Shown here one piece after another: positions 1 to 64,000 of a DNA stretch of 64,000 nucleotides. Numbering within the stretch: the first letter of the stretch is position 1; every line of letters starts with the position of its first letter. The translations under genes and the position numbers were made by a program. The notes below the pieces were generated by a model. The model did not search any database. It had not been told where the DNA came from and saw only the letters and a list, made by a program, of their open reading frames with translations. Origin of the DNA: a virus; IMG/VR virus record IMGVR_UViG_3300022746_000019, positions 26,008 to 90,007 of that record; one strand, 5' to 3'.

Positions 1-879
1 GTTCAGGAAGTCTGGATCATCGATGGAGCCAATGAGAAGTTCTGCGGAGCGGCGGACATTGCCCGATACGACGCAGACGCCAATGAGGTTGCCAATGTCA
101 GCAATGTCCTTGCGGGTGACCTGCTCACCGGCGCGTCCCTTGAACAAGTTAGCAATGTGATTGTGCAAACGCATAAGTGGCTCGGGGCCAGCTGCGGTGC
201 CGCCGAAAGTGCGGATGGGTTCTCCCGCCAAACGAATCTGGGAGTAGTCAAACTCCACGCATGGCTGATCCGACTTCAAGTAGGAGTTGATTACCTCAAC
301 CACGGACTCTACCCAGCCTTCGCGAGTGTCCGGAATGACCGCGGTCTTGCACTCGTCCTTGGGCTGGTAGATGGTGAATCCCTTGTCCGCACCCTTCTGG
401 TCGAACCCGACACCGACGCCCAGCATGGACGCTTCCATGAGGAACGCGAACGGAGCGGCGGGGTTGTTCTTCGTCATGCTCTCGGTGCTGACGAACGCAC
501 AGTTCTGCAGGGCGGCACTGTTCTTCTGCTCATTGACGAGCGGGGTACCCATGACCCACAGCCCACGACCGGGCGGAGTCCACTTGAGGTTGAACAGTCG
601 ATCGAAGGCTTCTTTGGCCGACGCAGCGGCGCGGCTGTCATTCCAGGGAAGTCGGTTGGACTTGCAGTGATCCTTCTGCAGGCTGTACATACCGTTGATG
701 ACGCGCTCGCAAACATCTACCCAAGTCTCCTTGGTGCCGTCCTCTTTCAAACGACTGTAGGTGCGGAGAAATGTAATCTCACCAACGGAATTACCGGCGG
801 CATCTCGATACCCCCAAGGAACGGGTTTGCCTCTGTAACCAGCGACAAAGTCTTCAGCAAGACGGAACGAAAGTGCCAT
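1..879 (-). CDS. nrdJ: Adenosylcobalamin-dependent (class II, RTPR-type) ribonucleotide reductase, N-terminal part; truncated by window start
   Basis: Missing from the ORF track because there is no stop in the window. My translation from the ATG at 879 gives MALSFRLAEDFV...ITFLRTYSR...WTPPGRGLWVMG...ALQNCAFVST...MEASMLGVGVGFD...IPDTREGWV...DIGNLIGVCVVSGNVRRSAE, which are hallmark RTPR motifs. Confidence 0.93.
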   Translation of the reverse strand, partial: MALSFRLAEDFVAGYRGKPVPWGYRDAAGNSVGEITFLRTYSRLKEDGTKETWVDVCERVINGMYSLQKDHCKSNRLPWNDSRAAASAKEAFDRLFNLKWTPPGRGLWVMGTPLVNEQKNSAALQNCAFVSTESMTKNNPAAPFAFLMEASMLGVGVGFDQKGADKGFTIYQPKDECKTAVIPDTREGWVESVVEVINSYLKSDQPCVEFDYSQIRLAGEPIRTFGGTAAGPEPLMRLHNHIANLFKGRAGEQVTRKDIADIGNLIGVCVVSGNVRRSAELLIGSIDDPDFLN

Positions 880-1100
880 TAATTTACTCCTCTAAGGTTG
901 CGTACTTTATTTTCACATTTTTGACACTCAACCCATTGGGACGGGAAAGTGTAAGAATCATTGTCTATGCGGGCGGTGGGGCGGTCAGCATCATGCTCTA
1001 CGCGAACCCCGCAAAATGACTTTAAGCCTGGGGCTTCCTCAATCTGATCGGTGGCATGCCAAACACCCGTACCACTGCGGACTGCGTAGTGCCTATTCAT
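879..1100 (-). CDS. Small hypothetical protein with His/Cys (putative Zn-binding)
   Basis: 73 aa, AGGAG RBS, WH...C...CQKC; stop overlaps the nrdJ start. Confidence 0.6.
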   Translation of the reverse strand: MNRHYAVRSGTGVWHATDQIEEAPGLKSFCGVRVEHDADRPTARIDNDSYTFPSQWVECQKCENKVRNLRGVN

Positions 1101-1155
1101 TATTCTCCTAGAGTGTGCAGTTTCATGCAGTTGTGGTAGGACATATCAACTATGT

Positions 1156-2556
1156 CTAACCTTCAATTTGACCTTGGATAACCTTAGTCGTTTGGTCTTC
1201 GGTGAGGCCTTCGTTGGGCAGATTCTGCAATACAGCAGCCCTGTCGCCAAACAGATTGGAAAGAACTCCGCTGGATGCCCGGCCTTCAACAGTCATCCTA
1301 ATGAAGGATTGCGAATCATCCAAATCTTTGGTGGTCTTCAGCATTCGGAACAGCCGGTCGACCTCTTGGGAAACATTCGGATCTGGGTATCCGCCGTTCA
1401 TTTCCTCACTAAAACGCGCAAAAGCAATGCGTTGTCCCTGCATTTCAATCATGGTATTAATCAAGGCTTTGAGTTGCTCTTTGGTCTTTACCTCGACAGG
1501 GAGTTTGAAAGCGCACTGGGTGTTGGGCTTGAAAGCGGGGCAGTTGTCGGCTACGAAGCAGGTATTGCACATACGCAGCGAGGCGGACTGGGAGGTGAGC
1601 AGCGGGACATCCTTGACCACATCGCGGCCATCTTCGTCCTTCTCAATAACGCTGGAAACCTCGACTCCGAATACCGGAAGCTGCATCATTTCGGTCTCGG
1701 AACGGGCAGAAAACTTCCGTGCCACTACCCCCGACTTATCAACATCCCCGGAGTCAAGTTCCGTGCGAGTTTCTTCATCCATTCCATCGTACCTATCAAC
1801 TATGTTCCCTGTATTAACGCGTGCCTCGTATTGGGCGTACGACCACAGGGCGAGTTTGCTTACTTCTTTGGAATCATCCTCAAGAATTTTGTTGAAGTCG
1901 AGCCCAGCCTTATCGTACATATGCGTGTACCGGGGACGCGCCTGCTCTCGCATTCGCTTCGGGTACCGGACAAGTCTAGTGCCGTCCCAGACAATAGTCT
2001 CCCCTCGCATCATGGGGGACAACCACGACATAGTGCTGGCGGTCTCTACTCGGACTTGTCGCAGGGAGTCGGGCTTGGCGCAGGCTACGGCGTGGAAGCG
2101 GGCACCTTCGCCGTGGAGGCTTTGGGTGGCTGCGGCGAGGAAGTAATTGGTCTCAATATCCTCACCCTTGATACCGATGTTCTTAACGCCTCGGTCCACC
2201 AGCTTCTCCAAGCCGGGTCGGCCGGTCTCGGCGTCCCACATATGAATGACTCGATCTCCCCAGTGCGGCAGGGGCGGGACATCGGCGTAGATGTATTCGA
2301 TACGGCTCAGGTTGAGGTCTACGAAGTCCAGATACTTGCTCTCGTAGTCATCTGGGATGTCCTCGTCCTTGGGGTGACCAGAGTAGACATGGATGCGCAT
2401 GTTGTCGGGGAAATAATCTTCCAGACGGTACTCTTTGGTCTTCGGCAGCCCGCGCTTGTAGGCTCGCCAGAATGAAAACCCGACATTCGAAATGCCGGAT
2501 TCTTCGAGTATTACGCGGTTCGACGGTACATCGGAACCTAGGTAGACAATTTTCAT
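1156..2556 (-). CDS. TGT (tRNA-guanine transglycosylase)-like fold protein with degenerate catalytic motifs and a C-terminal Cys-rich domain
   Basis: 466 aa. Motif order resembles phage TGT-like proteins (VYLG..FSF; VYSG~LDSG; IGIKG; FHAVA~HGFG; TASTMSW~VDSTSW). C-terminal CNTC-x5-C-x8-C. Confidence 0.5.
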   Translation of the reverse strand: MKIVYLGSDVPSNRVILEESGISNVGFSFWRAYKRGLPKTKEYRLEDYFPDNMRIHVYSGHPKDEDIPDDYESKYLDFVDLNLSRIEYIYADVPPLPHWGDRVIHMWDAETGRPGLEKLVDRGVKNIGIKGEDIETNYFLAAATQSLHGEGARFHAVACAKPDSLRQVRVETASTMSWLSPMMRGETIVWDGTRLVRYPKRMREQARPRYTHMYDKAGLDFNKILEDDSKEVSKLALWSYAQYEARVNTGNIVDRYDGMDEETRTELDSGDVDKSGVVARKFSARSETEMMQLPVFGVEVSSVIEKDEDGRDVVKDVPLLTSQSASLRMCNTCFVADNCPAFKPNTQCAFKLPVEVKTKEQLKALINTMIEMQGQRIAFARFSEEMNGGYPDPNVSQEVDRLFRMLKTTKDLDDSQSFIRMTVEGRASSGVLSNLFGDRAAVLQNLPNEGLTEDQTTKVIQGQIEG

Positions 2557-3017
2557 TTAACGCGGTCGTCCTCCGCGTACAGTCCTTGCTGCCGTCCAAG
2601 TTCGGCAATGATGTCATCCCACGAGGCTCGGTTCCTGCCGTCAGGTCGGAACTCTGGGCGGATGTACATTGGGTGCAAGAACAGGAATGTGTTAAGCCCA
2701 GCCTCAAGCAGTCGGGTTGCCAGTTCAACATCGGCGGTAATAACCAAATCTACTCGGCCTCTGGCACGGCAATATTCAACAAGCTTGAAGTCTTGATCTT
2801 CTTTGCCCGGAAGCACGGAGTAATCCACCATGTCGTCCACAGTGCCAATGTTCACAGACTTAAGCCAGCGGTCGGTGTCGCGGTTGTCCTTGGACAGGAC
2901 GGTGACTTTCTTAGAGTCTTTGACCGCGTTAAGGATGGCGGTAACTTCGTAGATGGGCGAACCCTTGGGGTTACGCAATACATCGTCCAAAAAAATCAAA
3001 AGCATATGTTTGTCCAA
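2553..3017 (-). CDS. HAD-superfamily-like protein with degenerate motif I
   Basis: 154 aa; LIFLDDVL (cf. hhDxDGVL), VTVLS, WL, DLVITAD; overlaps the next gene by 4 nt. Confidence 0.5.
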   Translation of the reverse strand: MDKHMLLIFLDDVLRNPKGSPIYEVTAILNAVKDSKKVTVLSKDNRDTDRWLKSVNIGTVDDMVDYSVLPGKEDQDFKLVEYCRARGRVDLVITADVELATRLLEAGLNTFLFLHPMYIRPEFRPDGRNRASWDDIIAELGRQQGLYAEDDRVK

Positions 3018-3035
3018 CCGTCGTATAGACGTAGT

Positions 3036-3974
3036 TTAGTGGGTTCGGTACTGGGATGCAGCGCGGCGAATCAGCGTGGCTGCGTCGGGGAGTTCCACCC
3101 CGTACAAGGAAACATCAGACTCTTTCTGAGCCTTCTTTACCAAGTCTTTAAGGGACTTCATAGCCTGGACAGTTCCAGACGCCTTACCACTCTGCCACCT
3201 GAAATTGGCAAAGTCGGAGTAACCGGCACCTTTAGGGCTGAATGCTTGGGTCCGACCTCCGTGAATTTCCTCAAACAATGCCGCGCCCTGTTTGGCGGCC
3301 AGCAACAGGGCTGTCTGGGCGTTACTGGTAGTGATTGCATCACGCGCCATGGTCAAATCATTAAGGGCTTGCTGGTAACGGGAAACGATGTCCTGCGCCA
3401 TTCTGGCGTCACGGTTTGCCTCAGAAAACCAATGCTCAGGGAATTTGGTCTCGTCTGCCGTTGGCTCTACGGTCCAATCGTCACGCGTCAGGGAGTACGC
3501 GGCGTAGGGCTTGATAGTTACAATATCGCTGGCGGTATTGACAAAAAATGTCAACTCAAACGCGCCCATGAACTCTTCGGTGGTGGGGTGAACATCCTCG
3601 CGAAACGCTTCGTTCATCATGTCGGCAATCTCTTTGTCAGACATACCAAAGTAACGGGTGTTTGCTTCGCGAAACGCTACGAAATTAACCCCTACCAGAC
3701 AATCCAAGTCTCCGGGCGAACGATGAGCAGTCCACTGGTACGAAACGCCCGATCCAGCCAACCATACGGTAGTCCAAGACTCTGGGCTGGAGTAATACTG
3801 GTTTAGGTGGCCGTACAAAACGCCTAGGACAGCGTTGCGAACAGACGGAATAAGTTTGGAGCCCCGGAACAGACGCGGGTCCAACATCAACGCTGGCGCT
3901 GAAAAGTAGGATGTCTGCGACTCTACAATCTGTACCGGGGAAGCCTGCGACCTCAGGGCTTCATAAAGGTCCAC
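3036..3974 (-). CDS. Pol-beta superfamily nucleotidyltransferase
   Basis: WLAGSGVSYQW...GDLDCLV (GS..DxD) plus a third acidic residue in ELTFFVN. Confidence 0.75.
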   Translation of the reverse strand: MDLYEALRSQASPVQIVESQTSYFSAPALMLDPRLFRGSKLIPSVRNAVLGVLYGHLNQYYSSPESWTTVWLAGSGVSYQWTAHRSPGDLDCLVGVNFVAFREANTRYFGMSDKEIADMMNEAFREDVHPTTEEFMGAFELTFFVNTASDIVTIKPYAAYSLTRDDWTVEPTADETKFPEHWFSEANRDARMAQDIVSRYQQALNDLTMARDAITTSNAQTALLLAAKQGAALFEEIHGGRTQAFSPKGAGYSDFANFRWQSGKASGTVQAMKSLKDLVKKAQKESDVSLYGVELPDAATLIRRAASQYRTH

Positions 3975-4171
3975 TAGTTATCTCCGTCTTTGAGCGGCAT
4001 TTTTACAGTCTTCGTGCTTCGCCGTTCTTCAGTGACTAACGGGGCCATGAAGCCGTGTTGGGCGTGCGCGTCGGCAAACCGTTGCGCCCACAGCAACAGC
4101 AAATTATCTGAGGCATCTGGGAGGTCAAGTTGCAAATCTGCGCCGCAGGTGCAAGTCATCGTGATAAGCAT
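3974..4171 (-). CDS. Hypothetical protein (CxCG..H)
   Basis: 65 aa, GGAGG RBS, coupled to the NTase start. Confidence 0.65.
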   Translation of the reverse strand: MLITMTCTCGADLQLDLPDASDNLLLLWAQRFADAHAQHGFMAPLVTEERRSTKTVKMPLKDGDN

Positions 4172-4196
4172 TGGTCCTCCTATACCCTAGTTTACT

Positions 4197-4730
4197 CTAG
4201 TTATACAGGCCTTTTGCTTTGAAGGCCAGCTTCTGCTTTGCGCTCTTAACTGGGCAAAAATCGCACAGGTAGACTTGCGGGGAACGGGAGCTTCCGAGAC
4301 CGGCATCTCTGCGTTCCTTGTCGGTTCCGGGCTTCAACAACTTTCGATCATGCTTGTAATCGCCACAATCTAACGTTCGATTGTGCAATTTCCAACAAGT
4401 CATGGCGTCTTCGCCAAATTGGGATTTGGTGTTGTAGTAATTGGTTCCGAATACGTCAAGACCAGCGGATCCGCCCTCGCGAATCTGCGCCATGATGGAC
4501 TCTTTGACATCGGGACGCGCCCAGTACTTGACGGGAAACTTGTACAACTGTCCGAGGTGGGGCTCAGGGTTTTGATGACGCTCTACGGTAAGCTGTAGCA
4601 AGACATCGTCAGCTGGGCTGCCGTCCCAATCGGGAAGTTCTTCTGCCGATTTGCATGTACGGCAAACAAGGAGCCGAATCTGCGGCTCCGTGCGTTCCTG
4701 TACGGCGAGGTCTTTCGGGTCTACTGCCAT
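4197..4730 (-). CDS. Hypothetical Zn-binding protein
   Basis: 177 aa, AGGAG RBS, CRTC..H..H and C..H..C..CDFC. Confidence 0.75.
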   Translation of the reverse strand: MAVDPKDLAVQERTEPQIRLLVCRTCKSAEELPDWDGSPADDVLLQLTVERHQNPEPHLGQLYKFPVKYWARPDVKESIMAQIREGGSAGLDVFGTNYYNTKSQFGEDAMTCWKLHNRTLDCGDYKHDRKLLKPGTDKERRDAGLGSSRSPQVYLCDFCPVKSAKQKLAFKAKGLYN

Positions 4731-4766
4731 GTTGTGCTCCTAATAAATGACGAGTAAGTGTATCGA

Positions 4767-5267
4767 CTAACCTCGCGGTCGTCTAAAGTCTTCTGCCTTT
4801 GGGGCGTTGGTGCAAGTTTCGCCAGCTTGTGCGCAGTTAGTGATAACGTTTGCTCCGCCACCGTGCTCGTGGGTTCGACCGCATCCTGGGGTTGAACAAG
4901 GAATTTCCATACCAGCAGTTGCTTTTACGCCTCTTTTTAGCGCGTCGTGGACTAGATTTCGCGATGCTTCGGCAGCTCCGCGGTTTTTGCGGGCTGAGTG
5001 ACTGATGAAATTTGCCGAATCTTGCGCAAGTGCAGCCTGGTCTGAGGTGGCGGCGGTGCGCCCCTTAAAACCAGCCTCACCGCTCCAGCCTGCGAGGAGT
5101 CGGTCCTCACTAGGGCTAAGCTGGCTCTGTACTGAACCGTACTCTTTTTCTTGCGCAGCTGAACTTGCGGAAAGTTCACGCTCTACAGCGCTATTTTTAG
5201 CCTTACGCTGGGCGTTGCGTTTTTCAATTTCGGCTGAAAGGTCTTCGTGTTCGGGTAGGCCTGCCAT
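4767..5267 (-). CDS. Hypothetical protein
   Basis: 166 aa, fits minus-strand gene tiling. Confidence 0.6.
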   Translation of the reverse strand: MAGLPEHEDLSAEIEKRNAQRKAKNSAVERELSASSAAQEKEYGSVQSQLSPSEDRLLAGWSGEAGFKGRTAATSDQAALAQDSANFISHSARKNRGAAEASRNLVHDALKRGVKATAGMEIPCSTPGCGRTHEHGGGANVITNCAQAGETCTNAPKAEDFRRPRG

Positions 5268-5344
5268 TTCAATTACCCGCGAATTCCGCCGGAGGCTTGT
5301 CCTGGGGTATGAAGAATAGATTGAACTGACAATTGTGACATTTA

Positions 5345-5551
5345 TTACGCTCCTGGGTTTACTTTGACTGGCTCTTCGGAATTAATAAACCCATAGTTCA
5401 TGTATGGGTGCAGACCGGCGCGGTTCTGCACGACTGCCTGATCGCCCATGCCGGGGGCAACGGTGGTGTTGGGGCGGCGCTTACGGTACTTACCGTCGGT
5501 TGCGCCTTCCAGCAATTCGGCGTTCTCGGAGCGCGCTTTACGAACTGTCAT
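5345..5551 (-). CDS. Hypothetical protein
   Basis: 68 aa, AAGGA RBS. Confidence 0.65.
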   Translation of the reverse strand: MTVRKARSENAELLEGATDGKYRKRRPNTTVAPGMGDQAVVQNRAGLHPYMNYGFINSEEPVKVNPGA

Positions 5552-5559
5552 GGCTGTCC

Positions 5560-5814
5560 TTAAATCTCTCCGTTAAAACGGTCGGGGTCAATCCGTTTTG
5601 CTTTTTCTCGGGCTTCGGCCGCCTTAGGAGTTGGCGAAACATACGGATCAGTGGGGGTAACGGCCGGTCGCGGTGCGCGAATTACGCCTTCACCTCGTGG
5701 TGATACTTTAGGTTCGGTAGACCTGTAACCGCTTGCGTAACCGCGGACGTGCTTGTCTGCGGCCTTCCAAATTTGACGGGCGGGGTCTTTTCCGCGGTCT
5801 TTAGGTGCGCTCAT
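5560..5814 (-). CDS. Hypothetical basic protein
   Basis: 84 aa, abuts the upstream stop. Confidence 0.55.
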   Translation of the reverse strand: MSAPKDRGKDPARQIWKAADKHVRGYASGYRSTEPKVSPRGEGVIRAPRPAVTPTDPYVSPTPKAAEAREKAKRIDPDRFNGEI

Positions 5815-6033
5815 TTATACCATTCCGTTCTTGAAGCGAGTGCTGTGGGCTTTACGCCTACAGGTAGGGCAAAGGCTGTCAAGGAGCGCTTCGTACGGGT
5901 CCATGTTGTACCCGCAGTTCTTGCATCCCTTGGTACCATTATAAAGGGTTTTCTGGGTAGAAAACTTGACATCCGTGGCACCGGCCATGCCTTCGCCCGT
6001 AGAATCTGTAAAAAGGCCCGGATCGTTAATCAT
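5815..6033 (-). CDS. Hypothetical zinc-ribbon protein
   Basis: CKNC...CPTC; ATGA overlap with the upstream gene. Confidence 0.7.
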   Translation of the reverse strand: MINDPGLFTDSTGEGMAGATDVKFSTQKTLYNGTKGCKNCGYNMDPYEALLDSLCPTCRRKAHSTRFKNGMV

Positions 6034-6395
6034 ACTGACTCTCCTAGGGTATTTCGGCTGGTGGACTGGGTGGTATTGGGTGTCTGACTATGGTCAGACT
6101 CTACACGCTGTTCCTGCACACGACCACGAAGCTGGACAATGTCCTCAATCCCCACCTGGTCGGTCCAATAACCGTACTTTTGGGGGAAAAGGCGCACCTG
6201 CGGGAGCGGCGGACGGACATACTCATGAATTTCTTCAGAGGTCATGGTAGAAACGGCCATAGCCTGGTTCAGCATCCGCTCCATATTGCTGGAGAATGGA
6301 CCAATGTAAGCCTGTGGTGGGTAAGCAATTCTCGTGTCTGCGACCCACGGCTTGGTGCGGTCGTACTGTGCGTCAAACTCCGACACTACTGCCAC
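6030..6395 (-). CDS. Hypothetical protein
   Basis: 121 aa, overlapping operon tiling. Confidence 0.6.
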   Translation of the reverse strand: MAVVSEFDAQYDRTKPWVADTRIAYPPQAYIGPFSSNMERMLNQAMAVSTMTSEEIHEYVRPPLPQVRLFPQKYGYWTDQVGIEDIVQLRGRVQEQRVESDHSQTPNTTQSTSRNTLGESV

Positions 6396-6922
6396 CGGGG
6401 TTTCAGGCGGGACAACTGATTCACGCGGCGCTGGTCGATTTCGCCCGGCGAGGTGCTGACCGTGTTGGCCTTACCGTCGTTAGGCAAGTGAGGGGCTGGT
6501 ACCAGTTCGACTTCTGGGGCATTTCTCAGGCTGGTAATGGTGTTTCCTTGGCGCATGGCGGTCTGCATCTGGCGCAGAATACCACGGTCATTTCGCAAGG
6601 ACTCTGGGTAGTAGTAATCAGACGGGTCGATGCGCTCGCCACGATGGACGCCGCGCTGGTATGAACGCTGGGTTACTCGAATCTTGACGGCGTCTAGGGC
6701 GCGCTCTGAGCCGCCGTTTGCCTTGCCTCGATCATCGCGGCGGGTGCGGATTGTTCCAAGGTAGCCGTCTGGGTATTCTGCGGACGGCTCTCGGCCTACG
6801 CCCATACGCAGGAAGTCGAGCTCAGAACGGGCTACGGGTACGCCACCGCCGCCATAGGCGGTGTTGGTACCGTACATTCCGCCGGCACCTAGGTATTGGA
6901 TGTTTTGGTGAAGCCCTGCCAT
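6386..6922 (-). CDS. Hypothetical protein
   Basis: 178 aa, RBS present, first gene after an intergenic gap. Confidence 0.7.
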   Translation of the reverse strand: MAGLHQNIQYLGAGGMYGTNTAYGGGGVPVARSELDFLRMGVGREPSAEYPDGYLGTIRTRRDDRGKANGGSERALDAVKIRVTQRSYQRGVHRGERIDPSDYYYPESLRNDRGILRQMQTAMRQGNTITSLRNAPEVELVPAPHLPNDGKANTVSTSPGEIDQRRVNQLSRLKPRWQ

Positions 6923-7029
6923 CAGTCCCCACCTACCTTTTCTAACATACGGCGACTAGTTGTCGAGACACTGCGGGTGTAAGACATCTGCCCTATTGTA
7001 AACTTTTTATCGTCGTCAATATGGTCAAA

Positions 7030-7596
7030 CTATGCGAGGCGTTTTTGGTAAAAAACCGTGGCTTCTTGGCCTGTCCCGATATCCCAATCGCCGGCTACTT
7101 CAATCGCCCGCTCTAGGCTCGCTTGGGTGAACTTCTTGACGCTTGACAGGAACCCCAACGCGTAGGCGGATCCGGATCCTTGGGCATAAATACCGCGCTG
7201 GTCCTGCGTGATGCCCCACTCGGCATCCACGGAAAACACGACACCGTTCACGCAAACAATCATGTCAATGCCGTATTCGTCTGGCTTTTCCTGGATTAAC
7301 TCAACGGGGTACTTATGCTCCAGATACAAGTTTTGCAGGTACGGAACAAAAGTGCGTGCCATAAAACGCGTCAAATGTTCAATATCTGATGTCTCAGGCG
7401 GTTCTGGTGGGGTAGCGAGCCATTTAATGATGTTAAGGGCTCGTATGTCGCCGGCTCCAGCAATTAGGTAATGCTGATCATTGTAGATTTTGTAATCGTC
7501 TGGGGATAGGCGCCATCTACGCGATACCTCAGTAGCTTGTGTATCTGCGGCCATATATGCGCCGGTGCTTGTCTGCACCGCAATAATCGTAGTCAT
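7030..7596 (-). CDS. Proteasome beta-subunit/HslV-like Ntn-hydrolase (Thr protease)
   Basis: N-terminal M-TTIIAV, MAADTQAT, conserved K in KI, IAGAG, QGSGSAYALG, WDIGTG. Confidence 0.85.
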   Translation of the reverse strand: MTTIIAVQTSTGAYMAADTQATEVSRRWRLSPDDYKIYNDQHYLIAGAGDIRALNIIKWLATPPEPPETSDIEHLTRFMARTFVPYLQNLYLEHKYPVELIQEKPDEYGIDMIVCVNGVVFSVDAEWGITQDQRGIYAQGSGSAYALGFLSSVKKFTQASLERAIEVAGDWDIGTGQEATVFYQKRLA

Positions 7597-7619
7597 GCTC
7601 TACCCAACATTATTTAACG

Positions 7620-7769
7620 CTATTTACGCGTCTTCTCAATCTTAAGCTCAAGTAGCGCGTCCAAGATATGTTCAGCCAACCATCGGAGTTCTACATCCGT
7701 AAGGGGCAGGCCAAACATATTAATCTTCAACGCTTCGGCAATTTTATCAATTTTTTTCTTGCGCTTCAC
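7620..7769 (-). CDS. Small hypothetical protein (49 aa)
   Basis: Own translation from GTG: MKRKKKIDKIAEALKINMFG...; GAGGTG RBS. Confidence 0.45.
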   Translation of the reverse strand: MKRKKKIDKIAEALKINMFGLPLTDVELRWLAEHILDALLELKIEKTRK

Positions 7770-7887
7770 GGATCACCTCTGTAAGTTCTCGTATGGTTTC
7801 GGCTATTGCAAGCATGGCGTAAACTAAACCAACATTAGACGCCAATGCGGATTTTGCTGACAATGAATAGTCGTCATATTTACTCAT
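7747..7887 (-). CDS. Small hypothetical protein (46 aa)
   Basis: Own translation MSKYDDYSLSAKSALASNVGLVYAMLAIAE...; start overlaps the upstream stop. Confidence 0.4.
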   Translation of the reverse strand: MSKYDDYSLSAKSALASNVGLVYAMLAIAETIRELTEVIREAQEKN

Positions 7888-8104
7888 TCAACCCCTCCAA
7901 AGGGTCTTCTCCGTCTAAGGCTTTGATTGTTGGGCAGGGCCAATTGCCTGAGTCCGGATTGTCAAACTGGCAAAAACTGCAGAAATTATCTTTACCGTCA
8001 AAGTCTTTGATATGCAAGTCACGCACCCGCTGGATGGCTTCTTCAGCCTTTTCCAGCGAGTCATAATACTTCATGCGGTCACATTCATCACACATTTTAC
8101 TCAC
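7880..8104 (-). CDS. Small Zn-binding protein, QRVRxLH..CxxC..WPCxT family, copy 1
   Basis: AIQRVRDLH...CSFC...WPCPTIKALDGE. True start is probably 8104 or 8095 rather than 8233. Confidence 0.7.
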   Translation of the reverse strand: MSKMCDECDRMKYYDSLEKAEEAIQRVRDLHIKDFDGKDNFCSFCQFDNPDSGNWPCPTIKALDGEDPLEGLNE

Positions 8105-8294
8105 CGTCCAATGCTTCAAGGGTTTCGCACGGGTATGGCCCGCCGCATGTGCAATGCGGTTCATCTGGCTTTGGTTGATGCAGGTCACGCACTCGCTGAA
8201 CCTTTGCTGCCTCCATTTCCAGCCAGTAGGCAAGGTTGTCTACTTCGTTCGTAACCCTGTCAATCTGACGCTGGATTCGTTCGTCTCTGCTCAT
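8097..8294 (-). CDS. Small Zn-binding protein, same family, copy 2
   Basis: KVQRVRDLH...CTC..YPCETLEALDGE; GGAGG RBS. Confidence 0.7.
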   Translation of the reverse strand: MSRDERIQRQIDRVTNEVDNLAYWLEMEAAKVQRVRDLHQPKPDEPHCTCGGPYPCETLEALDGE

Positions 8295-8493
8295 ACTTTC
8301 CTCCTACTGAGTTGCACAGACATGTTTCTGAGCAATAAGTTTTTGGTGGTTCAGCTGCGCGTCCCCACTCAGATTTCCATACCATGAACCATCCTTCAGG
8401 AAGTTCTTTATCACGGTAGGACATTTCGCTAACGTTTTTGCTAACCTCAAATATGTTGCAATGGTCGCACACGGCTCCATATCCTACGCTCAT
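8260..8493 (-). CDS. Hypothetical Zn-binding protein
   Basis: CDHC...LPEGW...YCSETC. Confidence 0.6.
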   Translation of the reverse strand: MSVGYGAVCDHCNIFEVSKNVSEMSYRDKELPEGWFMVWKSEWGRAAEPPKTYCSETCLCNSVGGKYEQRRTNPASD

Positions 8494-8864
8494 ACCTGCT
8501 CACCGTCCATGTCGTCAGGGTGCGGGACAGGCTTAGGGTATTCCGAGTCCTCACCGTCCAATGCGCGGATAGTGGCGCACGGCCAATCTTCAGCACAGCC
8601 TAGACATTCGATGCCTTCATGGCCTTCGCCGCAGCACCCGTCAGTGCAACCGGGGATTTCCCATTCCTGTCCAACGTGCAGGTCGCGGACGCGTTGGATG
8701 GCTTCCTCAGCCTTCAATGCCCGCTTCAAGAAAGTTTCCATGCCAAGGACGGCATCGCCAATAAGGTCATATGGCACAGAAACAAACGGGGGTTCGCTTG
8801 GTTGCTGATAATGAATCATGTTCTGAATTGCCTGACGCATGGCAGTTGCCAGAGTGTCACTCAT
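8490..8864 (-). CDS. Small Zn-binding protein, same family, copy 3
   Basis: AIQRVRDLH...CLGC..WPCATIRALDGE. Confidence 0.7.
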   Translation of the reverse strand: MSDTLATAMRQAIQNMIHYQQPSEPPFVSVPYDLIGDAVLGMETFLKRALKAEEAIQRVRDLHVGQEWEIPGCTDGCCGEGHEGIECLGCAEDWPCATIRALDGEDSEYPKPVPHPDDMDGEQV

Positions 8865-9094
8865 GCCTGCTCACCATCCATAATTCTAATAGTGGCGCAC
8901 GGGTACGGCGTATCGCACACAATGCAATTTTTAATCCAAACCGGCCCAATTTGGTGAATCTTTCTAATACGCTCAAGTTTGTTAACTTGCTCGTGGAAAT
9001 GATCCAACGCCTCTAACCTCAAATCCTGCTCTTCTTCTGGCAACCACCTGCGGACGCCAGAGACGACTAAACTCCACGCTCTCCTAGTATCCAT
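8861..9094 (-). CDS. Small Zn-binding protein, same family, copy 4
   Basis: LERIRKIH...CIVC..YPCATIRIMDGE. Confidence 0.7.
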   Translation of the reverse strand: MDTRRAWSLVVSGVRRWLPEEEQDLRLEALDHFHEQVNKLERIRKIHQIGPVWIKNCIVCDTPYPCATIRIMDGEQA

Positions 9095-9102
9095 ACCTTC
9101 TC

Positions 9103-9276
9103 CTAGTCTAGGTCTGTGCCAAAATCAATGGGTGGCTTGATGGGCTCCCACAGTTTGAATACATCGTAATCAAGTATCGACCTTTTCAGCATATACCGAG
9201 TGTCGCACTCAGAGCAAACCCAGGTGTCACCCAACTTGCGCAGGAATACTCTGGGTACATCGCATACGTGTGTCAT
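9103..9276 (-). CDS. Small hypothetical protein (57 aa; HxC...CxxC)
   Basis: Own translation MTHVCDVPRVFLRKLGDTWVCSECDTRY...; ATGA overlap with the upstream gene. Confidence 0.55.
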   Translation of the reverse strand: MTHVCDVPRVFLRKLGDTWVCSECDTRYMLKRSILDYDVFKLWEPIKPPIDFGTDLD

Positions 9277-10283
9277 TTGGCCCTAAATTCCTGACCGCCG
9301 TAGACAGCTGCTCCATCCATGATGTGAATCAACTCCACTCGGAATGAACCAGATGGCTTGTACCAGACGACGCCAATCCCCTGCTGCCAGTTTTCAAACT
9401 GAGTAATTGGCTTCTCATCTAGATTGATTCCGCCCTTGTAAGAGGGCACGGTGCCATCTACGCGGCACAGACATCCCGGGCTAATTGCACCATTCATGAC
9501 AGGGCCGTCAATGGTGGAGTGGGTCTTGTACGCCTGCTCAAGCCGGTGGCTGTGCCCAAACAGGGTCGTCTGCATTGGGTTCTGGTTAATGTATTGGTAG
9601 GCAGTCGATCCGTTGGACCGGGCATTGGTGCCGTGGACGGCAATCAGCCGATTGTTCAAGTAATAACGGCTTGCTGGGTATCCTGAGGCGTAGGTAATGT
9701 TCAAATCATCGAACCGCATAAGGTGGGGGAGGCTGGTTACCGGGAACGCGTCTTCTCCAACGCGTCGCATATTGGATGCCGCGGGTGCGCGGTTCTTAAG
9801 GTACTTCTCAATCCGGCAGTCGTGGTTTCCTTCAAGGAACACGATGTCAGCGTTTGGGGCAATTGCTCGCTGAGCTGCAAAGAAATCGTGACCGGCCTTC
9901 AGGGTCTCGTTAACCGTGTTGAAAAACGAGTTCTCTTGTTCGTACTTTCCAAACATCGGCAAATCCATAGAATCTCCGAGGTTGATTACGGCATCCACCG
10001 TGAATTCATCTTGAAGGGCGGCAGTAATCTGCAAAGCTACGGAAATGGCATCCGCATCCGAGAATGGATCGAGGGTGCCATCCTCAAACTTCCTAAACCC
10101 AATCTGGGCATCGGGAAGCAGGACGGCGCAGTTCCACTCCGAGTCTTTTTTAACCCGTGACTTTGGCTTCTTCTTAGGCATGTCTGCCTTGGTCACTTGC
10201 GCTAAGGGGAGTGGGGCCGCGATGTTGGGGCTAGTCATCGCGGAACGAAGAATTTCAAGGAATTCTAAACTTACTTCTTGCAC
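9273..10283 (-). CDS. Calcineurin-like metallophosphoesterase
   Basis: PDAQIG, LGDSMD, GNHD, VHG and GHSH motifs. Confidence 0.88.
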   Translation of the reverse strand: MQEVSLEFLEILRSAMTSPNIAAPLPLAQVTKADMPKKKPKSRVKKDSEWNCAVLLPDAQIGFRKFEDGTLDPFSDADAISVALQITAALQDEFTVDAVINLGDSMDLPMFGKYEQENSFFNTVNETLKAGHDFFAAQRAIAPNADIVFLEGNHDCRIEKYLKNRAPAASNMRRVGEDAFPVTSLPHLMRFDDLNITYASGYPASRYYLNNRLIAVHGTNARSNGSTAYQYINQNPMQTTLFGHSHRLEQAYKTHSTIDGPVMNGAISPGCLCRVDGTVPSYKGGINLDEKPITQFENWQQGIGVVWYKPSGSFRVELIHIMDGAAVYGGQEFRAK

Positions 10284-10504
10284 GAGCAGTACCCTCTCAT
10301 GTGCATACGGAACAATGTAATCTTGAATGGAAGCGGTGAATGTTGGTTAAGGTCAGAAAACAAGGACGACAAGTTGATTGACTTATTCTCTTGCAATTTC
10401 TCAAACATGCTTTGCACCTCTTTGGGCTGGGATGACAGCCAAATATTCATGGCGCATCCTTCTCCCGAAGGTTGAGCAATGTACTGCTCTAGTATATCAA
10501 TCAT
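10271..10504 (-). CDS. Hypothetical protein
   Basis: AAGGAG RBS before ATG at 10504; ends HMRGYCSC. Confidence 0.6.
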   Translation of the reverse strand: MIDILEQYIAQPSGEGCAMNIWLSSQPKEVQSMFEKLQENKSINLSSLFSDLNQHSPLPFKITLFRMHMRGYCSCKK

Positions 10505-10565
10505 GGGCACTCCTTCATGGCGCATCACGGTGTGACACACAGTACCATGACATATTCACCCTAGC

Positions 10566-10600
10566 AAACAAAAACCCCCGCCGAAGCGGGGGTTTTTTGT
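10566..10600 (-). terminator. Intrinsic terminator (likely bidirectional)
   Basis: Minus strand AAAAACCCCCGC-TTCG-GCGGGGGTTTTTGTTT; cUUCGg loop with U-tracts on both strands. Confidence 0.9.
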
Positions 10601-10612
10601 CGCTAACTTAGG

Positions 10613-10945
10613 TCAGTCGAGATCCGTGTAACCAGCCTGGAAGTTCGGGGCGCTACGGTTGATTGCCGAGGTGAACAGGCGACCATTTGCGAGGGTCTGG
10701 CCTGCTGCCGGGTCAACGCCGCCGCCAACCTTCACACGGATGCCGTAACTAGCTCCTGCGCGGGTTGCGGAGCGGTTAGCCACTGGCTGGGTGGCAGGGT
10801 CGCCGCTCTGGGCGCCCTTCTTACCAACGGGCTTGGTGTTTGCGGAAGGGGCGCTGGATGCGTCTCGGACGGGAACGCCAGACTTAAGTGCTGCAGAATC
10901 CGTAGGCGCAATAGGCGACGGATTGTTGAAAGAATCATTCTTCAT
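10613..10945 (-). CDS. Hypothetical Ala/Gly/Pro-rich protein
   Basis: AAGGA RBS before ATG at 10945; followed by a terminator. Confidence 0.65.
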   Translation of the reverse strand: MKNDSFNNPSPIAPTDSAALKSGVPVRDASSAPSANTKPVGKKGAQSGDPATQPVANRSATRAGASYGIRVKVGGGVDPAAGQTLANGRLFTSAINRSAPNFQAGYTDLD

Positions 10946-11008
10946 GGTTTTCCTTTGGCCAAAGGGGTGGTAATACAAAAATACCACCTAATGAACAAAA
11001 TATCTGGC

Positions 11009-11290
11009 TTAATTGGACTTGGCTTGAACCGTAAGCACAATTGCTGAAATTTGACCTTCTCGGCTGTCAATCGAGGCAAATCCTGGGATGCAAACAAGAT
11101 CGATTCCGCGAGGGGCGGTGTATCCGCGGGCAATTGCCACTGCCTTTACCGCCTGATTTACGGCTCCAGCGCCTACCGCCCGGAGTTTGCACGCACGGCT
11201 TTCGTAGATAGCATGGGCAATAGCCGAGGCTACGGCCTGCGGGTTGGAGCCAGCGCCTACGCGCAGGACTTGTTCTTCTGTTTCTGACAT
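11009..11290 (-). CDS. spoVS: Stage V sporulation protein S family (Alba-like fold)
   Basis: LRVGAGSNPQAVASAIA...AVGAGAVNQAVKAVAIARGYTAPRGIDLVCIPGF, the SpoVS signature. Confidence 0.92.
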   Translation of the reverse strand: MSETEEQVLRVGAGSNPQAVASAIAHAIYESRACKLRAVGAGAVNQAVKAVAIARGYTAPRGIDLVCIPGFASIDSREGQISAIVLTVQAKSN

Positions 11291-11329
11291 TGTGACCTCT
11301 TATTGGGACGAATGGTGTTCGGACCCTAC

Positions 11330-11355
11330 AAGTTTGACACAATTTGTCGATAAAT
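11330..11355 (-). promoter_or_regulatory. Candidate phage promoter motif (GACA-N8-CAAACT) upstream of spoVS
   Basis: 21/26 nt identical to 63683-63708 upstream of the portal gene. Confidence 0.5.
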
Positions 11356-11360
11356 CGTCC

Positions 11361-11621
11361 TTAAATAGACTGCTTTTTGCCATTTTTGTACACATACCCC
11401 ATGTCGTAACCTTCAATAATTCTGGGGGTGAGGTACGCCAAAACTTCGCGCCAATAACAGGTGTCGCAACCACAGTACAACGCGCTGGTTACTGTCTCAA
11501 TTGTCTCGCCTGATTCCTGAACCCCGAGGACAAGCATGTCCATGTAGTCCGCGACACTTGCCTGAAGCTCTTGCGCCCACGCCCGGTTAGATACTTCGGT
11601 GAAGGGAGTATCAAATGACAT
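11361..11621 (-). CDS. Hypothetical protein
   Basis: 86 aa, YCGCDTC motif. Confidence 0.65.
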   Translation of the reverse strand: MSFDTPFTEVSNRAWAQELQASVADYMDMLVLGVQESGETIETVTSALYCGCDTCYWREVLAYLTPRIIEGYDMGYVYKNGKKQSI

Positions 11622-12189
11622 GGTCGGTCCTTTCGCGGTACTTGGGATCTGACATCAGTAGGTCCACGACTTCTTTCTCGTAAGAAGTAGCGGCGTGCTT
11701 AGACGCTAATTTAGCCAATGAGTAGGCGTCAGCGGCGTTGTCGTCAAGCAGCTCAATACCCCACTTTTTATAAACATGGAGCATGACTTGGCTCTTTTTG
11801 CTGGCGTTGCCCTTACCTGTCACATACTTTTTAAGTGATGTAGGCGGGACAATGAGTGGGTATACGCCGTAGGTATTCTTTAGGTTCATCTTTACCACCG
11901 CGCCTAATTCCCCGGCCTTGTGCGCAACTTGGGAGCCATAGGAATAACCTTCCATGGCAATGTCCAACACTTTATTACCGGCGGCCGTAATTTGCACGTG
12001 TTTCGTGGTGAGGTACTCGTAAATATCTACCAAACGGTCTACGCCTTGACCTCCAAACTGAACTACCTCTACGAAGTATGAATTATCTGAGCCGACGACG
12101 GCAAAACCAAAACCGCTGTACGACTGATCGATTCCAATTGTTACGGTTTCTCCGAGGGTTACACCTGGACCAAAGTGCTTGTATTTCAC
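11611..12189 (-). CDS. RuvC-like Holliday junction resolvase
   Basis: IGIDQS, AMEGY, VPPTSLKKYVTGKGNASK, DNAADA. Confidence 0.88.
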   Translation of the reverse strand: MKYKHFGPGVTLGETVTIGIDQSYSGFGFAVVGSDNSYFVEVVQFGGQGVDRLVDIYEYLTTKHVQITAAGNKVLDIAMEGYSYGSQVAHKAGELGAVVKMNLKNTYGVYPLIVPPTSLKKYVTGKGNASKKSQVMLHVYKKWGIELLDDNAADAYSLAKLASKHAATSYEKEVVDLLMSDPKYRERTDHVI

Positions 12190-12686
12190 GGGGTTGCCCA
12201 GTTTCCGCGTGAGCGTGCTGCTCCGCCCGAAGTTCGTCGGGTAAGTTCGCGGCTAATAAGGTTGGTATCACGCTCCGCGTTATTAGCCATGACCTCAACA
12301 AGTTTCCTGTACGCGTACTTGCCTTCATGTGCATGGGTTTGGCGCATGACTTCGGGTTCCATGGCAACCTGCACTTTCAGCAAGGTAACTGTGTCTTTGC
12401 TCCCCTTAGCTCCGTTGGCCTTAAGCAGGGCCACATTCTCTTCCCAGTTCAATTCGCGCTCAGCGGCGCGCTCGTCAATGATTGCCACAGCGAGCTGCGC
12501 GGAAAGAAAGTTCCAGTACGAGGTAAAGTGAACAAAAAGTTCCATAAGCTGTTCGTCAGAAAGATCGCTCAAGTCTGACGGAAGCGCCGGTGTGTCGATA
12601 TCAGATGATGTGGGAAAATGAAGCCCCTGTGCTTCTAGGGATTTAATCGTGTCCCAGTTATCTGAGTTAATCTTCAAGCTTGGCAT
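12186..12686 (-). CDS. Helical protein, possibly a UvsY-like recombination mediator
   Basis: GGAGG RBS before ATG at 12686; coiled-coil character; located in the recombination block (function inferred). Confidence 0.5.
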   Translation of the reverse strand: MPSLKINSDNWDTIKSLEAQGLHFPTSSDIDTPALPSDLSDLSDEQLMELFVHFTSYWNFLSAQLAVAIIDERAAERELNWEENVALLKANGAKGSKDTVTLLKVQVAMEPEVMRQTHAHEGKYAYRKLVEVMANNAERDTNLISRELTRRTSGGAARSRGNWATP

Positions 12687-13560
12687 TTTCAACCTCCAGA
12701 TAGTGGTTGCATTTAGCGCAACCAGCAACGGGGTCGATATTACACGCAGGTGGGGTGCTGTTGTCAACTGCGGCGTTAATCATCTCTACGGACTTGAACA
12801 GCTCCACAATACCGAAATCACTCTTCGGAATTACGAATTCTTTTACCTCTTGGGTAGCCTTGTTTTCGTAGATAAAAACTACTTCTTCTGGGGGATTGCT
12901 AAACCCGATAAGTTCAATCAGCTTCATGTAAATCTGCGTTTGCATAATGTGGCTATAGAAGGGGGAGTCAAACTCCGACCACATCTTCTTGATGTCACCG
13001 TTGTGCTTGTAGAACAGGTCTGGGTTTTCCCACCGGAATGACCCTTCTCCAACAGATTTAATCTCCAGAAGCAGGTCATCACCAAGTCCCTTGACCCAAC
13101 CATCAGCATGACCGCTGATACGGAGCGGCTCATATTTTAGGGGAACCTCTTTATAAGAAGCATGAGTCCCCTCGCCGCAGGCTGTGCAGGTGTCCCCGCC
13201 CATGCCCCAGGAAATGGCGTAGCAGATGTCGCACTCCCAGAGGCCGTAGAGGTTGCCCATCTGGCCAATCCAGTCCTGCCAGCGGCCATGAATGCGGTGA
13301 CCCTCCGAGAAAACCAACAACTGCTTGAGGCTAACCTTGAACTTGGACGGCGGGGGCGGGGCGCCCTGCAGCATGTAGTACTGCGCTCGGTGGCACCAAT
13401 CAGGCTTGGCCATGTCGGACGGGTGGATTACTGTATAAACTCGATCACCCGAGGCGGGTCGGGAAAGCAAGAAACGCTCCACAGAGCCGACGACCCTAGA
13501 GTTCTTATCTCTAACATCTAGGAACTTTTTAAGCGTTCCTGTCGGCTTTTGCTTCTTCAT
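12667..13560 (-). CDS. Cas4-like / PD-(D/E)xK exonuclease
   Basis: HPS..WCHR, GHRIH, GHADG..LLEIKS, QIYM and C-terminal C..CAKC (Fe-S-type Cys pattern). Confidence 0.85.
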   Translation of the reverse strand: MKKQKPTGTLKKFLDVRDKNSRVVGSVERFLLSRPASGDRVYTVIHPSDMAKPDWCHRAQYYMLQGAPPPPSKFKVSLKQLLVFSEGHRIHGRWQDWIGQMGNLYGLWECDICYAISWGMGGDTCTACGEGTHASYKEVPLKYEPLRISGHADGWVKGLGDDLLLEIKSVGEGSFRWENPDLFYKHNGDIKKMWSEFDSPFYSHIMQTQIYMKLIELIGFSNPPEEVVFIYENKATQEVKEFVIPKSDFGIVELFKSVEMINAAVDNSTPPACNIDPVAGCAKCNHYLEVENAKLED

Positions 13561-13874
13561 CTCTTACCTGCCCTAACCCATTCCTCTAATGTCGAACCGC
13601 TCTTTTCGGCTTTACGCCGCAGAGCGTTGCGCTCCCGGTGGCTCATGCCACCCCAGATACCGTGCTGCTCGTCGTTCTTTTCGGCGTACAGTAGGCAATC
13701 AACTAGCGCTTGGCATTTGGGATGCCCGTCCCTGCCGAGGCAAATGTTCTTTGCTTGATCGGCAATTTTTTTGTACAAATCTTTATCCCGCGGTGGGTAC
13801 CAAAGCTCTGGGTTGTAGTTGCGGCAATTTGCCTCACCACGCCAGGCCTCAGGGCCCTCGTCGTCGTAGTACAA
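13557..13874 (-). CDS. whiB: WhiB family transcription factor
   Basis: WRGEANC, AKNIC, four Cys, HGIWGGMSHRER. Confidence 0.92.
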   Translation of the reverse strand: MYYDDEGPEAWRGEANCRNYNPELWYPPRDKDLYKKIADQAKNICLGRDGHPKCQALVDCLLYAEKNDEQHGIWGGMSHRERNALRRKAEKSGSTLEEWVRAGKR

Positions 13875-13938
13875 AAGGTGCTCCTAGATGGTCGGTTGTT
13901 AACCTTCCTTCTCCCTAGGAGGCAGTAGTTTAGCAGCC

Positions 13939-14199
13939 TTAGTACTTATTGCGATTAGCGCTGCACCATTCGCAGGTGCACCGGCCAACCCATACATGGC
14001 CGTACCGTTTCCACAGCTGGCGGTCTTCTTCTGTAGCCTGCTTTTGCGGTTTACCTCGACGAACCCAGGTTTCTTCTGAGTAATCAGGTTCCAGCGGAAT
14101 CTTCTTCTTTTCAACAGGCTTTTCGCATTTATGCGTCAAACCACGCCACCAAACTTTGCAGTCTGGGCACTTAACGGGGGTGTTTTCGTTTACTGTCAC
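13939..14199 (-). CDS. Hypothetical Zn-binding protein
   Basis: CPDC..HKC and H..CTCEWC. Confidence 0.55.
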   Translation of the reverse strand: MTVNENTPVKCPDCKVWWRGLTHKCEKPVEKKKIPLEPDYSEETWVRRGKPQKQATEEDRQLWKRYGHVWVGRCTCEWCSANRNKY

Positions 14200-14201
14200 A
14201 A

Positions 14202-14516
14202 TTACTCCTCAAGGTTGTGCAGCAGTTCAAGGAAGTCGTTTTCTTCCAGAACCACATAGTTTTCATTGTTTAAGTGGAAACCAAATACCGGCACTCTGCC
14301 GTCAAGAATGGCTTCCTTGACTATCTTTTCCAGCTCTACGGCCTTTAGCGTGAACTGCGACTTTCCGGTCCACTTATGCTCAATAAGGAAGTCTTTAGAC
14401 CGTACATCGCCTTTGCGGCTCCAAAACGCGCCGCTGGCGGCGGTGCGCTGCCCTCCAAACGCCTTCTCAAGTCGTTTCTCGTGCTTTTGGGACTGCTTCT
14501 GGCCTTCAGACTTCAT
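14202..14516 (-). CDS. Hjc-like PD-(D/E)xK Holliday junction resolvase
   Basis: HEKR...ASGA..KGDV...LIEHK. Confidence 0.8.
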   Translation of the reverse strand: MKSEGQKQSQKHEKRLEKAFGGQRTAASGAFWSRKGDVRSKDFLIEHKWTGKSQFTLKAVELEKIVKEAILDGRVPVFGFHLNNENYVVLEENDFLELLHNLEE

Positions 14517-15568
14517 CAGTCTTCCTCAACGACATATTTAGAACCGGCCCGGACCGTCTCCAAAACTTCCTTCTCCAAAGCCTCGCGGAGATCGAGTTCT
14601 TCGCGGATAGACGCTACAAGGGCGTCTGCGCCCTGCCATTGGCGCTCTGCGTACCGGTAGTACGCTCCAGCCCTGACAATGACCTTGTTCAAAATGCCCA
14701 ACGCGACAATCTCTTTAGCGAAGTCAAAACTTCCGGGGGCTACATGGCCACCGTCAGAAAAATAGAAATCCACATAAGCAGTCTGGGACGGCGGGGCAAT
14801 CTTGTTCTTAATAGTCCGGATCTTCATGGTCTGGCCGACGCGGCGCTTTTCCTGACCGCTACCTGCCTCAATCCAATCATCGCGCTTAATCTCTACGCGG
14901 GTAAAGGCCGCGTAGTCCTTGCCCTTACCACCCGGAGTAGTACGAGGGTCGCCGTACATGACGCCAACCTTATCGCGCCACTGGTTAATCATGATTCCGA
15001 TGAACGGGCGTTCATACTCTGTCAAACTGCGCTTTGAAGCGAGGCCTACCTTGCGAAAAAACTTGTTGGTGAGCATTGCGCCGCGACCAACCGTGAACTC
15101 GCCCATGTCCTTGTCGTCCTCGGCTCCTGGAACAAGCGCGGGCAGTGAGTCAATAACGACGCAGTCGACAGCCTTTGACTCAACAAAGTCAACTACGGCG
15201 TCGTAGGCCTCTTCCATAAGGTTGGTGGACACTACGAACACGCGGTTGGTATCAACCCCGCACAATTCAGCGTAGGACGGAACCCATTGTTCTGCGGCTA
15301 CCCATACGGTGGTAAATTCGGGATCGAGCGCCTGGTTAGCGGCAATAGTCTTCAATGCAAGGGCGGTCTTTCCGTTGCTGGCTTCGCCAATCAGTTCAAC
15401 CCATTGGTTGGTGGGCCAGCCGCCGCCAAGAATCACATCTACAGCCAATGATCCGCTGGTGATTCGACCAATCAAATCGTCCCGGATTTCAGACCCATTG
15501 ACAACTGTGTCTGGGCCAAACTTCTTGTTGATTTTGGCAATGACTTTTGCAAGGTCAGGATTTGTCAT
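14516..15568 (-). CDS. recA: RecA-like recombinase
   Basis: SGSLAVDVILGGG, Walker A GEASNGKT, VVIDS, INQWRDKVGVMYGDPRTTPGG, KNK. Confidence 0.95.
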   Translation of the reverse strand: MTNPDLAKVIAKINKKFGPDTVVNGSEIRDDLIGRITSGSLAVDVILGGGWPTNQWVELIGEASNGKTALALKTIAANQALDPEFTTVWVAAEQWVPSYAELCGVDTNRVFVVSTNLMEEAYDAVVDFVESKAVDCVVIDSLPALVPGAEDDKDMGEFTVGRGAMLTNKFFRKVGLASKRSLTEYERPFIGIMINQWRDKVGVMYGDPRTTPGGKGKDYAAFTRVEIKRDDWIEAGSGQEKRRVGQTMKIRTIKNKIAPPSQTAYVDFYFSDGGHVAPGSFDFAKEIVALGILNKVIVRAGAYYRYAERQWQGADALVASIREELDLREALEKEVLETVRAGSKYVVEED

Positions 15569-15579
15569 GTTTACTCCGA

Positions 15580-15948
15580 TTAATCAATTCTACCGATGAT
15601 GGCGGTTGGGTTCCAACCACCAGTAGGGACCTGCTTTGCTGGCGCTGAGGCTCCACCGCCACTCCCAGTAATACCTACGGTTCCGGTGCCTGTCTGGGAA
15701 ATTGGGTACCCACAGTCATAGCAACGCGGGCGGGCTTCGGGAGAAGCGCTGCCGTAATTTCCACTGCCACATCCTGGGCAACGCGATGTATTAGTAGCGC
15801 TTGCTGGAAGACGCGGCGGGGCTGCCTGCTGCTCAACAGGTGCATACTGCTGCGCTGGCTGCTGGACTGGAGGAAGGTAAGGGGCTTGTGGCGCCTGAGT
15901 GGCTGGAGGGTTAGTAAGCCTCCGTGACCACCAATCTGAGTTAGTCAT
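15580..15948 (-). CDS. Pro/Gln-rich zinc-ribbon protein
   Basis: CPGCGS...CYDCG. Confidence 0.7.
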   Translation of the reverse strand: MTNSDWWSRRLTNPPATQAPQAPYLPPVQQPAQQYAPVEQQAAPPRLPASATNTSRCPGCGSGNYGSASPEARPRCYDCGYPISQTGTGTVGITGSGGGASAPAKQVPTGGWNPTAIIGRID

Positions 15949-16420
15949 CGAATGAATCCTTCATAGTACTTCCTACAAGACCGGGGTTCTTAATAATCCC
16001 AATCTCCAAGGCGGCTGAAAACGCGGCGTACAAGGCTGCGTAGGACAACGAGCTGTAGACATCGCTCAACATATCAACAATCTCTTCCTTCTCAGCATCC
16101 TGCATATCAGATTCGGAAAGAAAAATGTTCTTGCTGACCTCCATCGTGGCTTTGGCATTGATTTCTGACATCAAGGTGATGAAGTCAAGGTAAGGATCGA
16201 CGCGTTCGCGGCGAATCTCGCTAGCCATGAGCTCGGTAGTTTCTCCCTCAGAACTTGCCGGAAGGAGCCCGAAAGCTTTTGCAACAGTCTCTGGTGATGA
16301 AACCTCGGTATCATAAAGGTACCAACGGGCAATAGTTGCAACAGAAACTGCCGTGTAATCAACTTTCTTAGCCGGCTCGGTCTTGCCCCAAAACTTCCAC
16401 TTCACTTTGCTTCTCCCCAT
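15941..16420 (-). CDS. Hypothetical protein
   Basis: 159 aa, overlaps both neighbours. Confidence 0.65.
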   Translation of the reverse strand: MGRSKVKWKFWGKTEPAKKVDYTAVSVATIARWYLYDTEVSSPETVAKAFGLLPASSEGETTELMASEIRRERVDPYLDFITLMSEINAKATMEVSKNIFLSESDMQDAEKEEIVDMLSDVYSSLSYAALYAAFSAALEIGIIKNPGLVGSTMKDSFDD

Positions 16421-18381
16421 CGCTGAACAATCTTTACATCTGCCACAAGCGGAACGCTGAGCACATCAATTCCTTCCATAGCGGTTCTAATGGCTTCAGC
16501 GGTTTCCTCAGCCACATGGTCTGGTGCAAGGGTGACAATTTCGTCATGCACAGTGAGAATCATCCTAGCATCTTCTGGAATCATCTTATGCGCCCGCACC
16601 ATGGCAATCTTAATAATGTCGGCTGCCGTACCCTGGATGCGGGTGTTGAACGCCTGCCGTTCTGCGGATGCCTTTAGTTGGGTATCCGACGAAGTGATGT
16701 CTGGGAGATACCGGCGCCTGCCGGTGATTGTGTTAACAAACGCGGGCTTTCGGTTGCGGGTAACAGTGAGCACCTTGCTGCGGTACTTATTTACCGCCTG
16801 AAACTCTCGGCTGAACTTGGTCAGGAGCTCCTTGGCTTCGGTTGTGGAGCAACCAATCTGACGGGCAATCTTGTCTGGTCCCACGCCGTAGGCCATGGAC
16901 AGAACTAGGACTTTGCCGGCTTTTCGGTCAACTCCCACGGTGTCGCCCACGGTGGTGTAAATGTCTCGACCTTCAAGGTAGTTAGCCACCATGATAGGGT
17001 CTTGGGAGAGCGACGCAATAACTCTAGGTTCAATCTGTGAGTAGTCCGCGACAATAAGTTTGTAGCCTTCAGGCGCGTAGAACAGGTTACGGATAGCCTT
17101 CCCGTGAGCCGTGCTAGGAGATGGTACATTCTGAAGATTAGGGTTGCGGCTGCTGAAGCGGCCCGTTTCCGCACCATGCTGAACAAAGTCACAGTGAATC
17201 CTTCCGTTAATAAGCAGGCTGTCCTTGTGCTCAATCTTCGACTTACCGCTGCTAGTCCGGACAACATCGCCTCCCAGATAGGGGACGACATAGGTTCCGT
17301 GCAACTTGTTCAAGTCTGCGTACTTGAGAAGGGCGTCTACTAGAGGGTCTTGGTTCTTGTAGGCCTCTAGGGCTTCTGCGGACACCGAATAATCAGACAG
17401 GCTCAATGCTTGGCCGGCCTTGTCCTTCTCGTAGCCCTTATTAGTGAGCAGTTTTGGCTTAAGGCCTCTACCGCCCGCATCCTTTGAGGAGTAAAGCAAA
17501 TCCTGCTTCTCGGCGTTGGAATTGATGTTGAACACGCGACCAGCAATGCGGTAAATATCCGCCCTAGCCTGCTCAATCTCCTTCTCCAAGTTCTCGCTGA
17601 GCAACCCGAGAGACTCGGTGTCTATGGGAGCTCCTGTGAGTTTCATATCGCACAGAACCTCAAGCACATCCATCTCTAGGTTGAATACTCGATCCAGCTC
17701 GTACTGCTCAATCTTGGGGGCGAGGACCTTCCACAGAAGGAAGGTGTACTTGGAGTCAAGGTAGGCGTACTTGGCGACTTCGTTGAACGAATAGACCTCG
17801 ACCTCTTTGCCGACTCCCTTCGCCATTTCGTAGCCAAACTCGCGCTTCAAACAATCGGCAAGGCCGCACTTGTTCTTGTTGCGGTTGTCCGTAATGAACG
17901 ACGCAATCATGGTGTCAAAGTAAGGACCGACCGGAACACGGCCTCCGTAGTACTTTGCCACGGAGGTGAGATCAAACAACAAGTTGTGACCAATGGTCAG
18001 AATCTCGCTGTTGAACATCAGGGGCTCAAGTACGGCAAATACTTCCCCTGGGAACAATTGGGCGGGCGGATCAGAAAAGACCTTGGTGGCCTTCTTGATG
18101 TCCCTAGAGTAATCGAACTCACGGGCCTTCAAACCTTTGTCAACGCGAGCCTGACCTTGGCCAGTAAGAGGGTAAACGACATCAAGGAGTTCGCCGTTTG
18201 GGTGTCCCATAGGAATTACATCACAGCGGCCATGAGTAGCTAGGGTAATCCACAAGACCTCATTCACCGGGGTATCGCCGCGCCGGTCTCCTACGGTTTC
18301 AACATCGTAGGCAAATGCGTCTTGAGTAAGATAAAACGCAACCATGTCTTCAAGTTGCTGCTTAGTAGTAATTATGTTCAT
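16402..18381 (-). CDS. polA: DNA polymerase family A with 3'-5' exonuclease
   Basis: Exo DVET, HNLLFD and YAYLD; TGRFSS.PNLQN; motif A DYSQIE; motif B RKAGKVLVLSMAYG; motif C VHDE. Confidence 0.95.
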   Translation of the reverse strand: MNIITTKQQLEDMVAFYLTQDAFAYDVETVGDRRGDTPVNEVLWITLATHGRCDVIPMGHPNGELLDVVYPLTGQGQARVDKGLKAREFDYSRDIKKATKVFSDPPAQLFPGEVFAVLEPLMFNSEILTIGHNLLFDLTSVAKYYGGRVPVGPYFDTMIASFITDNRNKNKCGLADCLKREFGYEMAKGVGKEVEVYSFNEVAKYAYLDSKYTFLLWKVLAPKIEQYELDRVFNLEMDVLEVLCDMKLTGAPIDTESLGLLSENLEKEIEQARADIYRIAGRVFNINSNAEKQDLLYSSKDAGGRGLKPKLLTNKGYEKDKAGQALSLSDYSVSAEALEAYKNQDPLVDALLKYADLNKLHGTYVVPYLGGDVVRTSSGKSKIEHKDSLLINGRIHCDFVQHGAETGRFSSRNPNLQNVPSPSTAHGKAIRNLFYAPEGYKLIVADYSQIEPRVIASLSQDPIMVANYLEGRDIYTTVGDTVGVDRKAGKVLVLSMAYGVGPDKIARQIGCSTTEAKELLTKFSREFQAVNKYRSKVLTVTRNRKPAFVNTITGRRRYLPDITSSDTQLKASAERQAFNTRIQGTAADIIKIAMVRAHKMIPEDARMILTVHDEIVTLAPDHVAEETAEAIRTAMEGIDVLSVPLVADVKIVQRWGEAK

Positions 18382-18396
18382 ACCGTCTCCAAAGAT

Positions 18397-18427
18397 GCCT
18401 AGAGGCCGCTTATCACGGCCTCTAGGC
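18397..18427 (-). terminator. 12-bp hairpin between SSB and polA (terminator, attenuator or mRNA-stabilising stem)
   Basis: GCCTAGAGGCCG-N7-CGGCCTCTAGGC with only a weak U-tract. Confidence 0.6.
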
Positions 18428-18435
18428 TAGTTCTT

Positions 18436-19110
18436 TTAGGAAAGGGCTTCCGCCACATCCAACAATTCCGCAACAGTGTGGGTCTTGATGGAGTCAGAGG
18501 TGAAGGGCTCAAACTCAGCGAGCTGGGCTTCAACTTCTTCGGGATTGAGTCCCCAATCTTCGCCAAGATCACGAGACTTGACAGAAAGGAGAGTGTACTG
18601 AGTCGACTGCATCTTTCCGGTGCGATTAATCGACCAGAAGTTCTTGTTGAGCGGTCCCTGGGGGGAGAACTCGGCGGCATGCAGGGTCTTGTACAAGCGA
18701 GGGCTTGCAATGAGCATCTGGCGCTGCGGGGTTCCGTCGACAAACACAACAACGCTGAATGCGGTCTTGCGTTCGGGGCGATCCTGCAACTTGACGCAGA
18801 GAGGGCAGTTTGGACCAGTGCAGACGTATGAACGACGGCCTTCGGTCTTCTGCTTCAGGAAGTGCTGCGAGTAAGTGGCAAACGGTCCACTCTTATCAAT
18901 GAACTTGAGCAGCTGGTACTGCTCGCTGTGCTTGAACTCGATAGGGAAATCGCCACCCGTAGGGGCGTTCTGTGCATCTGCATCGGCCCAGCCGGAGCCG
19001 ACGCCAGTGCTTGCTGATGGTGCCGAGGCAGCGGCGGGCCGCTCGTCGACATTAAATGCGTCCTCTTCAGTGAGGTACTTTTCAGTTCGGGCTACGCCCA
19101 TTGTTATCAT
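18436..19110 (-). CDS. Single-stranded DNA-binding protein (gp32-like)
   Basis: H..C..CPLC Zn motif, RTGKMQSTQY, acidic C-terminus; adjacent to polA. Confidence 0.7.
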   Translation of the reverse strand: MITMGVARTEKYLTEEDAFNVDERPAAASAPSASTGVGSGWADADAQNAPTGGDFPIEFKHSEQYQLLKFIDKSGPFATYSQHFLKQKTEGRRSYVCTGPNCPLCVKLQDRPERKTAFSVVVFVDGTPQRQMLIASPRLYKTLHAAEFSPQGPLNKNFWSINRTGKMQSTQYTLLSVKSRDLGEDWGLNPEEVEAQLAEFEPFTSDSIKTHTVAELLDVAEALS

Positions 19111-19583
19111 TCCTTAGTTGCATTGTTTGCAGTTTCATTTGCGAGGATTTTGGTCCACGCCTCGCCAATGTCAGTGGTGACTTGGCGGTTCGATACCCAG
19201 TCTACACGAGACACTGACAGAATGCCAGCGCGGTCAAAGATGTCCACGACAGCGTCAATCATTGGCTTGGTGTAGAGCCGCCTTCCGGCGACCTCCTTGC
19301 CGTGCGAGCCTACCACAGAGGGCATTCGGTACGGGGAATTCGGAAGGCGACCTTCCTTCATCCAGAGCCGGACTGTTGGAAGAGGTCTACCGATGGCAGC
19401 GGCTAGCGTGCCTAAGGTATACATTTCAACATCTTTGCCATTAGGCAAAGTCTTTTTGTATGAGCGGGCTTCCCACTTGGGTTCAACCTTTTGCTTAGCC
19501 AAGTATTCTTGACGAGCCTTAGGGCGAACTCCGGGGTAGATGTCATCCAACCCCGAAAAAGTCTGCTCAATGAAATCGGACAT
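19107..19583 (-). CDS. MerR-like winged-HTH DNA-binding protein
   Basis: YTLGTLAAAIGRPLPTVRLWMKEGRLP...GRRLYT. Confidence 0.75.
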   Translation of the reverse strand: MSDFIEQTFSGLDDIYPGVRPKARQEYLAKQKVEPKWEARSYKKTLPNGKDVEMYTLGTLAAAIGRPLPTVRLWMKEGRLPNSPYRMPSVVGSHGKEVAGRRLYTKPMIDAVVDIFDRAGILSVSRVDWVSNRQVTTDIGEAWTKILANETANNATKE

Positions 19584-19984
19584 TAAAGTGACTGCACCTG
19601 TGAGGTGTACTGGGGGCAGTAGGCCGCCACAGAAACGCCGATGATGTACCCGACTGCTTCCTGCGAAGCAGAAGTTGTGAAGTTGCCGCTGTTTGCAAGT
19701 GCAGCAATGAGATCATAGACGGTGACGCCCTGATCGAGTGCATCGCAAACCTGATGACCAATCTGAATCAAAAGGGTGTCGCTGCTTGAGTCAATGTACT
19801 GGTTGCCAAGATCATGAAGAGTGGCAAGGTACACGCCGTCAATTCCGGTGTCGGTGTTGGACGAACCGGATGTATCAGACTGAGTTTCAGTTACGGTGAC
19901 TGTCGGCTGTGCGGTGTTTGAGCTTCCGCAGGCCGTCAGGGCAAACGCTGCTACGAGCGCGAGTGCTAGTGCTTTGAGTTTCAT
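19583..19984 (-). CDS. Lipoprotein, DUF732-like
   Basis: Lipobox LTAC; YLATL...IGHQVCDALDQG...AAYCPQY. Confidence 0.8.
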   Translation of the reverse strand: MKLKALALALVAAFALTACGSSNTAQPTVTVTETQSDTSGSSNTDTGIDGVYLATLHDLGNQYIDSSSDTLLIQIGHQVCDALDQGVTVYDLIAALANSGNFTTSASQEAVGYIIGVSVAAYCPQYTSQVQSL

Positions 19985-19995
19985 ATCTTCTCCCG

Positions 19996-20403
19996 TTAAA
20001 TAATGAAGGCGTAGGAAACCTTCGACGGAAACATAGCATCGATGTCATCTTCCGTCAATTCGCCCTTATAGAACGCCGCCATAATGGCTTCTTCGTTGAG
20101 TGTGGGGATGAATTCGAGGCAGTCCTCGATGATGTCCTTGTCAGTAAGGATTTTTTCGGCAGTCTCCATATCCAGAGACTTCGATACGCGGCGCTGATTA
20201 GTCAGGGCCTTGACGCCGCTTACCGGATCGTCAATTTCAAGGACTTGATGGCCGCGGCCGTCAACTTCGCCGAGTTCTGTAACGGCCTTCTGAAGTGCTT
20301 TCTTCAGCTCATTCTGCCTAGCAGTTAGCAAAGTCATCTGTTCTTTGATTGCAACATACTGGCGAATGTCATCGACCAGTGCGTCGGAATTTGCCTTTTC
20401 CAT
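19996..20403 (-). CDS. Hypothetical protein with N-terminal coiled coil
   Basis: 135 aa; first gene downstream of the promoter at 20429-20458. Confidence 0.7.
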   Translation of the reverse strand: MEKANSDALVDDIRQYVAIKEQMTLLTARQNELKKALQKAVTELGEVDGRGHQVLEIDDPVSGVKALTNQRRVSKSLDMETAEKILTDKDIIEDCLEFIPTLNEEAIMAAFYKGELTEDDIDAMFPSKVSYAFII

Positions 20404-20428
20404 GGCACCCCTTTCCTTGGGTGCCCAA

Positions 20429-20458
20429 AGGCTATAGCCGACTATTCGGCTTTGTCAA
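20429..20458 (-). promoter_or_regulatory. SigA-type promoter with a dyad in the spacer
   Basis: TTGACA-18 nt-TAGCCT; spacer contains AGCCGA-N4-TCGGCT. Confidence 0.6.
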
Positions 20459-20600
20459 CCTGGCTGATGTAGTCTTCCAACGCCTTGATAATTACGCTGG
20501 TAACGGTGACGCCTTCAATGGCCGCCTTGTTCTGTACGGCAAGCCACAAATCGTCAGAAACGCGCAGCGTGCGCGTGGGCGTTTTGGGTGCATTAGGCAT
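20442..20600 (-). CDS. Ribbon-helix-helix (Arc/CopG-like) protein
   Basis: MPNAPKTPTRTLRVSDDLW..VQNKAA.EG.TVTSVI..AL; TATAAT lies 7 nt upstream of the ATG (leaderless). Confidence 0.8.
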   Translation of the reverse strand: MPNAPKTPTRTLRVSDDLWLAVQNKAAIEGVTVTSVIIKALEDYISQVDKAE

Positions 20601-20619
20601 AGGTGTAATTATACTTACT

Positions 20620-20796
20620 TTAGCGGGAGTCTGTGGAGTAAAACCCGCCACCCTTAAATGCCACAGGCGTGGGCTCCCAGAGCCTTTGCGTCAGGAGCCC
20701 ACACGCAGGGCAGATTGGGACCTCCTCGTTGTCATGGATAGACCGGGTAACCTCTAACACCTCGGAACAACCGAGGCACTTGTACACGTATCTCAT
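20620..20796 (-). CDS. FmdB-family zinc-ribbon protein (58 aa)
   Basis: Not in the ORF track. Own translation MRYVYKCLGC...CPACG...FKGGGFYSTDSR; ATGA overlap with the helicase stop. Confidence 0.85.
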   Translation of the reverse strand: MRYVYKCLGCSEVLEVTRSIHDNEEVPICPACGLLTQRLWEPTPVAFKGGGFYSTDSR

Positions 20797-22379
20797 ACAG
20801 ACGATCCTAAGAGAAATTTCCTGAGGCTACCAATTGTCATATCCAGACCGCCCTTGTCGTCAATGCCTTCGCCGTCAAGGACTGCGTCTGCTACGGCAGT
20901 CTTATGCTGGAGGGATTCCCACTGCCTTTCTTCAATGGAGCCTCGGATTAGGATGTCCTGAACAACGATTGTCTCCCAGGTGGAAGACGCCCGTTTAATG
21001 CGTCCATTTCGTTGAGTGGCTTGCCCAGCCGACCATGGCAAATCATAATTGATTAGTAGGTTGGCTGCTGGGAGATCGACGCCGTAACCACCGGCATCCG
21101 AAGATATGAGAACTCGGATATCGGGAGTCTCGTTAAACGCAATTTTGTTTTCTTCTTTTGTCTTTGCGTCTAGTTTTCCTGAATATACGCGACAGCGTTC
21201 TTCACCCAAAAGGCTGGCAATCTTTGTTCCCATGTCAACATAGGAAGCAAAGATCACAACCTTGTTTCTTTCGTCTTCATCCAAAAAGTCTTTGACGTAC
21301 TGAACAAGCACATCTAATTTGGGAGTCGCCTTGATGTCGTCAAGTAGACCTTCTGTCTGAAGGTCATAAGCATACGACGAACCCTCGCCATTCATCTCGG
21401 TATACTTCTTAGCAGATGTCCTAAGAAGTTGTGGATCTGAGCAAAGCATGCGAAGGCAACTGATTTTTGCCATGATTTTTCCGCGAGCTTCTGCTTCAGG
21501 GCCGCTGTTGGCACTATCAATGCCATAATGCGCAAAAATATTGAAGTTACCGCCAAACAACGCCTGAGCCTCTTCAAGTTCAAAAATCAAGTCGGAAATG
21601 ATGCGTTTGTACAGACCGGCGGTTTTTCTATCAAGAGGCACTAGCATCGGGTCATTGTGAATCGCGTCAGGCAAATACGGAGCTACATCTGGGTCTTTCT
21701 GAGCCTTTCTTACACAGGCTTCTTTTAGCTTCTCGTGCAAAACGGGAAGATTGCAGTAACGCTCAACCCCGCCAAATCCGTTTCTTACAATGAATGCCTT
21801 GTCAAAGATGTCAAACCGGCCCAATACGCCGTTGTCTACGAACTGCATAATTGAAAAGAGTTCTTCGGGCTTGCCGTTCTCAATGGGTGTGCCAGTAAGC
21901 GCAAACTTAAAGGGCGCGTTTGCCAACTTTTTCACAGCGCGTGAACGCTTGGCTCTAAAACTCTTAATGGCGGTGGCTTCGTCAATAACCACAAAACCTC
22001 GGGGAAGCTTCTTTACTTGATCCCAGTCGTTGACCACTTGCTCGTAGTTCATGATGATGTAGTCAACCCCAGAAGATTCCCAATCCATGGCGGTCTCGTA
22101 TTGAGAGGCTCGTTGCTTAGGGGTGCCGTCAATGACTAGTGGAGTGGATGTGCCGTTAGTGAATTTTGTAATCTGGTTTGCCCATTGGTACTTCAAAGAC
22201 GAAAGGCAAATCACAAGACCGGGTTCTTGAATCTTGTTTGAATCCATCAACCGCTCAACTGCGGCAATGGTTAGGACAGTCTTTCCAAGACCCATATCGT
22301 AGGCAACCAGCATCTTTTGCCGGTTACACATTTTGTCTACAGCCTCAGGCTGGTAGGGGAGAAGGGTTCCCGTAAACAT
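20793..22379 (-). CDS. SNF2-family helicase/ATPase
   Basis: LLPYQ, DMGLGKT, DEAT, LTGTPIEN, GVDL, QRNGRIKR. Confidence 0.92.
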   Translation of the reverse strand: MFTGTLLPYQPEAVDKMCNRQKMLVAYDMGLGKTVLTIAAVERLMDSNKIQEPGLVICLSSLKYQWANQITKFTNGTSTPLVIDGTPKQRASQYETAMDWESSGVDYIIMNYEQVVNDWDQVKKLPRGFVVIDEATAIKSFRAKRSRAVKKLANAPFKFALTGTPIENGKPEELFSIMQFVDNGVLGRFDIFDKAFIVRNGFGGVERYCNLPVLHEKLKEACVRKAQKDPDVAPYLPDAIHNDPMLVPLDRKTAGLYKRIISDLIFELEEAQALFGGNFNIFAHYGIDSANSGPEAEARGKIMAKISCLRMLCSDPQLLRTSAKKYTEMNGEGSSYAYDLQTEGLLDDIKATPKLDVLVQYVKDFLDEDERNKVVIFASYVDMGTKIASLLGEERCRVYSGKLDAKTKEENKIAFNETPDIRVLISSDAGGYGVDLPAANLLINYDLPWSAGQATQRNGRIKRASSTWETIVVQDILIRGSIEERQWESLQHKTAVADAVLDGEGIDDKGGLDMTIGSLRKFLLGSSV

Positions 22380-22905
22380 CGTACCAATCCATCGTAGAAA
22401 CTACCATTGCTTCAAGTTCGTCTTTGCCAAAGTTATTTCGAAGAATATTGTCAAACTTCCAACCGGTCATATTTGATTCTGAAATGTGTTCATTGACTGG
22501 GCCAACGCCTTTTCGATCAATGCGCCAGACAGTGCCGCCCAATCTTATGATTGCGGCGGCCTCTTCTCGAAACCGCACATCGGAAAAAACCACTCGTTCT
22601 TCTGGGTTGAGCGACTCTGTGGCTAACTTTACCCATACATCTTTACCGAACTGCTCCTTGGCAAACTCTGTGCCAAACACCTGCAACAAACGGCGTACTT
22701 CTGGATTTCCTTTTGCAACTTGCCAGCCGTACTCGTCAACAACATCCTGTAGCCGAACCGCTGTGTCAATCATTGGGTTGATAGCGTACAAGCCTTTACG
22801 AATGGGATCAGCAAACGCCCTTTTGTCGTACCCGTATCTGGCCACCAAAATGTCAGCAACGGTGTCTTTTCCGGCTCCCGCGTAACCTGATAATCCGATA
22901 ATCAA
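22345..22905 (-). CDS. Deoxynucleoside monophosphate kinase
   Basis: GLSGYAGAGKDT, FADP, RRLLQVFGTE, SDVRF..E, HISE. Confidence 0.9.
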   Translation of the reverse strand: MIIGLSGYAGAGKDTVADILVARYGYDKRAFADPIRKGLYAINPMIDTAVRLQDVVDEYGWQVAKGNPEVRRLLQVFGTEFAKEQFGKDVWVKLATESLNPEERVVFSDVRFREEAAAIIRLGGTVWRIDRKGVGPVNEHISESNMTGWKFDNILRNNFGKDELEAMVVSTMDWYDVYGNPSPLPA

Positions 22906-23828
22906 GTTAGGGCCCTTTCTCCTCTTAGTGAATGCCGTGCGTTATCAATGCCAAAAACTATCTCATTTTTGCTCATACCGCCAACATCCTTGCAGTCAAT
23001 CCCAGAATAATTGAAAAACACGCACTCAAACCCGTACTTAATGGAAAAATTAAGCAGAGCCTTGGACGACTCAACCCCGGCCTCATCGTGGTCCATAGCG
23101 ACAACCAGACGGTCAGCTCCCCGCAGTAGGTTTACCTGCGCCTTGGAAACCAGTGCCCCATAGGTGGCTACCCCTCCGCTAATGCCCACGGAGGCAAGCC
23201 GTACGGCGTCTAGGGGGGATTCAACAACAATCATGTCTCCGCCAGAGTACAGGTCATACCCAAACAGGGTGTTGCTCTTCTGTACGCCCTTTGGGTAGTT
23301 CTTAAAGTACCGGCCGCTTACTCCCTTTTCTTGCCACCCGAGCAGTGTGGAGGTGAGTGGGTCGCGAATGGGCAAAATCCAAGCGTCTTTGCGGGAGTCG
23401 TACTTAACGCCGTAGTCCTCCGCCGCGTCCATGGTCAAGCCTCTTCCACGCAACATATCCTGCGTGGGGGTAGTGAACGCTGCCAACATTGACTCTGTGA
23501 TAGTGGTGACTTCTTCATAGGTGGGCTTATGCGCTACGGCGCGTTCCAACCGGCGGCTAAGGCCGTCAGCAGAAGTGAGCCACTCAGCTGCATCCTCATA
23601 CGTAACACCCTGGGTGTAAGAAATAAGGGTTTGCAAACCGCCCTTAAACTGGCAGGAGAAACAGATGAAGGCGCCTGTGTCGGAATTAACCCACATAGAC
23701 GGATTGTGATCGATATGGCCTGTCCGCTCTAAGTGAGCGGGGCAGGATGTCTGCACCTCATACCCCCTAGTTGACACGACGTCTAAGCCGAGCCGAACAA
23801 GGAGGTCCTCCATCTGGTCTACTGTCAT
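22902..23828 (-). CDS. DNA primase (Zn finger plus TOPRIM)
   Basis: CPAH..CFSC; VVES..D; MDHDEAG; KDVG. Confidence 0.9.
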   Translation of the reverse strand: MTVDQMEDLLVRLGLDVVSTRGYEVQTSCPAHLERTGHIDHNPSMWVNSDTGAFICFSCQFKGGLQTLISYTQGVTYEDAAEWLTSADGLSRRLERAVAHKPTYEEVTTITESMLAAFTTPTQDMLRGRGLTMDAAEDYGVKYDSRKDAWILPIRDPLTSTLLGWQEKGVSGRYFKNYPKGVQKSNTLFGYDLYSGGDMIVVESPLDAVRLASVGISGGVATYGALVSKAQVNLLRGADRLVVAMDHDEAGVESSKALLNFSIKYGFECVFFNYSGIDCKDVGGMSKNEIVFGIDNARHSLRGERALT

Positions 23829-24004
23829 TGGTAGGTATCTTTGAGAATTTGAAGTTCGTATTCAAGCGATCTGATAGGCGCCAAATGAAGACCAACCAAT
23901 GTGTAGTTATCCACCATTTTTACAACCGCGTTGAGACACTCATTGAACCCAGCCTTGAAAACCTCTTTGTCCTCCGGGCTAAGGGCGTCGTATTTTTCAG
24001 ACAT
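23825..24004 (-). CDS. Small hypothetical protein (59 aa)
   Basis: Own translation MSEKYDALSPEDKEVFKAGFNECLNAVVKM...; overlaps both neighbours. Confidence 0.55.
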   Translation of the reverse strand: MSEKYDALSPEDKEVFKAGFNECLNAVVKMVDNYTLVGLHLAPIRSLEYELQILKDTYQ

Positions 24005-25361
24005 TGCTATCCACTGCTACCAATCTAGAGATAATCCACGATACTACTGGAACTGCGACTGCATTGCCCATTTGCTTGTACCGGGCGCTGTCTGGCTGTC
24101 CTTTGACCTCTTGCTTCTTGTAGTCGAAGCGCTCGGCCGTCCATCCGTCAGGGAAACCCTGAAGCCGTTCGCATTCGGTCGGTGTTAAGCGTCGAACAAC
24201 CGAAGTCAAAGCGCCAGTAGATTGTCGAGTTCCAGCCCTGAGCGTGTGGTGCAGCTCTTCGTTAAGTTGGTCGTTGAACTCGTCGTACCCATAAGCAAGA
24301 ACCGTGGCGCGGGTGTCTCCGCCGTTGTCAAACACATTCAATGTGGGGCTGACATCGTCTTCGCGCCATGTTTCGGCGTCTTCAGACGAGCGAGCGCGAC
24401 CAGCCTTGACAAAGGTGGCTGGTGGAAACAAGACCTGGTCATTGCCAGTGGAAATGGTCAAAGACTTTTCCACGCTCAGCAGCGGACCTTTACCGCCTCC
24501 GGCTTTGCCTTCTCGCTGACGCATAAGAACTGCGTCTGAGTCGTTAACAACGAGGTCTGTTGCATCCTTATGATCGCGAGCTTTGAGAGCGCTGGCGGTA
24601 CTGTCCTCTTCATAGTCACCAAACCCACGCATACGGTAAGTGAGGGTGTCTCTGGCGCGAGCAGCGCTGAGAGTGGGTGCTACTTCTGAATCTGGGAAGT
24701 CGTATAGTTCGAAGTTTCCCGCTCTACTACCGCCTCCAGCGCCTGCTGAAGTCGCGGTGGAAGTGTTTTGCCGCGACGGTTGGCCCGCAAAAGGATTCCC
24801 GCCGCTGCCTTCGGCGATAGCCAGTACTTGCGCAGGTAATCTTCCGTCGTCTCCAAGACATCCGACAATGAAGACACGACGGCGTCGCTGGGGGACTCCG
24901 AAATGTTGAGCGTCCAGCACCCTCCAGGAGATGCCGTACCCGCGCTCAACCAGCGCCCCGATGACGACTCCCATGTCCCGTCCTGATTTAGATGACAAGA
25001 GACCAGGGACGTTTTCGAGTACGACCCACTTCGGCTTTGTTTCGTCGAGGAGACGGCAGATTTCCCAAAAGAGACCGCTGCGTCCGCCATCCAATCCGGC
25101 ACGTTTTCCTGCAACAGAGAGGTCTTGGCAAGGGAAACCCCCGACGATGACTCCTCTGTCTGGAACAAATCCGGCTCCGATAAGTTGTTCACCTGTTACA
25201 TCCTTTACATCTTCAAACAAAGTGGTTTCTGGGAAGCGGTGCTTGAGTACTCCTCGTGCCGCTGGGTCAATCTCTACCGCCGCTGCAACCTTTGCACCGT
25301 TGGCAGTTAACGCAATGTCAAATCCGCCAACTCCGGCGAACAGTGAAACTGCTGTAAGCAT
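23997..25361 (-). CDS. DNA (cytosine-5)-methyltransferase
   Basis: FAGVGG, GFPCQD, ENVPG, QRRRRVF, RRLTPTECERLQGFP, MGNAV. Confidence 0.95.
   Translation of the reverse strand: MLTAVSLFAGVGGFDIALTANGAKVAAAVEIDPAARGVLKHRFPETTLFEDVKDVTGEQLIGAGFVPDRGVIVGGFPCQDLSVAGKRAGLDGGRSGLFWEICRLLDETKPKWVVLENVPGLLSSKSGRDMGVVIGALVERGYGISWRVLDAQHFGVPQRRRRVFIVGCLGDDGRLPAQVLAIAEGSGGNPFAGQPSRQNTSTATSAGAGGGSRAGNFELYDFPDSEVAPTLSAARARDTLTYRMRGFGDYEEDSTASALKARDHKDATDLVVNDSDAVLMRQREGKAGGGKGPLLSVEKSLTISTGNDQVLFPPATFVKAGRARSSEDAETWREDDVSPTLNVFDNGGDTRATVLAYGYDEFNDQLNEELHHTLRAGTRQSTGALTSVVRRLTPTECERLQGFPDGWTAERFDYKKQEVKGQPDSARYKQMGNAVAVPVVSWIISRLVAVDSNV
24680..25192 (-). CDS. Nested alternative-frame ORF resembling the M.EcoHK31I beta-polypeptide type
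   Basis: 170-aa same-strand ORF inside the MTase, ending SLSDVLET...KYWLSPKAAAGILLRANRRGKTLP. Confidence 0.6.
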   Translation of the reverse strand: MNNLSEPDLFQTEESSSGVSLAKTSLLQENVPDWMADAAVSFGKSAVSSTKQSRSGSYSKTSLVSCHLNQDGTWESSSGRWLSAGTASPGGCWTLNISESPSDAVVSSLSDVLETTEDYLRKYWLSPKAAAGILLRANRRGKTLPPRLQQALEAVVERETSNYTTSQIQK

Positions 25362-25373
25362 GTGTAACCTTTT

Positions 25374-25556
25374 CTACTTAGCGCAGTGAATGCAGTGGGG
25401 TGGGCAGGAACCTGTCTCGATTCCATCCCGCTTGTTTATTAAAATTTCAAGAAGTGTGTCAAACAGATACAGCTCCCTAAAAGTCAGTTTATTGAAATCA
25501 TTGGAATTAACCAAATTGACCATCTTCTTGAACTTCCTAATCCAGCGAGGGGACAT
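25374..25556 (-). CDS. Small hypothetical protein
   Basis: ATG immediately after the DnaB stop; ends CPPHCIHC. Confidence 0.5.
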   Translation of the reverse strand: MSPRWIRKFKKMVNLVNSNDFNKLTFRELYLFDTLLEILINKRDGIETGSCPPHCIHCAK

Positions 25557-25557
25557 A

Positions 25558-26790
25558 CTACAAGTCCGTCCCATCAATCTCGCGGAACCGGCCTTCGGCC
25601 CACTGCCAATCCAGAGTCGCCTCGGCTGGCCCTGAGTTACGGCTGGCGACAACTCTCAACAGTCGGGTATCGTCAATTTCCTCGTCTTCACGCTGAAGCC
25701 CGAGAATAACGTCTGCGTCCTGGAAGAACGAGGACGAGTAGCCAATGGCATCCGCGGTTACTTTTCCGCCCTTCATCTTCCATGTCAAGACCTGGGTGGA
25801 AATAACTATGGGGAGTTGGTACTTCTGGGCAAGACGCTTGAGTGATCGAGTGATGTTGGTAAGAGCCTGAGGGGTGTTGGCCTCGCCGCTCTGTTCGTCA
25901 ATCATCAGGTAGACGCCGTCAATGAACACAATGTCTGGTTGGAGCGTCTGAATCTTGCTGGCAATACCAGATACTGTCTGGCCAGCGGCGGAGTCCACCA
26001 GCCAAAACTTGTGCTCCACATTGTCAAGGTTCTTGAGAATCCTCTGGTAACGGGCCTCTTCTTCTTGAGTCAGAGTTCCGGTTAAGAGCCTGTGGTGAGA
26101 GATTAGGGAGCGCATGGCGTCATATCGGTTGAGCTGCTCATGGTTGCTCATTTCAAAAGACTGAAACATAGGAACCTTTGACTGCTCTCGGTGAATGTTC
26201 AGCGCAACCTGCAACGCCAAGGTTGACTTACCTGTCTTGGGCGGGGCAATGATGACAACAAGCTGTCCGTCCTGCAGTCCGCTGGTCGCAGCGTCAATTG
26301 TCGGAAAACCTGTGGGAAGCCCCCTAAGACCGTTAGGAAGGTTCTTTCGCTCAACATACTCTTCCCAGCGCTTGAGGGGTTCATCCGTAAGATCGACGTC
26401 ATTGGTCTGGGTTAATCCGCCCTCTTCAAGGGATACAAGCCCGCGCTGAAGTACCAGCAGCGCCTTCTCGTGGTCCTTCTGCTTCTCCATGCTGTCGATT
26501 GCGTCGGACAACATCTTGGTTGTAGCAAACCGGCGCTGTGCGTCAAGAACAGAATCAATCAGGTACTCAAGAGAATCTTCGGAAGCTGCAAACTCATAAG
26601 TCGGATAGTTGGATTTGACCACATCCATGCTTGGGGATTCGCCGTACTTGACAAAATGTTCCCTGACGAATGTCCACATCCGCTGGTCTTCATCGTCAGC
26701 AAACCAACTGGTGTTTACGCCTCGGCTAAGCAGCGCTGAAACATCTCGATCGTTAATGGCTCTACTTAGGAGCCGGCGCTCATTGTTCAT
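25558..26790 (-). CDS. dnaB: DnaB-like replicative helicase
   Basis: PTGFPTID, APPKTGKS, SFEMS, FIDG, SLKRLA, STQ, QDADVI. Confidence 0.92.
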   Translation of the reverse strand: MNNERRLLSRAINDRDVSALLSRGVNTSWFADDEDQRMWTFVREHFVKYGESPSMDVVKSNYPTYEFAASEDSLEYLIDSVLDAQRRFATTKMLSDAIDSMEKQKDHEKALLVLQRGLVSLEEGGLTQTNDVDLTDEPLKRWEEYVERKNLPNGLRGLPTGFPTIDAATSGLQDGQLVVIIAPPKTGKSTLALQVALNIHREQSKVPMFQSFEMSNHEQLNRYDAMRSLISHHRLLTGTLTQEEEARYQRILKNLDNVEHKFWLVDSAAGQTVSGIASKIQTLQPDIVFIDGVYLMIDEQSGEANTPQALTNITRSLKRLAQKYQLPIVISTQVLTWKMKGGKVTADAIGYSSSFFQDADVILGLQREDEEIDDTRLLRVVASRNSGPAEATLDWQWAEGRFREIDGTDL

Positions 26791-27188
26791 TAAAAATCCA
26801 ATCCCCAATGACCGTAGCGAAGAAATCTAGTGGGAATGTCTATCACACCGGCCACCTCTGGGCGAAACGGAAGTTCCGCCACCAAATGCTCGGAGGACTG
26901 GTACACCGAAAAATACCTAAATGGGTTAGTACCCATTTCGTCCATAGCCTCAACTAATTCTTTGAGCGCTTCTTCGTCTAAATCAAAGGATACTAATTCA
27001 AGACTGACGGAGTTACGATCCGCGTAAAGGTACAGGCGGCTCAAAACTTGTCGGTTGTATACATAAGACTTTTCTGGAACCTTAATGAATTTAAGAACCT
27101 TTTTCACAGTAACCTGCTCGTCTCGGATTACATCAAGAGACACGAGAACGCGTTTGGTCAAACTATTGCTCAAATCATTGTTCTGCAT
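26790..27188 (-). CDS. Hypothetical protein (possible degenerate HAD fold)
   Basis: 132 aa, translationally coupled to dnaB. Confidence 0.6.
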   Translation of the reverse strand: MQNNDLSNSLTKRVLVSLDVIRDEQVTVKKVLKFIKVPEKSYVYNRQVLSRLYLYADRNSVSLELVSFDLDEEALKELVEAMDEMGTNPFRYFSVYQSSEHLVAELPFRPEVAGVIDIPTRFLRYGHWGLDF

Positions 27189-27487
27189 TAGTAAACCTCA
27201 ATACTTCCGTATTTTCGAATAAATTTGTTCATTTCAGGAACCGAAGAAAGTGCTCGCTCAAGCTCTAAGTCTGTGTAATCGCCGACTAGTTCTAGTGGGT
27301 ACGCCCCACCAGAAGTTTCTTTAATCTTCTTCTCTACATAGTCAATGTGTTTGCACATCTTTTTAGCCCAATACCCAGGGCAACTGCACACAAAATCGTC
27401 ATCATCATCTACGCATACCTCTGCGTATGATGGAACGGGTGAGCTCTTCCCAGATAGGAAAATCTGAAGCAATTTAAGGTTGCTCAC
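27188..27487 (-). CDS. SWIM zinc-finger protein
   Basis: FVCSCPGY....MCKHI. Confidence 0.8.
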   Translation of the reverse strand: MSNLKLLQIFLSGKSSPVPSYAEVCVDDDDDFVCSCPGYWAKKMCKHIDYVEKKIKETSGGAYPLELVGDYTDLELERALSSVPEMNKFIRKYGSIEVY

Positions 27488-28167
27488 TTACGCAGGTCTC
27501 CGCTCGGTGACTGCAGTTCCACAATAACGAACGCTTCGTGCATGAACGAGTCAGTAGCTTCTCCGTAAGTGGTGTTCCACTTTTTAAGGTTAGTTGTGAC
27601 AATGGTCGGAAGGCCATTATTGAACCTTGTGCGAAGAATGTGGTGAAGCAGGGAAGACTGCCAGCCAGACCCGGACTGGTGCTCCTTACCGATGTCGTCA
27701 ATAACCAACACTCGGATGTTGTATGTGTCCTCCTTGGACTCCCCCAAAACACCTTCCCAAAGGCGAAGTTTATCTGGGGTGGCGTCGTTCATGATTTCCC
27801 CGCGAAGTTCGACAAGGCTGGAGTATTGGATGAAATAGCACGGTCGCGCCATGGTGGTCCCGTCGTTGACCGCAAAGTTCTCCATGCTGAAATCTCGGAT
27901 GATGTCCTGCAAAAGTGCGAGGGCCAAAGTAGTCTTGCCGTGACCGGGTGATCCGTACAACATCAAGCCTAGACCGCACGAATTCTTACCTACGGCACGG
28001 ATGATGTTGTTTGACTTTGCTCGGGACAGCCACTTCTTGATAACTTCCATGTCATCCTTAGCAACATCCACGCAGTCTTCCAATTCCCAGCCCAATCGGC
28101 TCTTTGGAATGGCGGCTAATTTCAGCCATGTACGGCGGCGAAGTGGCAGGTCGTCTGCTACAAACAT
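27484..28167 (-). CDS. DnaC/IstB-like AAA+ helicase loader
   Basis: GSPGHGKT, LVIDDIGKE, R..PTIVTTN. Confidence 0.88.
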   Translation of the reverse strand: MFVADDLPLRRRTWLKLAAIPKSRLGWELEDCVDVAKDDMEVIKKWLSRAKSNNIIRAVGKNSCGLGLMLYGSPGHGKTTLALALLQDIIRDFSMENFAVNDGTTMARPCYFIQYSSLVELRGEIMNDATPDKLRLWEGVLGESKEDTYNIRVLVIDDIGKEHQSGSGWQSSLLHHILRTRFNNGLPTIVTTNLKKWNTTYGEATDSFMHEAFVIVELQSPSGDLRK

Positions 28168-29009
28168 CAGTCCTCCAATCGTGACGCGCCCTTGGCGGTC
28201 CTGACTTTGGCTTCCTCGGTTACCTCTTCGTTAGCAAGAGCCATGTTGCGCACCTGCGACAGGAAACTGGGAAAGCGCTTGATAAACATCTTCCACAAAA
28301 GTTCTGGGTCATCGTAGGTCTCAAGGCTAATCGAGTCAAAGAACCGGCGCATAACCTCAACCTCTACGTCGCCTGTGGTGGCGTGCTGGCGGCGAACTGT
28401 AGCCAACGCCGGAACAAAACGACTTTGGACAACGGAAAACGGGCGGATGTTCCAATGCTCGGCCAATTTGGCGGAAAATTCGTTGGCAACATCAGAGACT
28501 GTCCAACTCTGGAGCGGAATAGACGCTCGGGACTGGTACTTAGCTGCAGATGTGGCTGCCCGCTTCTCGTCGTAGTCCTTCTGCTTCGCAGTTTCCCACT
28601 TAGCCTTTTCGGCTGCCCGCTCGTCTCGATCTAGTGACGAGGTTTTATCAAAAAAATCGTATCCCATTTCAGGTTCTTTTTCTTCCCCCACCGGCTCCGC
28701 CGGTGGATTTATAATAGTCTTATATGAGTAAGGAATAACTTTGTTATTGCTACTCTGCACATTCCGCTGTATCAGAAGACGGGTTTCCAGCCGCTGGAAA
28801 CCCGCGCTGGTAATCCCCGATGCCGTCACCCACTTGCCATCAATTTTCTGGCGAGTTCGGTAGATGTAGCCCGCGTTCTGGAGCTCCTTAAGGCAGGTCC
28901 GAATGGCATCCCGGCCCTCTGAAAAATGGGTCGCAAGAGCCTCAGCAGATACCGCCACATCGGTAGTGGCGATCTCAAATAATACCCCGATGGACCTAGC
29001 GGAAATCAC
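28167..29009 (-). CDS. Replication initiator-like protein (N-terminal winged HTH)
   Basis: EGRDAIRTCLKELQNAGYIYR; directly upstream of the DnaC-like loader. Confidence 0.75.
   Translation of the reverse strand: MISARSIGVLFEIATTDVAVSAEALATHFSEGRDAIRTCLKELQNAGYIYRTRQKIDGKWVTASGITSAGFQRLETRLLIQRNVQSSNNKVIPYSYKTIINPPAEPVGEEKEPEMGYDFFDKTSSLDRDERAAEKAKWETAKQKDYDEKRAATSAAKYQSRASIPLQSWTVSDVANEFSAKLAEHWNIRPFSVVQSRFVPALATVRRQHATTGDVEVEVMRRFFDSISLETYDDPELLWKMFIKRFPSFLSQVRNMALANEEVTEEAKVRTAKGASRLED
28780..28804. repeat. 12-bp perfect inverted repeat inside the initiator gene (candidate origin element)
   Basis: CGGGTTTCCAGC-C-GCTGGAAACCCG next to an AT-rich tract. Confidence 0.7.
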
Positions 29010-29659
29010 TTCTTCAGACGCTCCACGACAATATCCGCAATCATCTCGGCAAATGCGTACATTCCGCTATAAATAGCTTCCGATATGTCCACCCCAGGGG
29101 TGTCCTCGTCATCGATGTAGTCCTCGTCATCTGAGGAGTCGTCCAAAACCTCGTCAGAAGGGGTCTCAGGGGCTATTTCAGGGACGGTCTCCTCTTCCGG
29201 TATAGCAGGCCGCTCCTGGGGCTCCAGAGACGGCGCAGGCTCAATATCTGCCAATCCGTTTCTTAGGTCCATAGCCCGAACACCGTACTTTTTGCAGTAG
29301 GAGAGGCACTCCGCCGATTCTGGGTCATCGTCAGACCAGAGGATAAATGCCCAGCCGTTATCACCGAAGGACTCTGCCATCTGGCAGGCCTCGTCAAACG
29401 GATTATTCGTGGTTACTCGGGTGCCCTGTGGGAGGCCATCGAAAGCCCCATGTTCAGGGCTCATAATCACGATATCAAGGCCTTTTGAGGCGGCAAGTTG
29501 GGCGGCCCAAATCTGACCGGCCGAGGGCCGCATTACAAACGCGATGACCAAAACGCCATCTTTTCCGTTTGCGTAGTACTGGTCTTCAATCAGGGCGTCA
29601 ACATTTGCCCTGCTCGTCTCACCACTACCCGCAACCAGCATTACATACTGATATTTCAT
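29006..29659 (-). CDS. Hypothetical protein, possible SLOG/Rossmann-like N-domain with acidic tail
   Basis: hhhVAGSG.. N-terminus; AAGGAG RBS; D/E-rich C-terminus. Confidence 0.55.
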   Translation of the reverse strand: MKYQYVMLVAGSGETSRANVDALIEDQYYANGKDGVLVIAFVMRPSAGQIWAAQLAASKGLDIVIMSPEHGAFDGLPQGTRVTTNNPFDEACQMAESFGDNGWAFILWSDDDPESAECLSYCKKYGVRAMDLRNGLADIEPAPSLEPQERPAIPEEETVPEIAPETPSDEVLDDSSDDEDYIDDEDTPGVDISEAIYSGMYAFAEMIADIVVERLKK

Positions 29660-29689
29660 AGTTCTCCTTATGGACGGAGAACCAACCTA

Positions 29690-29956
29690 TCACAGGTTCG
29701 GACGTTGTCCAACCGGACGCGAAATGGCGAGGGGGATTGCCGTCACTCGAGTGGCTACCGCCACTAGGAGCGGACCCATGAACGCGGATGCAACTGCCGT
29801 CACCACAGCCGTGTGTGGTTCGGAAATAATTGCTGAAGCGCCGGTAGCGGAAGCAAGCAATGAGATTAAGGCTTTGAACTTTCCGAGGGGCGCAATTTGT
29901 TCCAAAACAGCCAGCAAAAACGCGACAGCACAACTAATTAGAACAAGGTTTTCCAT
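29690..29956 (-). CDS. Small membrane protein (holin candidate)
   Basis: 88 aa with about 3 hydrophobic segments, at the end of the tail module. Confidence 0.5.
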   Translation of the reverse strand: MENLVLISCAVAFLLAVLEQIAPLGKFKALISLLASATGASAIISEPHTAVVTAVASAFMGPLLVAVATRVTAIPLAISRPVGQRPNL

Positions 29957-29965
29957 GCACGAATC

Positions 29966-32218
29966 CTACGGCTGGGCGTAGTAAAGAGCAAACGACGATC
30001 CAACTGGGACATAGTCAACTATTGTCTTTTGCAAGCGATTGTTCACAGATGTGAAGTTTCGGTAGAAATGGCTTCTGGACGCGTTAGCCGTTCCTTCCCA
30101 CATGAGCCAGGACGCGTCTTCCACGCCAGTGCTTCCATCAAAGAACGCCGTGAGACCGGCTACCTTTTCAAACAAAGCCTCGTCCACCAGCAGGGCGGCA
30201 CCAGTCGAACTTGGTGTCCAAGTCAAAGTCACTTTTGCTGATGCAGCGTTTTCAGGAGCAACCGCAATAACAAACGGCCGGACCCACACAGGAAGGCTAG
30301 TAGTGTAGGAGAGCGACGACCACGCGGTAGACCCGTTACCAATCTTGAACAAACCGGTATCGGTTTCAAGACCAATCTCACCAAGGGCAAGGACAGTGGC
30401 ACCAGACCAGTCGGCGGCTAGTTTTCGAGTGATTATTACATCTTCACTCGCGTACGGAAGACTGTTCCAGTAAGTTACGCCGTCACCAATTTTCCACTGT
30501 AGTGTGTCGGATTCCACTCCAACGCATCCGTTGTTAAGGAGCGTGTTTTCCTCAGCAAACACCGATGCAGTGTCCCTGCGGTAATTAAGCGCAGAACTAG
30601 TATTGTTTGAAATTAGAGACGCAGAACCGTCGTACCAGTCAATAGTTACAGACACATCATCAGAGGTGCTTGGGTCTACCGCGTACTCCGCAACACTTGC
30701 GTTAATGCTGAACGTGTAATACTCACTTGGAGTAACGGAAGCTACAGACGCTTTAGCAGTTACATTGGATGCAGATGCTGGGTAAAGCTCCAGCGCACTT
30801 CCAATCATGCCTGCGTGGGCGTTAGTTCCAGAACTGCTTGTGATACCCGTGCTACCGCCGGTATTCGTAAGAGTCCAGCCCGCGTAATCAGTGGTGAAGT
30901 TTGGGTTAGTTAGTTCGTTAATGCGGGTTGCAGTCAACACCACATTAATTCGTCGAGCTTCTTCAAACGCCGTTACAGAAGACGATTCTTCAAACTGAGC
31001 GGCGTCAAAGTATTGGTCTCCCGTGTACGAGGTTATTACTACTTTAGGCCTTGCAAAAGCCGCGTTAGACGGAGCAGTTCCCGTCACATGAACCCGCGTA
31101 AACCCAGATGCACCGTAAGTCACTGACGCGGTAGATGTAGAAATTGATACACCAGCACGAGTAAACCATTCAATACCGATAGTAGCGTTCGATGTGCCAG
31201 AGGAACTTCTTGCGTAAATGCTGAAAGAATAATCAACAGACGCGGTAGGAAGCGGAATCATGTCCTTGATTGATGAGCTTCCGCAAACCATAGTTATCGA
31301 ACCAGCACCCGCCGGAGTTACTGTAAGAACTCCGTTCTGGCGGTTAGGGTACCCAGAAGGAGATTCTGGGGAAACCGCAAACGGGGTGACATGAGTATTT
31401 GACTCCCCAGCTGCATTTGTGAAAGCCCAAAGACCGGGGTGACCTGTTACGGGAGTTTTTTCAAAAGATGATGCGTTGTAGTCAAGGAAAAGATTTTTTC
31501 CAATAGACACCGATGCGTCGTACCCACTGAATGCTTTGAGAAAAAGCAACAAACCTTCAAGTGATCCGCGACTCTGATTTAGCCGAACAGCATTTGCAGC
31601 CATCACTCGCATACGCTGGTAGCCAAGCGCCGGCTCGTAGGTAAGACCCATCTGGTTAACCAAAGGCTTCAATAGTGCTGCAGGGGCGGTGCTTGGGTGG
31701 ATAGCGCCTCTAATGAGGTATGCCTGAGTCTTAATTCGGTCGTACTCAAATGCCACGAGCCGCATAAACGTGTTCAAGTCTTCGTTGCTTCGACCAGTGT
31801 CTACAACCGTTCGGTTGACCGTCTTAACTGCGGCAGGCAAGTGGTCCATCATGATGTCGTAAGAACCGAAGTCTTTAACAGACAGTCCAATTGCGCTTGC
31901 CAGCTTTACCCAAGTGCCGAGGGATCGAGCAAAGATTGTGTAGTAGACTTCCGAGCCCTGTGCCAAATTGGAATCGGGGCGAGGCATTGGTTCGGCCAAG
32001 GGGCTTTCGTGGATAACTTCACCGTCGTCAGGGTCAACCGGGTATCCGTAAGTATTCCGTACGACAATGAACCTATCAAACGACAGGTTTGGGTATGACC
32101 ACGACAGCGTGATTTCTCCGTACCCCGTTGAAGTAGCAGAAAGATAGGTCGCACCACCCGCGGCAGAAGTGTCGCCATAAGTGATTGACCCGTATTTTCC
32201 TAGACCGTAATAAGTCAT
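29966..32218 (-). CDS. Baseplate wedge/tail protein (P2 gpI-like region, FN3-like and carbohydrate-binding jelly-rolls)
   Basis: LLKPLVNQMG...RGSLEGL; repeated FDAAQFE / VDEALFE; follows baseplate J. Confidence 0.75.
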   Translation of the reverse strand: MTYYGLGKYGSITYGDTSAAGGATYLSATSTGYGEITLSWSYPNLSFDRFIVVRNTYGYPVDPDDGEVIHESPLAEPMPRPDSNLAQGSEVYYTIFARSLGTWVKLASAIGLSVKDFGSYDIMMDHLPAAVKTVNRTVVDTGRSNEDLNTFMRLVAFEYDRIKTQAYLIRGAIHPSTAPAALLKPLVNQMGLTYEPALGYQRMRVMAANAVRLNQSRGSLEGLLLFLKAFSGYDASVSIGKNLFLDYNASSFEKTPVTGHPGLWAFTNAAGESNTHVTPFAVSPESPSGYPNRQNGVLTVTPAGAGSITMVCGSSSIKDMIPLPTASVDYSFSIYARSSSGTSNATIGIEWFTRAGVSISTSTASVTYGASGFTRVHVTGTAPSNAAFARPKVVITSYTGDQYFDAAQFEESSSVTAFEEARRINVVLTATRINELTNPNFTTDYAGWTLTNTGGSTGITSSSGTNAHAGMIGSALELYPASASNVTAKASVASVTPSEYYTFSINASVAEYAVDPSTSDDVSVTIDWYDGSASLISNNTSSALNYRRDTASVFAEENTLLNNGCVGVESDTLQWKIGDGVTYWNSLPYASEDVIITRKLAADWSGATVLALGEIGLETDTGLFKIGNGSTAWSSLSYTTSLPVWVRPFVIAVAPENAASAKVTLTWTPSSTGAALLVDEALFEKVAGLTAFFDGSTGVEDASWLMWEGTANASRSHFYRNFTSVNNRLQKTIVDYVPVGSSFALYYAQP

Positions 32219-32224
32219 TTCAGG

Positions 32225-32608
32225 TTACAGCCCCGCGAACAACATCGCAGTAACTAGAGAAGCCGTAGTTGCCCCAGCAGCGACCGCTGCCGAAGAATCC
32301 ACATACGACTTAGTGGCTGCGTCAGAGGAATCAGTTGGAGTTCCTAATCCAGTAACTTTATTACCAGACATAGCGAGATTACCGGTTACGGTTCCGCCCG
32401 CGGCAGGTAGTGCAGCATTAGCAGTTGTTTCAACGGCTTCAATTCGGGATTTAACGGTAGCAGACGCTCCGGCAGGCAATACGCCAAGCACGGTTTCAAT
32501 AGCCACAACTTCATTCTGAATGTCGTTTGGGTGCGCCGCTACGACGCTTTCGGTGTAGTCAACGTGGGTAACGAAAGACTTAATACTTCCTGGGTATGAC
32601 GCGGCCAT
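32225..32608 (-). CDS. Tail/fibre-associated structural protein
   Basis: AAHPNDIQNEVVAIE; GGTVTGNLAM..KVTGLGTPT..DAATKSYVD. Confidence 0.7.
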   Translation of the reverse strand: MAASYPGSIKSFVTHVDYTESVVAAHPNDIQNEVVAIETVLGVLPAGASATVKSRIEAVETTANAALPAAGGTVTGNLAMSGNKVTGLGTPTDSSDAATKSYVDSSAAVAAGATTASLVTAMLFAGL

Positions 32609-32617
32609 TTGGACTCC

Positions 32618-34096
32618 TTAGACGATTCCGCCGTTAGCGTGGACAGTAATGGTGTTGAGGTAAGGAATTTCTCCAATAGCGCATTGGATGTCCCCAATTC
32701 CAGCGGGGCTACCGTGAACATATAAATTTTGGATTGACGAGTACAAGACGCCATTGGTCAAACCAATTGCAAGCGCCAAGTCCTGCTGGCTTACCATTTG
32801 CCCAAAACTAACATTGTCGTAAGCCAACAAATCCTTAATGGAGTTTTCCGTGGCGGTCTTCACAGTAGATTGTGAATAAGTTCCATTTACTTGGATAGTT
32901 ACTTCAATGTCGACTGGGACCATCGTTGGAGGAAGCACGGTGACGCTTGCTCCCGGAGCAACCTTGTTAGCCAAGTAATTTTCTACATCAGTCTGGTAGG
33001 TGTCCCAAATGGAAAGCGGAGAACCTGCGCCGTCTAGGCCAGAACTTCCGGCAAGGCTCATGTACAAAATAATGTTTGAGTAGACCGACGCGTCCGCGCT
33101 GGTCTTGCCCACGCCGACCACCTGCGAGGCGAGGCCTGCGTAATCTTCCGCCGTAACGGCGCGATTGATGGCTCGCATACTGCGGGGAGTGTTGATACGC
33201 ACAGAGGTAGTCGACTCAGGGTCAGTTCCGCCAGCGGCTGCCGATGCGTTCGTGACAGTAAGACCCGAAGCGTCAGATCCATCAGGCTTGGTGTAAGTGG
33301 AAGTGATGTAGTTAATCGAGTTAGCGGCCACATTTCCAGCTGCGCCGTTGACTACTCGGTAAGTGGTAGAAACAATTGAGCCCTTGGGAGGGATACGACC
33401 GCCGATGTTGTCGCCAAACGCCACATAGGTGTTTCCGTCGGAGTCAACAAAACTTGTGTAAACAGCGGCGGAGCCGTCTGAGTCAATAAGGTTTTCTACA
33501 CGCAGGTACGGCACATCATCGACATACACTCCCATCGTGTACAACTCGATTTTCTTTTCGGCAAGTTTGAACACCTGGTTTGGGAGTCCATTGAACGAGT
33601 AACTCAGTTCCTCATACGAAACCGTACGTCCCTCACGGGCAGAGATAACGGCCGTGCCGCCGGCTGCCACATCTACATATGAGGTGTTCATGGTTTCAAA
33701 CTCAAGCTGGGTGGCTGCCGAGTCCGATGCGGTCGAGGTGGACACCGTCAAACCGGGCATAATTCGGATGGTATCCGTGGCGTGGTTATTCTTAAAGGTC
33801 AAGTCAGCGGATGCCGAGATGCCCATGTTCGGCGTGTAGCCAAACATATTTGCCAGTGAAATAATGGAGGAACGCTGGGTAGCGGTGCTCAAGAAAGATT
33901 CGTTAGCAGCACGATCGATGTAGAACGACATGATGTCGCCCATGTAAGCAAACAGCTCCAGCAATACAATGCCAAGGTCGTTGGGGTCCCGGCTGGTCCA
34001 CTGCGGGGCAAACCGCTGGATGTTGCTGAGTAGGTCGGCGCGGATAGCGTAATAATCCCTAGATGTGTAGTCAATCTGGGGGGCGTATTCAGCCAT
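32618..34096 (-). CDS. Baseplate J-like wedge protein
   Basis: IDYTSRDY..DLGIVLLE..YIDRAANESFL; FGD..GRIP; GGTDPES; RAVTAEDY. Confidence 0.92.
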   Translation of the reverse strand: MAEYAPQIDYTSRDYYAIRADLLSNIQRFAPQWTSRDPNDLGIVLLELFAYMGDIMSFYIDRAANESFLSTATQRSSIISLANMFGYTPNMGISASADLTFKNNHATDTIRIMPGLTVSTSTASDSAATQLEFETMNTSYVDVAAGGTAVISAREGRTVSYEELSYSFNGLPNQVFKLAEKKIELYTMGVYVDDVPYLRVENLIDSDGSAAVYTSFVDSDGNTYVAFGDNIGGRIPPKGSIVSTTYRVVNGAAGNVAANSINYITSTYTKPDGSDASGLTVTNASAAAGGTDPESTTSVRINTPRSMRAINRAVTAEDYAGLASQVVGVGKTSADASVYSNIILYMSLAGSSGLDGAGSPLSIWDTYQTDVENYLANKVAPGASVTVLPPTMVPVDIEVTIQVNGTYSQSTVKTATENSIKDLLAYDNVSFGQMVSQQDLALAIGLTNGVLYSSIQNLYVHGSPAGIGDIQCAIGEIPYLNTITVHANGGIV

Positions 34097-34509
34097 TACC
34101 TAATCACCTCGATTTTTTCCCCGTAACGGTCAAAGGCAGCGGTCTTGAACGAAAACTCGTCTGGGGTGCCGTCCGGAAGGATATAGTTTATCGTAATATT
34201 GAGAATACCTTCGGTTGTATCGAAGTCTGTATCTACGCTTGACAAAGAGAGTTTCGGAAGCCACCGGTAAAACGCACCAGCAATGGTTTCTCGGGCCACT
34301 TGTGCAGCCGAGTCCCCTGAGTCCAGTACTGACCGTGCCAGAAGCGTTCCGTATTCAGGACGCATAAGCCGTTCGTTTACTCCCGTGAGAACGGCGATGT
34401 ATACCCGATCCCTCCAGATGTATCGCGGGTCTGAGGTTGAGTTAAGGCCACCTGGGACACCTGATTCAACGCCAAACCTAAAGGGAAGCGAGATGGCTAT
34501 TTCGCTCAT
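34096..34509 (-). CDS. gp25-like baseplate wedge protein
   Basis: ISLPFR, ERLMRPEYG, WLP. Confidence 0.85.
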   Translation of the reverse strand: MSEIAISLPFRFGVESGVPGGLNSTSDPRYIWRDRVYIAVLTGVNERLMRPEYGTLLARSVLDSGDSAAQVARETIAGAFYRWLPKLSLSSVDTDFDTTEGILNITINYILPDGTPDEFSFKTAAFDRYGEKIEVIR

Positions 34510-34847
34510 AGACTAACTCCTATCCATACAGGAAAATTCGGGTCCCCACCAATGAACATAACCCAGACCTGCTGGTTAATGTCGGGGGTCTTTTTGTGGT
34601 CGGTGTGGGAGAAGTCAACCCCCACCGTGTGAGTGTGGCTGGGAGCCCCATTAGCGGAGCTGGTGATTGTTGCGCTGTGGTGAGAGTGCTGACCCGTAGC
34701 GGTCACAGGCAGGCAAGCATCCGCCCAGTTAGTCATAGCCGCGCCCAGAACTTGCGGGACTCGCAGACGGATGCGGGACCGGCCGTGGGGGTCAGCGTTA
34801 TCAACACAAACACCGGCGTAAAGCCCGTAAAACTTATTGTCTGTCAT
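34506..34847 (-). CDS. Baseplate central spike (gp5/gpV OB-fold)
   Basis: YAGVCVDNADP..SRIRLRVP; VWVMFIGGDPNFPVWIG; HxH motifs. Confidence 0.88.
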   Translation of the reverse strand: MTDNKFYGLYAGVCVDNADPHGRSRIRLRVPQVLGAAMTNWADACLPVTATGQHSHHSATITSSANGAPSHTHTVGVDFSHTDHKKTPDINQQVWVMFIGGDPNFPVWIGVSL

Positions 34848-36094
34848 CTGCTAATAACCTGACTTGCCTTTGCAGTTGCGAGGTAATCGTTTCTCAAATC
34901 CGCAGCGGAACCCTGCCACATTGCGCTAACAGAAGATGCGGCAGCGTCGGACAGACGGTTCGCAACTTTGGAAAACTTAAGCGTCTTTGCTGGCAGAACC
35001 GGGGCGTGGGAAACTTTCAATGTCGGCGGCGGAACCACAACCTTAGACGCGGGACCGGGCGGGGTCTTCTTCAAGGTTGATCCCAAGGAATCTAGGCCAA
35101 TCACAACTTCAGTTGTGTACATCCCGTCTTCCACGATGTGATTCGCCTCAAGGACAATCCAGTACCCGTCCAAATCCGAATTAACCCCAGAAATGATGAT
35201 TGGCATATCAGGCCGCAAAGTCGGGGTGCCAACAAGGACAGCAAACGCTCGGTAGGGGAACCTGTTAAGTTCCTGAGCCGCCTGCACTTCGTATTTGGCG
35301 GCGGTTACGGTAGTTGCAGAGGTGGTGACATCAAATCTATCGAACAAATCTGGGTTTACGCGAGCTCGGAGGCTATCGGCCTGTGAGTCGTTGATAACCG
35401 AAAATCGGGTGTTAGATTTAGGGTCGTAGCCCGTAACCGCCACAGCGCCTTTCATGGCGTCGCCGTAATCGACTGACTCACCAACAATTGGCTTAATAGA
35501 GTACAGCGACGGTGGGATGGGGTTACCGGGCTTAACTGCGATGAACGATGGAGCCTCATCAAGCATCTTCAAGTAGTCCTCGGTAAGGGGCTTGAAGAAC
35601 AGAGAAGTGCCTTCGGAACGTAGCGTATAGCCGACCTTCTTTGCGAGGTCAGCCATAAGTTGCCACTGCGTGTAGCCAGGGCTAGCAATTTGGGGGAACA
35701 TACGGTCGTGTGGAGCGACATCGTATGAGAACCGATTATTGACAGCAATCTGGGACACGACATTGGATGCCGTGGTGTTGGAGTAGACCTTTTGCACCGG
35801 CTGCTTCATTACATACGAAGCGCCAATTACATACACATCAACATAACTCGAGTCTGATGTTCGGGTGTGCACCACATGGTGGATATATCCGTAGTGGGTC
35901 TTAGACACATCACCATATTTTACGATGATGCGAACAGGCGACCCAGACGACAGCACTACAGGGTCTGGGTTCCAGTCAGCAAATCTAATCTTTCCCATGT
36001 CATGCTCATAGCGTCGCTGATCCCAATTAAACTGACTGATCTTGTACGGAGAGTCAGCGGTAAGTGGGAAGTAGACTTCTACAAACTTAAGCAC
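34844..36094 (-). CDS. Baseplate hub (gp27/GpD-like)
   Basis: Position, plus GTPTLRPDMPI..GYWIV..H. Confidence 0.8.
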   Translation of the reverse strand: MLKFVEVYFPLTADSPYKISQFNWDQRRYEHDMGKIRFADWNPDPVVLSSGSPVRIIVKYGDVSKTHYGYIHHVVHTRTSDSSYVDVYVIGASYVMKQPVQKVYSNTTASNVVSQIAVNNRFSYDVAPHDRMFPQIASPGYTQWQLMADLAKKVGYTLRSEGTSLFFKPLTEDYLKMLDEAPSFIAVKPGNPIPPSLYSIKPIVGESVDYGDAMKGAVAVTGYDPKSNTRFSVINDSQADSLRARVNPDLFDRFDVTTSATTVTAAKYEVQAAQELNRFPYRAFAVLVGTPTLRPDMPIIISGVNSDLDGYWIVLEANHIVEDGMYTTEVVIGLDSLGSTLKKTPPGPASKVVVPPPTLKVSHAPVLPAKTLKFSKVANRLSDAAASSVSAMWQGSAADLRNDYLATAKASQVISR

Positions 36095-36368
36095 GAGGAA
36101 TCCTCAGCACCTTCCCGTTTGGGATGTTCTGGAAGTCATCAATTTCGGGGTTATGCTCGGCGATAACCCACCACAAGTCTGGTGTGCCGTAGGTATCCGT
36201 AGACAGAAGGTCAAGCCGGTCACCAGTTTTCCATGTGTATTCTGTGTAAGTAACCGTACCCAAGGAGTCCATGTAATAGAACAGGACCGGGTGCTTGTCG
36301 CCTACATAGCCAAGCGGTAGATAATCTACTACCGCGTACTCGTAACGAGAACCTCTTTGAACGCTCAT
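36087..36368 (-). CDS. LysM/tail X-like baseplate protein
   Basis: SRY; GDRLDLLS..YG..LWWVIAEHNP..G..LRIP. Confidence 0.88.
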   Translation of the reverse strand: MSVQRGSRYEYAVVDYLPLGYVGDKHPVLFYYMDSLGTVTYTEYTWKTGDRLDLLSTDTYGTPDLWWVIAEHNPEIDDFQNIPNGKVLRIPRA

Positions 36369-37759
36369 CCTCGTGGATCAACTCCGCCCCAACTCGGGTT
36401 TTCAGGCAAAGGCTTGTACTTAGGAACCATCGTGGGATGGCGGGAGTCGGCGTTACCAGTGATAGTAAATTGCGTCGGGCTGGACCTAGCAACGACTCCA
36501 TTGCTTGGGTCACTGGTCCTAGCGCTTGCAGTAGCGTTGCCAGAAATACCCAACATATCGCTACCATTCGCCATGATGTTTGCCGTGATTGTTACATCGG
36601 TACGAATTGGGATGTAATCTTCAGTAAACGCAGTGTGGTTGACATTAACACCAGTCACGTAGCCCAAGTAGTACACAGGGCCCACTTCAATGCAGACAAT
36701 AAAGAAGCCGATAAATCCGACATCAGCCGTGACGAATCCGTCGCCAAGTGACTTGTTAACAATGTGAATGTCAGTGAACACGCGGTACAAGTATTCCAAG
36801 TCCGCCAAGGTTCCAAACTTCATAAGCCAGTCAAGCTTAGAGATTGCACGGTTGTTAATGCGGTCGTACGCACGGTCATACTCGCCGTAAATAATCTCTG
36901 GGTAATACTCAGAAATCAAAGCTTCTTTGGCCGCGTCCGTAAGGTCGCTTGTTCCATTTTTGTAGTACCTACGGAAGCAGGCAAAGTCATTAGTCCTATC
37001 GAGCCGCACGGTGAAACTAACAGTCTCAACGCCAGGGAACATACCGGCACCGCTAACCCAAATGTCGTCCTTGCTGGGCGTTACATCTGGCTGCAGCGTG
37101 GTGTTGGTCGAGTACCCTTCTGGATTCCACATGAACTGGAATCCATACTTTCGGGCGTCACCTGTCGTGTATGAGCCAGTCTGGGGCTTGGCTGCTCCGG
37201 GATTCTCAGGGTCCTCAGCAATTGTGACAGGGGCCTGGTCCTGCGGGTTAAACGTGTAGTAAAAAATCTTTCCGCGCCGTTCGGCGCTGATTTTTTTACC
37301 ACCGTAAACTTCTTGATTTACAAAAGGCATGCTCCACTTATGCGGAGGCAAATTCCACTTGCAGTTTTGCTTCATCACATACCGGCTTACACCAGCTGAA
37401 GCGGCTGTAGCCGCAGCCTTCTTGTTCTTCTTGCTCTTACGGATTGAATCTTCCGTATTACTGAACTTAGGGTCTAACTGTTGGAAACTTTGCCCAGAAT
37501 ATTGAGTACTATCGAGCGAAGAAACGGTCGCTTGTTCAACAGATCCCGCAGGCATTCCAGCAGGGTTTACTGTTTTCAGTCCGTTATGGCGTGCGTACCA
37601 AAGCAATACATCGTAAAAAGTTAGAAGGCTTCCCTTTTTTCGGTTTTGGTTGTAAATCTGCTTTGCCTCAGACCACTGCCACTCTTGGTAGGTATAGGTA
37701 ACCGAGTTTCCAAGATACGTTCCAGAACCGGGGGTGGAGAAGGTTACGGTATGGCTCAC
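36365..37759 (-). CDS. Tail tube initiator-like structural protein
   Basis: FQFMWNPE..; GYVTGVNVNHTAF..IPIR; lies between tape measure and LysM. Confidence 0.65.
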   Translation of the reverse strand: MSHTVTFSTPGSGTYLGNSVTYTYQEWQWSEAKQIYNQNRKKGSLLTFYDVLLWYARHNGLKTVNPAGMPAGSVEQATVSSLDSTQYSGQSFQQLDPKFSNTEDSIRKSKKNKKAAATAASAGVSRYVMKQNCKWNLPPHKWSMPFVNQEVYGGKKISAERRGKIFYYTFNPQDQAPVTIAEDPENPGAAKPQTGSYTTGDARKYGFQFMWNPEGYSTNTTLQPDVTPSKDDIWVSGAGMFPGVETVSFTVRLDRTNDFACFRRYYKNGTSDLTDAAKEALISEYYPEIIYGEYDRAYDRINNRAISKLDWLMKFGTLADLEYLYRVFTDIHIVNKSLGDGFVTADVGFIGFFIVCIEVGPVYYLGYVTGVNVNHTAFTEDYIPIRTDVTITANIMANGSDMLGISGNATASARTSDPSNGVVARSSPTQFTITGNADSRHPTMVPKYKPLPENPSWGGVDPRG

Positions 37760-39168
37760 TTGGTCTTAGCCTTTCGCTCAATCGTGGCCGCATCCAGCAT
37801 CCGCTTCAACTCACGAACCATCTTTTCTTCAGAGAATGTTGCAGGCACATTGATTTCAATCTTCACGCCACCGTAATTCACATTTTGGCTTGTCACAGGT
37901 GAATGTCCACTGGGTAGTTTACCCGAACCGTCTGCAGCGTACTTTGCTGGCATTGGCATACGCATAGATTCTGGAAGCTTGTGGTTAGGTACCACAACGC
38001 CGTTCGTAGATGGGATGAACACCTCAGGACCGCGCTCGCCAACTACATAAGGAACAGAAGCCGATGTAGGTCCACCATCCGCCTTACCAGAACCCTGCAT
38101 GGTGTCATTAAAGCCTTTGCCATATGCAAGGCCCTCCGCAGCAATACCCAACGCCTTAAAACTGGCTGTGAGGCCGTTGACAACAGATGCCAAATCGTTA
38201 GTGGCCTGCCGGACACCCACTAGGTAGGGTTCATCAAACTCTTGCGCCAACCCCAATTTAGCCGTGGTTCGCTTTGACTGAGCCACGATAACGCCAGTAG
38301 TAATCCCAGCCTGACTCATTTCGTCTTTGGTAAACCCTGATACACCAGATGCTTTCGCGTACAGCATCTGGATAACGGTCTGGCGCAGGTCCTCGTTTCC
38401 AGAAAAGTATTGGCTTAGTGTGAAATCCAAGGAGTTACCCGGAAGCAGTGCAAAGGCAATGTCTGCCTTCGTAATCTCTCGTCCTACACTCTTTCGGGTG
38501 TTCAATTGCTGCCAAAGCTGGTTAACAATGTCATCGATAGACTTAGGGTGACCAGCCTGATCACGAAGTTGCACGCCAATGAGTTTTGCCATATTGACAT
38601 TGCGTCCAGCCTGCGAGGACGCATACACATCGGCAGCGCCAGATAGACCGAGGCCTGGCATAACGTTTGAGATTGATTGGATGCTCTGAGAGTACGCTCC
38701 AATGTCTTTTCCACCGAAGCCCGTGAGGCCAGCACGCTGCATAGCCACCGCAGCATCGGTGAGAGATGTGGCCGTACCGCCGGCTGACGCGGCCATAATT
38801 CCGCGCTTAGCTTCGTCTTTGCTTCCAAACGCACCAAACGCTGCTGCTTGGCTTTGAGCCAATTGAAGCGCAATCGATTGGTTGAGGGATGGCAATTGAG
38901 CAATAGCCGCGTTAACCGCACCAGCTACTACCTTGCCCGTGGCAGTGGCCACGGCAGTTTGGGCCACCGTCGGACCACCGTAAGGCTGAGGGGTATACGA
39001 GGGCGTGGTAGCGCCCGGAAGTTCGGGCAGTTCTGGGAGGTGTCCAATAGAGGTGCTACCACCTCCACCGCCACCGCTGCTCCCTGCTCCCGCAGCGACG
39101 CGGGTCTTGATGCTGGAGCCTACGGAGCGGACAATGTCCTCCATAATTTGGTCAATAAGACCAGCCAT
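37756..39168 (-). CDS. Tape measure protein (short)
   Basis: Ala/Gly-rich helical protein after the chaperones; ADGG..YVVGERGPEVFIP motif. Confidence 0.8.
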   Translation of the reverse strand: MAGLIDQIMEDIVRSVGSSIKTRVAAGAGSSGGGGGGSTSIGHLPELPELPGATTPSYTPQPYGGPTVAQTAVATATGKVVAGAVNAAIAQLPSLNQSIALQLAQSQAAAFGAFGSKDEAKRGIMAASAGGTATSLTDAAVAMQRAGLTGFGGKDIGAYSQSIQSISNVMPGLGLSGAADVYASSQAGRNVNMAKLIGVQLRDQAGHPKSIDDIVNQLWQQLNTRKSVGREITKADIAFALLPGNSLDFTLSQYFSGNEDLRQTVIQMLYAKASGVSGFTKDEMSQAGITTGVIVAQSKRTTAKLGLAQEFDEPYLVGVRQATNDLASVVNGLTASFKALGIAAEGLAYGKGFNDTMQGSGKADGGPTSASVPYVVGERGPEVFIPSTNGVVVPNHKLPESMRMPMPAKYAADGSGKLPSGHSPVTSQNVNYGGVKIEINVPATFSEEKMVRELKRMLDAATIERKAKTK

Positions 39169-39178
39169 CAGTTACCCA

Positions 39179-39329
39179 CTATCTACGTTTGGTGGCTCTT
39201 TCGAGCCAGTTCTTTCGTTCTCTCGCGGAAAGCGACCTAACATCCGCGATTGTCCAACCAGGGAAACTTCTGAATAGGATTTCGTAAGCGTCCATCAGAA
39301 GTTCGTATTCCTTAGCGCTATAGGCGAAA
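39179..39329 (-). CDS. Tail assembly chaperone C-terminal extension (GT-type; frameshift product or ATG 39295)
   Basis: GWTIADVRSLSARERKNWL; +1 frame overlapping the end of the upstream chaperone. Confidence 0.65.
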
Positions 39330-40106
39330 CAAGCTTGCCAGACTAAGCGGAGTAGAAATTTTCTCACCGCAAGCCTCGCAAGTCGTCACCACCTCCAGCA
39401 GGCGTGGTCCGGGTGCGTTATCCGCGATAACCTTGAGAAGTTTCTCGCGGTCACCGATTCCGAGTTCAAGGGCGATGCGCGACGGAACAACGGGGAGACC
39501 ATCCACCATCAGGATGCACCCCGAGAGAAGAATCGTGCTGAGTTCTGCGGCAGTAAGATCAGTGTTCTCCATGAGAGACCGCTGGGTCTTGCCGTCCGGC
39601 AGCGCAATCTTCACTAGACCGAGCTTGGTCTGGATATCCCAGTCCCATTCGCCGTTAAACCTACGGGTCGGCACATCGGTATTCAAGTCAATACTGATGG
39701 GTACCCGAGTCGAGCAGGACTGGCAAGTGATTTCCGCGGTCAGTTCGCTTCCGAAGGTGAGGCTGCGAATAGCCAACATCAGGTGGTCGCGGTCTCCCGA
39801 CACCATCTGATCGAGCAATTCATCCGTGGCCTTTTCGTTGCCAACACGCACAACGCCTCGGCGAAGAATCATCGACAGAGACTTACCCAAGGTACCGGCT
39901 TTAGCGATAGCCTCTTCGTCCGCGCCATTCAACTCTCGGATTTCAACTTCGGTGACAATCTTGCCATCCAGTTCCACACCCGCAATGAGTTTCACGAGGG
40001 TGGACGCAGGAGCCTGAGTTTCAATTACGGCCGCAGGCTCCTGCGTGAAGTTCTTTGCATAGTTTGCCAAAAGTTCTGCGTCTGTTATTACTTCTACGTT
40101 TTCCAT
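39318..40106 (-). CDS. Tail assembly chaperone (T4 gp26-like)
   Basis: IRELNGADEE, GDRD..LAIR..TFG, CxxC pairs; lies between tube and tape measure. Confidence 0.8.
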   Translation of the reverse strand: MENVEVITDAELLANYAKNFTQEPAAVIETQAPASTLVKLIAGVELDGKIVTEVEIRELNGADEEAIAKAGTLGKSLSMILRRGVVRVGNEKATDELLDQMVSGDRDHLMLAIRSLTFGSELTAEITCQSCSTRVPISIDLNTDVPTRRFNGEWDWDIQTKLGLVKIALPDGKTQRSLMENTDLTAAELSTILLSGCILMVDGLPVVPSRIALELGIGDREKLLKVIADNAPGPRLLEVVTTCEACGEKISTPLSLASLFRL

Positions 40107-40122
40107 ATTGTGTCCTTAAGTG

Positions 40123-40758
40123 CTACTTGACTGCGGTGCCGTCCGACTTGACGAAGTTCCAGGTCAGACCCTCGTGAACGAGAATCATCGATTCGAACAG
40201 GATTTCGTTAGTTACGGAGCTGAGGTCGGTGTAACTGACATTGGTGATCCAAGCGTTGTGCAGAGTGAACTTAATCTTGGGAACCAGGGAGTTACCGGTG
40301 TTCGGGTGGTCTGCAACATAGATGTTGACATTGACGCGGAAGTTCTTTGCTCCACCGTTGGTGGTCGGATTGAGGCCGCTACCGGCCGTAACCGAAGCAA
40401 GACCCTTGACCCACGTCATTGCCTGATCGTTGCCGAAAAGGACGCCGCGCTGAAGCGTGACCGGCGGGTAAGTAACCAGACCGGGAACGTGGTGCGCGGT
40501 GACATTGAAGCCGCCTTCGCGGTAAGCAATGTCCTGGATGTTCATCGAGAGGCCACCAATTTGGGTGAAACCACCGACGAAGCCTGACGACTTGCCGCGG
40601 GTAGGCAACGCGTTCTTGTTCTTCGCATCAAGGATGCGGTTGTCGAACACGGTGTGGTCATTTTCTGCTGGCACGAACTCCGCGTAGAACCTAAAGTTAC
40701 GCAGCGGGTCCGATGCCAATGACGAAAATCGGCCGATGCTGCCAATATTCTGTGTCAT
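40123..40758 (-). CDS. Tail tube protein (T4 gp19-like)
   Basis: DPLRNFRF, GFTQIGGL, YREGG, VTLQRG, NAW, LVHEG. Confidence 0.93.
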   Translation of the reverse strand: MTQNIGSIGRFSSLASDPLRNFRFYAEFVPAENDHTVFDNRILDAKNKNALPTRGKSSGFVGGFTQIGGLSMNIQDIAYREGGFNVTAHHVPGLVTYPPVTLQRGVLFGNDQAMTWVKGLASVTAGSGLNPTTNGGAKNFRVNVNIYVADHPNTGNSLVPKIKFTLHNAWITNVSYTDLSSVTNEILFESMILVHEGLTWNFVKSDGTAVK

Positions 40759-40773
40759 TCTTACTTATCTCCT

Positions 40774-42291
40774 TTAGGCGACGGTGACGGTAGTTCCGCC
40801 CTCAAATTGGCCAATCTTGATGATTACATATTCAGCGGGGCGCTGGAGTGCCACACCGATTTCGATATTAACCTCACCGGCGTCAATCGAAGAGAGGGTG
40901 TTGATGTCTTCGTCGCACTTAACAAAGAACGCCTGCTCGGGCTCGTCACCGCGAAGGCCGCCGCTCTGCCAGAACGAAGTGAGGAACTTCGAACAGATGT
41001 CGGTCAAATCACGCCACAGACGGCTGTCGTTAGGCTCAAACACAGCAAACTCGGTCAAGTCCGACAGAGCCTTGCGGAGGTAAATGAGCGTGCGGCGAAC
41101 CGAGATGTAGCGGTCAGCGTACCCACCCTTGAGGGTGCGAGCGCCCATAACCACAATGCCTGAGCCCGGGATGTAGCGGATAGCGTTGACCGGGGCAGCG
41201 GCAACGTTCAATGCGTCAAGTTCAGCGTTGCTGAGGGACGCGATTGAGACAGCACCAGCAATACGAGCGCTCTGTCCAGCGGGGGACTTGAACACGCCAC
41301 GCGAAATGTCGGTTGCTGCATAGAGGCCCAGAACCGCACCAGCGGCGCTGATGGTAGCCGTGGTTCCACGAGTCGGGTTGGTCGGGTCGTTGACCACAAG
41401 GCTCGGGTAGTAGACCGCTGCGTGGGATGACGGCGTGTACGACGAGGCAAGAGAAATTTGGTCATCAGGGGTACCCGGACCCGTATCAACAACGACGAAC
41501 ACATCTGCGCGACCCTCTGCGTAGGAAATGAGTTCGTTGACGTAAGCCGGCGTGTAAACACCCGCTGCGTTCAGGATAAGCGAGTTGCGAACCGAATCAA
41601 ACTTCGACACTTCGCCCGAGATCATGGACTCAGTAACGGGCTCTCCATCGGTGCCGCTGCTGAGGGTGACGGGGGTAGTGCCCGTAGCAGCCGGGTGGTT
41701 CTCGGTCAAAGCGGTGACAGTGATGTAGCCTGACGAAGAATTAACCACGTGTTCGACAAAACGGTCGTTGGTGGAGACGTTTGACACGGCGCTGTAGCGT
41801 TCGACAGAGTATGCCGCGGTGACGCCACCAGAGTAAACGGCGATGTCGTAAACCATGTCTGGGTCTCCCACGCCACGGTTGGCGTCGTAAGCATCCGAGA
41901 TGCTAATGGAAACCGAGTTACCCCAGCTGCCAGGGCTGATTGCCGAAACCGTCAGGCTAGCCGCAGGGGAGACAGCGTCGTCATTGAGGGTGGTGTGAGC
42001 AGGGGTCAACGAGAAGTCAGAAAGGACGCGCTGCACATAAGCCATAGAGCCGCCGTTCTGGAAGAACATCCAGACAGCGAGAGGCAAAAAGTTTGTGTTG
42101 CCGTTGTTACGGTTCCAACCGCCGAACAGGTTCTTGTACTGGCTCCATGAGTTAACGACGGTGGGTTCAATCGGACCCTGGTCGCTCGCTCCAATGAACG
42201 CCGCAACGGCAACAGATTCTGCCGTGACAACCGGTGCAATTGGATTAAGTGTCTCTTCTACGTAGACACCAGGCCGCTGGTAAATGGCCAT
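40774..42291 (-). CDS. Tail sheath protein
   Basis: YQRPGVYVEE, GVFKSPAG, GARTL, YISVRR, VFEPN, PAEY. Confidence 0.95.
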   Translation of the reverse strand: MAIYQRPGVYVEETLNPIAPVVTAESVAVAAFIGASDQGPIEPTVVNSWSQYKNLFGGWNRNNGNTNFLPLAVWMFFQNGGSMAYVQRVLSDFSLTPAHTTLNDDAVSPAASLTVSAISPGSWGNSVSISISDAYDANRGVGDPDMVYDIAVYSGGVTAAYSVERYSAVSNVSTNDRFVEHVVNSSSGYITVTALTENHPAATGTTPVTLSSGTDGEPVTESMISGEVSKFDSVRNSLILNAAGVYTPAYVNELISYAEGRADVFVVVDTGPGTPDDQISLASSYTPSSHAAVYYPSLVVNDPTNPTRGTTATISAAGAVLGLYAATDISRGVFKSPAGQSARIAGAVSIASLSNAELDALNVAAAPVNAIRYIPGSGIVVMGARTLKGGYADRYISVRRTLIYLRKALSDLTEFAVFEPNDSRLWRDLTDICSKFLTSFWQSGGLRGDEPEQAFFVKCDEDINTLSSIDAGEVNIEIGVALQRPAEYVIIKIGQFEGGTTVTVA

Positions 42292-42330
42292 ATAAGTTAT
42301 CTCCTTAGATAATGGCGGTAGTTAGCAATT

Positions 42331-42948
42331 TTACACGGGATTGAGCGACGAGGGGATGTCCCCAGTAATACCGTTAATAACGACTTTTTCGACAATCTTG
42401 TCGCTTACGCTGTCTGCCTGGGCGGGAGTCATTTCACTCACAATGCGGACAGTGAACAGGTTACGGAAAACGCGACGACCATCTTCAACATAGTTGATTT
42501 TGGCAAACGCGTCTAAGAACATACTGCGCTGAGCAGTTTCTGTACCCAAGTCATTGGGAACAGCGAGCTTCCCGTACTTTGCCGGGAGGCGGTTTCGCAG
42601 CATCTGCTGCAACAATGCGCGGTCATGGCGCGGGTGGCGCGACCAACTGCTGACTTGGTAAACTAGGTCGTAGGCAACCGGCATGTAATATGTATAGACG
42701 GTATCTTCCTGAGCGGGGATGGTGCCTAGGTAGTCTTTGTCAAACATATACCCAGAAGTCTGGCGTTCGTTTGCGGGGCGAATGTCCACCAAGTCAATGG
42801 TGATATACGGGTAGCGCTGCTGACGGATTTCAACATCTGGGATTGCGTAGAACACGTCTACTGGTCGTTCTGGCTGTTTATCGTCTGATACAGTCATCCC
42901 AGCAAACAGGTTCTTCAGCGCTTCATCCTCTGAAAGAACAAAACTCAT
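42331..42948 (-). CDS. Tail terminator / tail completion protein
   Basis: YPYITIDLVD..PVAYDLVYQV; immediately upstream of the sheath. Confidence 0.7.
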   Translation of the reverse strand: MSFVLSEDEALKNLFAGMTVSDDKQPERPVDVFYAIPDVEIRQQRYPYITIDLVDIRPANERQTSGYMFDKDYLGTIPAQEDTVYTYYMPVAYDLVYQVSSWSRHPRHDRALLQQMLRNRLPAKYGKLAVPNDLGTETAQRSMFLDAFAKINYVEDGRRVFRNLFTVRIVSEMTPAQADSVSDKIVEKVVINGITGDIPSSLNPV

Positions 42949-43271
42949 AAAGACTCCATAATTGTGTCTACGCTGTTTTTGAACTCAGCGGCTATGGCTT
43001 CCTCTATTAATTTTGGCACTTGGGCCGAAAAACGTCGAATAACCGCCGTCGGAGTGTGCTTAGAGTTTCCGTACTCCAGCCCCTCCACTAGTTCCTTTTG
43101 AGCAGGTTCAATGGTTACCTTGAAGTCGCCCTTAACATCTTGAACCGAAACCGCTTCGATAGCATCTTCTGGCCAGCCGGCCTCTTCCGCCATCTCTTTC
43201 AGTTTCCTAGTAAGACTTGGAACAGATCTTGACACAATGTTTTTTACCATGTCATCGTACCCATTAACCAT
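42945..43271 (-). CDS. Neck/tail completion protein
   Basis: GWP..LEYG..P motif; start reassigned to ATG 43271 because the upstream sequence is a structured RNA. Confidence 0.65.
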   Translation of the reverse strand: MVNGYDDMVKNIVSRSVPSLTRKLKEMAEEAGWPEDAIEAVSVQDVKGDFKVTIEPAQKELVEGLEYGNSKHTPTAVIRRFSAQVPKLIEEAIAAEFKNSVDTIMESL

Positions 43272-43390
43272 AAAAACCCTCGTTTCACCTAGCCCACGAT
43301 GCCCTATTGCTACGCTTACGCAGAGGCATCGCATACTCCTTACGGAGGGGGCAAGATAAAGCAAGGGTTTTCATGGTCTCGCACGAGACC
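43267..43390 (-). ncRNA. Unrecognised structured RNA (long closing stem plus multiloop with GNRA hairpins) overlapping the neck-gene RBS/start
   Basis: About 27-bp interrupted stem with G-U pairs valid only on the minus strand; inner CTCC-GTAA-GGAG and GCGATGCC/GGCATCGT arms. Confidence 0.7.
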
Positions 43391-43404
43391 TCTACAAGAA
43401 TAAC

Positions 43405-43429
43405 GAAAAGGCAGCGATTACGCTGCCTT
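43405..43429 (-). terminator. Intrinsic terminator after the lysin genes
   Basis: AAGGCAGCG-TAAT-CGCTGCCTTTT. Confidence 0.75.
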
Positions 43430-43442
43430 AACGCTCGTTATT

Positions 43443-43886
43443 TTAAGCCGGAGCTGGTCCGCTGAGTTTGCCTGAAAGGTCGTATCCCTCAAAGTAAGTT
43501 GACCAACCTAGGTAGGTTCCACCCCACCGCGCCTTTAATCCCGCTCCAGACATTAGACCAATCATGTTGTCCACAGGAAGGTCGGTAGTCCAAATATAGT
43601 CAGCTTTATGAGCCTGCAAAGCTACATGGCCGTGGGCACCAATATCCCAGAAGTGAGGGGCTCCGATAGGGGCGTCAAGCGGGTTATTGTGTTTGTACTT
43701 CTTTGGGATTCTGGCCCACTCGGCAATAGCGTCTGTGCTGCTGCCCGGTAGACCCCAAGCCATACGACACACCTTTAGGCAATACCCGTGAATGGCAAAG
43801 GTTTGACTACCGTCGTTAATTTTGGTCGATCCGGCCATGGACTGACGCATCATCCAGTCAGCGGCAACGATTCCGTTTGTGCGCAC
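43443..43886 (-). CDS. CHAP/NlpC-P60-like peptidoglycan hydrolase
   Basis: GYCL..CR catalytic Cys; APIGAPHFW..HGHVAL; YLGWS. Confidence 0.8.
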   Translation of the reverse strand: MRTNGIVAADWMMRQSMAGSTKINDGSQTFAIHGYCLKVCRMAWGLPGSSTDAIAEWARIPKKYKHNNPLDAPIGAPHFWDIGAHGHVALQAHKADYIWTTDLPVDNMIGLMSGAGLKARWGGTYLGWSTYFEGYDLSGKLSGPAPA

Positions 43887-43888
43887 TA

Positions 43889-43981
43889 TTACCTCTTATT
43901 AATCTTGTCGTAGTGCCGCTTGTCCAGCTTAATTTTTGCCAACGCGCCAATAACTACTGCGGCTAGGATGGCAATAATCAC
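43889..43981 (-). CDS. 30-aa membrane peptide between the lysins
   Basis: Own translation MIIAILAAVVIGALAKIKLDKRHYDKINKR; GTGA overlap with the upstream stop. Confidence 0.45.
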   Translation of the reverse strand: MIIAILAAVVIGALAKIKLDKRHYDKINKR

Positions 43982-44505
43982 GGCTTCTTCTTTGCCGGCG
44001 CTTTCTTTGCTACGGCCTTCTTGACCGGTGCGGCTGCCTTCTTGACAGCAGGCTTACGAACAACGGGCTTGCCAGCCTTGCTGTCCCAAATAACCTTGGG
44101 GTCGGGGCGGTAGGTGGGGTCTGCGTGATGACCCTTCAGTCCATTGAGGCCCTTGTCGTAATCGACAACCTGTGCCTTTGCCAGCGGTGCCGAATCAGGG
44201 CAGCCAATTGCAACAGCGTGGACGTGATTGGAATCGAAACCTTGATCCATCGTGCGGTACCAAGCGGCAAAGCCAGCGTCCTTGAGTGCCTTGACCATCT
44301 TTGCGCGACGGGCTTCAGTCATCAGGCGAACGGAAAAATCAACGACACCTCCGCCGTCATGCGTGCCAGCGGAGGCTGCAACACCGCCCTTGTTGTACGA
44401 GCCCTGAGTGATGCGGAACGCAAAGCCCGCAGTCTTTTCGGCCCACTTAATCATTTCGATGGTGCGGGCATCAAACAGGTACCCACGGAAGTTAACAGCA
44501 GACAT
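43978..44505 (-). CDS. Zn-peptidase (M15/LAS-type) endolysin domain with Lys/Ala-rich tail
   Basis: QGSY..SAGTHDGGGVVD..GFAAWYR..HVHAV. Confidence 0.8.
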   Translation of the reverse strand: MSAVNFRGYLFDARTIEMIKWAEKTAGFAFRITQGSYNKGGVAASAGTHDGGGVVDFSVRLMTEARRAKMVKALKDAGFAAWYRTMDQGFDSNHVHAVAIGCPDSAPLAKAQVVDYDKGLNGLKGHHADPTYRPDPKVIWDSKAGKPVVRKPAVKKAAAPVKKAVAKKAPAKKKP

Positions 44506-44720
44506 TACTTATCGCTCTTCTTAATCTTCTTGATAATCTTGGCGTCAATTTTCTTGTCTTCGGCCATGGTCTTTGGCTTCTTCTTGGCTCCGTGAGCCTT
44601 GTCAGCCTTCTCGAACTTAGCCTTTTCGTCCTTGTCGAAGCCAGCCTTTTTCAGCATGGCTGCGTCCTTCTTCTTGTCCTTGGACTCTGTGTACTTGCCC
44701 TTTTCGAATGGCTTAGCCAT
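44505..44720 (-). CDS. Small Lys-rich protein
   Basis: 71 aa, AGGAG RBS. Confidence 0.7.
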   Translation of the reverse strand: MAKPFEKGKYTESKDKKKDAAMLKKAGFDKDEKAKFEKADKAHGAKKKPKTMAEDKKIDAKIIKKIKKSDK

Positions 44721-44729
44721 GTGTACTCC

Positions 44730-45005
44730 TTAACAGTCCCAAGCCCGAAGCGACTTATTGATTCGGCTATTGGGGTCTTTCGCGGTTTTTGCGGATGTGT
44801 TTTTTTTCTTCATGCCTTCCATACGACTGCAAAATGAGTCGCGGCGGGCGGCAGAGGTCTTGGATTTTGCTGCTTGAGCCTTTTTTACAGGAGGCTTAAG
44901 GTCCGACCCTGGGTTGGCTTTTTCGTAAGATTTGCGGCCCTTTTCGTTAAGGCCACCCTTTGCGTTCTTGCCTTCTTTGCGCTGCCATGCTTCAGATTTA
45001 GCCAT
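44730..45005 (-). CDS. Small basic phage protein (DUF6321-like)
   Basis: AWQRKEGKN..GGLN..GR..Y; RRDSFCSRM; SLRAWDC. Confidence 0.8.
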   Translation of the reverse strand: MAKSEAWQRKEGKNAKGGLNEKGRKSYEKANPGSDLKPPVKKAQAAKSKTSAARRDSFCSRMEGMKKKNTSAKTAKDPNSRINKSLRAWDC

Positions 45006-45186
45006 TCTTTTTATGCCAATCTTTGGTTGCTTTAACTCCCTGAGCGATGGTCTTTGCGCCGGCCTTTTTGGTCAAATTGACTTTGTCGTACTTGCCATTA
45101 TTACCAGCGTGATTGACTATTACCTCGCCCTTTTTGTTCTTTTTAACCGTGTGCTTTTCCCCAGCAGCTTTGAATGTCTTAGACAT
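44998..45186 (-). CDS. Small Lys-rich protein
   Basis: 62 aa, coupled to neighbours. Confidence 0.65.
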   Translation of the reverse strand: MSKTFKAAGEKHTVKKNKKGEVIVNHAGNNGKYDKVNLTKKAGAKTIAQGVKATKDWHKKNG

Positions 45187-45362
45187 TATTTATTTTTCTT
45201 TGACTTACCGGCTTCGCTTAGAGCAATTGCGATGGCCTGCTTTTTGGACTTTACCTCAGGTCCCTTGCCAGGTCCCGGCTTACCGGATTTAAGTTTGCCA
45301 GCCTTGTACTCGCGCATAACCTTTTCGACTTTGGCATCGCCCTTAGGCTTCTTACTTGCCAT
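45186..45362 (-). CDS. Small basic protein (DUF6496-like)
   Basis: Own translation KVEKVMREYKAGKLKSG...VKSKKQAIAIALSEAG; GGAGG RBS. Confidence 0.8.
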   Translation of the reverse strand: MASKKPKGDAKVEKVMREYKAGKLKSGKPGPGKGPEVKSKKQAIAIALSEAGKSKKNK

Positions 45363-45363
45363 G

Positions 45364-45483
45364 CTATTCCTCCGTGTTTGTGTTGGGTGCGCTTTGAAGC
45401 TCTGCCAGTTCCTCGGCTGTTGCGTACCTAGAGGTTACTTCCCCAGTAGCGCAGTTGACTTCTGTGATTGAAGGTCGTTCCAT
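45364..45483 (-). CDS. Small fibre-associated protein (39 aa)
   Basis: Own translation MERPSITEVNCATGEVTSRYATAEELAEL...; TAATG coupling. Confidence 0.6.
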   Translation of the reverse strand: MERPSITEVNCATGEVTSRYATAEELAELQSAPNTNTEE

Positions 45484-45986
45484 TAGACCACTCCGTAAAG
45501 CGTGATGTTATTTGCGGAAAAAGTGCCACCACCGGCGTTCAGACCCACGCTAGTAATGGCGGAAGTAAGCGACCGACAGGTTCCCTTGGTTATTACAGTT
45601 CCGTGGTTGTAACTAGTTGAGTTAAACAGGGATTCAATGGGGCGGACGCCCGTGTTAGCATCAGAGTACGCAACAAAACGGATTACTGCCCGGTCGTTAG
45701 GTGTCGTAGAGTTCGTAATTGAAAACGCCGTGTCACCACCAATAGCCGTAGTAGTGGCCGTGGTTCCTGTGTGGTCCATTTGGATGTAGTCGTAGGAAGC
45801 CGAACTAATGTTGTTAACGGTCAACGCAATAGGCCATCCAACTGCGGTCACATTAGTTACAACCAGAACGAGTTCGCTATAGTGCTGCGGGATAGACCCA
45901 ATGTTTAGGGAAGCTGTGGAAAGGCTGTCCACACTAACTATTTTTTTCCATCCGTCATTACTGGTTCCGAAATACTTGACTGTCAT
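45483..45986 (-). CDS. Fibre tip-like beta-sandwich protein
   Basis: SIPQHYSELVL...AITSV...ITLYGV. Confidence 0.7.
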   Translation of the reverse strand: MTVKYFGTSNDGWKKIVSVDSLSTASLNIGSIPQHYSELVLVVTNVTAVGWPIALTVNNISSASYDYIQMDHTGTTATTTAIGGDTAFSITNSTTPNDRAVIRFVAYSDANTGVRPIESLFNSTSYNHGTVITKGTCRSLTSAITSVGLNAGGGTFSANNITLYGVV

Positions 45987-46312
45987 TAGCCCACCACGGT
46001 GCCAAAGGCGTTAAAACTGCAGGTTCCAAGATCAGAGGAAACGTACACAGTATCCGCGGATGCTAGCGAAAGCCCAAGGCTAATGGCCACGAAAGAGTAT
46101 GAGTCAAGAGTTACTTTGTAAGCGACATACTGTTTGTTATCTGCAGCAGCATCGGCCACAGCAACTCGAATGTAAAATGAGTCGGACACAGTTCCACGAT
46201 TAGCCACGGTAATGGTGGATACCACAGCGTCGCTTGCGCGGGCCGAAATCAGCTTTACCGGGGTGCTAGCAGCCGGTGAGGCCTGCCCAAGCACTGGGAA
46301 TGTCGTTGCCAT
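45986..46312 (-). CDS. Structural beta-sandwich protein
   Basis: VLGQASP..VVSTITVANR..SFNAFG. Confidence 0.7.
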   Translation of the reverse strand: MATTFPVLGQASPAASTPVKLISARASDAVVSTITVANRGTVSDSFYIRVAVADAAADNKQYVAYKVTLDSYSFVAISLGLSLASADTVYVSSDLGTCSFNAFGTVVG

Positions 46313-46371
46313 AAATCTCCTTGAATAGTGGCCTAATTATACTTGGTATGTCTTAACTTGGTTTTATTAAC

Positions 46372-48530
<2,159 letters not shown>

Positions 48531-48531
<1 letters not shown>

Positions 48532-49151
48532 CAGTCACCGTATCCGTTCAGGGGAGATGAGGTATCTCCGTAACCTCCAGAGCCGTAGCCGTAGTTAGGA
48601 GGCAAGGTTGTCTTAACATAGGAACGCGGATCGTCGTACGGTCCGGCGTACCTGCTGAATTGCGGGTCGTTTACCAGTTCGTCGTTCATGACCTGGATGC
48701 AGTCCACAACCACCAAAGAGAACCGGTTTGCCACAATTGCGGCTTGCTGTACCTTTACCGGGCGGAAAACTTCGTTTAGCCAGACGATACGGCCGCGTCC
48801 CTGAAGGTCGGGGTTTCCAACAACTCCTGGAGCAACCTTCTCAATATCCTCAGCGTTGAGGGTGAGATGCAGAAGGTCGCCGTTGTAGAAGCCTCGATCT
48901 GTGAGTGGAACAGCGCCCTGCTGGATAACGGCTCTTACAACGGGCAGGTTGTACGGACCACGCCAGCGTCGCCCGACGCCGTCGTAGGAGCCCACATCGT
49001 AAACCGGATCAATCCCCGTGTTGTCTGGGTCATAGACCCACCACTCAGCCGCTGTTCCAGAGAAGCGCTGTAGGTCGTGGTTTATACCAGCGTCGATACT
49101 GTCAGACTCAAAGTCGGGGTCAAACCGACCCCCCTGATGGTATCCGCGCAT
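48531..49151 (-). CDS. Head-closure/neck-like protein
   Basis: Position among head-tail genes; DPVYDVG, RIVW..EVF (function inferred). Confidence 0.55.
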
Positions 49152-50205
49152 TACCGTCCAACGCCTCTCGGTAGTACTTCAAGTTTATTTGAATACGCTC
49201 ATCATTTGGGGCTAAAATGGCCGCCCGTTCCCCGTATTCAACTGCTTTAGAGGCGTCGCCTAAATGATACGCGGCAAGCGCGGACAAATCGTATGGAAGT
49301 TCTCCCCATGCCCATGCCTCATTAATGTAGACAAGCGGCTTCTCAGTGATTGACAGAGCGGCCTCGCCCGCCATCAGGCATTCCGCCCAATTCCCCATAT
49401 CGTGATGGTACCGCGCCAGTTCAACCAACGGTTCTCTGAGGTGCGGCGCTTCCTCACAAGCAGTGGTTAAGTGCTCAAGTGTGTACTGTAGTTCACACTT
49501 TGCTAGGTATCGGTAGGCGGCAGATCGCTCTGCGTCCCACTTTGCTGTGGGGAGTTCGAGATACCGCCTAAATTCTCTGGCAGCCTCATCTGTGCGACCA
49601 TAAAAGAATAACTCTCGGGCGAAGTAGAACGCATTACGGTCATCGGATGGGTCTTCTCGAACTGACAACTCGAGCAGGGGCAGGTATTGACTCCGGGGCT
49701 TCGATGAATCCGCATGATGGTGGATTTCCATGGAAATCCAGTCCTGCACCTCTTCCTGACCGTATGACACCAACACCTCGTGAACGGGGTGCTTCCAACG
49801 ATAACCAATGCGACTGTGGATTTTGTCGCCACCGTATTGGAGACCGGGTGATCCGTCAGGATTCCATGACCATGTGTATTTGTATCGTGGGCGAGTAACT
49901 CCCGGCTTTACGGCCTCTAGGGTATCGCGCCAACCGTCTACCAATACCTCGTCCATATCAAGGGCGATGCAGTAGTCAATGTCGATGGGCAAAGCCGCTA
50001 AAGCGGCATTTCGTGCATCATCGAACCGGAAGGGCGATACCCGTAGAGGTACTACATTGATGCCGAGAGACTCGGCCAGTTCTACCGTCTTGTCTGTAGA
50101 GCCTGTGTCTGCAATCAGCAGGTAATCTGCGGCCTTTGCGGAATCATGCCAGGCTTGTACAAATTGCTCCTCATTGAGGGCAATCGTGTAGACGGCAATC
50201 TTCAT
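49120..50205 (-). CDS. Glycosyltransferase family 2 with C-terminal TPR repeats
   Basis: IALNEE, ADTGSTDKT, FDDARNAAL, LDMDE, VHE; helical TPR-like tail. Confidence 0.92.
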   Translation of the reverse strand: MKIAVYTIALNEEQFVQAWHDSAKAADYLLIADTGSTDKTVELAESLGINVVPLRVSPFRFDDARNAALAALPIDIDYCIALDMDEVLVDGWRDTLEAVKPGVTRPRYKYTWSWNPDGSPGLQYGGDKIHSRIGYRWKHPVHEVLVSYGQEEVQDWISMEIHHHADSSKPRSQYLPLLELSVREDPSDDRNAFYFARELFFYGRTDEAAREFRRYLELPTAKWDAERSAAYRYLAKCELQYTLEHLTTACEEAPHLREPLVELARYHHDMGNWAECLMAGEAALSITEKPLVYINEAWAWGELPYDLSALAAYHLGDASKAVEYGERAAILAPNDERIQINLKYYREALDGNARIPSGGSV

Positions 50206-50240
50206 GTAGTAGTCCGTAAATGTTGGGTTTCCCCAGCTGA

Positions 50241-50471
50241 TTATTCAGCGGCGGGGAGGGAGGCCAGTTCAGCCTGATGGGTAGCGATTGCTGCCGAGAT
50301 GGTAGCGATTGCTGCCTCAGATGCTGCAACTGCTTCTTCCTGACCAAGGGCTTCTGCAGCCTTCTTGTTCAGTTCGTGCTGCCAGCCCTCGTGAGCAAAG
50401 CCAGCAATGCGGGCTTCAAGAATCTGGCGCTTTTCTTCGGGGGAGAGCAGCGCTCCAAAATCGATTGACAT
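50241..50471 (-). CDS. Small helical protein (paralog of 51542-51787)
   Basis: MSIDFGALLSPEEKRQIL..FA..QHELN. Confidence 0.75.
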   Translation of the reverse strand: MSIDFGALLSPEEKRQILEARIAGFAHEGWQHELNKKAAEALGQEEAVAASEAAIATISAAIATHQAELASLPAAE

Positions 50472-50523
50472 ATGGTTTCCTTAAACTAGTTTAGGCGTTA
50501 GCCAGTGGGTAATTATACATTAT

Positions 50524-51330
50524 TTAGGCCCAGTTACCTGCAATATTTGTTGCTGTACCTACACCTAATTTTTGTATCTCAATATATGAACCAGCCTGCA
50601 TGTAGGCTCCAGCGTTTGAAGCAGCGGTACAAATAAACTGGGGGGTAAACGTGCTAGCCAAGGTTGCGTTAGTAACAAAATACCCATCAACTTCAATTAC
50701 CCATGCGCCACCAGTTCCTGATGGAACTACTGTGGAAGCAGCATTTGTTGCATAATATCCCTGATATGTAACAACTGTTCCAGGGGATTGTGGGTATGTT
50801 TTGAAAGAATATTTGAAAGTTGTCGGCGCATTGCTAAAAGCAAATCCAATATTAATTGCACCCGCAGTTCCGTTATATGTAAATGAGCAATAATATTTTG
50901 CCTTAAATCGGTAAAGTTTACTGTACTCAAGTGAAGTCAGAACGTCATTTGCTGCAGCGAAAACGTTTTGCGTAGTATTAGCAGATGAGGTTGGGTTGTT
51001 GGCTTGTGAAAAAACCATTTGTGGCGCTTGAAGCAGACCAGAGCCAGCCTGATTCGCTGACGTCGCTCCTGCAGTAGGGTTAAATGCTAAAAGGTTATCT
51101 CCATTATATTGAATAGAACCACCGCTGGTATAGCCAACATAATTGCTATAAAAGTGCAGTGGAGAACTTAAGTATATTGGGCCACCACCGCCATTGGATA
51201 TTGAATTTGAACTAACATTAAGCGGAGAACCTAAAATAATACCAAGTGTACTTGGACTGCCAATGGTGATATTTCCATTTGAAGTTCCACCAGCACCAGC
51301 ACGTATAGTTACATCGCCGCCAGAGCCGCG
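50524..51330 (-). pseudogene. Orphaned C-terminal part of a fibre gene (AT-rich, no native start)
   Basis: GSGGDVTIRAGAGG...GSYIEIQKLG...GNWA; its 5' end is fused out of frame to the truncated GT2. Confidence 0.65.
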
Positions 51331-51527
51331 TTGCGGGCCATATCGAATCGCCAAGGCGTGATGTTGACCGAAACAACAGTGACCCCAAGGGACTCCGCCA
51401 GTTCTACCGTCTTGTCTGTCGAACCTGTGTCCGCGATGAGGATGACGTCAGCCTCTCGGGCCGACGCCACCCATCGCTCGACGAACTGCTCCTCATTCAG
51501 AGCAATCGTGTAAACCGCTACTTTCAT
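51309..51527 (-). pseudogene. Truncated GT2 glycosyltransferase (first ~72 aa only)
   Basis: MKVAVYTIALNEEQFV...DTGSTDKTVELAESLG...RFDMARNAALAAM*, near-identical to the N-terminus of 49120-50205. Confidence 0.85.
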
Positions 51528-51541
51528 GCCCTCAGGTGTCA

Positions 51542-51787
51542 CTACTCAGTAGGAGCGGGCTCTTCTGCCGGCAGCGAGTCGCGCTCTGCTTCGTGGACGT
51601 TGATCGCCTTTTCAAGTTCAGCAAGGGCGGCATTCGACTCATTCGCGAGGTTCTCATCGCCGGTGGCTTCAGCAACACGGAGGTTGATCTCGTGCTGGTA
51701 GGCGGTAGCCGCAAACTGGGTAAGTCGCTGCGCGATGATGTTGCGCTTCTGTTCCGGCGTGAGCAGGTTGGTGTAATCAATAGCCAT
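51542..51787 (-). CDS. Small helical protein (paralog of 50241-50471)
   Basis: MAIDYTNLLTPEQKRNII..FA..QHEIN. Confidence 0.75.
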   Translation of the reverse strand: MAIDYTNLLTPEQKRNIIAQRLTQFAATAYQHEINLRVAEATGDENLANESNAALAELEKAINVHEAERDSLPAEEPAPTE

Positions 51788-51862
51788 TTCTGGGTATTCC
51801 AATCAGTTCTTGAAGTCGTGGTTGCCCCTCAAACTTTACGAGGCAGTCACGAAGAGTAGGCC

Positions 51863-52705
51863 CTAAACCGCGGGTGTATTTACCTTTTCAAGAGCGTACC
51901 GGTAAACATCAACATCCAGACTGTTCAAGTCATACACCCGAGCCCGCTCAGCGTCAGTAAGCAGGGCCTTGAGGCCTTCCGTTGTCCAAACAGTGCCGCC
52001 GGCATCAGTGTAGAACCCAAAATTGAAGAAGGGATTGCCACCTGCTTTATCGGCCAGCGCGGCCTTGAAATCAGTCTCGATGTCGAGGTTGTAGTTGTCC
52101 CTGAACCACGTCATGACGCGGGATGTGAAGTCTGCGTGGTTTTCTGTGGTCCCAAGGAGATTCACCCTGTCGAGGGTGTCATACGCCTTGCTTAATGAGG
52201 TGTTGTCCGTCAAGTACCAACTCTTGTAGTAGTCCTTGGAAACGTCCGCACGTTTGAGGGGGATGTCTGTGCCATCCTCCCAGAACGGCGACACATACAT
52301 GAGCCTGAAGATTGTGGGGTCTGTGCCGTTGGAAAGGAACCTAGTCATGAGGTTGTTCACGGGGTACTGGGTTTCCTCAAAGAGGTAGTACCGAAGAAGT
52401 TGTCCCATGTCCGCTGACGATGCATAGGGCTCGTACTTCTGCAGTTCCCCTTGCATCATCAACCAGATGAAACTGCTTACCACCCTGTCAAAAGGTTCTC
52501 GAACCAAGCAAGCCACATCGATGTCAGGGTTTTGGTCAATAGGGAGAGTTCCAAAATGCCCGTGGAGGTAGGCATGCTGGTCGAAGCCTTGGAATTGGAA
52601 CGGGGACGGGTAGGTAGGAATCCCGTGCTTGAAGAGGATATCTGAGATGGTCCTAATTCCAAGCCCCCCCGTTTTGGGGATATGCAGCATGTAAAGAGTT
52701 CTCAC
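51863..52705 (-). CDS. Sulfotransferase family protein
   Basis: 5'-PSB-like LHIPKTGG; HGH; 3'-PB-like LVREPFDRVVSSF; C-terminal N.LD..VY..A. Confidence 0.82.
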   Translation of the reverse strand: MRTLYMLHIPKTGGLGIRTISDILFKHGIPTYPSPFQFQGFDQHAYLHGHFGTLPIDQNPDIDVACLVREPFDRVVSSFIWLMMQGELQKYEPYASSADMGQLLRYYLFEETQYPVNNLMTRFLSNGTDPTIFRLMYVSPFWEDGTDIPLKRADVSKDYYKSWYLTDNTSLSKAYDTLDRVNLLGTTENHADFTSRVMTWFRDNYNLDIETDFKAALADKAGGNPFFNFGFYTDAGGTVWTTEGLKALLTDAERARVYDLNSLDVDVYRYALEKVNTPAV

Positions 52706-52714
52706 TATTTAGTC

Positions 52715-53929
52715 CTACGCATACGTGTAGATCGAACTTGGAACGGACCCACTGGTCGGCGTGTAGGTGTTGGCAGCCCAACCAAAGGCAGACAGTACGT
52801 TACTCAGAACATAAGTTGATGCTCCGCTAAATGACGGGGTTTGGTCTGTCACGGTGTAGCCCGTGAAAGCGCTGTACGTCAGCGTGGTTCCGCCAAAGGA
52901 AACCGTACCGAATGTAGTCCCTGCCGGCTTCGATTTCGTTGTCAGGGTCGCGTAGTTGGAGATTACATCGCCCGTGGACGTGACCCCGACGGACGTGTAG
53001 CCGCCAGTAGCCGGGCTGAATACGTATGAGTTAGCCCATTGAACCACGCCAGATGTGTTCAATTTGAAAAGCGCGGATTCCCCAGATTTTGACAGTGGAA
53101 CAACATATGTGTTTCCAGATGAGTCAACTCCCAGTCCAGCACTGTACCCGGTCACATAGGTTGCCTTGGCAAATCGCTTTGACCATGCGACCGTTCGCGA
53201 GGTGCCAACCTTGGTTACGTCAGCATTGTTTTGAAGGTAGAGATTTCCGGAGGGATCAACAGCCATGGCGTAGACGGCCCCAGTACAAGAGTATTGATTT
53301 ACCAACGTGTTGCCCGTAGATGAAACCAGCAGTACCGCGCTACCCACACCAAGAACGCCTGACACCCACGCGTTCCCGCTTCCGTCGGCTACCACGCTAG
53401 TAGCCAAGCCGGTTCCGGCAGTTACTGCTGTTTGCAGTGATCCGTCGCTCTTAAGAACTGTGATGATGTACCAAGAGTCGGAATCTTTTGCGTCAACCGC
53501 ATGGTGGTTTGCCGTCACAATCAGTTTTGTAGACGACAGGTTCTCGACTCTAGGTCCGTACAAAGTAGAAGATGCGGCGTTGATAATGCTCGTGGTCTTC
53601 TTGGACCACTGCAGGGCTCCACTATGATTAAACATGGCCACGTACAGCATCGCTCCATCAGTGCCGACCACATACACGCCATTGGCGTCAGCAACTGCAG
53701 CCGTCGGGGCAAAGTTTGTGCTCTTTGACCACACGATTGCCCCGTCTTTACCCATCTTGACGAGGGTGTTTGAGCCGGTTACAGGCAGGTAATGATTGCC
53801 TGAAGAATCTTCCGCTGCGCCGACTCTAGCAACTGATGCCCGCATTGAATACGCCGCAAAATACTTGTTTGCAACAGCAGCAGTCGCCGCCTTAACGCTG
53901 CCGATAATCCCACCAAGAACGCCACTCAT
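52715..53929 (-). CDS. Beta-propeller structural protein (fibre tip/receptor-binding candidate)
   Basis: Repeated (V)DSSGN.Y...K....G.hqWsk blades. Confidence 0.75.
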   Translation of the reverse strand: MSGVLGGIIGSVKAATAAVANKYFAAYSMRASVARVGAAEDSSGNHYLPVTGSNTLVKMGKDGAIVWSKSTNFAPTAAVADANGVYVVGTDGAMLYVAMFNHSGALQWSKKTTSIINAASSTLYGPRVENLSSTKLIVTANHHAVDAKDSDSWYIITVLKSDGSLQTAVTAGTGLATSVVADGSGNAWVSGVLGVGSAVLLVSSTGNTLVNQYSCTGAVYAMAVDPSGNLYLQNNADVTKVGTSRTVAWSKRFAKATYVTGYSAGLGVDSSGNTYVVPLSKSGESALFKLNTSGVVQWANSYVFSPATGGYTSVGVTSTGDVISNYATLTTKSKPAGTTFGTVSFGGTTLTYSAFTGYTVTDQTPSFSGASTYVLSNVLSAFGWAANTYTPTSGSVPSSIYTYA

Positions 53930-56900
53930 TAGGTCAGCCCGTTGCCGCTAATCATCCAAGAAGTGGAGGTGATCTTTACTGCAGTGGCCATGCCGTAGGG
54001 AGCCAACGTCCGAGATCCGGTGGTACCAGCGCCGGCTAGATACATCGTGTCGGTAGTGATGGCGATTGTCATGGTCGCTCCCGCGCCTGCAATGAAAGTA
54101 AGAGTGGTTCCCACCGGAAGAGCAAGGTTTGCATTGGAGTCAATAGTGACGGTGCGGGTCGCAGAAGCGTAGATGTGCTTTCCGGCGTCCGCCGCAACCA
54201 CGGTGTACGCGCCTGTTGTGGTCGAATTCTGCGGAAGTCCAAGGAAGCCAACCCCGTTTGCCGCCGTCGCTGTGGTGCCGCCGTTGGCCAACACGCTGGG
54301 GCCGATTGTCAGGGTGTCTGTTCCGGTCTGATCGATGTTGTCGAACAGGCCCTCTTCAACACCAGATGCTCCTGCACGGACGACGAGTTTGAGTGTGCCA
54401 GCGGTAGTGCCGTCACGGAAATAGAGTTTGGCAACGCCAGCACCGGGATTTGCTGCCGCCGCTGTCTGTTTCGTCAGGCGCACCTGACCGCCACTGTTCT
54501 CCTCAAACAACCGTCCGTATTGGTTGAATGTGTTGAACTGCGGTGATGTGAAGGAGCCTGCGCTGTCGACCTTGGCGAGCACTGTGCCAGTGGAATCGTG
54601 CCACTCTGTGAGATTCGCACTCTGCGATGCAAAGCCCTTGATGATTGAACCAATAGTGGTTGCGCTAGGTGCCTGAACGGCGAACCGCGTGGTGCTTATG
54701 TATCCCGAGTTGGCATACAGGCCGTTGCCAGCAGCAACATACGCATGGCCGTTGTTGTCAACAAACACAGTGTTTGTGCCAGCACCAGTCTGCACTGCAA
54801 GAATGTTGTTTACCTGACTGGCCGCACCACGAATAACCAGCGTCGGAGTAGCAGCAGACCGCGAAACAATCGAAGCCTGCGGGTAGGTGTATTGCGAACC
54901 TGCAACCGTCTGTGCGCCAGTAGTTGTATTGGCATACGAATACGAAGTTGATGTTGGTACTGCCGTGATTACATAGGTACCGTTGTAACCTGTCGGCGTT
55001 ACACCAGTGACGGTAACGAGGTCGCCTACTGCAAGGCCGTGTGCGACTGTCGTGGTGATTGTTGCGACGGTGCCTGTGCCAGAAGCTGCAGTCGTTGCAC
55101 CACCAACATACGCTTGAAGGGGTGTGGTTCCGCCGCTGTAAATCTGGGCATTGGCGGTGCGTCCACCGATGACAGTGCCAGCAGATGATTGATACTGAGC
55201 CAAGTCGCCGTACTGACCAGAGAACCCAACCTTTAGACCGAGTGCAATCTGCGTGGCTGACTGAGTAGTTGAAGTAATCGCTGCGAAAGCGGTAGAGCCG
55301 TAAGTAAAGCGACCAGCAGAATCTACGCTTGACAGCACCGTGCCGCTGTTGTTTGTCCACTGTTGGATGTCTGCCGTCTGAGATGCGGCAGCACGCAGAA
55401 TCCCTGTGACCTGAGTCGCGGTGGTACTGGAAGCGAAGAAGATTGATGCGCCGTTTACCGCATTAGCACCGACCGTGAGCCTGCCGCTAAAGGCTGCTTG
55501 ACCAGAGGCATTGATGAGACTGAGCACCGCGCCGCTGGAGTCCTGCCACTGAGTGAGGTCGGCCGTTTGAGATGCAGCAGCCTTGACGATGATGCCAACA
55601 CGGCTCACGTTATTGGTGGATGCAAAGAGCGATGCCGTGCTGGGATTGCCCGCAGGGGTACGCAAGTACAAAGAGCCGTCATTGCCGAAGCCGCTCAATA
55701 CGTTTCCGGCAATCTGACGAATGGAAAGAATGTCAACCGTATGACCGCTAACGCCAGACACTATGAGCGGAGTAACCGAAGTGCTTTGCGCGGTAATCGT
55801 GTGACCGCCAACCGTGAACGCATTAGCCGAACCCAACAACGCCAAACCAGTCGTCGGATGCACATGGTCAGCACGCGACACTTCGCCAGCCACACCAGCC
55901 GAAGCCGTACCAAGCGCGGACGGGCTAGACGAGCCATAGATAGACGAAGCCAACTTGGCGACAGTCACCGTGCCATCAGTCGGTGTGCGCGTATCAGACA
56001 GGCGCGAGTCGGTGGTGATGACAGCCGTGCCGGTCACCTGAGACGGGGCAACCGTCAATGCTGTCTGGTCAATGCCAATCGTCACATCACCCGACGTGCC
56101 GCCACCCGTAATCGGCGCGGACACATTCACCGACGTAATATCGCCAACCGTTGGGGTTGCCCACTTCACACCAGCCGACTGTGACGAATCTGCCGTCAAC
56201 ACCTGACCGTCAGTGCCCACATGGACGTTCTGCCACACCGACCCGTCACGGGCCAACAGATCACCCTTAGCCACCGACGTGATAGCCACATCATGCAGCT
56301 CATCCAACTCGTAGCCATTTTGCGGCGTAACAAAAATCAGACCATTGCCGGCATTGGCACGAAGGCACACACCGACAAACACCATGTGATTCGGCGCGGA
56401 CGGCTTCACATTCGTCATGCCACCCGGTGTAGCCGACAACCACAAAATGTCGCCAGGTGCATACGCCGACGTATTCACCTTCGACACCACACCACGGTTC
56501 ATCACAAACCCTGTGCCATTAGCCGTAATAGCCTCAGCAACAATGCCGAACGTCTTGGAAGAAGTCGCGTCAGAAGTATTGTAGGCACGCTTCACAGTCG
56601 GACGATCACCCTGCGCCCCATACAGGTACACAACTTCGCCCACATTCAACGTCGTCGATTCGGCATTAGTCACATACGTGATAACTTCCTGACCCAAAGC
56701 AATCGTCACATTGCCGCCACCAAGGCCAAGGTTCAGGGTTTGCTGACCATCCCAATACAATTTCGCAGCTGCCGACACCTGCGACGACAACGTGTCAAAG
56801 TTGATGGCACCAATACTGAAAGACTGGCTGGCATCACGCTGCACCACATAGTTTGCCATATCGGCAGAAGAAGCGTTGATGCCAATTACGGCGCTAGTTG

Positions 56901-57747
56901 GCGTACCAGTATTAGTGATAGGACCAGTAACGCCAACTACACCAGAAGACCCCGTAGGTCCGGCAGCGCCCGTTGCTCCTACGGGTCCCGTGGGACCCAT
57001 AGGGCCAGTCTCACCCGTAGCACCAGTGGGGCCAGTAACCGTTGAATCCGCGCCCGTTGCACCCGTAGGACCAGTAGGCCCTGTGGGGCCAACTTCTCCC
57101 TGAGGACCGGTAGGTCCAGTAGCGCCCGTAGGACCAGTCACACCTTGGATGCCTTGGGTGCCCGTAGGGCCAGTAGGACCAGTCGGTCCTGTGGGGCCCG
57201 TAGGTCCTGTTACGGTTGAATCCGCGCCAGTAGGTCCTACAGCACCTGTAGGACCTGTAGGACCCATGAGGCCCGTTGCTCCAGTGGGACCTGTAGGTCC
57301 TACAACACCTCTAGGCCCGGTCGGGCCTGTAGCTCCTGTAAGGCCATTTGGGCCTGTATGGCCAGTAGGACCTGTTGGTCCTGTAATGCCCTGTGCGCCA
57401 GTAGAGCCCGTAGGTCCTGTTGCTCCAGTAGGTCCAGTCTGCCCGCGGAGACCTTGCGGACCAGTAGCGCCGCGAGGACCCGTAGGTCCCGTGGGGCCAG
57501 TCACATTGGAAGCAGCGCCCGTCGGGCCGGTATCACCAATAGGTCCAGTCGGACCGACAGATCCTGTAGGTCCAGTGGGGCCAGTAGGGCCTTGCGCACC
57601 GCCTTGACCAGGTCCAATCTCAATGATGCTTGAGGGGGTGTCTGGTCCGGTTGGAGTGGTAATTGTGAGATTGATTGGTGCTACAGGCGTGACAACAATT
57701 GGTTCACACGTGCAAGGATTCGGGTTACATACGTTGCAACTAGTCAA
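53929..57747 (-). CDS. Large mosaic collagen-like fibre protein
   Basis: 1272 aa; N-terminal G-P-T repeats, a capsid-cement-like segment, repeated [11 protein letters not shown] units, [11 protein letters not shown] segment, WMISGNGLT end. Confidence 0.85.
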
Positions 57748-58798
57748 CGGTCACTCCCGAATCAACAAACACCTGACCCTTCACATAGGTGTGGGCCCAC
57801 GTGGAATCGGAATCGGATGTAATAAGCAAATCCCAATAAGCGCGCTGCGGCAGGTAGTCAGTATCTTTTGTGGTGAGGCTGAGTTTGATTGTCCCAGCTG
57901 CTCGGTCCAAGTACTCGATAGTGAAGGTTGCGTACAGTGACGGAGAATTCGGGTAGGTGCGAATCTGCGCTTTAGCCGTGTAACCAGTGAGGTCGAATGG
58001 GAAATCAAGCGTGAACTCGAACGAGTTGCCTTGCGTGAACACCAAATCGTAAATTTGAGCAGTAGTCGCTGCCGGCGTACGGCCGTAGAGGTCGTTCTGC
58101 AGGAAGATGCGCTCGGGGCGACGAGAATCATCGATTTCCTGAGCCAAGTAGACTGGCACGAGCTTGTTCGTGGTGCGGCTCACGCGACGAAGAGTTCCCA
58201 TTTCAATTCGCCAAAGGCCGACATTGAGGGCAGCGCAAAGGTCTTTGTACTGCTGCATACGCTGACCGATGATTCCAGTAAGTTGCTGGAAGCGCTGCGA
58301 TCGAGGAATGTGGACGCCGTCAGGGGCGATAATGTCAACATCGTATGACGCGTCAGTAGCCAATGCCCAGAGAGCCTCAATGGTAGAGAGGATGATAATT
58401 GGGTACTCTTCAACCGCCGGAATGCGGGCAATCGTCATAAGCGAACCAAAGGCGTCGCTCTTATTGTTGGTATGCTGCAAAACAGCCGTGTTGACGAATG
58501 TGCAAATTTCGTTATCGGTGAAATACCGCCACACAGACCCAGTAACTTCAATGACCGAGTTCACAGGCGGTGGGGTGACAAAATGGATGACGCCAAAGGT
58601 GTCTTCTAGGGTGTAGCCCGCCGGAGTAGGGACGGGCACACCATCTACCGTGACCAAAACTGTGGCTGCATCCACGGGCTTTACGGCAAGGGAAAACCTC
58701 GTGGTCAGACCATCCCCAGCAAACTCTTTTACAAACTGCTTGGGGCTGTCAGCGAGTTCCATGCGTACCCGGGAGACCAAATCGGTGAGGACAGCCAC
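57740..58798 (-). CDS. Head-tail adaptor-like protein with appended beta domain
   Basis: [11 protein letters not shown]; YFTDNEI; C-terminal [20 protein letters not shown]. Confidence 0.7.
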
Positions 58799-58864
58799 GT
58801 ATTACTCCTTAGCCCACTATCGGGTCAATGATGCCCTAAAACAGGCAAAAAATCCGCCCAAACG

Positions 58865-58890
58865 AAAAGCGGCGGGGTATACCCGCCGCC
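58865..58890 (-). terminator. Intrinsic terminator
   Basis: Minus strand GCGGCGGG-TATAC-CCCGCCGC-TTTT. Confidence 0.8.
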
Positions 58891-58902
58891 CTACGTCACT
58901 TG

Positions 58903-59268
58903 TTAGAGAGTGTTCGCCAAGTAACCCTTTGATGCAAGGTGGTTGGCAAGTTTGCGAGAAACTTCGTACTTCTTTCCCGCGATGAACGTGTAAAGGTTGC
59001 CCGCGCCATAGGTCATGGCTTCAATGGTCTCAACCGTACGGATAACGACGGTGTCGCTCTCAGCACCGACCTTGGTGGCCTGATCAACGACTACTGTCGT
59101 GGAGGCGGGGGAGGTAGCGTCAATGATTTCGTTTTCCTCGTCAATAATCGCCTGAGCGGTAGCGAGGGAAATTTCGTTTGCTCGCGCTTGAATCTGGTCG
59201 GCGTTCTGTGCCATCATTTCTTCGCGCTTACGCCCAGTGACGTCGCTGGGCTTTGCTTTTGTAGCCAT
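58903..59268 (-). CDS. Hypothetical head-associated protein
   Basis: 121 aa, GGAG RBS, downstream of the major capsid gene. Confidence 0.7.
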   Translation of the reverse strand: MATKAKPSDVTGRKREEMMAQNADQIQARANEISLATAQAIIDEENEIIDATSPASTTVVVDQATKVGAESDTVVIRTVETIEAMTYGAGNLYTFIAGKKYEVSRKLANHLASKGYLANTL

Positions 59269-59295
59269 TTGTTCTCCAATGTAGTAACTGCGGGA

Positions 59296-59841
59296 TTAAA
59301 TTTTAGCAGACAGATATTCCGCTGCTTTTTTAAGAAGTTCGGGGGAATCCCTGAAGGCCCCTAAACCCCGATTGCATGGGTGGCACAAAAGGCCTCTCAC
59401 GCATTTGCCACAAGCTTTGCTGTCTGGGCAGCAAGAGTGGTCGTGGTCTACGCAAATTGATGTCCTACTGTGGGACAAGTCAACTTCGCATATGAGGCAC
59501 TTACCGTTCTGCATTTCAAGAAGCTCGTTGAACCTATCGACGGTTATGCCATATTTTTTAATTGTCTGTCGATTGCCATTGGCTTTGGCGCACTCCCGGC
59601 ACGTTCTTCGCCCTTGCGGGTTTATGTATGTGTTTTCCTGGGTGTAGCCATGCCCTTTAGGACAATGAGTTTTGGCTTTATTAAAGCCTCCTTGCCCAAG
59701 CCCCGGAGACGCCGCCCGTCGAATTCTCATTCGTTCTAGACGACATCTCCGGCAGTGCACGTATCCGTTTTTGTCTACGTAACTGTTTAAGTCATCATAA
59801 GGATGACCCTCGGGACATTTAGTTTTTTTAGGGCTAGTCAT
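59296..59841 (-). CDS. Free-standing EndoVII/HNH-type endonuclease with two N-terminal Zn-finger repeats
   Basis: KT.CP.GH.Y...N.Y...C..C x2; YGIT..Q..CLIC..VDHDH..VRGLLCHPCN. Confidence 0.9.
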   Translation of the reverse strand: MTSPKKTKCPEGHPYDDLNSYVDKNGYVHCRRCRLERMRIRRAASPGLGQGGFNKAKTHCPKGHGYTQENTYINPQGRRTCRECAKANGNRQTIKKYGITVDRFNELLEMQNGKCLICEVDLSHSRTSICVDHDHSCCPDSKACGKCVRGLLCHPCNRGLGAFRDSPELLKKAAEYLSAKI

Positions 59842-59897
59842 CAGAACCTCCTAAGCCGATTTTACCTGACTTAGGAGTGTTTCTGACTACAAACTAG
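59834..59897 (-). promoter_or_regulatory. RBS-sequestering hairpin of the endonuclease gene
   Basis: TCAGAA..CTCCTAAGTC-N10-GGCTTAGGAG.TTCTGATG pairs over AGGAG and the start codon. Confidence 0.75.
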
Positions 59898-59900
59898 TTC

Positions 59901-60968
59901 CTAATTGGTGCTGGCCACAATAACTGCCTGGTCGGTGATGAGACCAAGGCCGAAGATTGAGTACCAGGACAGGGCGTGCTCACGACCGAAGTCGAGGATG
60001 CCGCCGTCACGGAGTTCGACCGGCAGAGAGATTGCGTGGCCGAATGCGTTGTCACCGATGAAGAGAGCGTCGTAACGATCACGGTTACCGTTGCCTTCAA
60101 GGGTGGTCGGGGTGATGTAGCCACCGCCGGGGGTCACGGTCGGGGCGACCGAGTGGTCGGCGGTCCAGCCTGCACCTGCACCATTAGGAACCTTGCGTAC
60201 CTGAGTGGTTTCGATGAAGACGCAGTCGTACAGGCGGCCGATTTCACCGAGCATGAAGTTGCCGGGGGCGGCGTACTTCGTAACTTCGATGAATTCCGGA
60301 TTGTCGCGCAGACGACGGCTCTGGTGCGGGTGAACAAAAGCGACGTAAGTCTCGCCCAGACGCGGGATGTTCTTGAGGCTCAACTGTTCGACGGCGTCCT
60401 TGACGACGTGCGGGCTGAGGAAGAAGTCACCGGTCATTTCATCGTTACCAGCGGCAGAGGTGCCGTAGTCGTACCAGTTGTTGACACCGGACAGAGCGCC
60501 ACGCGATTCGCCCCAAATCTGCGAAGAAGCAGCGAGGAGGGTGTCGCGGGACAGAACGTCGAGGTAGGTAGCCATGTTGCGGCCGAGCAGACGCGAAGCC
60601 GAAGCCATGACGTCATCGAACGATGCGTTGAGCAGGAGCTCGGACACCGAGAGACCGTAACCGTGTTCGGTAACGGTGATGCTGAACTGCTGTGCAGTCA
60701 GCGCGTTGGTCTCCATACGAACACCTTCGACGAGCGCCGAAGCGTAGCCGAGGTTGTTGTAACGCATGAAGTTAATCTGAAGGCCGGGGGCGACGCCCAG
60801 TTCGGTCTTCTTGACTGCAAACTGCTCAAAGCGCAGAATCGGCATGGCCTGGAAAAGGATTTCCTTCGACCAGATCTGCTGAATTGCCTGAGTCAGCTGG
60901 GTATTGGTACCCGAGTATGCGGTAGGTGATGCGGCAAGATTGCCGGTACCGGTGATACCTGATGCCAT
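59901..60968 (-). CDS. Major capsid protein (N4-gp56-like HK97 fold)
   Basis: FEQFAVKK, EHGY, VHPHQ, GEIG, DFGR..WY; follows portal and scaffold. Confidence 0.92.
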   Translation of the reverse strand: MASGITGTGNLAASPTAYSGTNTQLTQAIQQIWSKEILFQAMPILRFEQFAVKKTELGVAPGLQINFMRYNNLGYASALVEGVRMETNALTAQQFSITVTEHGYGLSVSELLLNASFDDVMASASRLLGRNMATYLDVLSRDTLLAASSQIWGESRGALSGVNNWYDYGTSAAGNDEMTGDFFLSPHVVKDAVEQLSLKNIPRLGETYVAFVHPHQSRRLRDNPEFIEVTKYAAPGNFMLGEIGRLYDCVFIETTQVRKVPNGAGAGWTADHSVAPTVTPGGGYITPTTLEGNGNRDRYDALFIGDNAFGHAISLPVELRDGGILDFGREHALSWYSIFGLGLITDQAVIVASTN

Positions 60969-61005
60969 TTGGCTGTTATCTCCTTGGTTGGGGGTTTATT
61001 TTTGG

Positions 61006-61803
61006 CTATCCGAACAGACCCGACGTGCGACCCTGAGCCTTTTCACTCAAGAGCTGCTGACGGTATTTAGCGTAATCATTCATCGACATGGCTGAGATAT
61101 CCTCAGCCGAGAACTGACGTGAGCCCGTTTCAATATCCATTGGTCCGGTGGAAGGAAGCGTTGCACGCGTTCCAACCATTTGTCGGCGAGCATCCTGTGA
61201 GGCCTGCTGAACCGAGTCTAGAATGCGCAAAGTGCGCTGAGTCAGAGCTTCGATACTGGCGTCGATTTCTTCTCGGGTATTACCCGTCACCATATCGAGC
61301 AACTCTGGCATGATGTTGTCGCGCTCAGCTTCAATGCGCTGATTGCGGTAAGTCTGGAGTTCTGCAAACTGACGTTCGCGCTCCAAAAGTGCGAAGGCCT
61401 TTTCGCGCTCCTGCTTCTCTGCCTGGAGTGCGGCTTCCCATTCCTGCTGACGAATATTCAGCAGGTCCTTGGCGCTTAGTTCTTCTTCTACGCGCTTTCG
61501 TTCTTTTTCAACCTTTTCGGCTTCCCGTGCTTCAGCTTCGGCAGCCTTGCGTGCTGCTCGCTCTTCTCGTTCCTTCTTGAGGGCGAGAACTTCTTCCTTC
61601 AGACTTTCAATCTGAGGGTACAACTTGTCCTTTTCCTGAGCGCGGACCTTTGCGAGGTCTTCGTCAGTGTAGAACTTAGCGGTCTGCTTAGAAGCCGCAA
61701 TTGCGTCTTCAACAGCCGGAGTAGTTGTAGTGACGGGGGTTTCGACAATAGTCGGTGCGTAGCCCGACTCTTCTGCAAATGCAGATGCGTCTGCCTGTGG
61801 CAT
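61006..61803 (-). CDS. Capsid scaffolding protein
   Basis: Charged coiled coil between portal and capsid; ends MSMNDYAKYR. Confidence 0.8.
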   Translation of the reverse strand: MPQADASAFAEESGYAPTIVETPVTTTTPAVEDAIAASKQTAKFYTDEDLAKVRAQEKDKLYPQIESLKEEVLALKKEREERAARKAAEAEAREAEKVEKERKRVEEELSAKDLLNIRQQEWEAALQAEKQEREKAFALLERERQFAELQTYRNQRIEAERDNIMPELLDMVTGNTREEIDASIEALTQRTLRILDSVQQASQDARRQMVGTRATLPSTGPMDIETGSRQFSAEDISAMSMNDYAKYRQQLLSEKAQGRTSGLFG

Positions 61804-61918
61804 AACTGATCCTTTGTATCCTAGAGGTCGTTTTACAAATTAATGGCACGAATGACCGAACATAATTATTTGTGTATTTAGTTTTTCATTTATACGAAAT
61901 TTTGTCAGCCTAAACTGA

Positions 61919-63649
61919 TTAGTTTTCGTATCCTTCTGGAACGCGCCGCTGTGGGAGCTTTGTTCCATAAGCCTTGGTAACGAGGTTATTGCGGAGAGCC
62001 GATTCACCAAGTTGGGCCTCAACCTGAGCCGGATCGAGGACTGACGGAGCAGCCGAGACCGGAACCTGCTGCGGCATACCATCGGGCGACGGGGAGCCCG
62101 GTGCGCCGCCAGGGCTCATTGGCTGAGCGCCCTGCGGGTTAACCATGCCAGTGAGAAGCATGATTTCGTTTTCAATCTGGGTCTGGATAAGTTTGAGCGC
62201 GCCGTCCGAAACAGCGTCGTCAATGAGTTCAGTTCGGATTTCCTGCAGCTTCTCGGCTGGGAACTCTTCGCCCAACGCACGAAGCGCGCCTTCCTTGGAC
62301 TCAAGCCCGAGGGACATCTTCGACTGAATCTCGTTGAGAACAATCAACTTGTCAAGCGGGAGCGGGGGCGGGAACTGAACGATAGAGCGGTAACTGATGG
62401 GGTCACGCGGGTCAAGGCGGTCCAACTGACCGGCCTTAAGCGGGGTATCCGTATCAGGGTTCCAGATGAAGGTTTCAGGTTCCTTGAACGCCAGCGTGCG
62501 CAGGACAAGTTCATTGACGCGCTGAAGGCCGTACGAGTACTGAATAATCTTCTGGTGGTAGCGGTTCATCAGCGGCTGGAACATGATGCTCAGCGCAACA
62601 CCCGAGGTGTTGGAGATAGGCATAGCCTGACCGAGTGCAGTCTCAGGGACACCTGTGAGTTCGTGCATCGACTTCTTCAGCAATGCGAGGAAGTCCATAG
62701 CGCCCTTAAGACCCTGAGCGCCGCCTTCAAGGTTTTCTACCTTGGCGTCTTTGGGAAGACCGCCCCAGACCTTGTTAGCGCCCTTTTCTAGTTGGGCAGC
62801 CTTGGCACCGATGATGACCGTAACCGGCGCAGCGTGGTAGTTAACAATGTCGGCAACGTCAGTAGAAGTCTCGTTGTAGCTCCGATTGATAGGAATAATG
62901 TCGTAGCAATCGCTAAGACCCCAAGGGCTACCGCTAATACGCACATTTGGAATATGAACGACAGGAATAACGCCAAGAGGATTGGGACGCGAATCAATAA
63001 GTTCATCATTGATGTACTCCTCAATCATGTCTTCCGTGAGGATTTCGGTGTAGGTAAAGACCTGGCGAGTACCTTCAAGGCTGGTGCCCCAGAAACGGTA
63101 CTTCAACTTGAAGCGAATCAAGCGGTCGCGGTCGTGGGGGTGGAACTCGGGGAAGCAGAACGACGAGTTCAGCGGAAGGATGCGGACGCGTCCGGGGTGG
63201 AAGTTTCCTACGGAGTCGTCGTAGGGCTCTTCGTAAGCAACCTTGATGAAGCAGTCGCCAGAAACGCCGCCCTGCTGGCCAACTTCCCACAGAATGGTGG
63301 ACTTGTTGTTGTCAATCTCCCAGACGCGCTCAAGCAGATCAGGAATGATGGCTTCGGTCTCTTTGGGGCTGCGGAACTGCACGCCCTTGCCGAATGCAAA
63401 GTTAAGGATGTAATCGGTAATTGCTCGGTAGTAGTTGAGGATTACCTGAGTTTCGCCAGTCTGGCGGCGGTAGGAAGAGTGGTGTCCTAGGTACATCGCC
63501 CAGTTGAGCGAGTAGCGGTTGAGGCGGGGACCGTGAACCTCAAACTCTTCGTCCGCAAGTTCTACGAGACCGAGCGGGGAGATTGAGATAGTGAGGTCAG
63601 ATGATGCCGCACGATATGACGGGGGGGAAAAGTCAATTCCACCACTCAT
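61919..63649 (-). CDS. Portal protein (SPP1 gp6-like)
   Basis: 576 aa; NYYRA..D, VSGD.F, NPLGVIPVVHIPN..WG.SD, SGVAL. Confidence 0.88.
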   Translation of the reverse strand: MSGGIDFSPPSYRAASSDLTISISPLGLVELADEEFEVHGPRLNRYSLNWAMYLGHHSSYRRQTGETQVILNYYRAITDYILNFAFGKGVQFRSPKETEAIIPDLLERVWEIDNNKSTILWEVGQQGGVSGDCFIKVAYEEPYDDSVGNFHPGRVRILPLNSSFCFPEFHPHDRDRLIRFKLKYRFWGTSLEGTRQVFTYTEILTEDMIEEYINDELIDSRPNPLGVIPVVHIPNVRISGSPWGLSDCYDIIPINRSYNETSTDVADIVNYHAAPVTVIIGAKAAQLEKGANKVWGGLPKDAKVENLEGGAQGLKGAMDFLALLKKSMHELTGVPETALGQAMPISNTSGVALSIMFQPLMNRYHQKIIQYSYGLQRVNELVLRTLAFKEPETFIWNPDTDTPLKAGQLDRLDPRDPISYRSIVQFPPPLPLDKLIVLNEIQSKMSLGLESKEGALRALGEEFPAEKLQEIRTELIDDAVSDGALKLIQTQIENEIMLLTGMVNPQGAQPMSPGGAPGSPSPDGMPQQVPVSAAPSVLDPAQVEAQLGESALRNNLVTKAYGTKLPQRRVPEGYEN

Positions 63650-63682
63650 ACAAATAACTCCTTGTAACTGTGCCGATAGGCG

Positions 63683-63708
63683 AAGTTTAACACTTTTTGT
63701 CTACAAAT
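63683..63708 (-). promoter_or_regulatory. Candidate promoter (GACA-N8-TAAACT) upstream of portal
   Basis: 21/26 nt identical to 11330-11355. Confidence 0.5.
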
Positions 63709-63722
63709 AGATTTGAGTGTTT

Positions 63723-63998
63723 TTAGTACTTAAAACTTTCGCCCTTAGTAAGGTTCTTCCCCACAGGGTGGGTTACCTTTTTCTTAAGTGCTTTTTCACG
63801 CGCCTCTTGCGCCTCGTGGGCGTAGTCGCGGAAGCGAGGGTCGATGTCTTTCTTAGAAGTAACGAACTTTCCACCAAGCTGCGAGTAGCGGGCGTGAACC
63901 CAGTGAGCGGCAGCGGGGGATGGGTACTTCGCAAATTTTGTTTTTGCCTGAGTGGTAATCATGTTCCACAGGCGGGGATTTGCAGGAAGAAGTAGGGC
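63723..63998 (-). CDS. Basic hypothetical protein, start probably beyond the window
   Basis: Frame is open to the window edge (PANPRLWNMIT...YPSPAA.HWV...GG). Confidence 0.6.
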   Translation of the reverse strand, partial: ALLLPANPRLWNMITTQAKTKFAKYPSPAAAHWVHARYSQLGGKFVTSKKDIDPRFRDYAHEAQEAREKALKKKVTHPVGKNLTKGESFKY

Positions 63999-64000
63999 CT

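What the first reader, a model, noticed from the sequence alone, without database searches (positions are those of the whole stretch)
24680..25192. Gene-within-a-gene in the C5 methyltransferase
Seen: a 170-codon same-strand ORF in another frame spans MTase motifs IV-VIII and ends in a protein-like block (SLSDVLET..KYWLSPKAAAGILLRANRRGKTLP). Established: M.EcoHK31I is a two-polypeptide C5 MTase whose beta chain is encoded in an alternative frame inside the alpha gene. Here the main ORF already has a motif IX/X-like end (RRLTPTECERLQGFP..MGNAV), so the role of the nested chain is unclear. It could be an accessory subunit, a frameshift-derived alternative C-terminus, or a specificity module.
Basis: partly seen in the sequence, partly recalled or inferred. 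Interest (0 to 1): 0.65.

Follow-up and report, generated by a model that had tools for sequence, protein, structure and literature searches.

The report
Hidden partner gene inside phage methyltransferase
A second, 170-residue protein is encoded one base out of step inside this lake phage's DNA cytosine methyltransferase gene; selection keeps it in hundreds of related phage genes, and it most likely makes a small extra subunit of the enzyme that annotation normally misses.

Summary
Window 24680..25192 (-) is a 170-codon ORF in the +1 frame of a complete C5 cytosine methyltransferase gene (23997..25361, -).

- **Not a chance ORF.** In 82 of 82 related viral or phage loci and 79 of 80 bacterial loci, a homologue lies in the same +1 frame over the enzyme's N-domain.
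- **Frame kept open.** Between motifs IV and VIII the +1 frame has 3 stops against 171 expected from synonymous shuffles. The +2 frame has 251 against 228.
- **Selection switches frame.** Over motifs IV-VI the main frame is conserved and the wobble sits at main position 3. After motif VIII the nested frame is conserved and the wobble sits at nested position 3.
- **Link to the enzyme.** Some relatives carry the same block fused to the target-recognition part and motifs IX-X.
- **Predicted binding.** A complex model scores ipSAE 0.80 against 0.00 for the best of 3 controls. It places nested residues 66-158 between the catalytic domain, the recognition strands and motif IX.

Best reading: a separately translated accessory subunit. 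It resembles M.EcoHK31I in principle but carries a different piece, because the main chain keeps its own motif IX. Nothing has been tested at the bench. This scan has already noted the same nested gene on other phage DNA. I found no paper describing it.

The parts
23997..25361 (-). Main ORF: complete single-chain C5 cytosine DNA methyltransferase, 454 aa, motifs I-X
   Evidence: ORF; PF00145 9.3e-66; TIGR00675 5.4e-67; invariant columns; M.HhaI Z 30.3, rmsd 1.7 A, 232 aligned
24680..25192 (-). Nested ORF in the +1 frame, 170 aa, GTG start, own stop (coordinates include the stop)
   Evidence: homologues; same relative frame in 82 of 82 and 79 of 80 loci
25201..25204 (-). AGGA, a Shine-Dalgarno-like core 8 nt upstream of the nested GTG (main frame here reads K53-D54)
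   Evidence: aaaggatgtaacagGTG; duplex energy -6.3 kcal/mol, rank 0.149 within its own gene. Across 76 loci the mean is -6.15 against -2.89 for control windows
24968..25192 (-). Nested residues 1-75: 'passenger' part over main motifs IV-VI. Its sequence is dictated by the main frame and it is predicted disordered
   Evidence: for residues 13-75, amino-acid diversity is 0.66 nested against 0.37 main, and the wobble is at main codon position 3 (0.56); pLDDT about 47-52 for residues 1-60
24851..24967 (-). Nested residues 76-114 over main motifs VII-VIII: both frames constrained (W81, G85, L95, E99, L109, L113, E114)
   Evidence: nucleotide diversity 0.15/0.33/0.26 at the three positions. Several codons are fixed or nearly fixed at all three positions (W81, G85, L95, E99, L109)
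24725..24850 (-). Nested residues 115-156: conserved helical block (KYxLSxKAxxGILRRAxRRGKxLPxxLxxAL). The nested frame is the selected frame here
   Evidence: in core 125-152, amino-acid diversity is 0.30 nested against 0.69 main, and the wobble is at nested position 3 (0.58); invariant A129 G132 I133 R136 P145 L148; helices 127-140 and 146-168, pLDDT 88-97
24876..24890 (-). Main-frame motif VIII (Q158-R162), which reads in the nested frame as part of ..SESPSDAVV..
24162..24194 (-). Main-frame motif IX (R390-L400), predicted to touch the nested chain
   Evidence: R390 R391 E396 R399 L400 invariant; main 386-400 in the interface; 390 and 393 touch nested 123

Best explanation
The nested ORF is a real, separately translated gene. 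Ribosomes start at its own GTG, behind a Shine-Dalgarno-like AGGA inside the methyltransferase message, and make a 170-residue protein.

Its first 75 or so residues are an unconstrained, probably disordered leader. That part exists only because the start lies upstream, inside the strongly conserved part of the enzyme gene. Residues about 76-158 are the functional part: a short strand region plus a helical hairpin.

This part most likely binds the methyltransferase encoded by the same DNA as a small extra subunit. In the model it adds a strand next to the motif VII strand of the catalytic domain and lays its helices against the recognition-domain strands and motif IX. That would tie the two lobes of the enzyme together.

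It is the same module that forms the N-terminal part of the second (motif IX-X) chain in some relatives. So it is best seen as a piece of the enzyme supplied in trans.

Shown: the ORF, its conservation, the frame-specific selection, and the fusions. Inferred: translation from the GTG, binding, and any need for it in methylation.
For: **Distribution**
- At least 565 viral contigs encode a relative.
- A profile finds 6998 protein clusters at E<=1e-3 and 1243 at E<=1e-30.
- The homologue lies in the +1 frame over the methyltransferase N-domain in 82 of 82 related phage or viral loci and 79 of 80 bacterial loci.
- I also found it, unannotated, in dmt of the P1-like phage JL22. It is also in Cronobacter phage JK004 and Streptococcus phage Javan261.

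**Open frame**
- 3 stops against 171.1 expected in +1; 251 against 227.5 in +2, over 69 loci.
- In the 28 loci that were found only through the C-terminal block: 3 against 63.2.

**Selection**
- Zone A is 0.37 main against 0.66 nested. Core zone B is 0.69 main against 0.30 nested.

**Start**
- A Shine-Dalgarno-like site lies upstream of the first start. Mean duplex energy is -6.15 against -2.89 kcal/mol, and 53% of 76 loci fall in the best 10% of windows of their own gene.

**Link to the enzyme**
- P0199, P0204, P0230 and P0250 carry the whole nested-type sequence followed by the PF00145 C-terminal end, about profile positions 238-258 to 322-323 of 324.
- P0012 and P0016 run on into methyltransferase middle sequence.
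- In L036 and L067 the nested ORF and the motif IX-X ORF share a frame and are separated by a single stop.
- PHROG phrog_16143 'DNA methyltransferase' matches at 1.5e-9.

**Complex model**
- ipSAE is 0.80 (runs 0.79, 0.82, 0.80); the best of 3 controls is 0.00.
- In the tool's calibration this mark was reached by 116 of 157 solved complexes and 2 of 215 mismatched pairs. That holds only roughly here, because my own alignments were used.
- The runs share at least 78% of contacts, and partner pLDDT is at least 64.
- The interface joins nested 66-158 to main 122-182, 314-360, 386-400, 438 and 442.
- By my hand count, 22 of the 24 invariant or near-invariant nested positions lie in that interface.

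**Single folds**
- Alone, the nested chain is confident only in residues 120-170.
- The main chain has a long low-confidence stretch at 189-311.
Against: - No experiment of any kind. Translation, binding and need are all inferred.
- The main chain has all ten motifs, and its model matches M.HhaI well without the nested chain. It may therefore work alone.
- The nested protein has no Pfam or NCBIfam family, no sequence match to any solved structure even as a profile, and no Foldseek match at E<=0.001.
- My recalled likeness between its block and the segment after motif VIII of ordinary enzymes was not confirmed: hhalign against E. coli Dcm gave probability 0.1.
- Constant co-occurrence with the enzyme is what any overprinted gene would show, whatever its job.
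- The complex score is the model's own confidence. It could reflect memory of single-chain methyltransferases.
- The window's own Shine-Dalgarno site is only moderate (rank 0.149) and the start is GTG.
- Part of the conservation in residues 76-114 is forced by main-frame motifs VII-VIII.
Confidence: 0.7

Rival explanations
1. The nested protein is real and selected, but its job lies outside the enzyme complex. It might be a DNA-binding or regulatory protein that times methyltransferase or early-gene expression, or a counter-defence factor. It sits in this gene only because it arose there by overprinting.
For: The conserved block is a basic helical hairpin (RRAxRRGK) that could bind nucleic acid. 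No known family or fold was found. Co-occurrence with the enzyme is uninformative for an overlapping gene. The main chain looks complete.
Against: The same module is fused in frame to the recognition part and motifs IX-X in P0199, P0204, P0230 and P0250. The complex model scores 0.80 against a best control of 0.00 and buries 22 of the 24 conserved positions. No stand-alone copy away from a methyltransferase gene was seen in 162 loci.
Confidence: 0.2
2. Ribosomes shift from the main frame into the nested frame after motif VIII. This would give a truncated methyltransferase with an alternative C-terminus, and the nested frame would not be started on its own.
For: Database proteins exist that join the N-domain to the nested block (P0019, P0067, P0068, P0106; P0110). 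One annotated CDS of Faecalibacterium phage FP_Toutatis does the same.
Against: Those joins lie at different places: at motif IV, after motif IV, before motif VI and before motif VIII. That is what indels or assembly errors give, not a conserved shift site. The +1 frame is kept open about 100 codons upstream of the block, back to a start with a Shine-Dalgarno-like site, which a shift would not need. There is no stop or obvious pause signal in the main frame. I did not run a formal scan for slippery sites.
Confidence: 0.04
3. The ORF is not translated. The open frame and its apparent conservation are side effects of the main frame's conservation and base composition.
For: Much of nested residues 13-107 mirrors main-frame motifs. 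For example SLAKTS is the +1 reading of FPCQDLS.
Against: After motif VIII the variable position is the third position of the nested codons, and the nested protein is far better conserved than the main one (0.30 against 0.69). Stops are missing only in +1, not in +2. The block is retained in phages of actinobacteria, proteobacteria and firmicutes.
Confidence: 0.02

Closest known systems
M.EcoHK31I (E. coli, YGGCCR), the alpha/beta C5 methyltransferase, as described in passages of PMC2836561
   Same: A second polypeptide is encoded entirely inside the methyltransferase gene in another reading frame and (in EcoHK31I, shown) associates with the large chain.
   Different: EcoHK31I beta carries motif IX, which alpha lacks. 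Here the main chain keeps motifs IX and X, and the nested chain carries a different, unnamed block that lies after motif VIII. The nested chain here is far longer; the size of EcoHK31I beta, about 60 residues, is recalled and not from a call. It has a long unconstrained leader and occurs in thousands of phage genes. I did not compare sequences with EcoHK31I because none was on hand.
M.AquI-type split C5 methyltransferases (alpha with motifs I-VIII, beta with IX-X); details recalled, no paper read here
   Same: 14 of the 82 related loci split the enzyme into an N-ORF and a separate motif IX-X ORF. In some relatives the nested-type sequence is the N-terminal part of that second chain.
   Different: The window's enzyme is one 454-residue chain. 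The nested ORF ends before the recognition part, so it is a third, small polypeptide rather than one of two halves.
PHROG phrog_16143 ('DNA methyltransferase', 139 profile positions) and the unnamed metagenomic clusters
   Same: The nested protein matches phrog_16143 at 1.5e-9 over residues 41-129. The nearest ESM Atlas clusters are viral 'hypothetical protein' clusters at 0.96.
   Different: These are automatic groupings. The label is inherited and carries no statement that the protein is encoded inside another gene or what it does.
Overprinted genes of small viruses and the few validated same-strand overlapping genes of bacteria (review PMC8227390, seen as a search listing and abstract start only)
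   Same: Two proteins come from one DNA stretch, with reciprocal relaxation of constraint along the overlap.
   Different: Here the overlap lies in a large dsDNA phage and in prophages. The partner is a well-known enzyme, and the second product appears to be part of that same enzyme.

Membership tests
C5 cytosine DNA methyltransferase (PF00145 / TIGR00675): main ORF | Family profile matched above the curated cut-off | tested here: met
   PF00145 222.9 bits (cut-off 22); TIGR00675 226.8 bits (cut-off 100.65)
C5 cytosine DNA methyltransferase (PF00145 / TIGR00675): main ORF | Catalytic and cofactor motifs I, IV (PCQ), VI (ENV), VIII (QRRRR), IX (RRLTPxE) and X (GNAV) in canonical order in one chain | tested here: met
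   Sequence; invariant columns. Motif names are recalled nomenclature
C5 cytosine DNA methyltransferase (PF00145 / TIGR00675): main ORF | Fold like solved C5 methyltransferases | tested here: met
   M.HhaI 2i9k_A Z 30.3, rmsd 1.7 A, 232 aligned of 327, 32% identity. Model residues 189-311 are low confidence
C5 cytosine DNA methyltransferase (PF00145 / TIGR00675): main ORF | Transfers methyl to cytosine C5 in DNA | not testable with these tools
   Needs a methylation assay
M.EcoHK31I-type alpha/beta enzyme with a nested beta gene | Second polypeptide encoded wholly inside the large gene in another frame | tested here: met
   conserved
M.EcoHK31I-type alpha/beta enzyme with a nested beta gene | Nested chain supplies motif IX, which the large chain lacks | tested here: not met
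   The main chain has R390-R391-L-T-P...E396. The nested chain has no PF00145 match even at E<=1
M.EcoHK31I-type alpha/beta enzyme with a nested beta gene | Both chains needed for methylation | not testable with these tools
   Needs silent knock-out and complementation
M.EcoHK31I-type alpha/beta enzyme with a nested beta gene | Sequence relationship of the nested chain to EcoHK31I beta | not tested
M.AquI-type split enzyme (alpha I-VIII, beta IX-X) | Motifs I-VIII and IX-X on two separate polypeptides | tested here: not met
   The window has one ORF from motif I to X. 14 of 82 relatives are split
Nested +1-frame protein family of phage C5 methyltransferase genes (phrog_16143 and the clusters) | Lies in the +1 frame over motifs IV-VIII of the enzyme gene | tested here: met
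   window and 82 of 82 relatives; 79 of 80
Nested +1-frame protein family of phage C5 methyltransferase genes (phrog_16143 and the clusters) | Conserved C-terminal block with L109 L113 A129 G132 I133 R136 P145 L148 | tested here: met
   invariant in 70 sequences, numbered on the window's protein
Nested +1-frame protein family of phage C5 methyltransferase genes (phrog_16143 and the clusters) | Purifying selection on the nested frame in that block | tested here: met
Nested +1-frame protein family of phage C5 methyltransferase genes (phrog_16143 and the clusters) | Own start codon with a ribosome-binding site | tested here: inconclusive
   The family-wide signal is clear. The window's own site is moderate (-6.3 kcal/mol, rank 0.149) with a GTG start. 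Use of the start was not measured
Programmed ribosomal frameshift product | Conserved shift site joining the two frames | not tested
   No formal slippery-site scan was run. Indirect evidence against: the joins in database proteins lie at different places

The most novel reading that the evidence does not exclude
Thousands of phage and prophage 'single-gene' C5 cytosine methyltransferases, including those of P1-like phages and cluster J mycobacteriophages, are in fact two-chain (or three-chain) enzymes. Their small chain is written in the +1 frame of the catalytic domain's own gene and is needed for activity, stability or correct site choice. If so, recoding or codon-optimising such a gene silently destroys the enzyme. 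The overlap also forces the two chains to be inherited and expressed together.
Probability: 0.45. Interest if true: 0.85.

Novelty: new variant of a known kind. Interest (0 to 1): 0.68.

Why it matters
- **Size and spread.** This is one of the largest and most widespread same-strand overlapping genes I know of in dsDNA phages, and it sits in a textbook enzyme family.
- **Annotation.** Standard gene callers forbid such overlaps. As a result the protein is missing from the records I opened: JL22 dmt, Javan261, JK004, Rctr41k and Omega.
- **Practical consequences if the small chain is part of the enzyme.**
  - Cloned or recoded phage methyltransferases may lose or change activity for a hidden reason.
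  - Specificity assignments from expressed genes may depend on whether the native DNA was used.
  - The conserved low-complexity stretch after motif VIII in these enzymes is explained as the shadow of the other frame.
- **Evolution.** It gives a clean natural case for studying how two proteins share one sequence. Constraint is handed from one frame to the other within about 40 codons.

Tried and rejected
- **Family and fold searches for the nested protein.** All of these came back empty:
  - Pfam at E<=1.
  - NCBIfam.
  - PDB by sequence: 3 matches, best E 0.25, none a methyltransferase.
  - PDB with a profile of 70 sequences: 0 matches at E<=10.
  - Foldseek against PDB: 0 matches at E<=0.001 of 119 at E<=10.
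- **Likeness to ordinary enzymes.** I recalled that the block resembles the segment after motif VIII of ordinary C5 methyltransferases. hhalign of A2 against E. coli Dcm gave probability 0.1, so I do not claim it.
- **Fused long forms.** The 'longer' search gave 1 hit among 2572 candidates. P0110 is a methyltransferase that switches into the nested frame and lacks motifs VIII-X, which looks like a broken gene or an error.
- **Stand-alone copies.** The most divergent small homologue, P0100 of Pseudomonas, also proved to be nested: 79 of 80 loci.
- **DNA of a fusion-type relative.** P0250 against viral contigs gave a single locus, L168. It has a short one-chain enzyme and a nested ORF whose block is degenerate, so it did not show the two-frame layout.
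- **Genome contigs with alignment A1.** This was not run because no column stretch was conserved enough.
- **Frameshift reading.** Rejected for the reasons given under rivals.
- **Literature.**
  - Four full-text searches and one paper opened (PMC3025963, passages) gave no description of this nested gene.
  - The phage MM1 genome paper, named as a lead in earlier notes, is not held, so I could not check it.
  - The library lacks most subscription journals, so 'not in print' is not shown.
- **Not used.** I did not use the sequencing-run or read-laying tools, because RNA coverage cannot tell the frames apart.
Full report
**What is in the window.** The minus strand holds a 454-codon ORF at 23997..25361. 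Inside it, in another frame of the same strand, lies a 170-codon ORF at 24680..25192 with a GTG start. The large ORF is a complete C5 cytosine DNA methyltransferase:
- PF00145 at 9.3e-66 and TIGR00675 at 5.4e-67.
- Motifs from FAGVGG through PCQ, ENV, QRRRR and RRLTPTECERLQGFP to GNAV, all in one chain.
- A predicted fold that matches M.HhaI 2i9k_A at Z 30.3, rmsd 1.7 A over 232 residues.

The gene sits in a minus-strand replication module between a DnaB-type helicase (25558..26808) and a primase (22902..23828). An SNF2 helicase and a family A polymerase lie further on. The genome is a 90,007-base virus record, 94% complete by CheckV's estimate, with one such methyltransferase and one nested gene.

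**The nested ORF is conserved as an ORF, always in the same place.**
- Translated searches find it in 130 of 50,697 phage records (E<=1). The best are cluster J mycobacteriophages such as Omega, at 52-54% identity over residues 8-156, E 3e-28 to 3e-27.
- It appears as 109 mostly 145-170-residue metagenomic proteins.
- It is in at least 565 viral contigs.
- A profile of 70 members finds 6998 protein clusters at E<=1e-3.
- In Omega and in virus Rctr41k an intact nested ORF of 157 and 159 codons lies inside the annotated methyltransferase gene and is not itself annotated.
- In all 82 related loci that I examined (80 viral contigs plus those two), the match lies in the +1 frame relative to the N-domain of the enzyme.
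- The same holds in 79 of 80 bacterial-genome loci found with the most divergent small homologue, P0100 of Pseudomonas.
- It is present and unannotated in dmt of the P1-like phage JL22. It is also in Cronobacter phage JK004 and Streptococcus phage Javan261.
- I found no copy standing apart from a methyltransferase gene.

**It is more than an open frame.** I defined a region purely by main-frame landmarks, from motif IV to motif VIII. This could be done in 69 of 76 non-redundant loci; 7 lacked a regex motif.
- There the +1 frame has 3 stops where synonymous-codon shuffles of the same genes give 171.1. 67 of 69 loci are fully open.
- The +2 frame has 251 stops against 227.5 expected.
- In the 28 loci that had been found only through the C-terminal block, the figures are 3 against 63.2.
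- The cruder count (0 against 290.7) is circular, because the ORF is open by definition. I give it no weight.

The decisive result is the codon-phase analysis on a codon alignment of 76 nested genes.
- Over nested residues 13-75 the most variable nucleotide is main-frame position 3 (0.56). The main protein is conserved (amino-acid diversity 0.37) and the nested one is not (0.66).
- Over nested residues 125-152 the most variable nucleotide is nested-frame position 3 (0.58). The nested protein is conserved (0.30) and the main one is not (0.69). At A129, G132, I133 and P145 the first two nested codon positions never vary, and at R136 and L148 the amino acid never varies, while the third position varies freely in all six.
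- In between (residues 76-114) both frames are constrained.

So the first part of the nested protein is a passenger of the enzyme's motifs; for example SLAKTS is simply FPCQDLS read one base later. The last part is a protein under its own purifying selection. The conserved low-complexity stretch that follows motif VIII in the main proteins is then the shadow of the nested frame.

**Start of translation.** In most loci the first start codon of the nested ORF follows a purine-rich site (AAGGAG, GGAGG or GGGGG) by 6-9 bases.
- Mean duplex energy with a generic anti-Shine-Dalgarno string is -6.15 kcal/mol, against -2.89 for all other windows of the same genes.
- 53% of 76 loci rank in the best tenth of their own gene.
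- Start codons are ATG in 37 loci, TTG in 28 and GTG in 11.
- The window's own site (AGGA at 25201..25204, 8 bases before the GTG) is moderate: -6.3 kcal/mol, rank 0.149.

Use of this start is inferred, not shown.

**What the protein is.** It has no Pfam or NCBIfam family and no sequence relative among solved structures, even as a profile. PHROGs holds a small family, phrog_16143, labelled 'DNA methyltransferase', that it matches at 1.5e-9. The nearest ESM Atlas clusters are viral hypothetical proteins.

Folded alone with 70 relatives, residues 1-60 are disordered. Residues 61-100 are weak. Residues 109-168 form helices with pLDDT 88-97 from about residue 120. Foldseek finds nothing at E<=0.001.

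The link to the enzyme comes from natural fusions.
- In P0199, P0204, P0230 and P0250 a complete nested-type sequence continues in frame into a recognition-like region and the PF00145 C-terminal end with motifs IX and X. These sequences include the passenger part with its motif shadows, which shows that they too overlap an N-domain gene.
- Among the 145 new best representatives, I counted 139 with the block only, 5 with a downstream motif IX, and 1 frame-switched (by motif patterns).
- P0012 and P0016 run from the nested protein into methyltransferase middle sequence.
- Of the 82 related loci, 64 have a one-chain enzyme like the window, 14 split it into an N-ORF and a separate motif IX-X ORF, and 4 show no C-terminal match.
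- In two of the split loci (L036, L067) the nested ORF and the second ORF share a frame and are separated by one stop.

The nested protein is therefore the same module that, in some relatives, heads the second chain of a split enzyme. In the window that module has stayed a small chain of its own, while the rest is fused to the catalytic chain.

**Predicted binding.** The complex of the 454-residue enzyme and the 170-residue nested protein was folded with my alignments A3 and A2.
- ipSAE was 0.80 (runs 0.79, 0.82, 0.80). The best of 3 controls scored 0.00.
- The tool states that its mark was reached by 116 of 157 solved complexes and 2 of 215 mismatched pairs. It adds that these counts hold only roughly when one's own alignments are used.
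- The runs agree in at least 78% of contacts, and the partner's pLDDT is at least 64.
- Nested residues 66-158 touch four parts of the main chain:
  - residues 122-182, the helix and strand around motifs VI-VIII, with nested 83-87 running beside main 143-150;
  - residues 314-360, the only confidently folded strands of the variable region;
  - residues 386-400, motif IX;
  - residues 438 and 442.
- By my hand count, 22 of the 24 invariant or near-invariant nested positions are in this interface.

This supports binding but does not show it. A model can also place a chain from memory of single-chain methyltransferases.

**What speaks against, or remains open.**
- The main chain looks complete and may act alone.
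- My recalled impression that the block resembles the segment after motif VIII of ordinary enzymes such as Dcm was not borne out (hhalign probability 0.1).
- Co-occurrence says nothing, because an overlapping gene cannot leave its host gene.
- A role outside the complex (regulator, DNA binder, counter-defence) is not excluded; I give it 0.2.
- A frameshift product is unlikely. The few database proteins that join the frames do so at different points, and the frame is kept open far upstream to a start with a ribosome-binding site.
- Chance is excluded.

**Comparison with what is known.** M.EcoHK31I is the documented case of a C5 methyltransferase whose small chain is encoded in another frame inside the large gene. 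There the small chain carries motif IX and both chains must associate (passages of PMC2836561). The window shares the layout but fails the defining feature, because its main chain has motif IX and the nested chain has none. M.AquI-type splitting (recalled) is seen in 14 relatives but not in the window.

Four full-text searches and one opened paper gave no description of this nested family. The phage MM1 paper named in earlier notes is not held. The library misses most subscription journals, so prior description cannot be ruled out.

Earlier notes of this scan report the same nested gene on other phage DNA, including the P1 lead and the 'clamp' reading. I re-derived both here on my own data, so they are not independent support.

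**Verdict.** The nested ORF is a real, selected gene (about 0.95). It is most likely an accessory subunit of the methyltransferase supplied in trans (0.7). I class it as a new variant of a known kind. It matters for annotation, for anyone who clones or recodes phage methyltransferases, and as a clear natural example of two proteins sharing one sequence.

Noticed in passing
L165 (Faecalibacterium phage FP_Toutatis) 823-1428 and 1470-2234: The first annotated 'DNA-cytosine methyltransferase' CDS reads motifs IV and VI and then, in the same frame, the nested-type block, with no motif VIII. The second CDS carries motifs IX-X followed by a motif I-like GSLFDGIGGF stretch. This looks like a permuted or tandem arrangement, or a frame error.
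   Followed up: no
P0056 and P0066 (metagenomic proteins): An N-terminal domain of about 150 residues is fused to the nested-type block. It has a GLVDGEGC stretch that looks LAGLIDADG-like to my eye, but it has no Pfam match. This could be a homing-endonuclease gene inserted into the methyltransferase gene in the nested frame.
   Followed up: partly
L036 3454-3456 and L067 3469-3471: In these split-enzyme loci the nested ORF and the motif IX-X ORF share a frame and are separated by one stop codon (TAG, TAA). Relatives P0012, P0016, P0121 and P0128 read on without a stop.
   Followed up: partly
L163 (Escherichia phage JL22, P1-like) 1781-2269: A 162-codon nested ORF with the same block lies inside the 754-residue dmt gene (1480-3744) and is not annotated in the record.
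   Followed up: yes
window 23825-24004 (-): A 59-codon ORF with no Pfam family overlaps the end of the methyltransferase gene by 8 bases and the start of the primase gene by 4 bases. This suggests tight translational coupling along the operon.
   Followed up: no
window 25374-25652 (-): A 92-codon ORF between the helicase and the methyltransferase overlaps the helicase gene's end by 95 bases and has no Pfam family.
   Followed up: no
L168 1709-2680 and 1995-2498: A short one-chain methyltransferase has almost no variable region. Its nested ORF keeps SLSEVLE..KYYLS but has lost the GILRRAxRRGK part. This could be a natural loss of the block together with the recognition region.
   Followed up: no
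P0209 (546 aa): A nested-type sequence at residues 8-157 is followed by about 390 residues with no Pfam family and no methyltransferase motif. It is either an unrelated fusion or a gene-calling artefact.
   Followed up: no

Follow-up and report, generated by a model that had tools for sequence, protein, structure and literature searches.

The element upstream of the tail genes is best read as a cis-acting gate on an mRNA and not as a new RNA gene. It lies on the minus strand of a 64,000-nucleotide stretch of viral DNA, hereafter termed the window. In the reading that we prefer, which seems nearly as probable as not, the neck/tail mRNA has the element as its 5′ leader, a reduced form of a conserved leader-plus-small-gene cassette that serves as a translational gate with coupling through an upstream open reading frame (uORF). 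A cis-acting leader whose predicted helix occludes the ribosome-binding site (RBS) of the first gene, geneB, is probable; that translation of the uORF opens this helix is plausible and is proposed with more reserve. Comparison with relatives shows that the small gene, elsewhere about 50 codons long, is down to 14 codons in the window and that the helix has been retained. The features are as follows, in the direction of transcription.

43408..43429, minus strand: intrinsic-terminator-like hairpin AAGGCAGCG-TAAT-CGCTGCCTT with a T-rich tail, found by terminator scan; it ends the upstream gene 43443-43886.
43391..43407, minus strand: conserved post-terminator stretch, TTCGTTATTCTTGTAGA in the window and TTGCTTTATCCTT... 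as family consensus (leader alignments).
43375..43390, minus strand: hairpin 1, GGTCTC-GTGC-GAGACC, a covarying stem with a C-RTGC-G loop (RNAalifold and alignment counts).
43349..43377, minus strand: 5′ arm of the long helix, ACCATGAAAACCCTTG-C-TTTATCT-T-GCCC (sequence and fold); by leader alignment, the conserved leader box (ACCCTTGC...CTTGCC) plus a window-specific 5′ extension (ACCATGAAA).
43336..43347, minus strand: CTCC-GTAA-GGAG hairpin of the minimum free energy (MFE) fold; GGAG 43339-43336 is the Shine-Dalgarno (SD) site of the small ORF.
43296..43332, minus strand: inner arm GCGATGCC(T).../...(G)GGCATCGT of the MFE fold, which buries the uORF start codon.
43285..43329, minus strand: 14-codon uORF from ATG 43329 to TGA 43287-43285 (MPLRKRSNRASWAR), remnant of the 39-58 aa gene of relatives.
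43267..43295, minus strand: 3′ arm of the long helix, GGGC-T-AGGTGAA-A-CGAGGGTTTTTATGGT, carrying the geneB SD GAGGG 43281-43277 and ATG 43271-43269.
42945..43271, minus strand: geneB, 108 aa, first gene of the run geneB-geneC-tail sheath (ORF list).
42331-42948, minus strand: geneC, 205 aa, tail-terminator-like (ORF list and similarity).
40774-42291, minus strand: tail sheath (Pfam and PHROGs).

The minus strand of 43260-43400 had an MFE of −67.0 kcal/mol, compared with −40.2 ± 3.8 kcal/mol for 200 dinucleotide shuffles (z = −7.13), and none of the 200 shuffles matched the native energy. This fold includes the long helix 43377-43349 / 43295-43267 exactly as first drawn, and the plus strand of the element folded more weakly (−48.2 kcal/mol, z = −5.1). 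The preliminary description had thus placed the pairings of a very stable, strand-specific fold correctly, its four G-U pairs in the long helix were found again on reading the sequence and the fold, and the fold proved far more stable than the shuffled controls that it had named as a check. The helix contains approximately 27 bp in segments of 16, 7 and 4 pairs, with two 1×1 mismatches between the segments, and closes a multiloop formed by the CTCC-GTAA-GGAG hairpin (43347-43336) and the inner arm (43332-43296). The multiloop with GNRA loops described earlier is present in the window fold, but the inner loop can be drawn either as GTAA or as TAAG; moreover, the interior encodes a 39-58 aa protein in relatives, so that neither its arms nor the GNRA-type loops are conserved features of the family. 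The closest relative among the DNA loci compared (L026, 65% identity in geneC) has an arm equivalent to the inner arm over the AUG.

The 3′ strand carries an SD-like site and the ATG of the first neck/tail gene, as had been claimed. Every base of the geneB segment GAGGGUUUUUAUG had an unpaired probability of 0.00, so the SD and AUG are wholly covered in the predicted ensemble, and positions −15 to +2 of the geneB RBS paired with the 5′ box with a mean probability of 0.94. The geneB RBS is thereby occluded in the window, and across the family the same holds in 14/32 clusters only.

The strands of the long helix enclose a candidate uORF. As read from the sequence, this upstream ORF would have start signals of its own, an SD and an ATG, and terminate within the masking strand: GGAG lies 6 nt before ATG 43329, and the stop TGA 43287-43285 falls inside the 3′ arm, 13 nt before ATG 43271. 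These signals (SD GGAG 43339-43336, ATG 43329 and the stop in the 3′ arm) were overlooked in the first reading of the sequence, as was the identity of the 5′ arm with the conserved leader box. The uORF ATG is aligned with the small-gene start in all leaders, and GGAG and the start codon are invariant in 32/32 leaders. Reduced small ORFs comprise 14 codons in the window, 22 in L026 and 30 in L029/L032, with the frame open up to the geneB start in all of them. The invariant GGAG and start, together with the open frame in the reduced lineages, are signals of retained translation. Nevertheless, at equilibrium the uORF has both its SD and its AUG completely base-paired (unpaired probability of the AUG, 0.00), so translation of the uORF needs kinetic, co-transcriptional access, which is an assumption of the model. 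The window and L026 encode unrelated uORF peptides; a search for a homologue of the small protein elsewhere in the genome found none (best E = 0.67), and the small proteins of five relatives matched no Pfam or PHROG family. The frame opened by TTG 43364 is not conserved, with only 1-14 open in-frame codons before the geneB start in the six relatives examined.

A profile of the leader matched 89 of 104 related phage loci. Several of the 15 loci without a match have too little upstream DNA, and one of the 15 that was inspected (L011) has the small ORF and a divergent leader. The 89 loci yielded 63 distinct sequences, including the window, and 32 clusters at 80% identity. Their conserved layout consists of a terminator, a 5′ hairpin, the box, a small SD-covering hairpin and the ATG of a 39-58 aa gene overlapping geneB. 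An ORF of 39-58 aa from the aligned ATG was present in 57/61 distinct sequences, ending −17 to +4 nt relative to the geneB start; L007 and L028 were left out of this count because geneB was not called by the script (geneB of L028 has an internal deletion). The clade carrying the cassette looks like uncultured, actinophage-like myoviruses. The reduced subclade is represented by two sequences only, the window and L026; closer relatives are known as proteins (P0002-P0012, 65-78% identical in geneC). DNA similarity searches with the 2.3-kb region against 50,697 phage records gave no match, and the 151-nt element gave only a 33-nt chance match (E = 2). The element occurs once in its own genome. The 108-aa geneB query had no matches in IMG/VR, a scan of genome contigs for relatives found none, and a 24-nt IUPAC pattern of the leader retrieved only the contig of L026 from IMG/VR.

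Conservation of the long helix was evident from pairing and from compensatory changes. Long-range pairing of the leader box with the 3′ end of the small gene was predicted in 24/32 clusters by full-length partition-function folding, and the helix appeared in the MFE folds of 13/13 examples inspected. The own box paired with the own 3′ arm at a mean of −17.3 kcal/mol, compared with −14.0 kcal/mol for non-cognate combinations, and 0/20,000 permutations were as good (p = 5e-5), although the clusters are related and this p-value overstates the count of independent events. Swapping in foreign natural boxes reduced the expected pairs from 12.4 to 7.6. RNAalifold on a plain MAFFT alignment of 14 full-length leaders missed the long helix and returned only a spurious 6-pair helix. 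When the named structure was counted on this same unfitted alignment, 68.6% of cells paired, compared with 35-54% with partners slid; two-sided changes occurred in 7/21 pairs, and the covariation score was 0.210 against 0.146 ± 0.012 for shuffled alignments (0/500 as high). The helix is therefore conserved by compensatory change even though RNAalifold on the plain alignment did not recover it. Between the window and L026, 16/16 aligned pairs of the helix were kept, with one two-sided and eight one-sided changes, and the window has gained extra pairs that give a 16-bp perfect segment. With 40 nt of extra 3′ context, the box paired with the geneB RBS (P ≥ 0.4) in only 14/32 clusters; in the remaining clusters the 3′ arm ends 16-74 nt upstream or lies past the geneB start, and two clusters have no long-range partner. 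Occlusion of the RBS may thus not be the ancestral role of the helix. Box-to-3′-arm helices of 9-25 pairs, with bulges, occur in 30/32 clusters whether or not they reach the geneB RBS, and helix length and internal-loop positions vary among relatives.

Upstream of the long helix, hairpin 1 had been described as a competitor for the 5′ end. It exists and overlaps the long helix, but by 3 nt only (ACC), and forcing it costs 3.1 kcal/mol (−63.9 vs −67.0); it is not merely a competitor but a conserved, covarying element. RNAalifold on 32 leaders gave six pairs, four with compensatory changes; on the unfitted alignment, 92.5% of cells paired and two-sided changes occurred in 4/6 pairs. The covariation that was to be sought in relatives was thus found for the long helix and hairpin 1, but the interior of the fold is not conserved; for the CTCC-GTAA-GGAG hairpin, 80% of cells paired on the unfitted alignment, but the alignment is gappy there. 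The loop of hairpin 1 is C-RTGC-G in 28/32 clusters, and RTGC-loop hairpins are not enriched across the genome (12 seen vs 11.4 expected). In a position-weight scan of the 90-kb genome, the post-terminator motif scored 16.6 at its own site and 11.5 at the next best; lacking a second high-scoring copy, it is therefore not a recurring promoter motif. The element had been placed right after a lysin terminator: a terminator-like hairpin with a T tail does occupy 43429-43408, and sequence inspection of relatives revealed a GC-rich hairpin and a T run at the equivalent place, but the lysin identity was not confirmed by Pfam, PHROGs or PDB searches. The two upstream proteins had no meaningful PDB sequence match and no support for 'lysin', and the sole match of the 147-aa upstream protein was phrog_12298, 'membrane associated protein' (E = 1e-7). 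Downstream, geneC is 27-28% identical to Streptomyces myophage genes annotated as 'tail terminator' or 'minor tail protein', or unannotated; family searches in Pfam and PHROGs with geneB, geneC and the geneB of two relatives found none.

The failure to assign the element to a familiar riboswitch or ribozyme class was borne out by searches with Rfam covariance models: none reached its gathering score anywhere in the 64-kb window, and 12 relatives gave no match at E ≤ 0.1. Among the sub-threshold hits, the best one to overlap the element was to SmY, on the plus strand (E = 2.2; 15.0 bits vs a gathering score of 39), and SIB_RNA gave a sub-threshold hit just upstream of it (E = 0.7; 18.9 vs 56 bits). 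ARAGORN detected 0 tRNA or tmRNA genes in the window. A leader-peptide transcription attenuator was also considered and rejected, since no terminator-like site was found other than the one upstream of the element; it is further disfavoured by the T run of the 3′ arm, which is paired and followed by further paired bases.

In the preferred reading, coupling through the uORF would proceed as follows. The helix would shut the SD and ATG of geneB and prevent independent initiation there, and the SD and AUG of the uORF itself lie in two small hairpins. A ribosome would load on the uORF, probably co-transcriptionally, before the masking strands are made, translate the 14 codons and reach the TGA within the 3′ arm, thereby unzipping that arm. 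The geneB SD and ATG, located within the 13 nt that follow the stop and immediately beyond, would then be exposed or re-used by the same ribosome, so that translational coupling would come about by RNA unfolding and reinitiation. Gating of the tail operon is an inference.

The main rival to coupling is processing by RNase III, in which a double-strand-specific endonuclease of this type would cleave the long helix, separate the tail mRNA from upstream transcripts and, by freeing the geneB RBS, activate translation; we consider it rather unlikely as the principal function, and it could coexist with coupling. The window helix, at about 27 bp with two 1×1 mismatches, exceeds the length needed for masking an RBS and provides a near-continuous duplex of at least about 20 bp. 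Helices of 9-25 pairs kept in 30/32 clusters, touching the RBS or not, suit a role of the duplex as such, and an opener from outside is attractive because all start signals are locked at equilibrium. Processing leaves unexplained, however, why the SD, ATG and open frame are kept in lineages without the small protein, and neither the length of the helix nor the positions of its internal loops are constant. More improbable is that a dedicated phage regulator uses the leader as its RNA platform and so decides the timing of the neck/tail genes. Such a platform would combine the post-terminator GCUUUAUCC stretch, a variable spacer, the long-range helix and hairpin 1, whose C-RUGC-G loop hardly varies; it might act as a nut/put-type antitermination site or as an operator for a late translational repressor or activator. 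If so, the leaders of >60 distinct contigs would represent a new class of phage cis-regulatory RNA, with the window as a minimal, protein-free form. A gate of the T4 type, in which read-through transcripts with the 5′ arm are silent for geneB and transcripts from a (late) promoter downstream of that arm are translated, would agree with the terminator directly upstream and with the full occlusion of the geneB RBS. We regard it as quite improbable: a sigma-70 scan, which does not reach phage-specific promoter types, found no sigma-70-like promoter at 43377-43271, the interior in relatives is a translated gene with its own SD downstream of the box, and none of the leader motifs is repeated across the genome, as would be expected of a phage promoter.

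Given equally little weight is a functionless relic, in which internal deletion of the small gene joined complementary segments that already existed, the strong fold being a by-product. The small protein is indeed lost without a homologue elsewhere in the genome, and the unrelated uORF peptides of the window and L026 come from the only two reduced sequences. The helix is older than the deletion, however, as pairing is present in full-length relatives; all 16 aligned pairs survived nine substitutions between the window and L026, the window added pairs to form its perfect segment, and the inner arm covers the AUG in both. An independent non-coding RNA had been offered as one of three options; the others, a cis-acting regulatory signal and a processing signal, fit the data. 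Very low folding energy, a multiloop, GNRA-like loops and the lack of a match to known families speak for such an RNA, or for a riboswitch or ribozyme built on a conserved core, but the interior is protein-coding in 57/61 relatives and ranges in length from 14 to 58 codons, a conserved unpaired core and an own promoter-terminator pair are missing, and two ribosome-binding sites lie inside an element present in one copy per genome; an independent RNA or conserved-core ligand switch is hence unsupported and highly improbable. Hardly any probability falls, likewise, to an inverted repeat acting at the DNA level, either as the ends of a small mobile cassette or as a protein-binding palindrome. Inverted repeats do flank the small gene, and the family-wide strand preference is weak (sense better in 20/32 clusters; Wilcoxon p = 0.09, not significant). 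Against this, G-U pairs made up 79/539 fitted pairs compared with four A-C 1×1 mismatches, the sense strand of the window and L026 was 19 kcal/mol better in folding energy than the antisense strand, and the element occupies the same position in all loci as a single copy in the genome.

The window offers a natural example of an mRNA structure outliving the gene that it encloses, as the protein is gone and the helix, SD, ATG and open frame are kept. This retention argues that selection keeps the RNA architecture and probably also translation through it. The leader element has no Rfam entry, and in a sizeable clade of uncultured phages it has been conserved, with covariation, at the border to the tail genes. 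In actinophage-like viruses it can serve as a model for long-range RBS occlusion, coupling or processing. For annotation, neither a 139-aa TTG-initiated ORF nor a new non-coding RNA should be called here.

Several known systems resemble the element in part. RNase III sites act in this way in T7 intergenic regions and in the leader of lambda N, and E. coli adhE is translated in an RNase III-dependent manner. The element shares with these sites a duplex some two helical turns long that is broken by small internal loops, a place between phage gene blocks and an occluded RBS, but its duplex is predicted from sequence and is built from segments 80-200 nt apart, not from a local hairpin. In T4, the occluded ribosome-binding sites of gene e, soc and I-TevI are activated on late transcripts. 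An RBS locked in a helix on long transcripts and the late-gene context are shared with that system; unlike it, the element has no sigma-70-like promoter found between the arms, and its interior is a translated gene in relatives. The element also resembles translational coupling by RNA unfolding, described with f1 genes VII/IX, MS2 coat-lysis and rpmI-rplT of E. coli as examples (PMC12548453). In both, a helix with its other strand upstream holds the SD and ATG of the downstream gene, and the upstream ORF ends in or next to this helix; starts and stops overlap in the relatives (ATGA, GTGA, −14, −17). Compared with the examples given there, the masking strand here lies in the untranslated leader, 5′ of the SD of the first ORF, the helix encloses a whole ORF, and the upstream 'gene' of the window is only a 14-codon remnant, known from sequence and predicted folds. 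A further likeness is to the ORF-centred mRNA structure units of PMC5318159, in that the helix sets a single ORF apart as a structural domain of the operon mRNA. Unlike the units as outlined there, the closing helix here is conserved and covarying across a phage clade and has survived the loss of the ORF (PMC5318159).

The minus-strand RNA at 43260-43400 in the window (hereafter, the element) is a real, conserved cis-acting mRNA structure composed of a conserved leader and what is left of a small gene. The pairing proposed in the preliminary description, which joins a 5' arm (43377-43349) and a 3' arm (43295-43267) into a long helix, was present exactly as written in both sequence and fold, and includes four G-U pairs. 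This 141-nt segment folded at -67.0 kcal/mol, whereas 200 dinucleotide shuffles averaged -40.2 ± 3.8 kcal/mol and none reached the native value (z = -7.13), thereby confirming that the fold is well above chance expectation. The plus strand of the same segment reached only -48.2 kcal/mol, in line with the strand specificity that had been claimed. The small upstream hairpin GGTCTC-GTGC-GAGACC (hairpin 1) was found at 43390-43375, shares 3 nt with the long helix and, when imposed on the fold, carries a penalty of 3.1 kcal/mol. In the equilibrium fold of the window, the Shine-Dalgarno (SD) sequence of a short ORF starting at ATG 43329 (uORF) lies inside the CTCC/GGAG hairpin, its AUG lies inside the GCGATGCC/GGCATCGT arm, and the GAGGG and ATG of the next gene (geneB) lie within a mismatch-free 16-bp stretch of the long helix. 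Because all start signals are paired at equilibrium, the folded RNA is predicted to be unable to start geneB independently.

All genes at the locus are on the minus strand.

Features at the element locus in the window
43978-44505, minus strand: protein, family not recognised, upstream of the element
43443-43886, minus strand: protein, family not recognised, just upstream of the terminator and element
43429-43408, minus strand: terminator-like hairpin and T tail, immediately 5' of the element
ATG 43271, minus strand: geneB, 108 aa, first gene after the element
42331-42948, minus strand: geneC, 205 aa, after geneB
40774-42291, minus strand: tail sheath (Pfam PF17482 and phrog_23), after geneC

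The element had been placed right after a lysin terminator; the terminator was recovered, and the identity of the upstream gene as a lysin was not confirmed. GeneC shares 27-28% identity with proteins of Streptomyces myophages, and its homologues are annotated as 'tail terminator' in GiJojo, 'minor tail protein' in two other phages and hypothetical protein in the rest. A run of very lysine-rich small ORFs (58-91 aa) occupies 44505-45362 on the minus strand, and one of them carries DUF6321 (PF19846, E = 5e-24) and matches the C-terminal ends of far longer PHROG families.

Related loci (104) were gathered from IMG/VR and JGI metagenomes using geneC as the anchor. Their geneC identity to the window was 39-65%, with locus L026 the closest (65%); nearer relatives, with geneC identity up to 78%, are known as proteins. 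A leader profile built from ten leaders matched 89 of the 104 loci once each, with position and orientation constant throughout, a count that includes the ten seeds, which match by construction. Removal of duplicates left 63 distinct sequences including the window, 61 of which were parseable, and the distinct leaders formed 32 clusters. Read 5' to 3', the leader opens with a GC-rich terminator hairpin and its T run. The conserved stretch that follows has the consensus TTGCTTTATCC; after it come hairpin 1, a conserved box of consensus TACCCTTGCGAAGTAC-CTTGC, a small CTCC-loop-GGAG hairpin and, last, an ATG or GTG. The GGAG has no exceptions (32/32 leaders). Hairpin 1 pairs in 92.5% of cells on the unfitted alignment, with covariation at four of six stem pairs and the loop C-RTGC-G in 28/32 clusters. 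The post-terminator stretch does not recur elsewhere in the phage's own genome. In that genome record, about 1.2 kb before the window start on the plus strand (G000:C1:24775-24870), about 50 nt separate a hairpin GGCTC-GTGC-GGGTC from a GC-rich terminator hairpin, after which comes TTTCTTTCATCC; in kind these pieces match those of the leader, with both their order and their strand changed. One sub-branch (L011:2405-2700; also L012, L020 and L022) has a small ORF and geneB in place, with a leader that falls outside the family profile and lacks the consensus of both hairpin 1 and the box.

In relatives, the aligned start codon opens an ORF of 39-58 aa in 57/61 sequences. Its product, recognisably conserved, carries an N-terminal (I/V)DKPSDxEF-type motif, a C-terminal hydrophobic segment as well as a basic tail; it matches no Pfam or PHROG family.

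Examples of the small protein in related loci (range L002-L105)
L041:2025-2171: directly upstream of geneB
L048:2012-2164: directly upstream of geneB

The end of this ORF overlaps or abuts the geneB start as ATGA, GTGA or TAGTG, or in overlaps of -14 or -17 nt. The window leader is alignable to the family throughout, as far as the GGAG (43339-43336) and ATG 43329, and its uORF is shortened to 14 codons (MPLRKRSNRASWAR) ending at TGA 43287-43285; what had been described as a structured RNA is thus read as a leader plus small-gene remnant. Reduced ORFs also occur in L026 (22 codons) and in L029 and L032 (30 codons); the peptides of the window, L026 and L029/L032 show no relationship among themselves or with the family protein. 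A search for a homologue across the window phage's genome found none (best E = 0.67). The window phage and L026 have lost the small protein. The 5' arm of the long helix is the conserved box, and the 3' arm is the leftover 3' end of the small gene with the geneB ribosome-binding site (RBS). Translation of the region as a 139-aa ORF from TTG 43364, a contrary reading raised earlier, was not supported, with just 1-14 open in-frame codons upstream of the geneB start in six relatives. Compared with its near-identical relatives L029 (445-860) and L032, L028 (1276-1501) lacks about 190 nt from within geneB, through either a natural deletion or an artefact of assembly.

The long helix is ancestral to this reduction and selected. 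In relatives, the box partners with the last 30-45 nt before the geneB start, spanning 130-200 nt of coding sequence. Across 61 sequences, the duplex of the box with a 30-nt segment at the geneB start had a median rank of 0.15 (0.5 expected) and, in 18 of them, ranked among the best 5% of control segments. Full-length partition-function folding gave at least eight box-to-3'-arm pairs in 24/32 clusters, compared with 122/256 when foreign natural boxes were swapped in, which lowered expected pairs from 12.4 to 7.6; minimum-free-energy folds contained the helix in all 13 examples printed. Boxes bound their own 3' arms at -17.3 kcal/mol and those of other clusters at -14.0 kcal/mol (0/20,000 permutations as good), a p-value that overstates independence, the clusters being kin, with about six clearly different co-changes counted. 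The same leader columns carry different pair sequences by lineage.

Co-changes in the long helix
L008: AUAUAGU with ACUAUAU
L041: CCGUGC with GCACGG
L099: AUUUGCG with CGUAAAA
Window: UUUAUCU with AGGUGAA

When the L041 structure was projected onto an unfitted alignment, 68.6% of cells paired, against 35-54% with partners slid, and the covariation score was 0.210, against 0.146 ± 0.012 for shuffles (0/500 as high). For the long helix, 61% of cells paired, with two-sided changes in 7/21 pairs. From a plain MAFFT alignment of 14 full-length sequences, RNAalifold returned a consensus without the helix, the register of which varies by lineage. The fold of L026 has the same three arms (z = -3.1 sense, -1.1 antisense). 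Between L026 and the window, one two-sided and eight one-sided changes have left each of the 16 aligned long-helix pairs intact. Family-wide strand preference was weak (sense better in 20/32 clusters, p = 0.09); fitted duplexes counted 79 G-U pairs vs 4 A-C mismatches. With the 3' context extended by 40 nt, the box still had a long-range partner in 30/32 clusters, and this partner covered the geneB RBS (P ≥ 0.4) in only 14/32; elsewhere it ends 16-74 nt upstream of the geneB start or lies beyond it. Modelled RBS occlusion is therefore strong in the window (0.94) and L026 (0.67) and not universal in the family, and the universal feature would be a helix closing the small ORF into a domain.

The element is probably a cis-acting leader that occludes the RBS of geneB. 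The mechanism favoured here is translational coupling by RNA unfolding; that uORF translation opens the helix is a more tentative proposal, to which we give slightly less than an even chance. A ribosome would load onto the uORF during RNA synthesis and terminate at the TGA within the 3' arm, thereby opening that arm, and the geneB SD and ATG, within or just past the 13 nt after the stop, would be exposed to, or re-used by, the same ribosome. Such coupling is suggested by the SD, spacing, ATG and open frame to the geneB start, which outlast the peptide in all reduced lineages seen, and by the classic overlapping stop/start coupling of full-length relatives. The main rival, an RNase III-type processing site, is rather unlikely and may coexist with coupling; in its favour, the duplex is about two helical turns long and is conserved also where the RBS lies outside it, and all start signals are locked at equilibrium. 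A binding platform for a dedicated phage regulator appears unlikely, and the near-invariant hairpin 1 loop and the conserved, non-recurring post-terminator stretch leave room for it.

A T4-type isoform gate is improbable, as no sigma-70-like promoter is visible between the helix arms, and a functionless relic, equally improbable, sits badly with the way the helix has been maintained by compensatory change between the window and L026. There is very little to commend an independent ncRNA or riboswitch, given that in relatives the fold interior is protein-coding and variable in length. A DNA-level repeat is just as remote: the G-U pairs speak against it, as does a position that is single and constant. 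The element occurs once in the 90-kb virus record, and no DNA-level match was found among 50,697 phage records. Elsewhere in the window, the repeat scan was dominated by long arrays of 9-nt periodic GGxCCxGTx repeats (47086-48432 and 56911-57042), whose minus strand codes for collagen-like Gly-X-Y tracts. Two direct repeats (50051-50206 and 51373-51528; 68 and 48 nt, 81-82% identity, 1322 nt apart) indicate a putative duplicated gene cassette.

The element matches no Rfam family, in keeping with the preliminary description: no Rfam model reached its gathering score across the 64-kb window, the top sub-threshold matches near the element (E = 0.7-5.8) were far under gathering scores, and 12 related loci gave no Rfam match at E ≤ 0.1. 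ARAGORN found no tRNA or tmRNA in the window. General literature searches returned nothing specific to this leader family, and we do not claim its absence from print. The leader family is absent from Rfam and the mechanism class is already known; coupling by RNA unfolding has precedents in f1 VII/IX, MS2 coat-lysis and rpmI-rplT, as described in a review (PMC12548453), and these precedents add to the case for coupling here.
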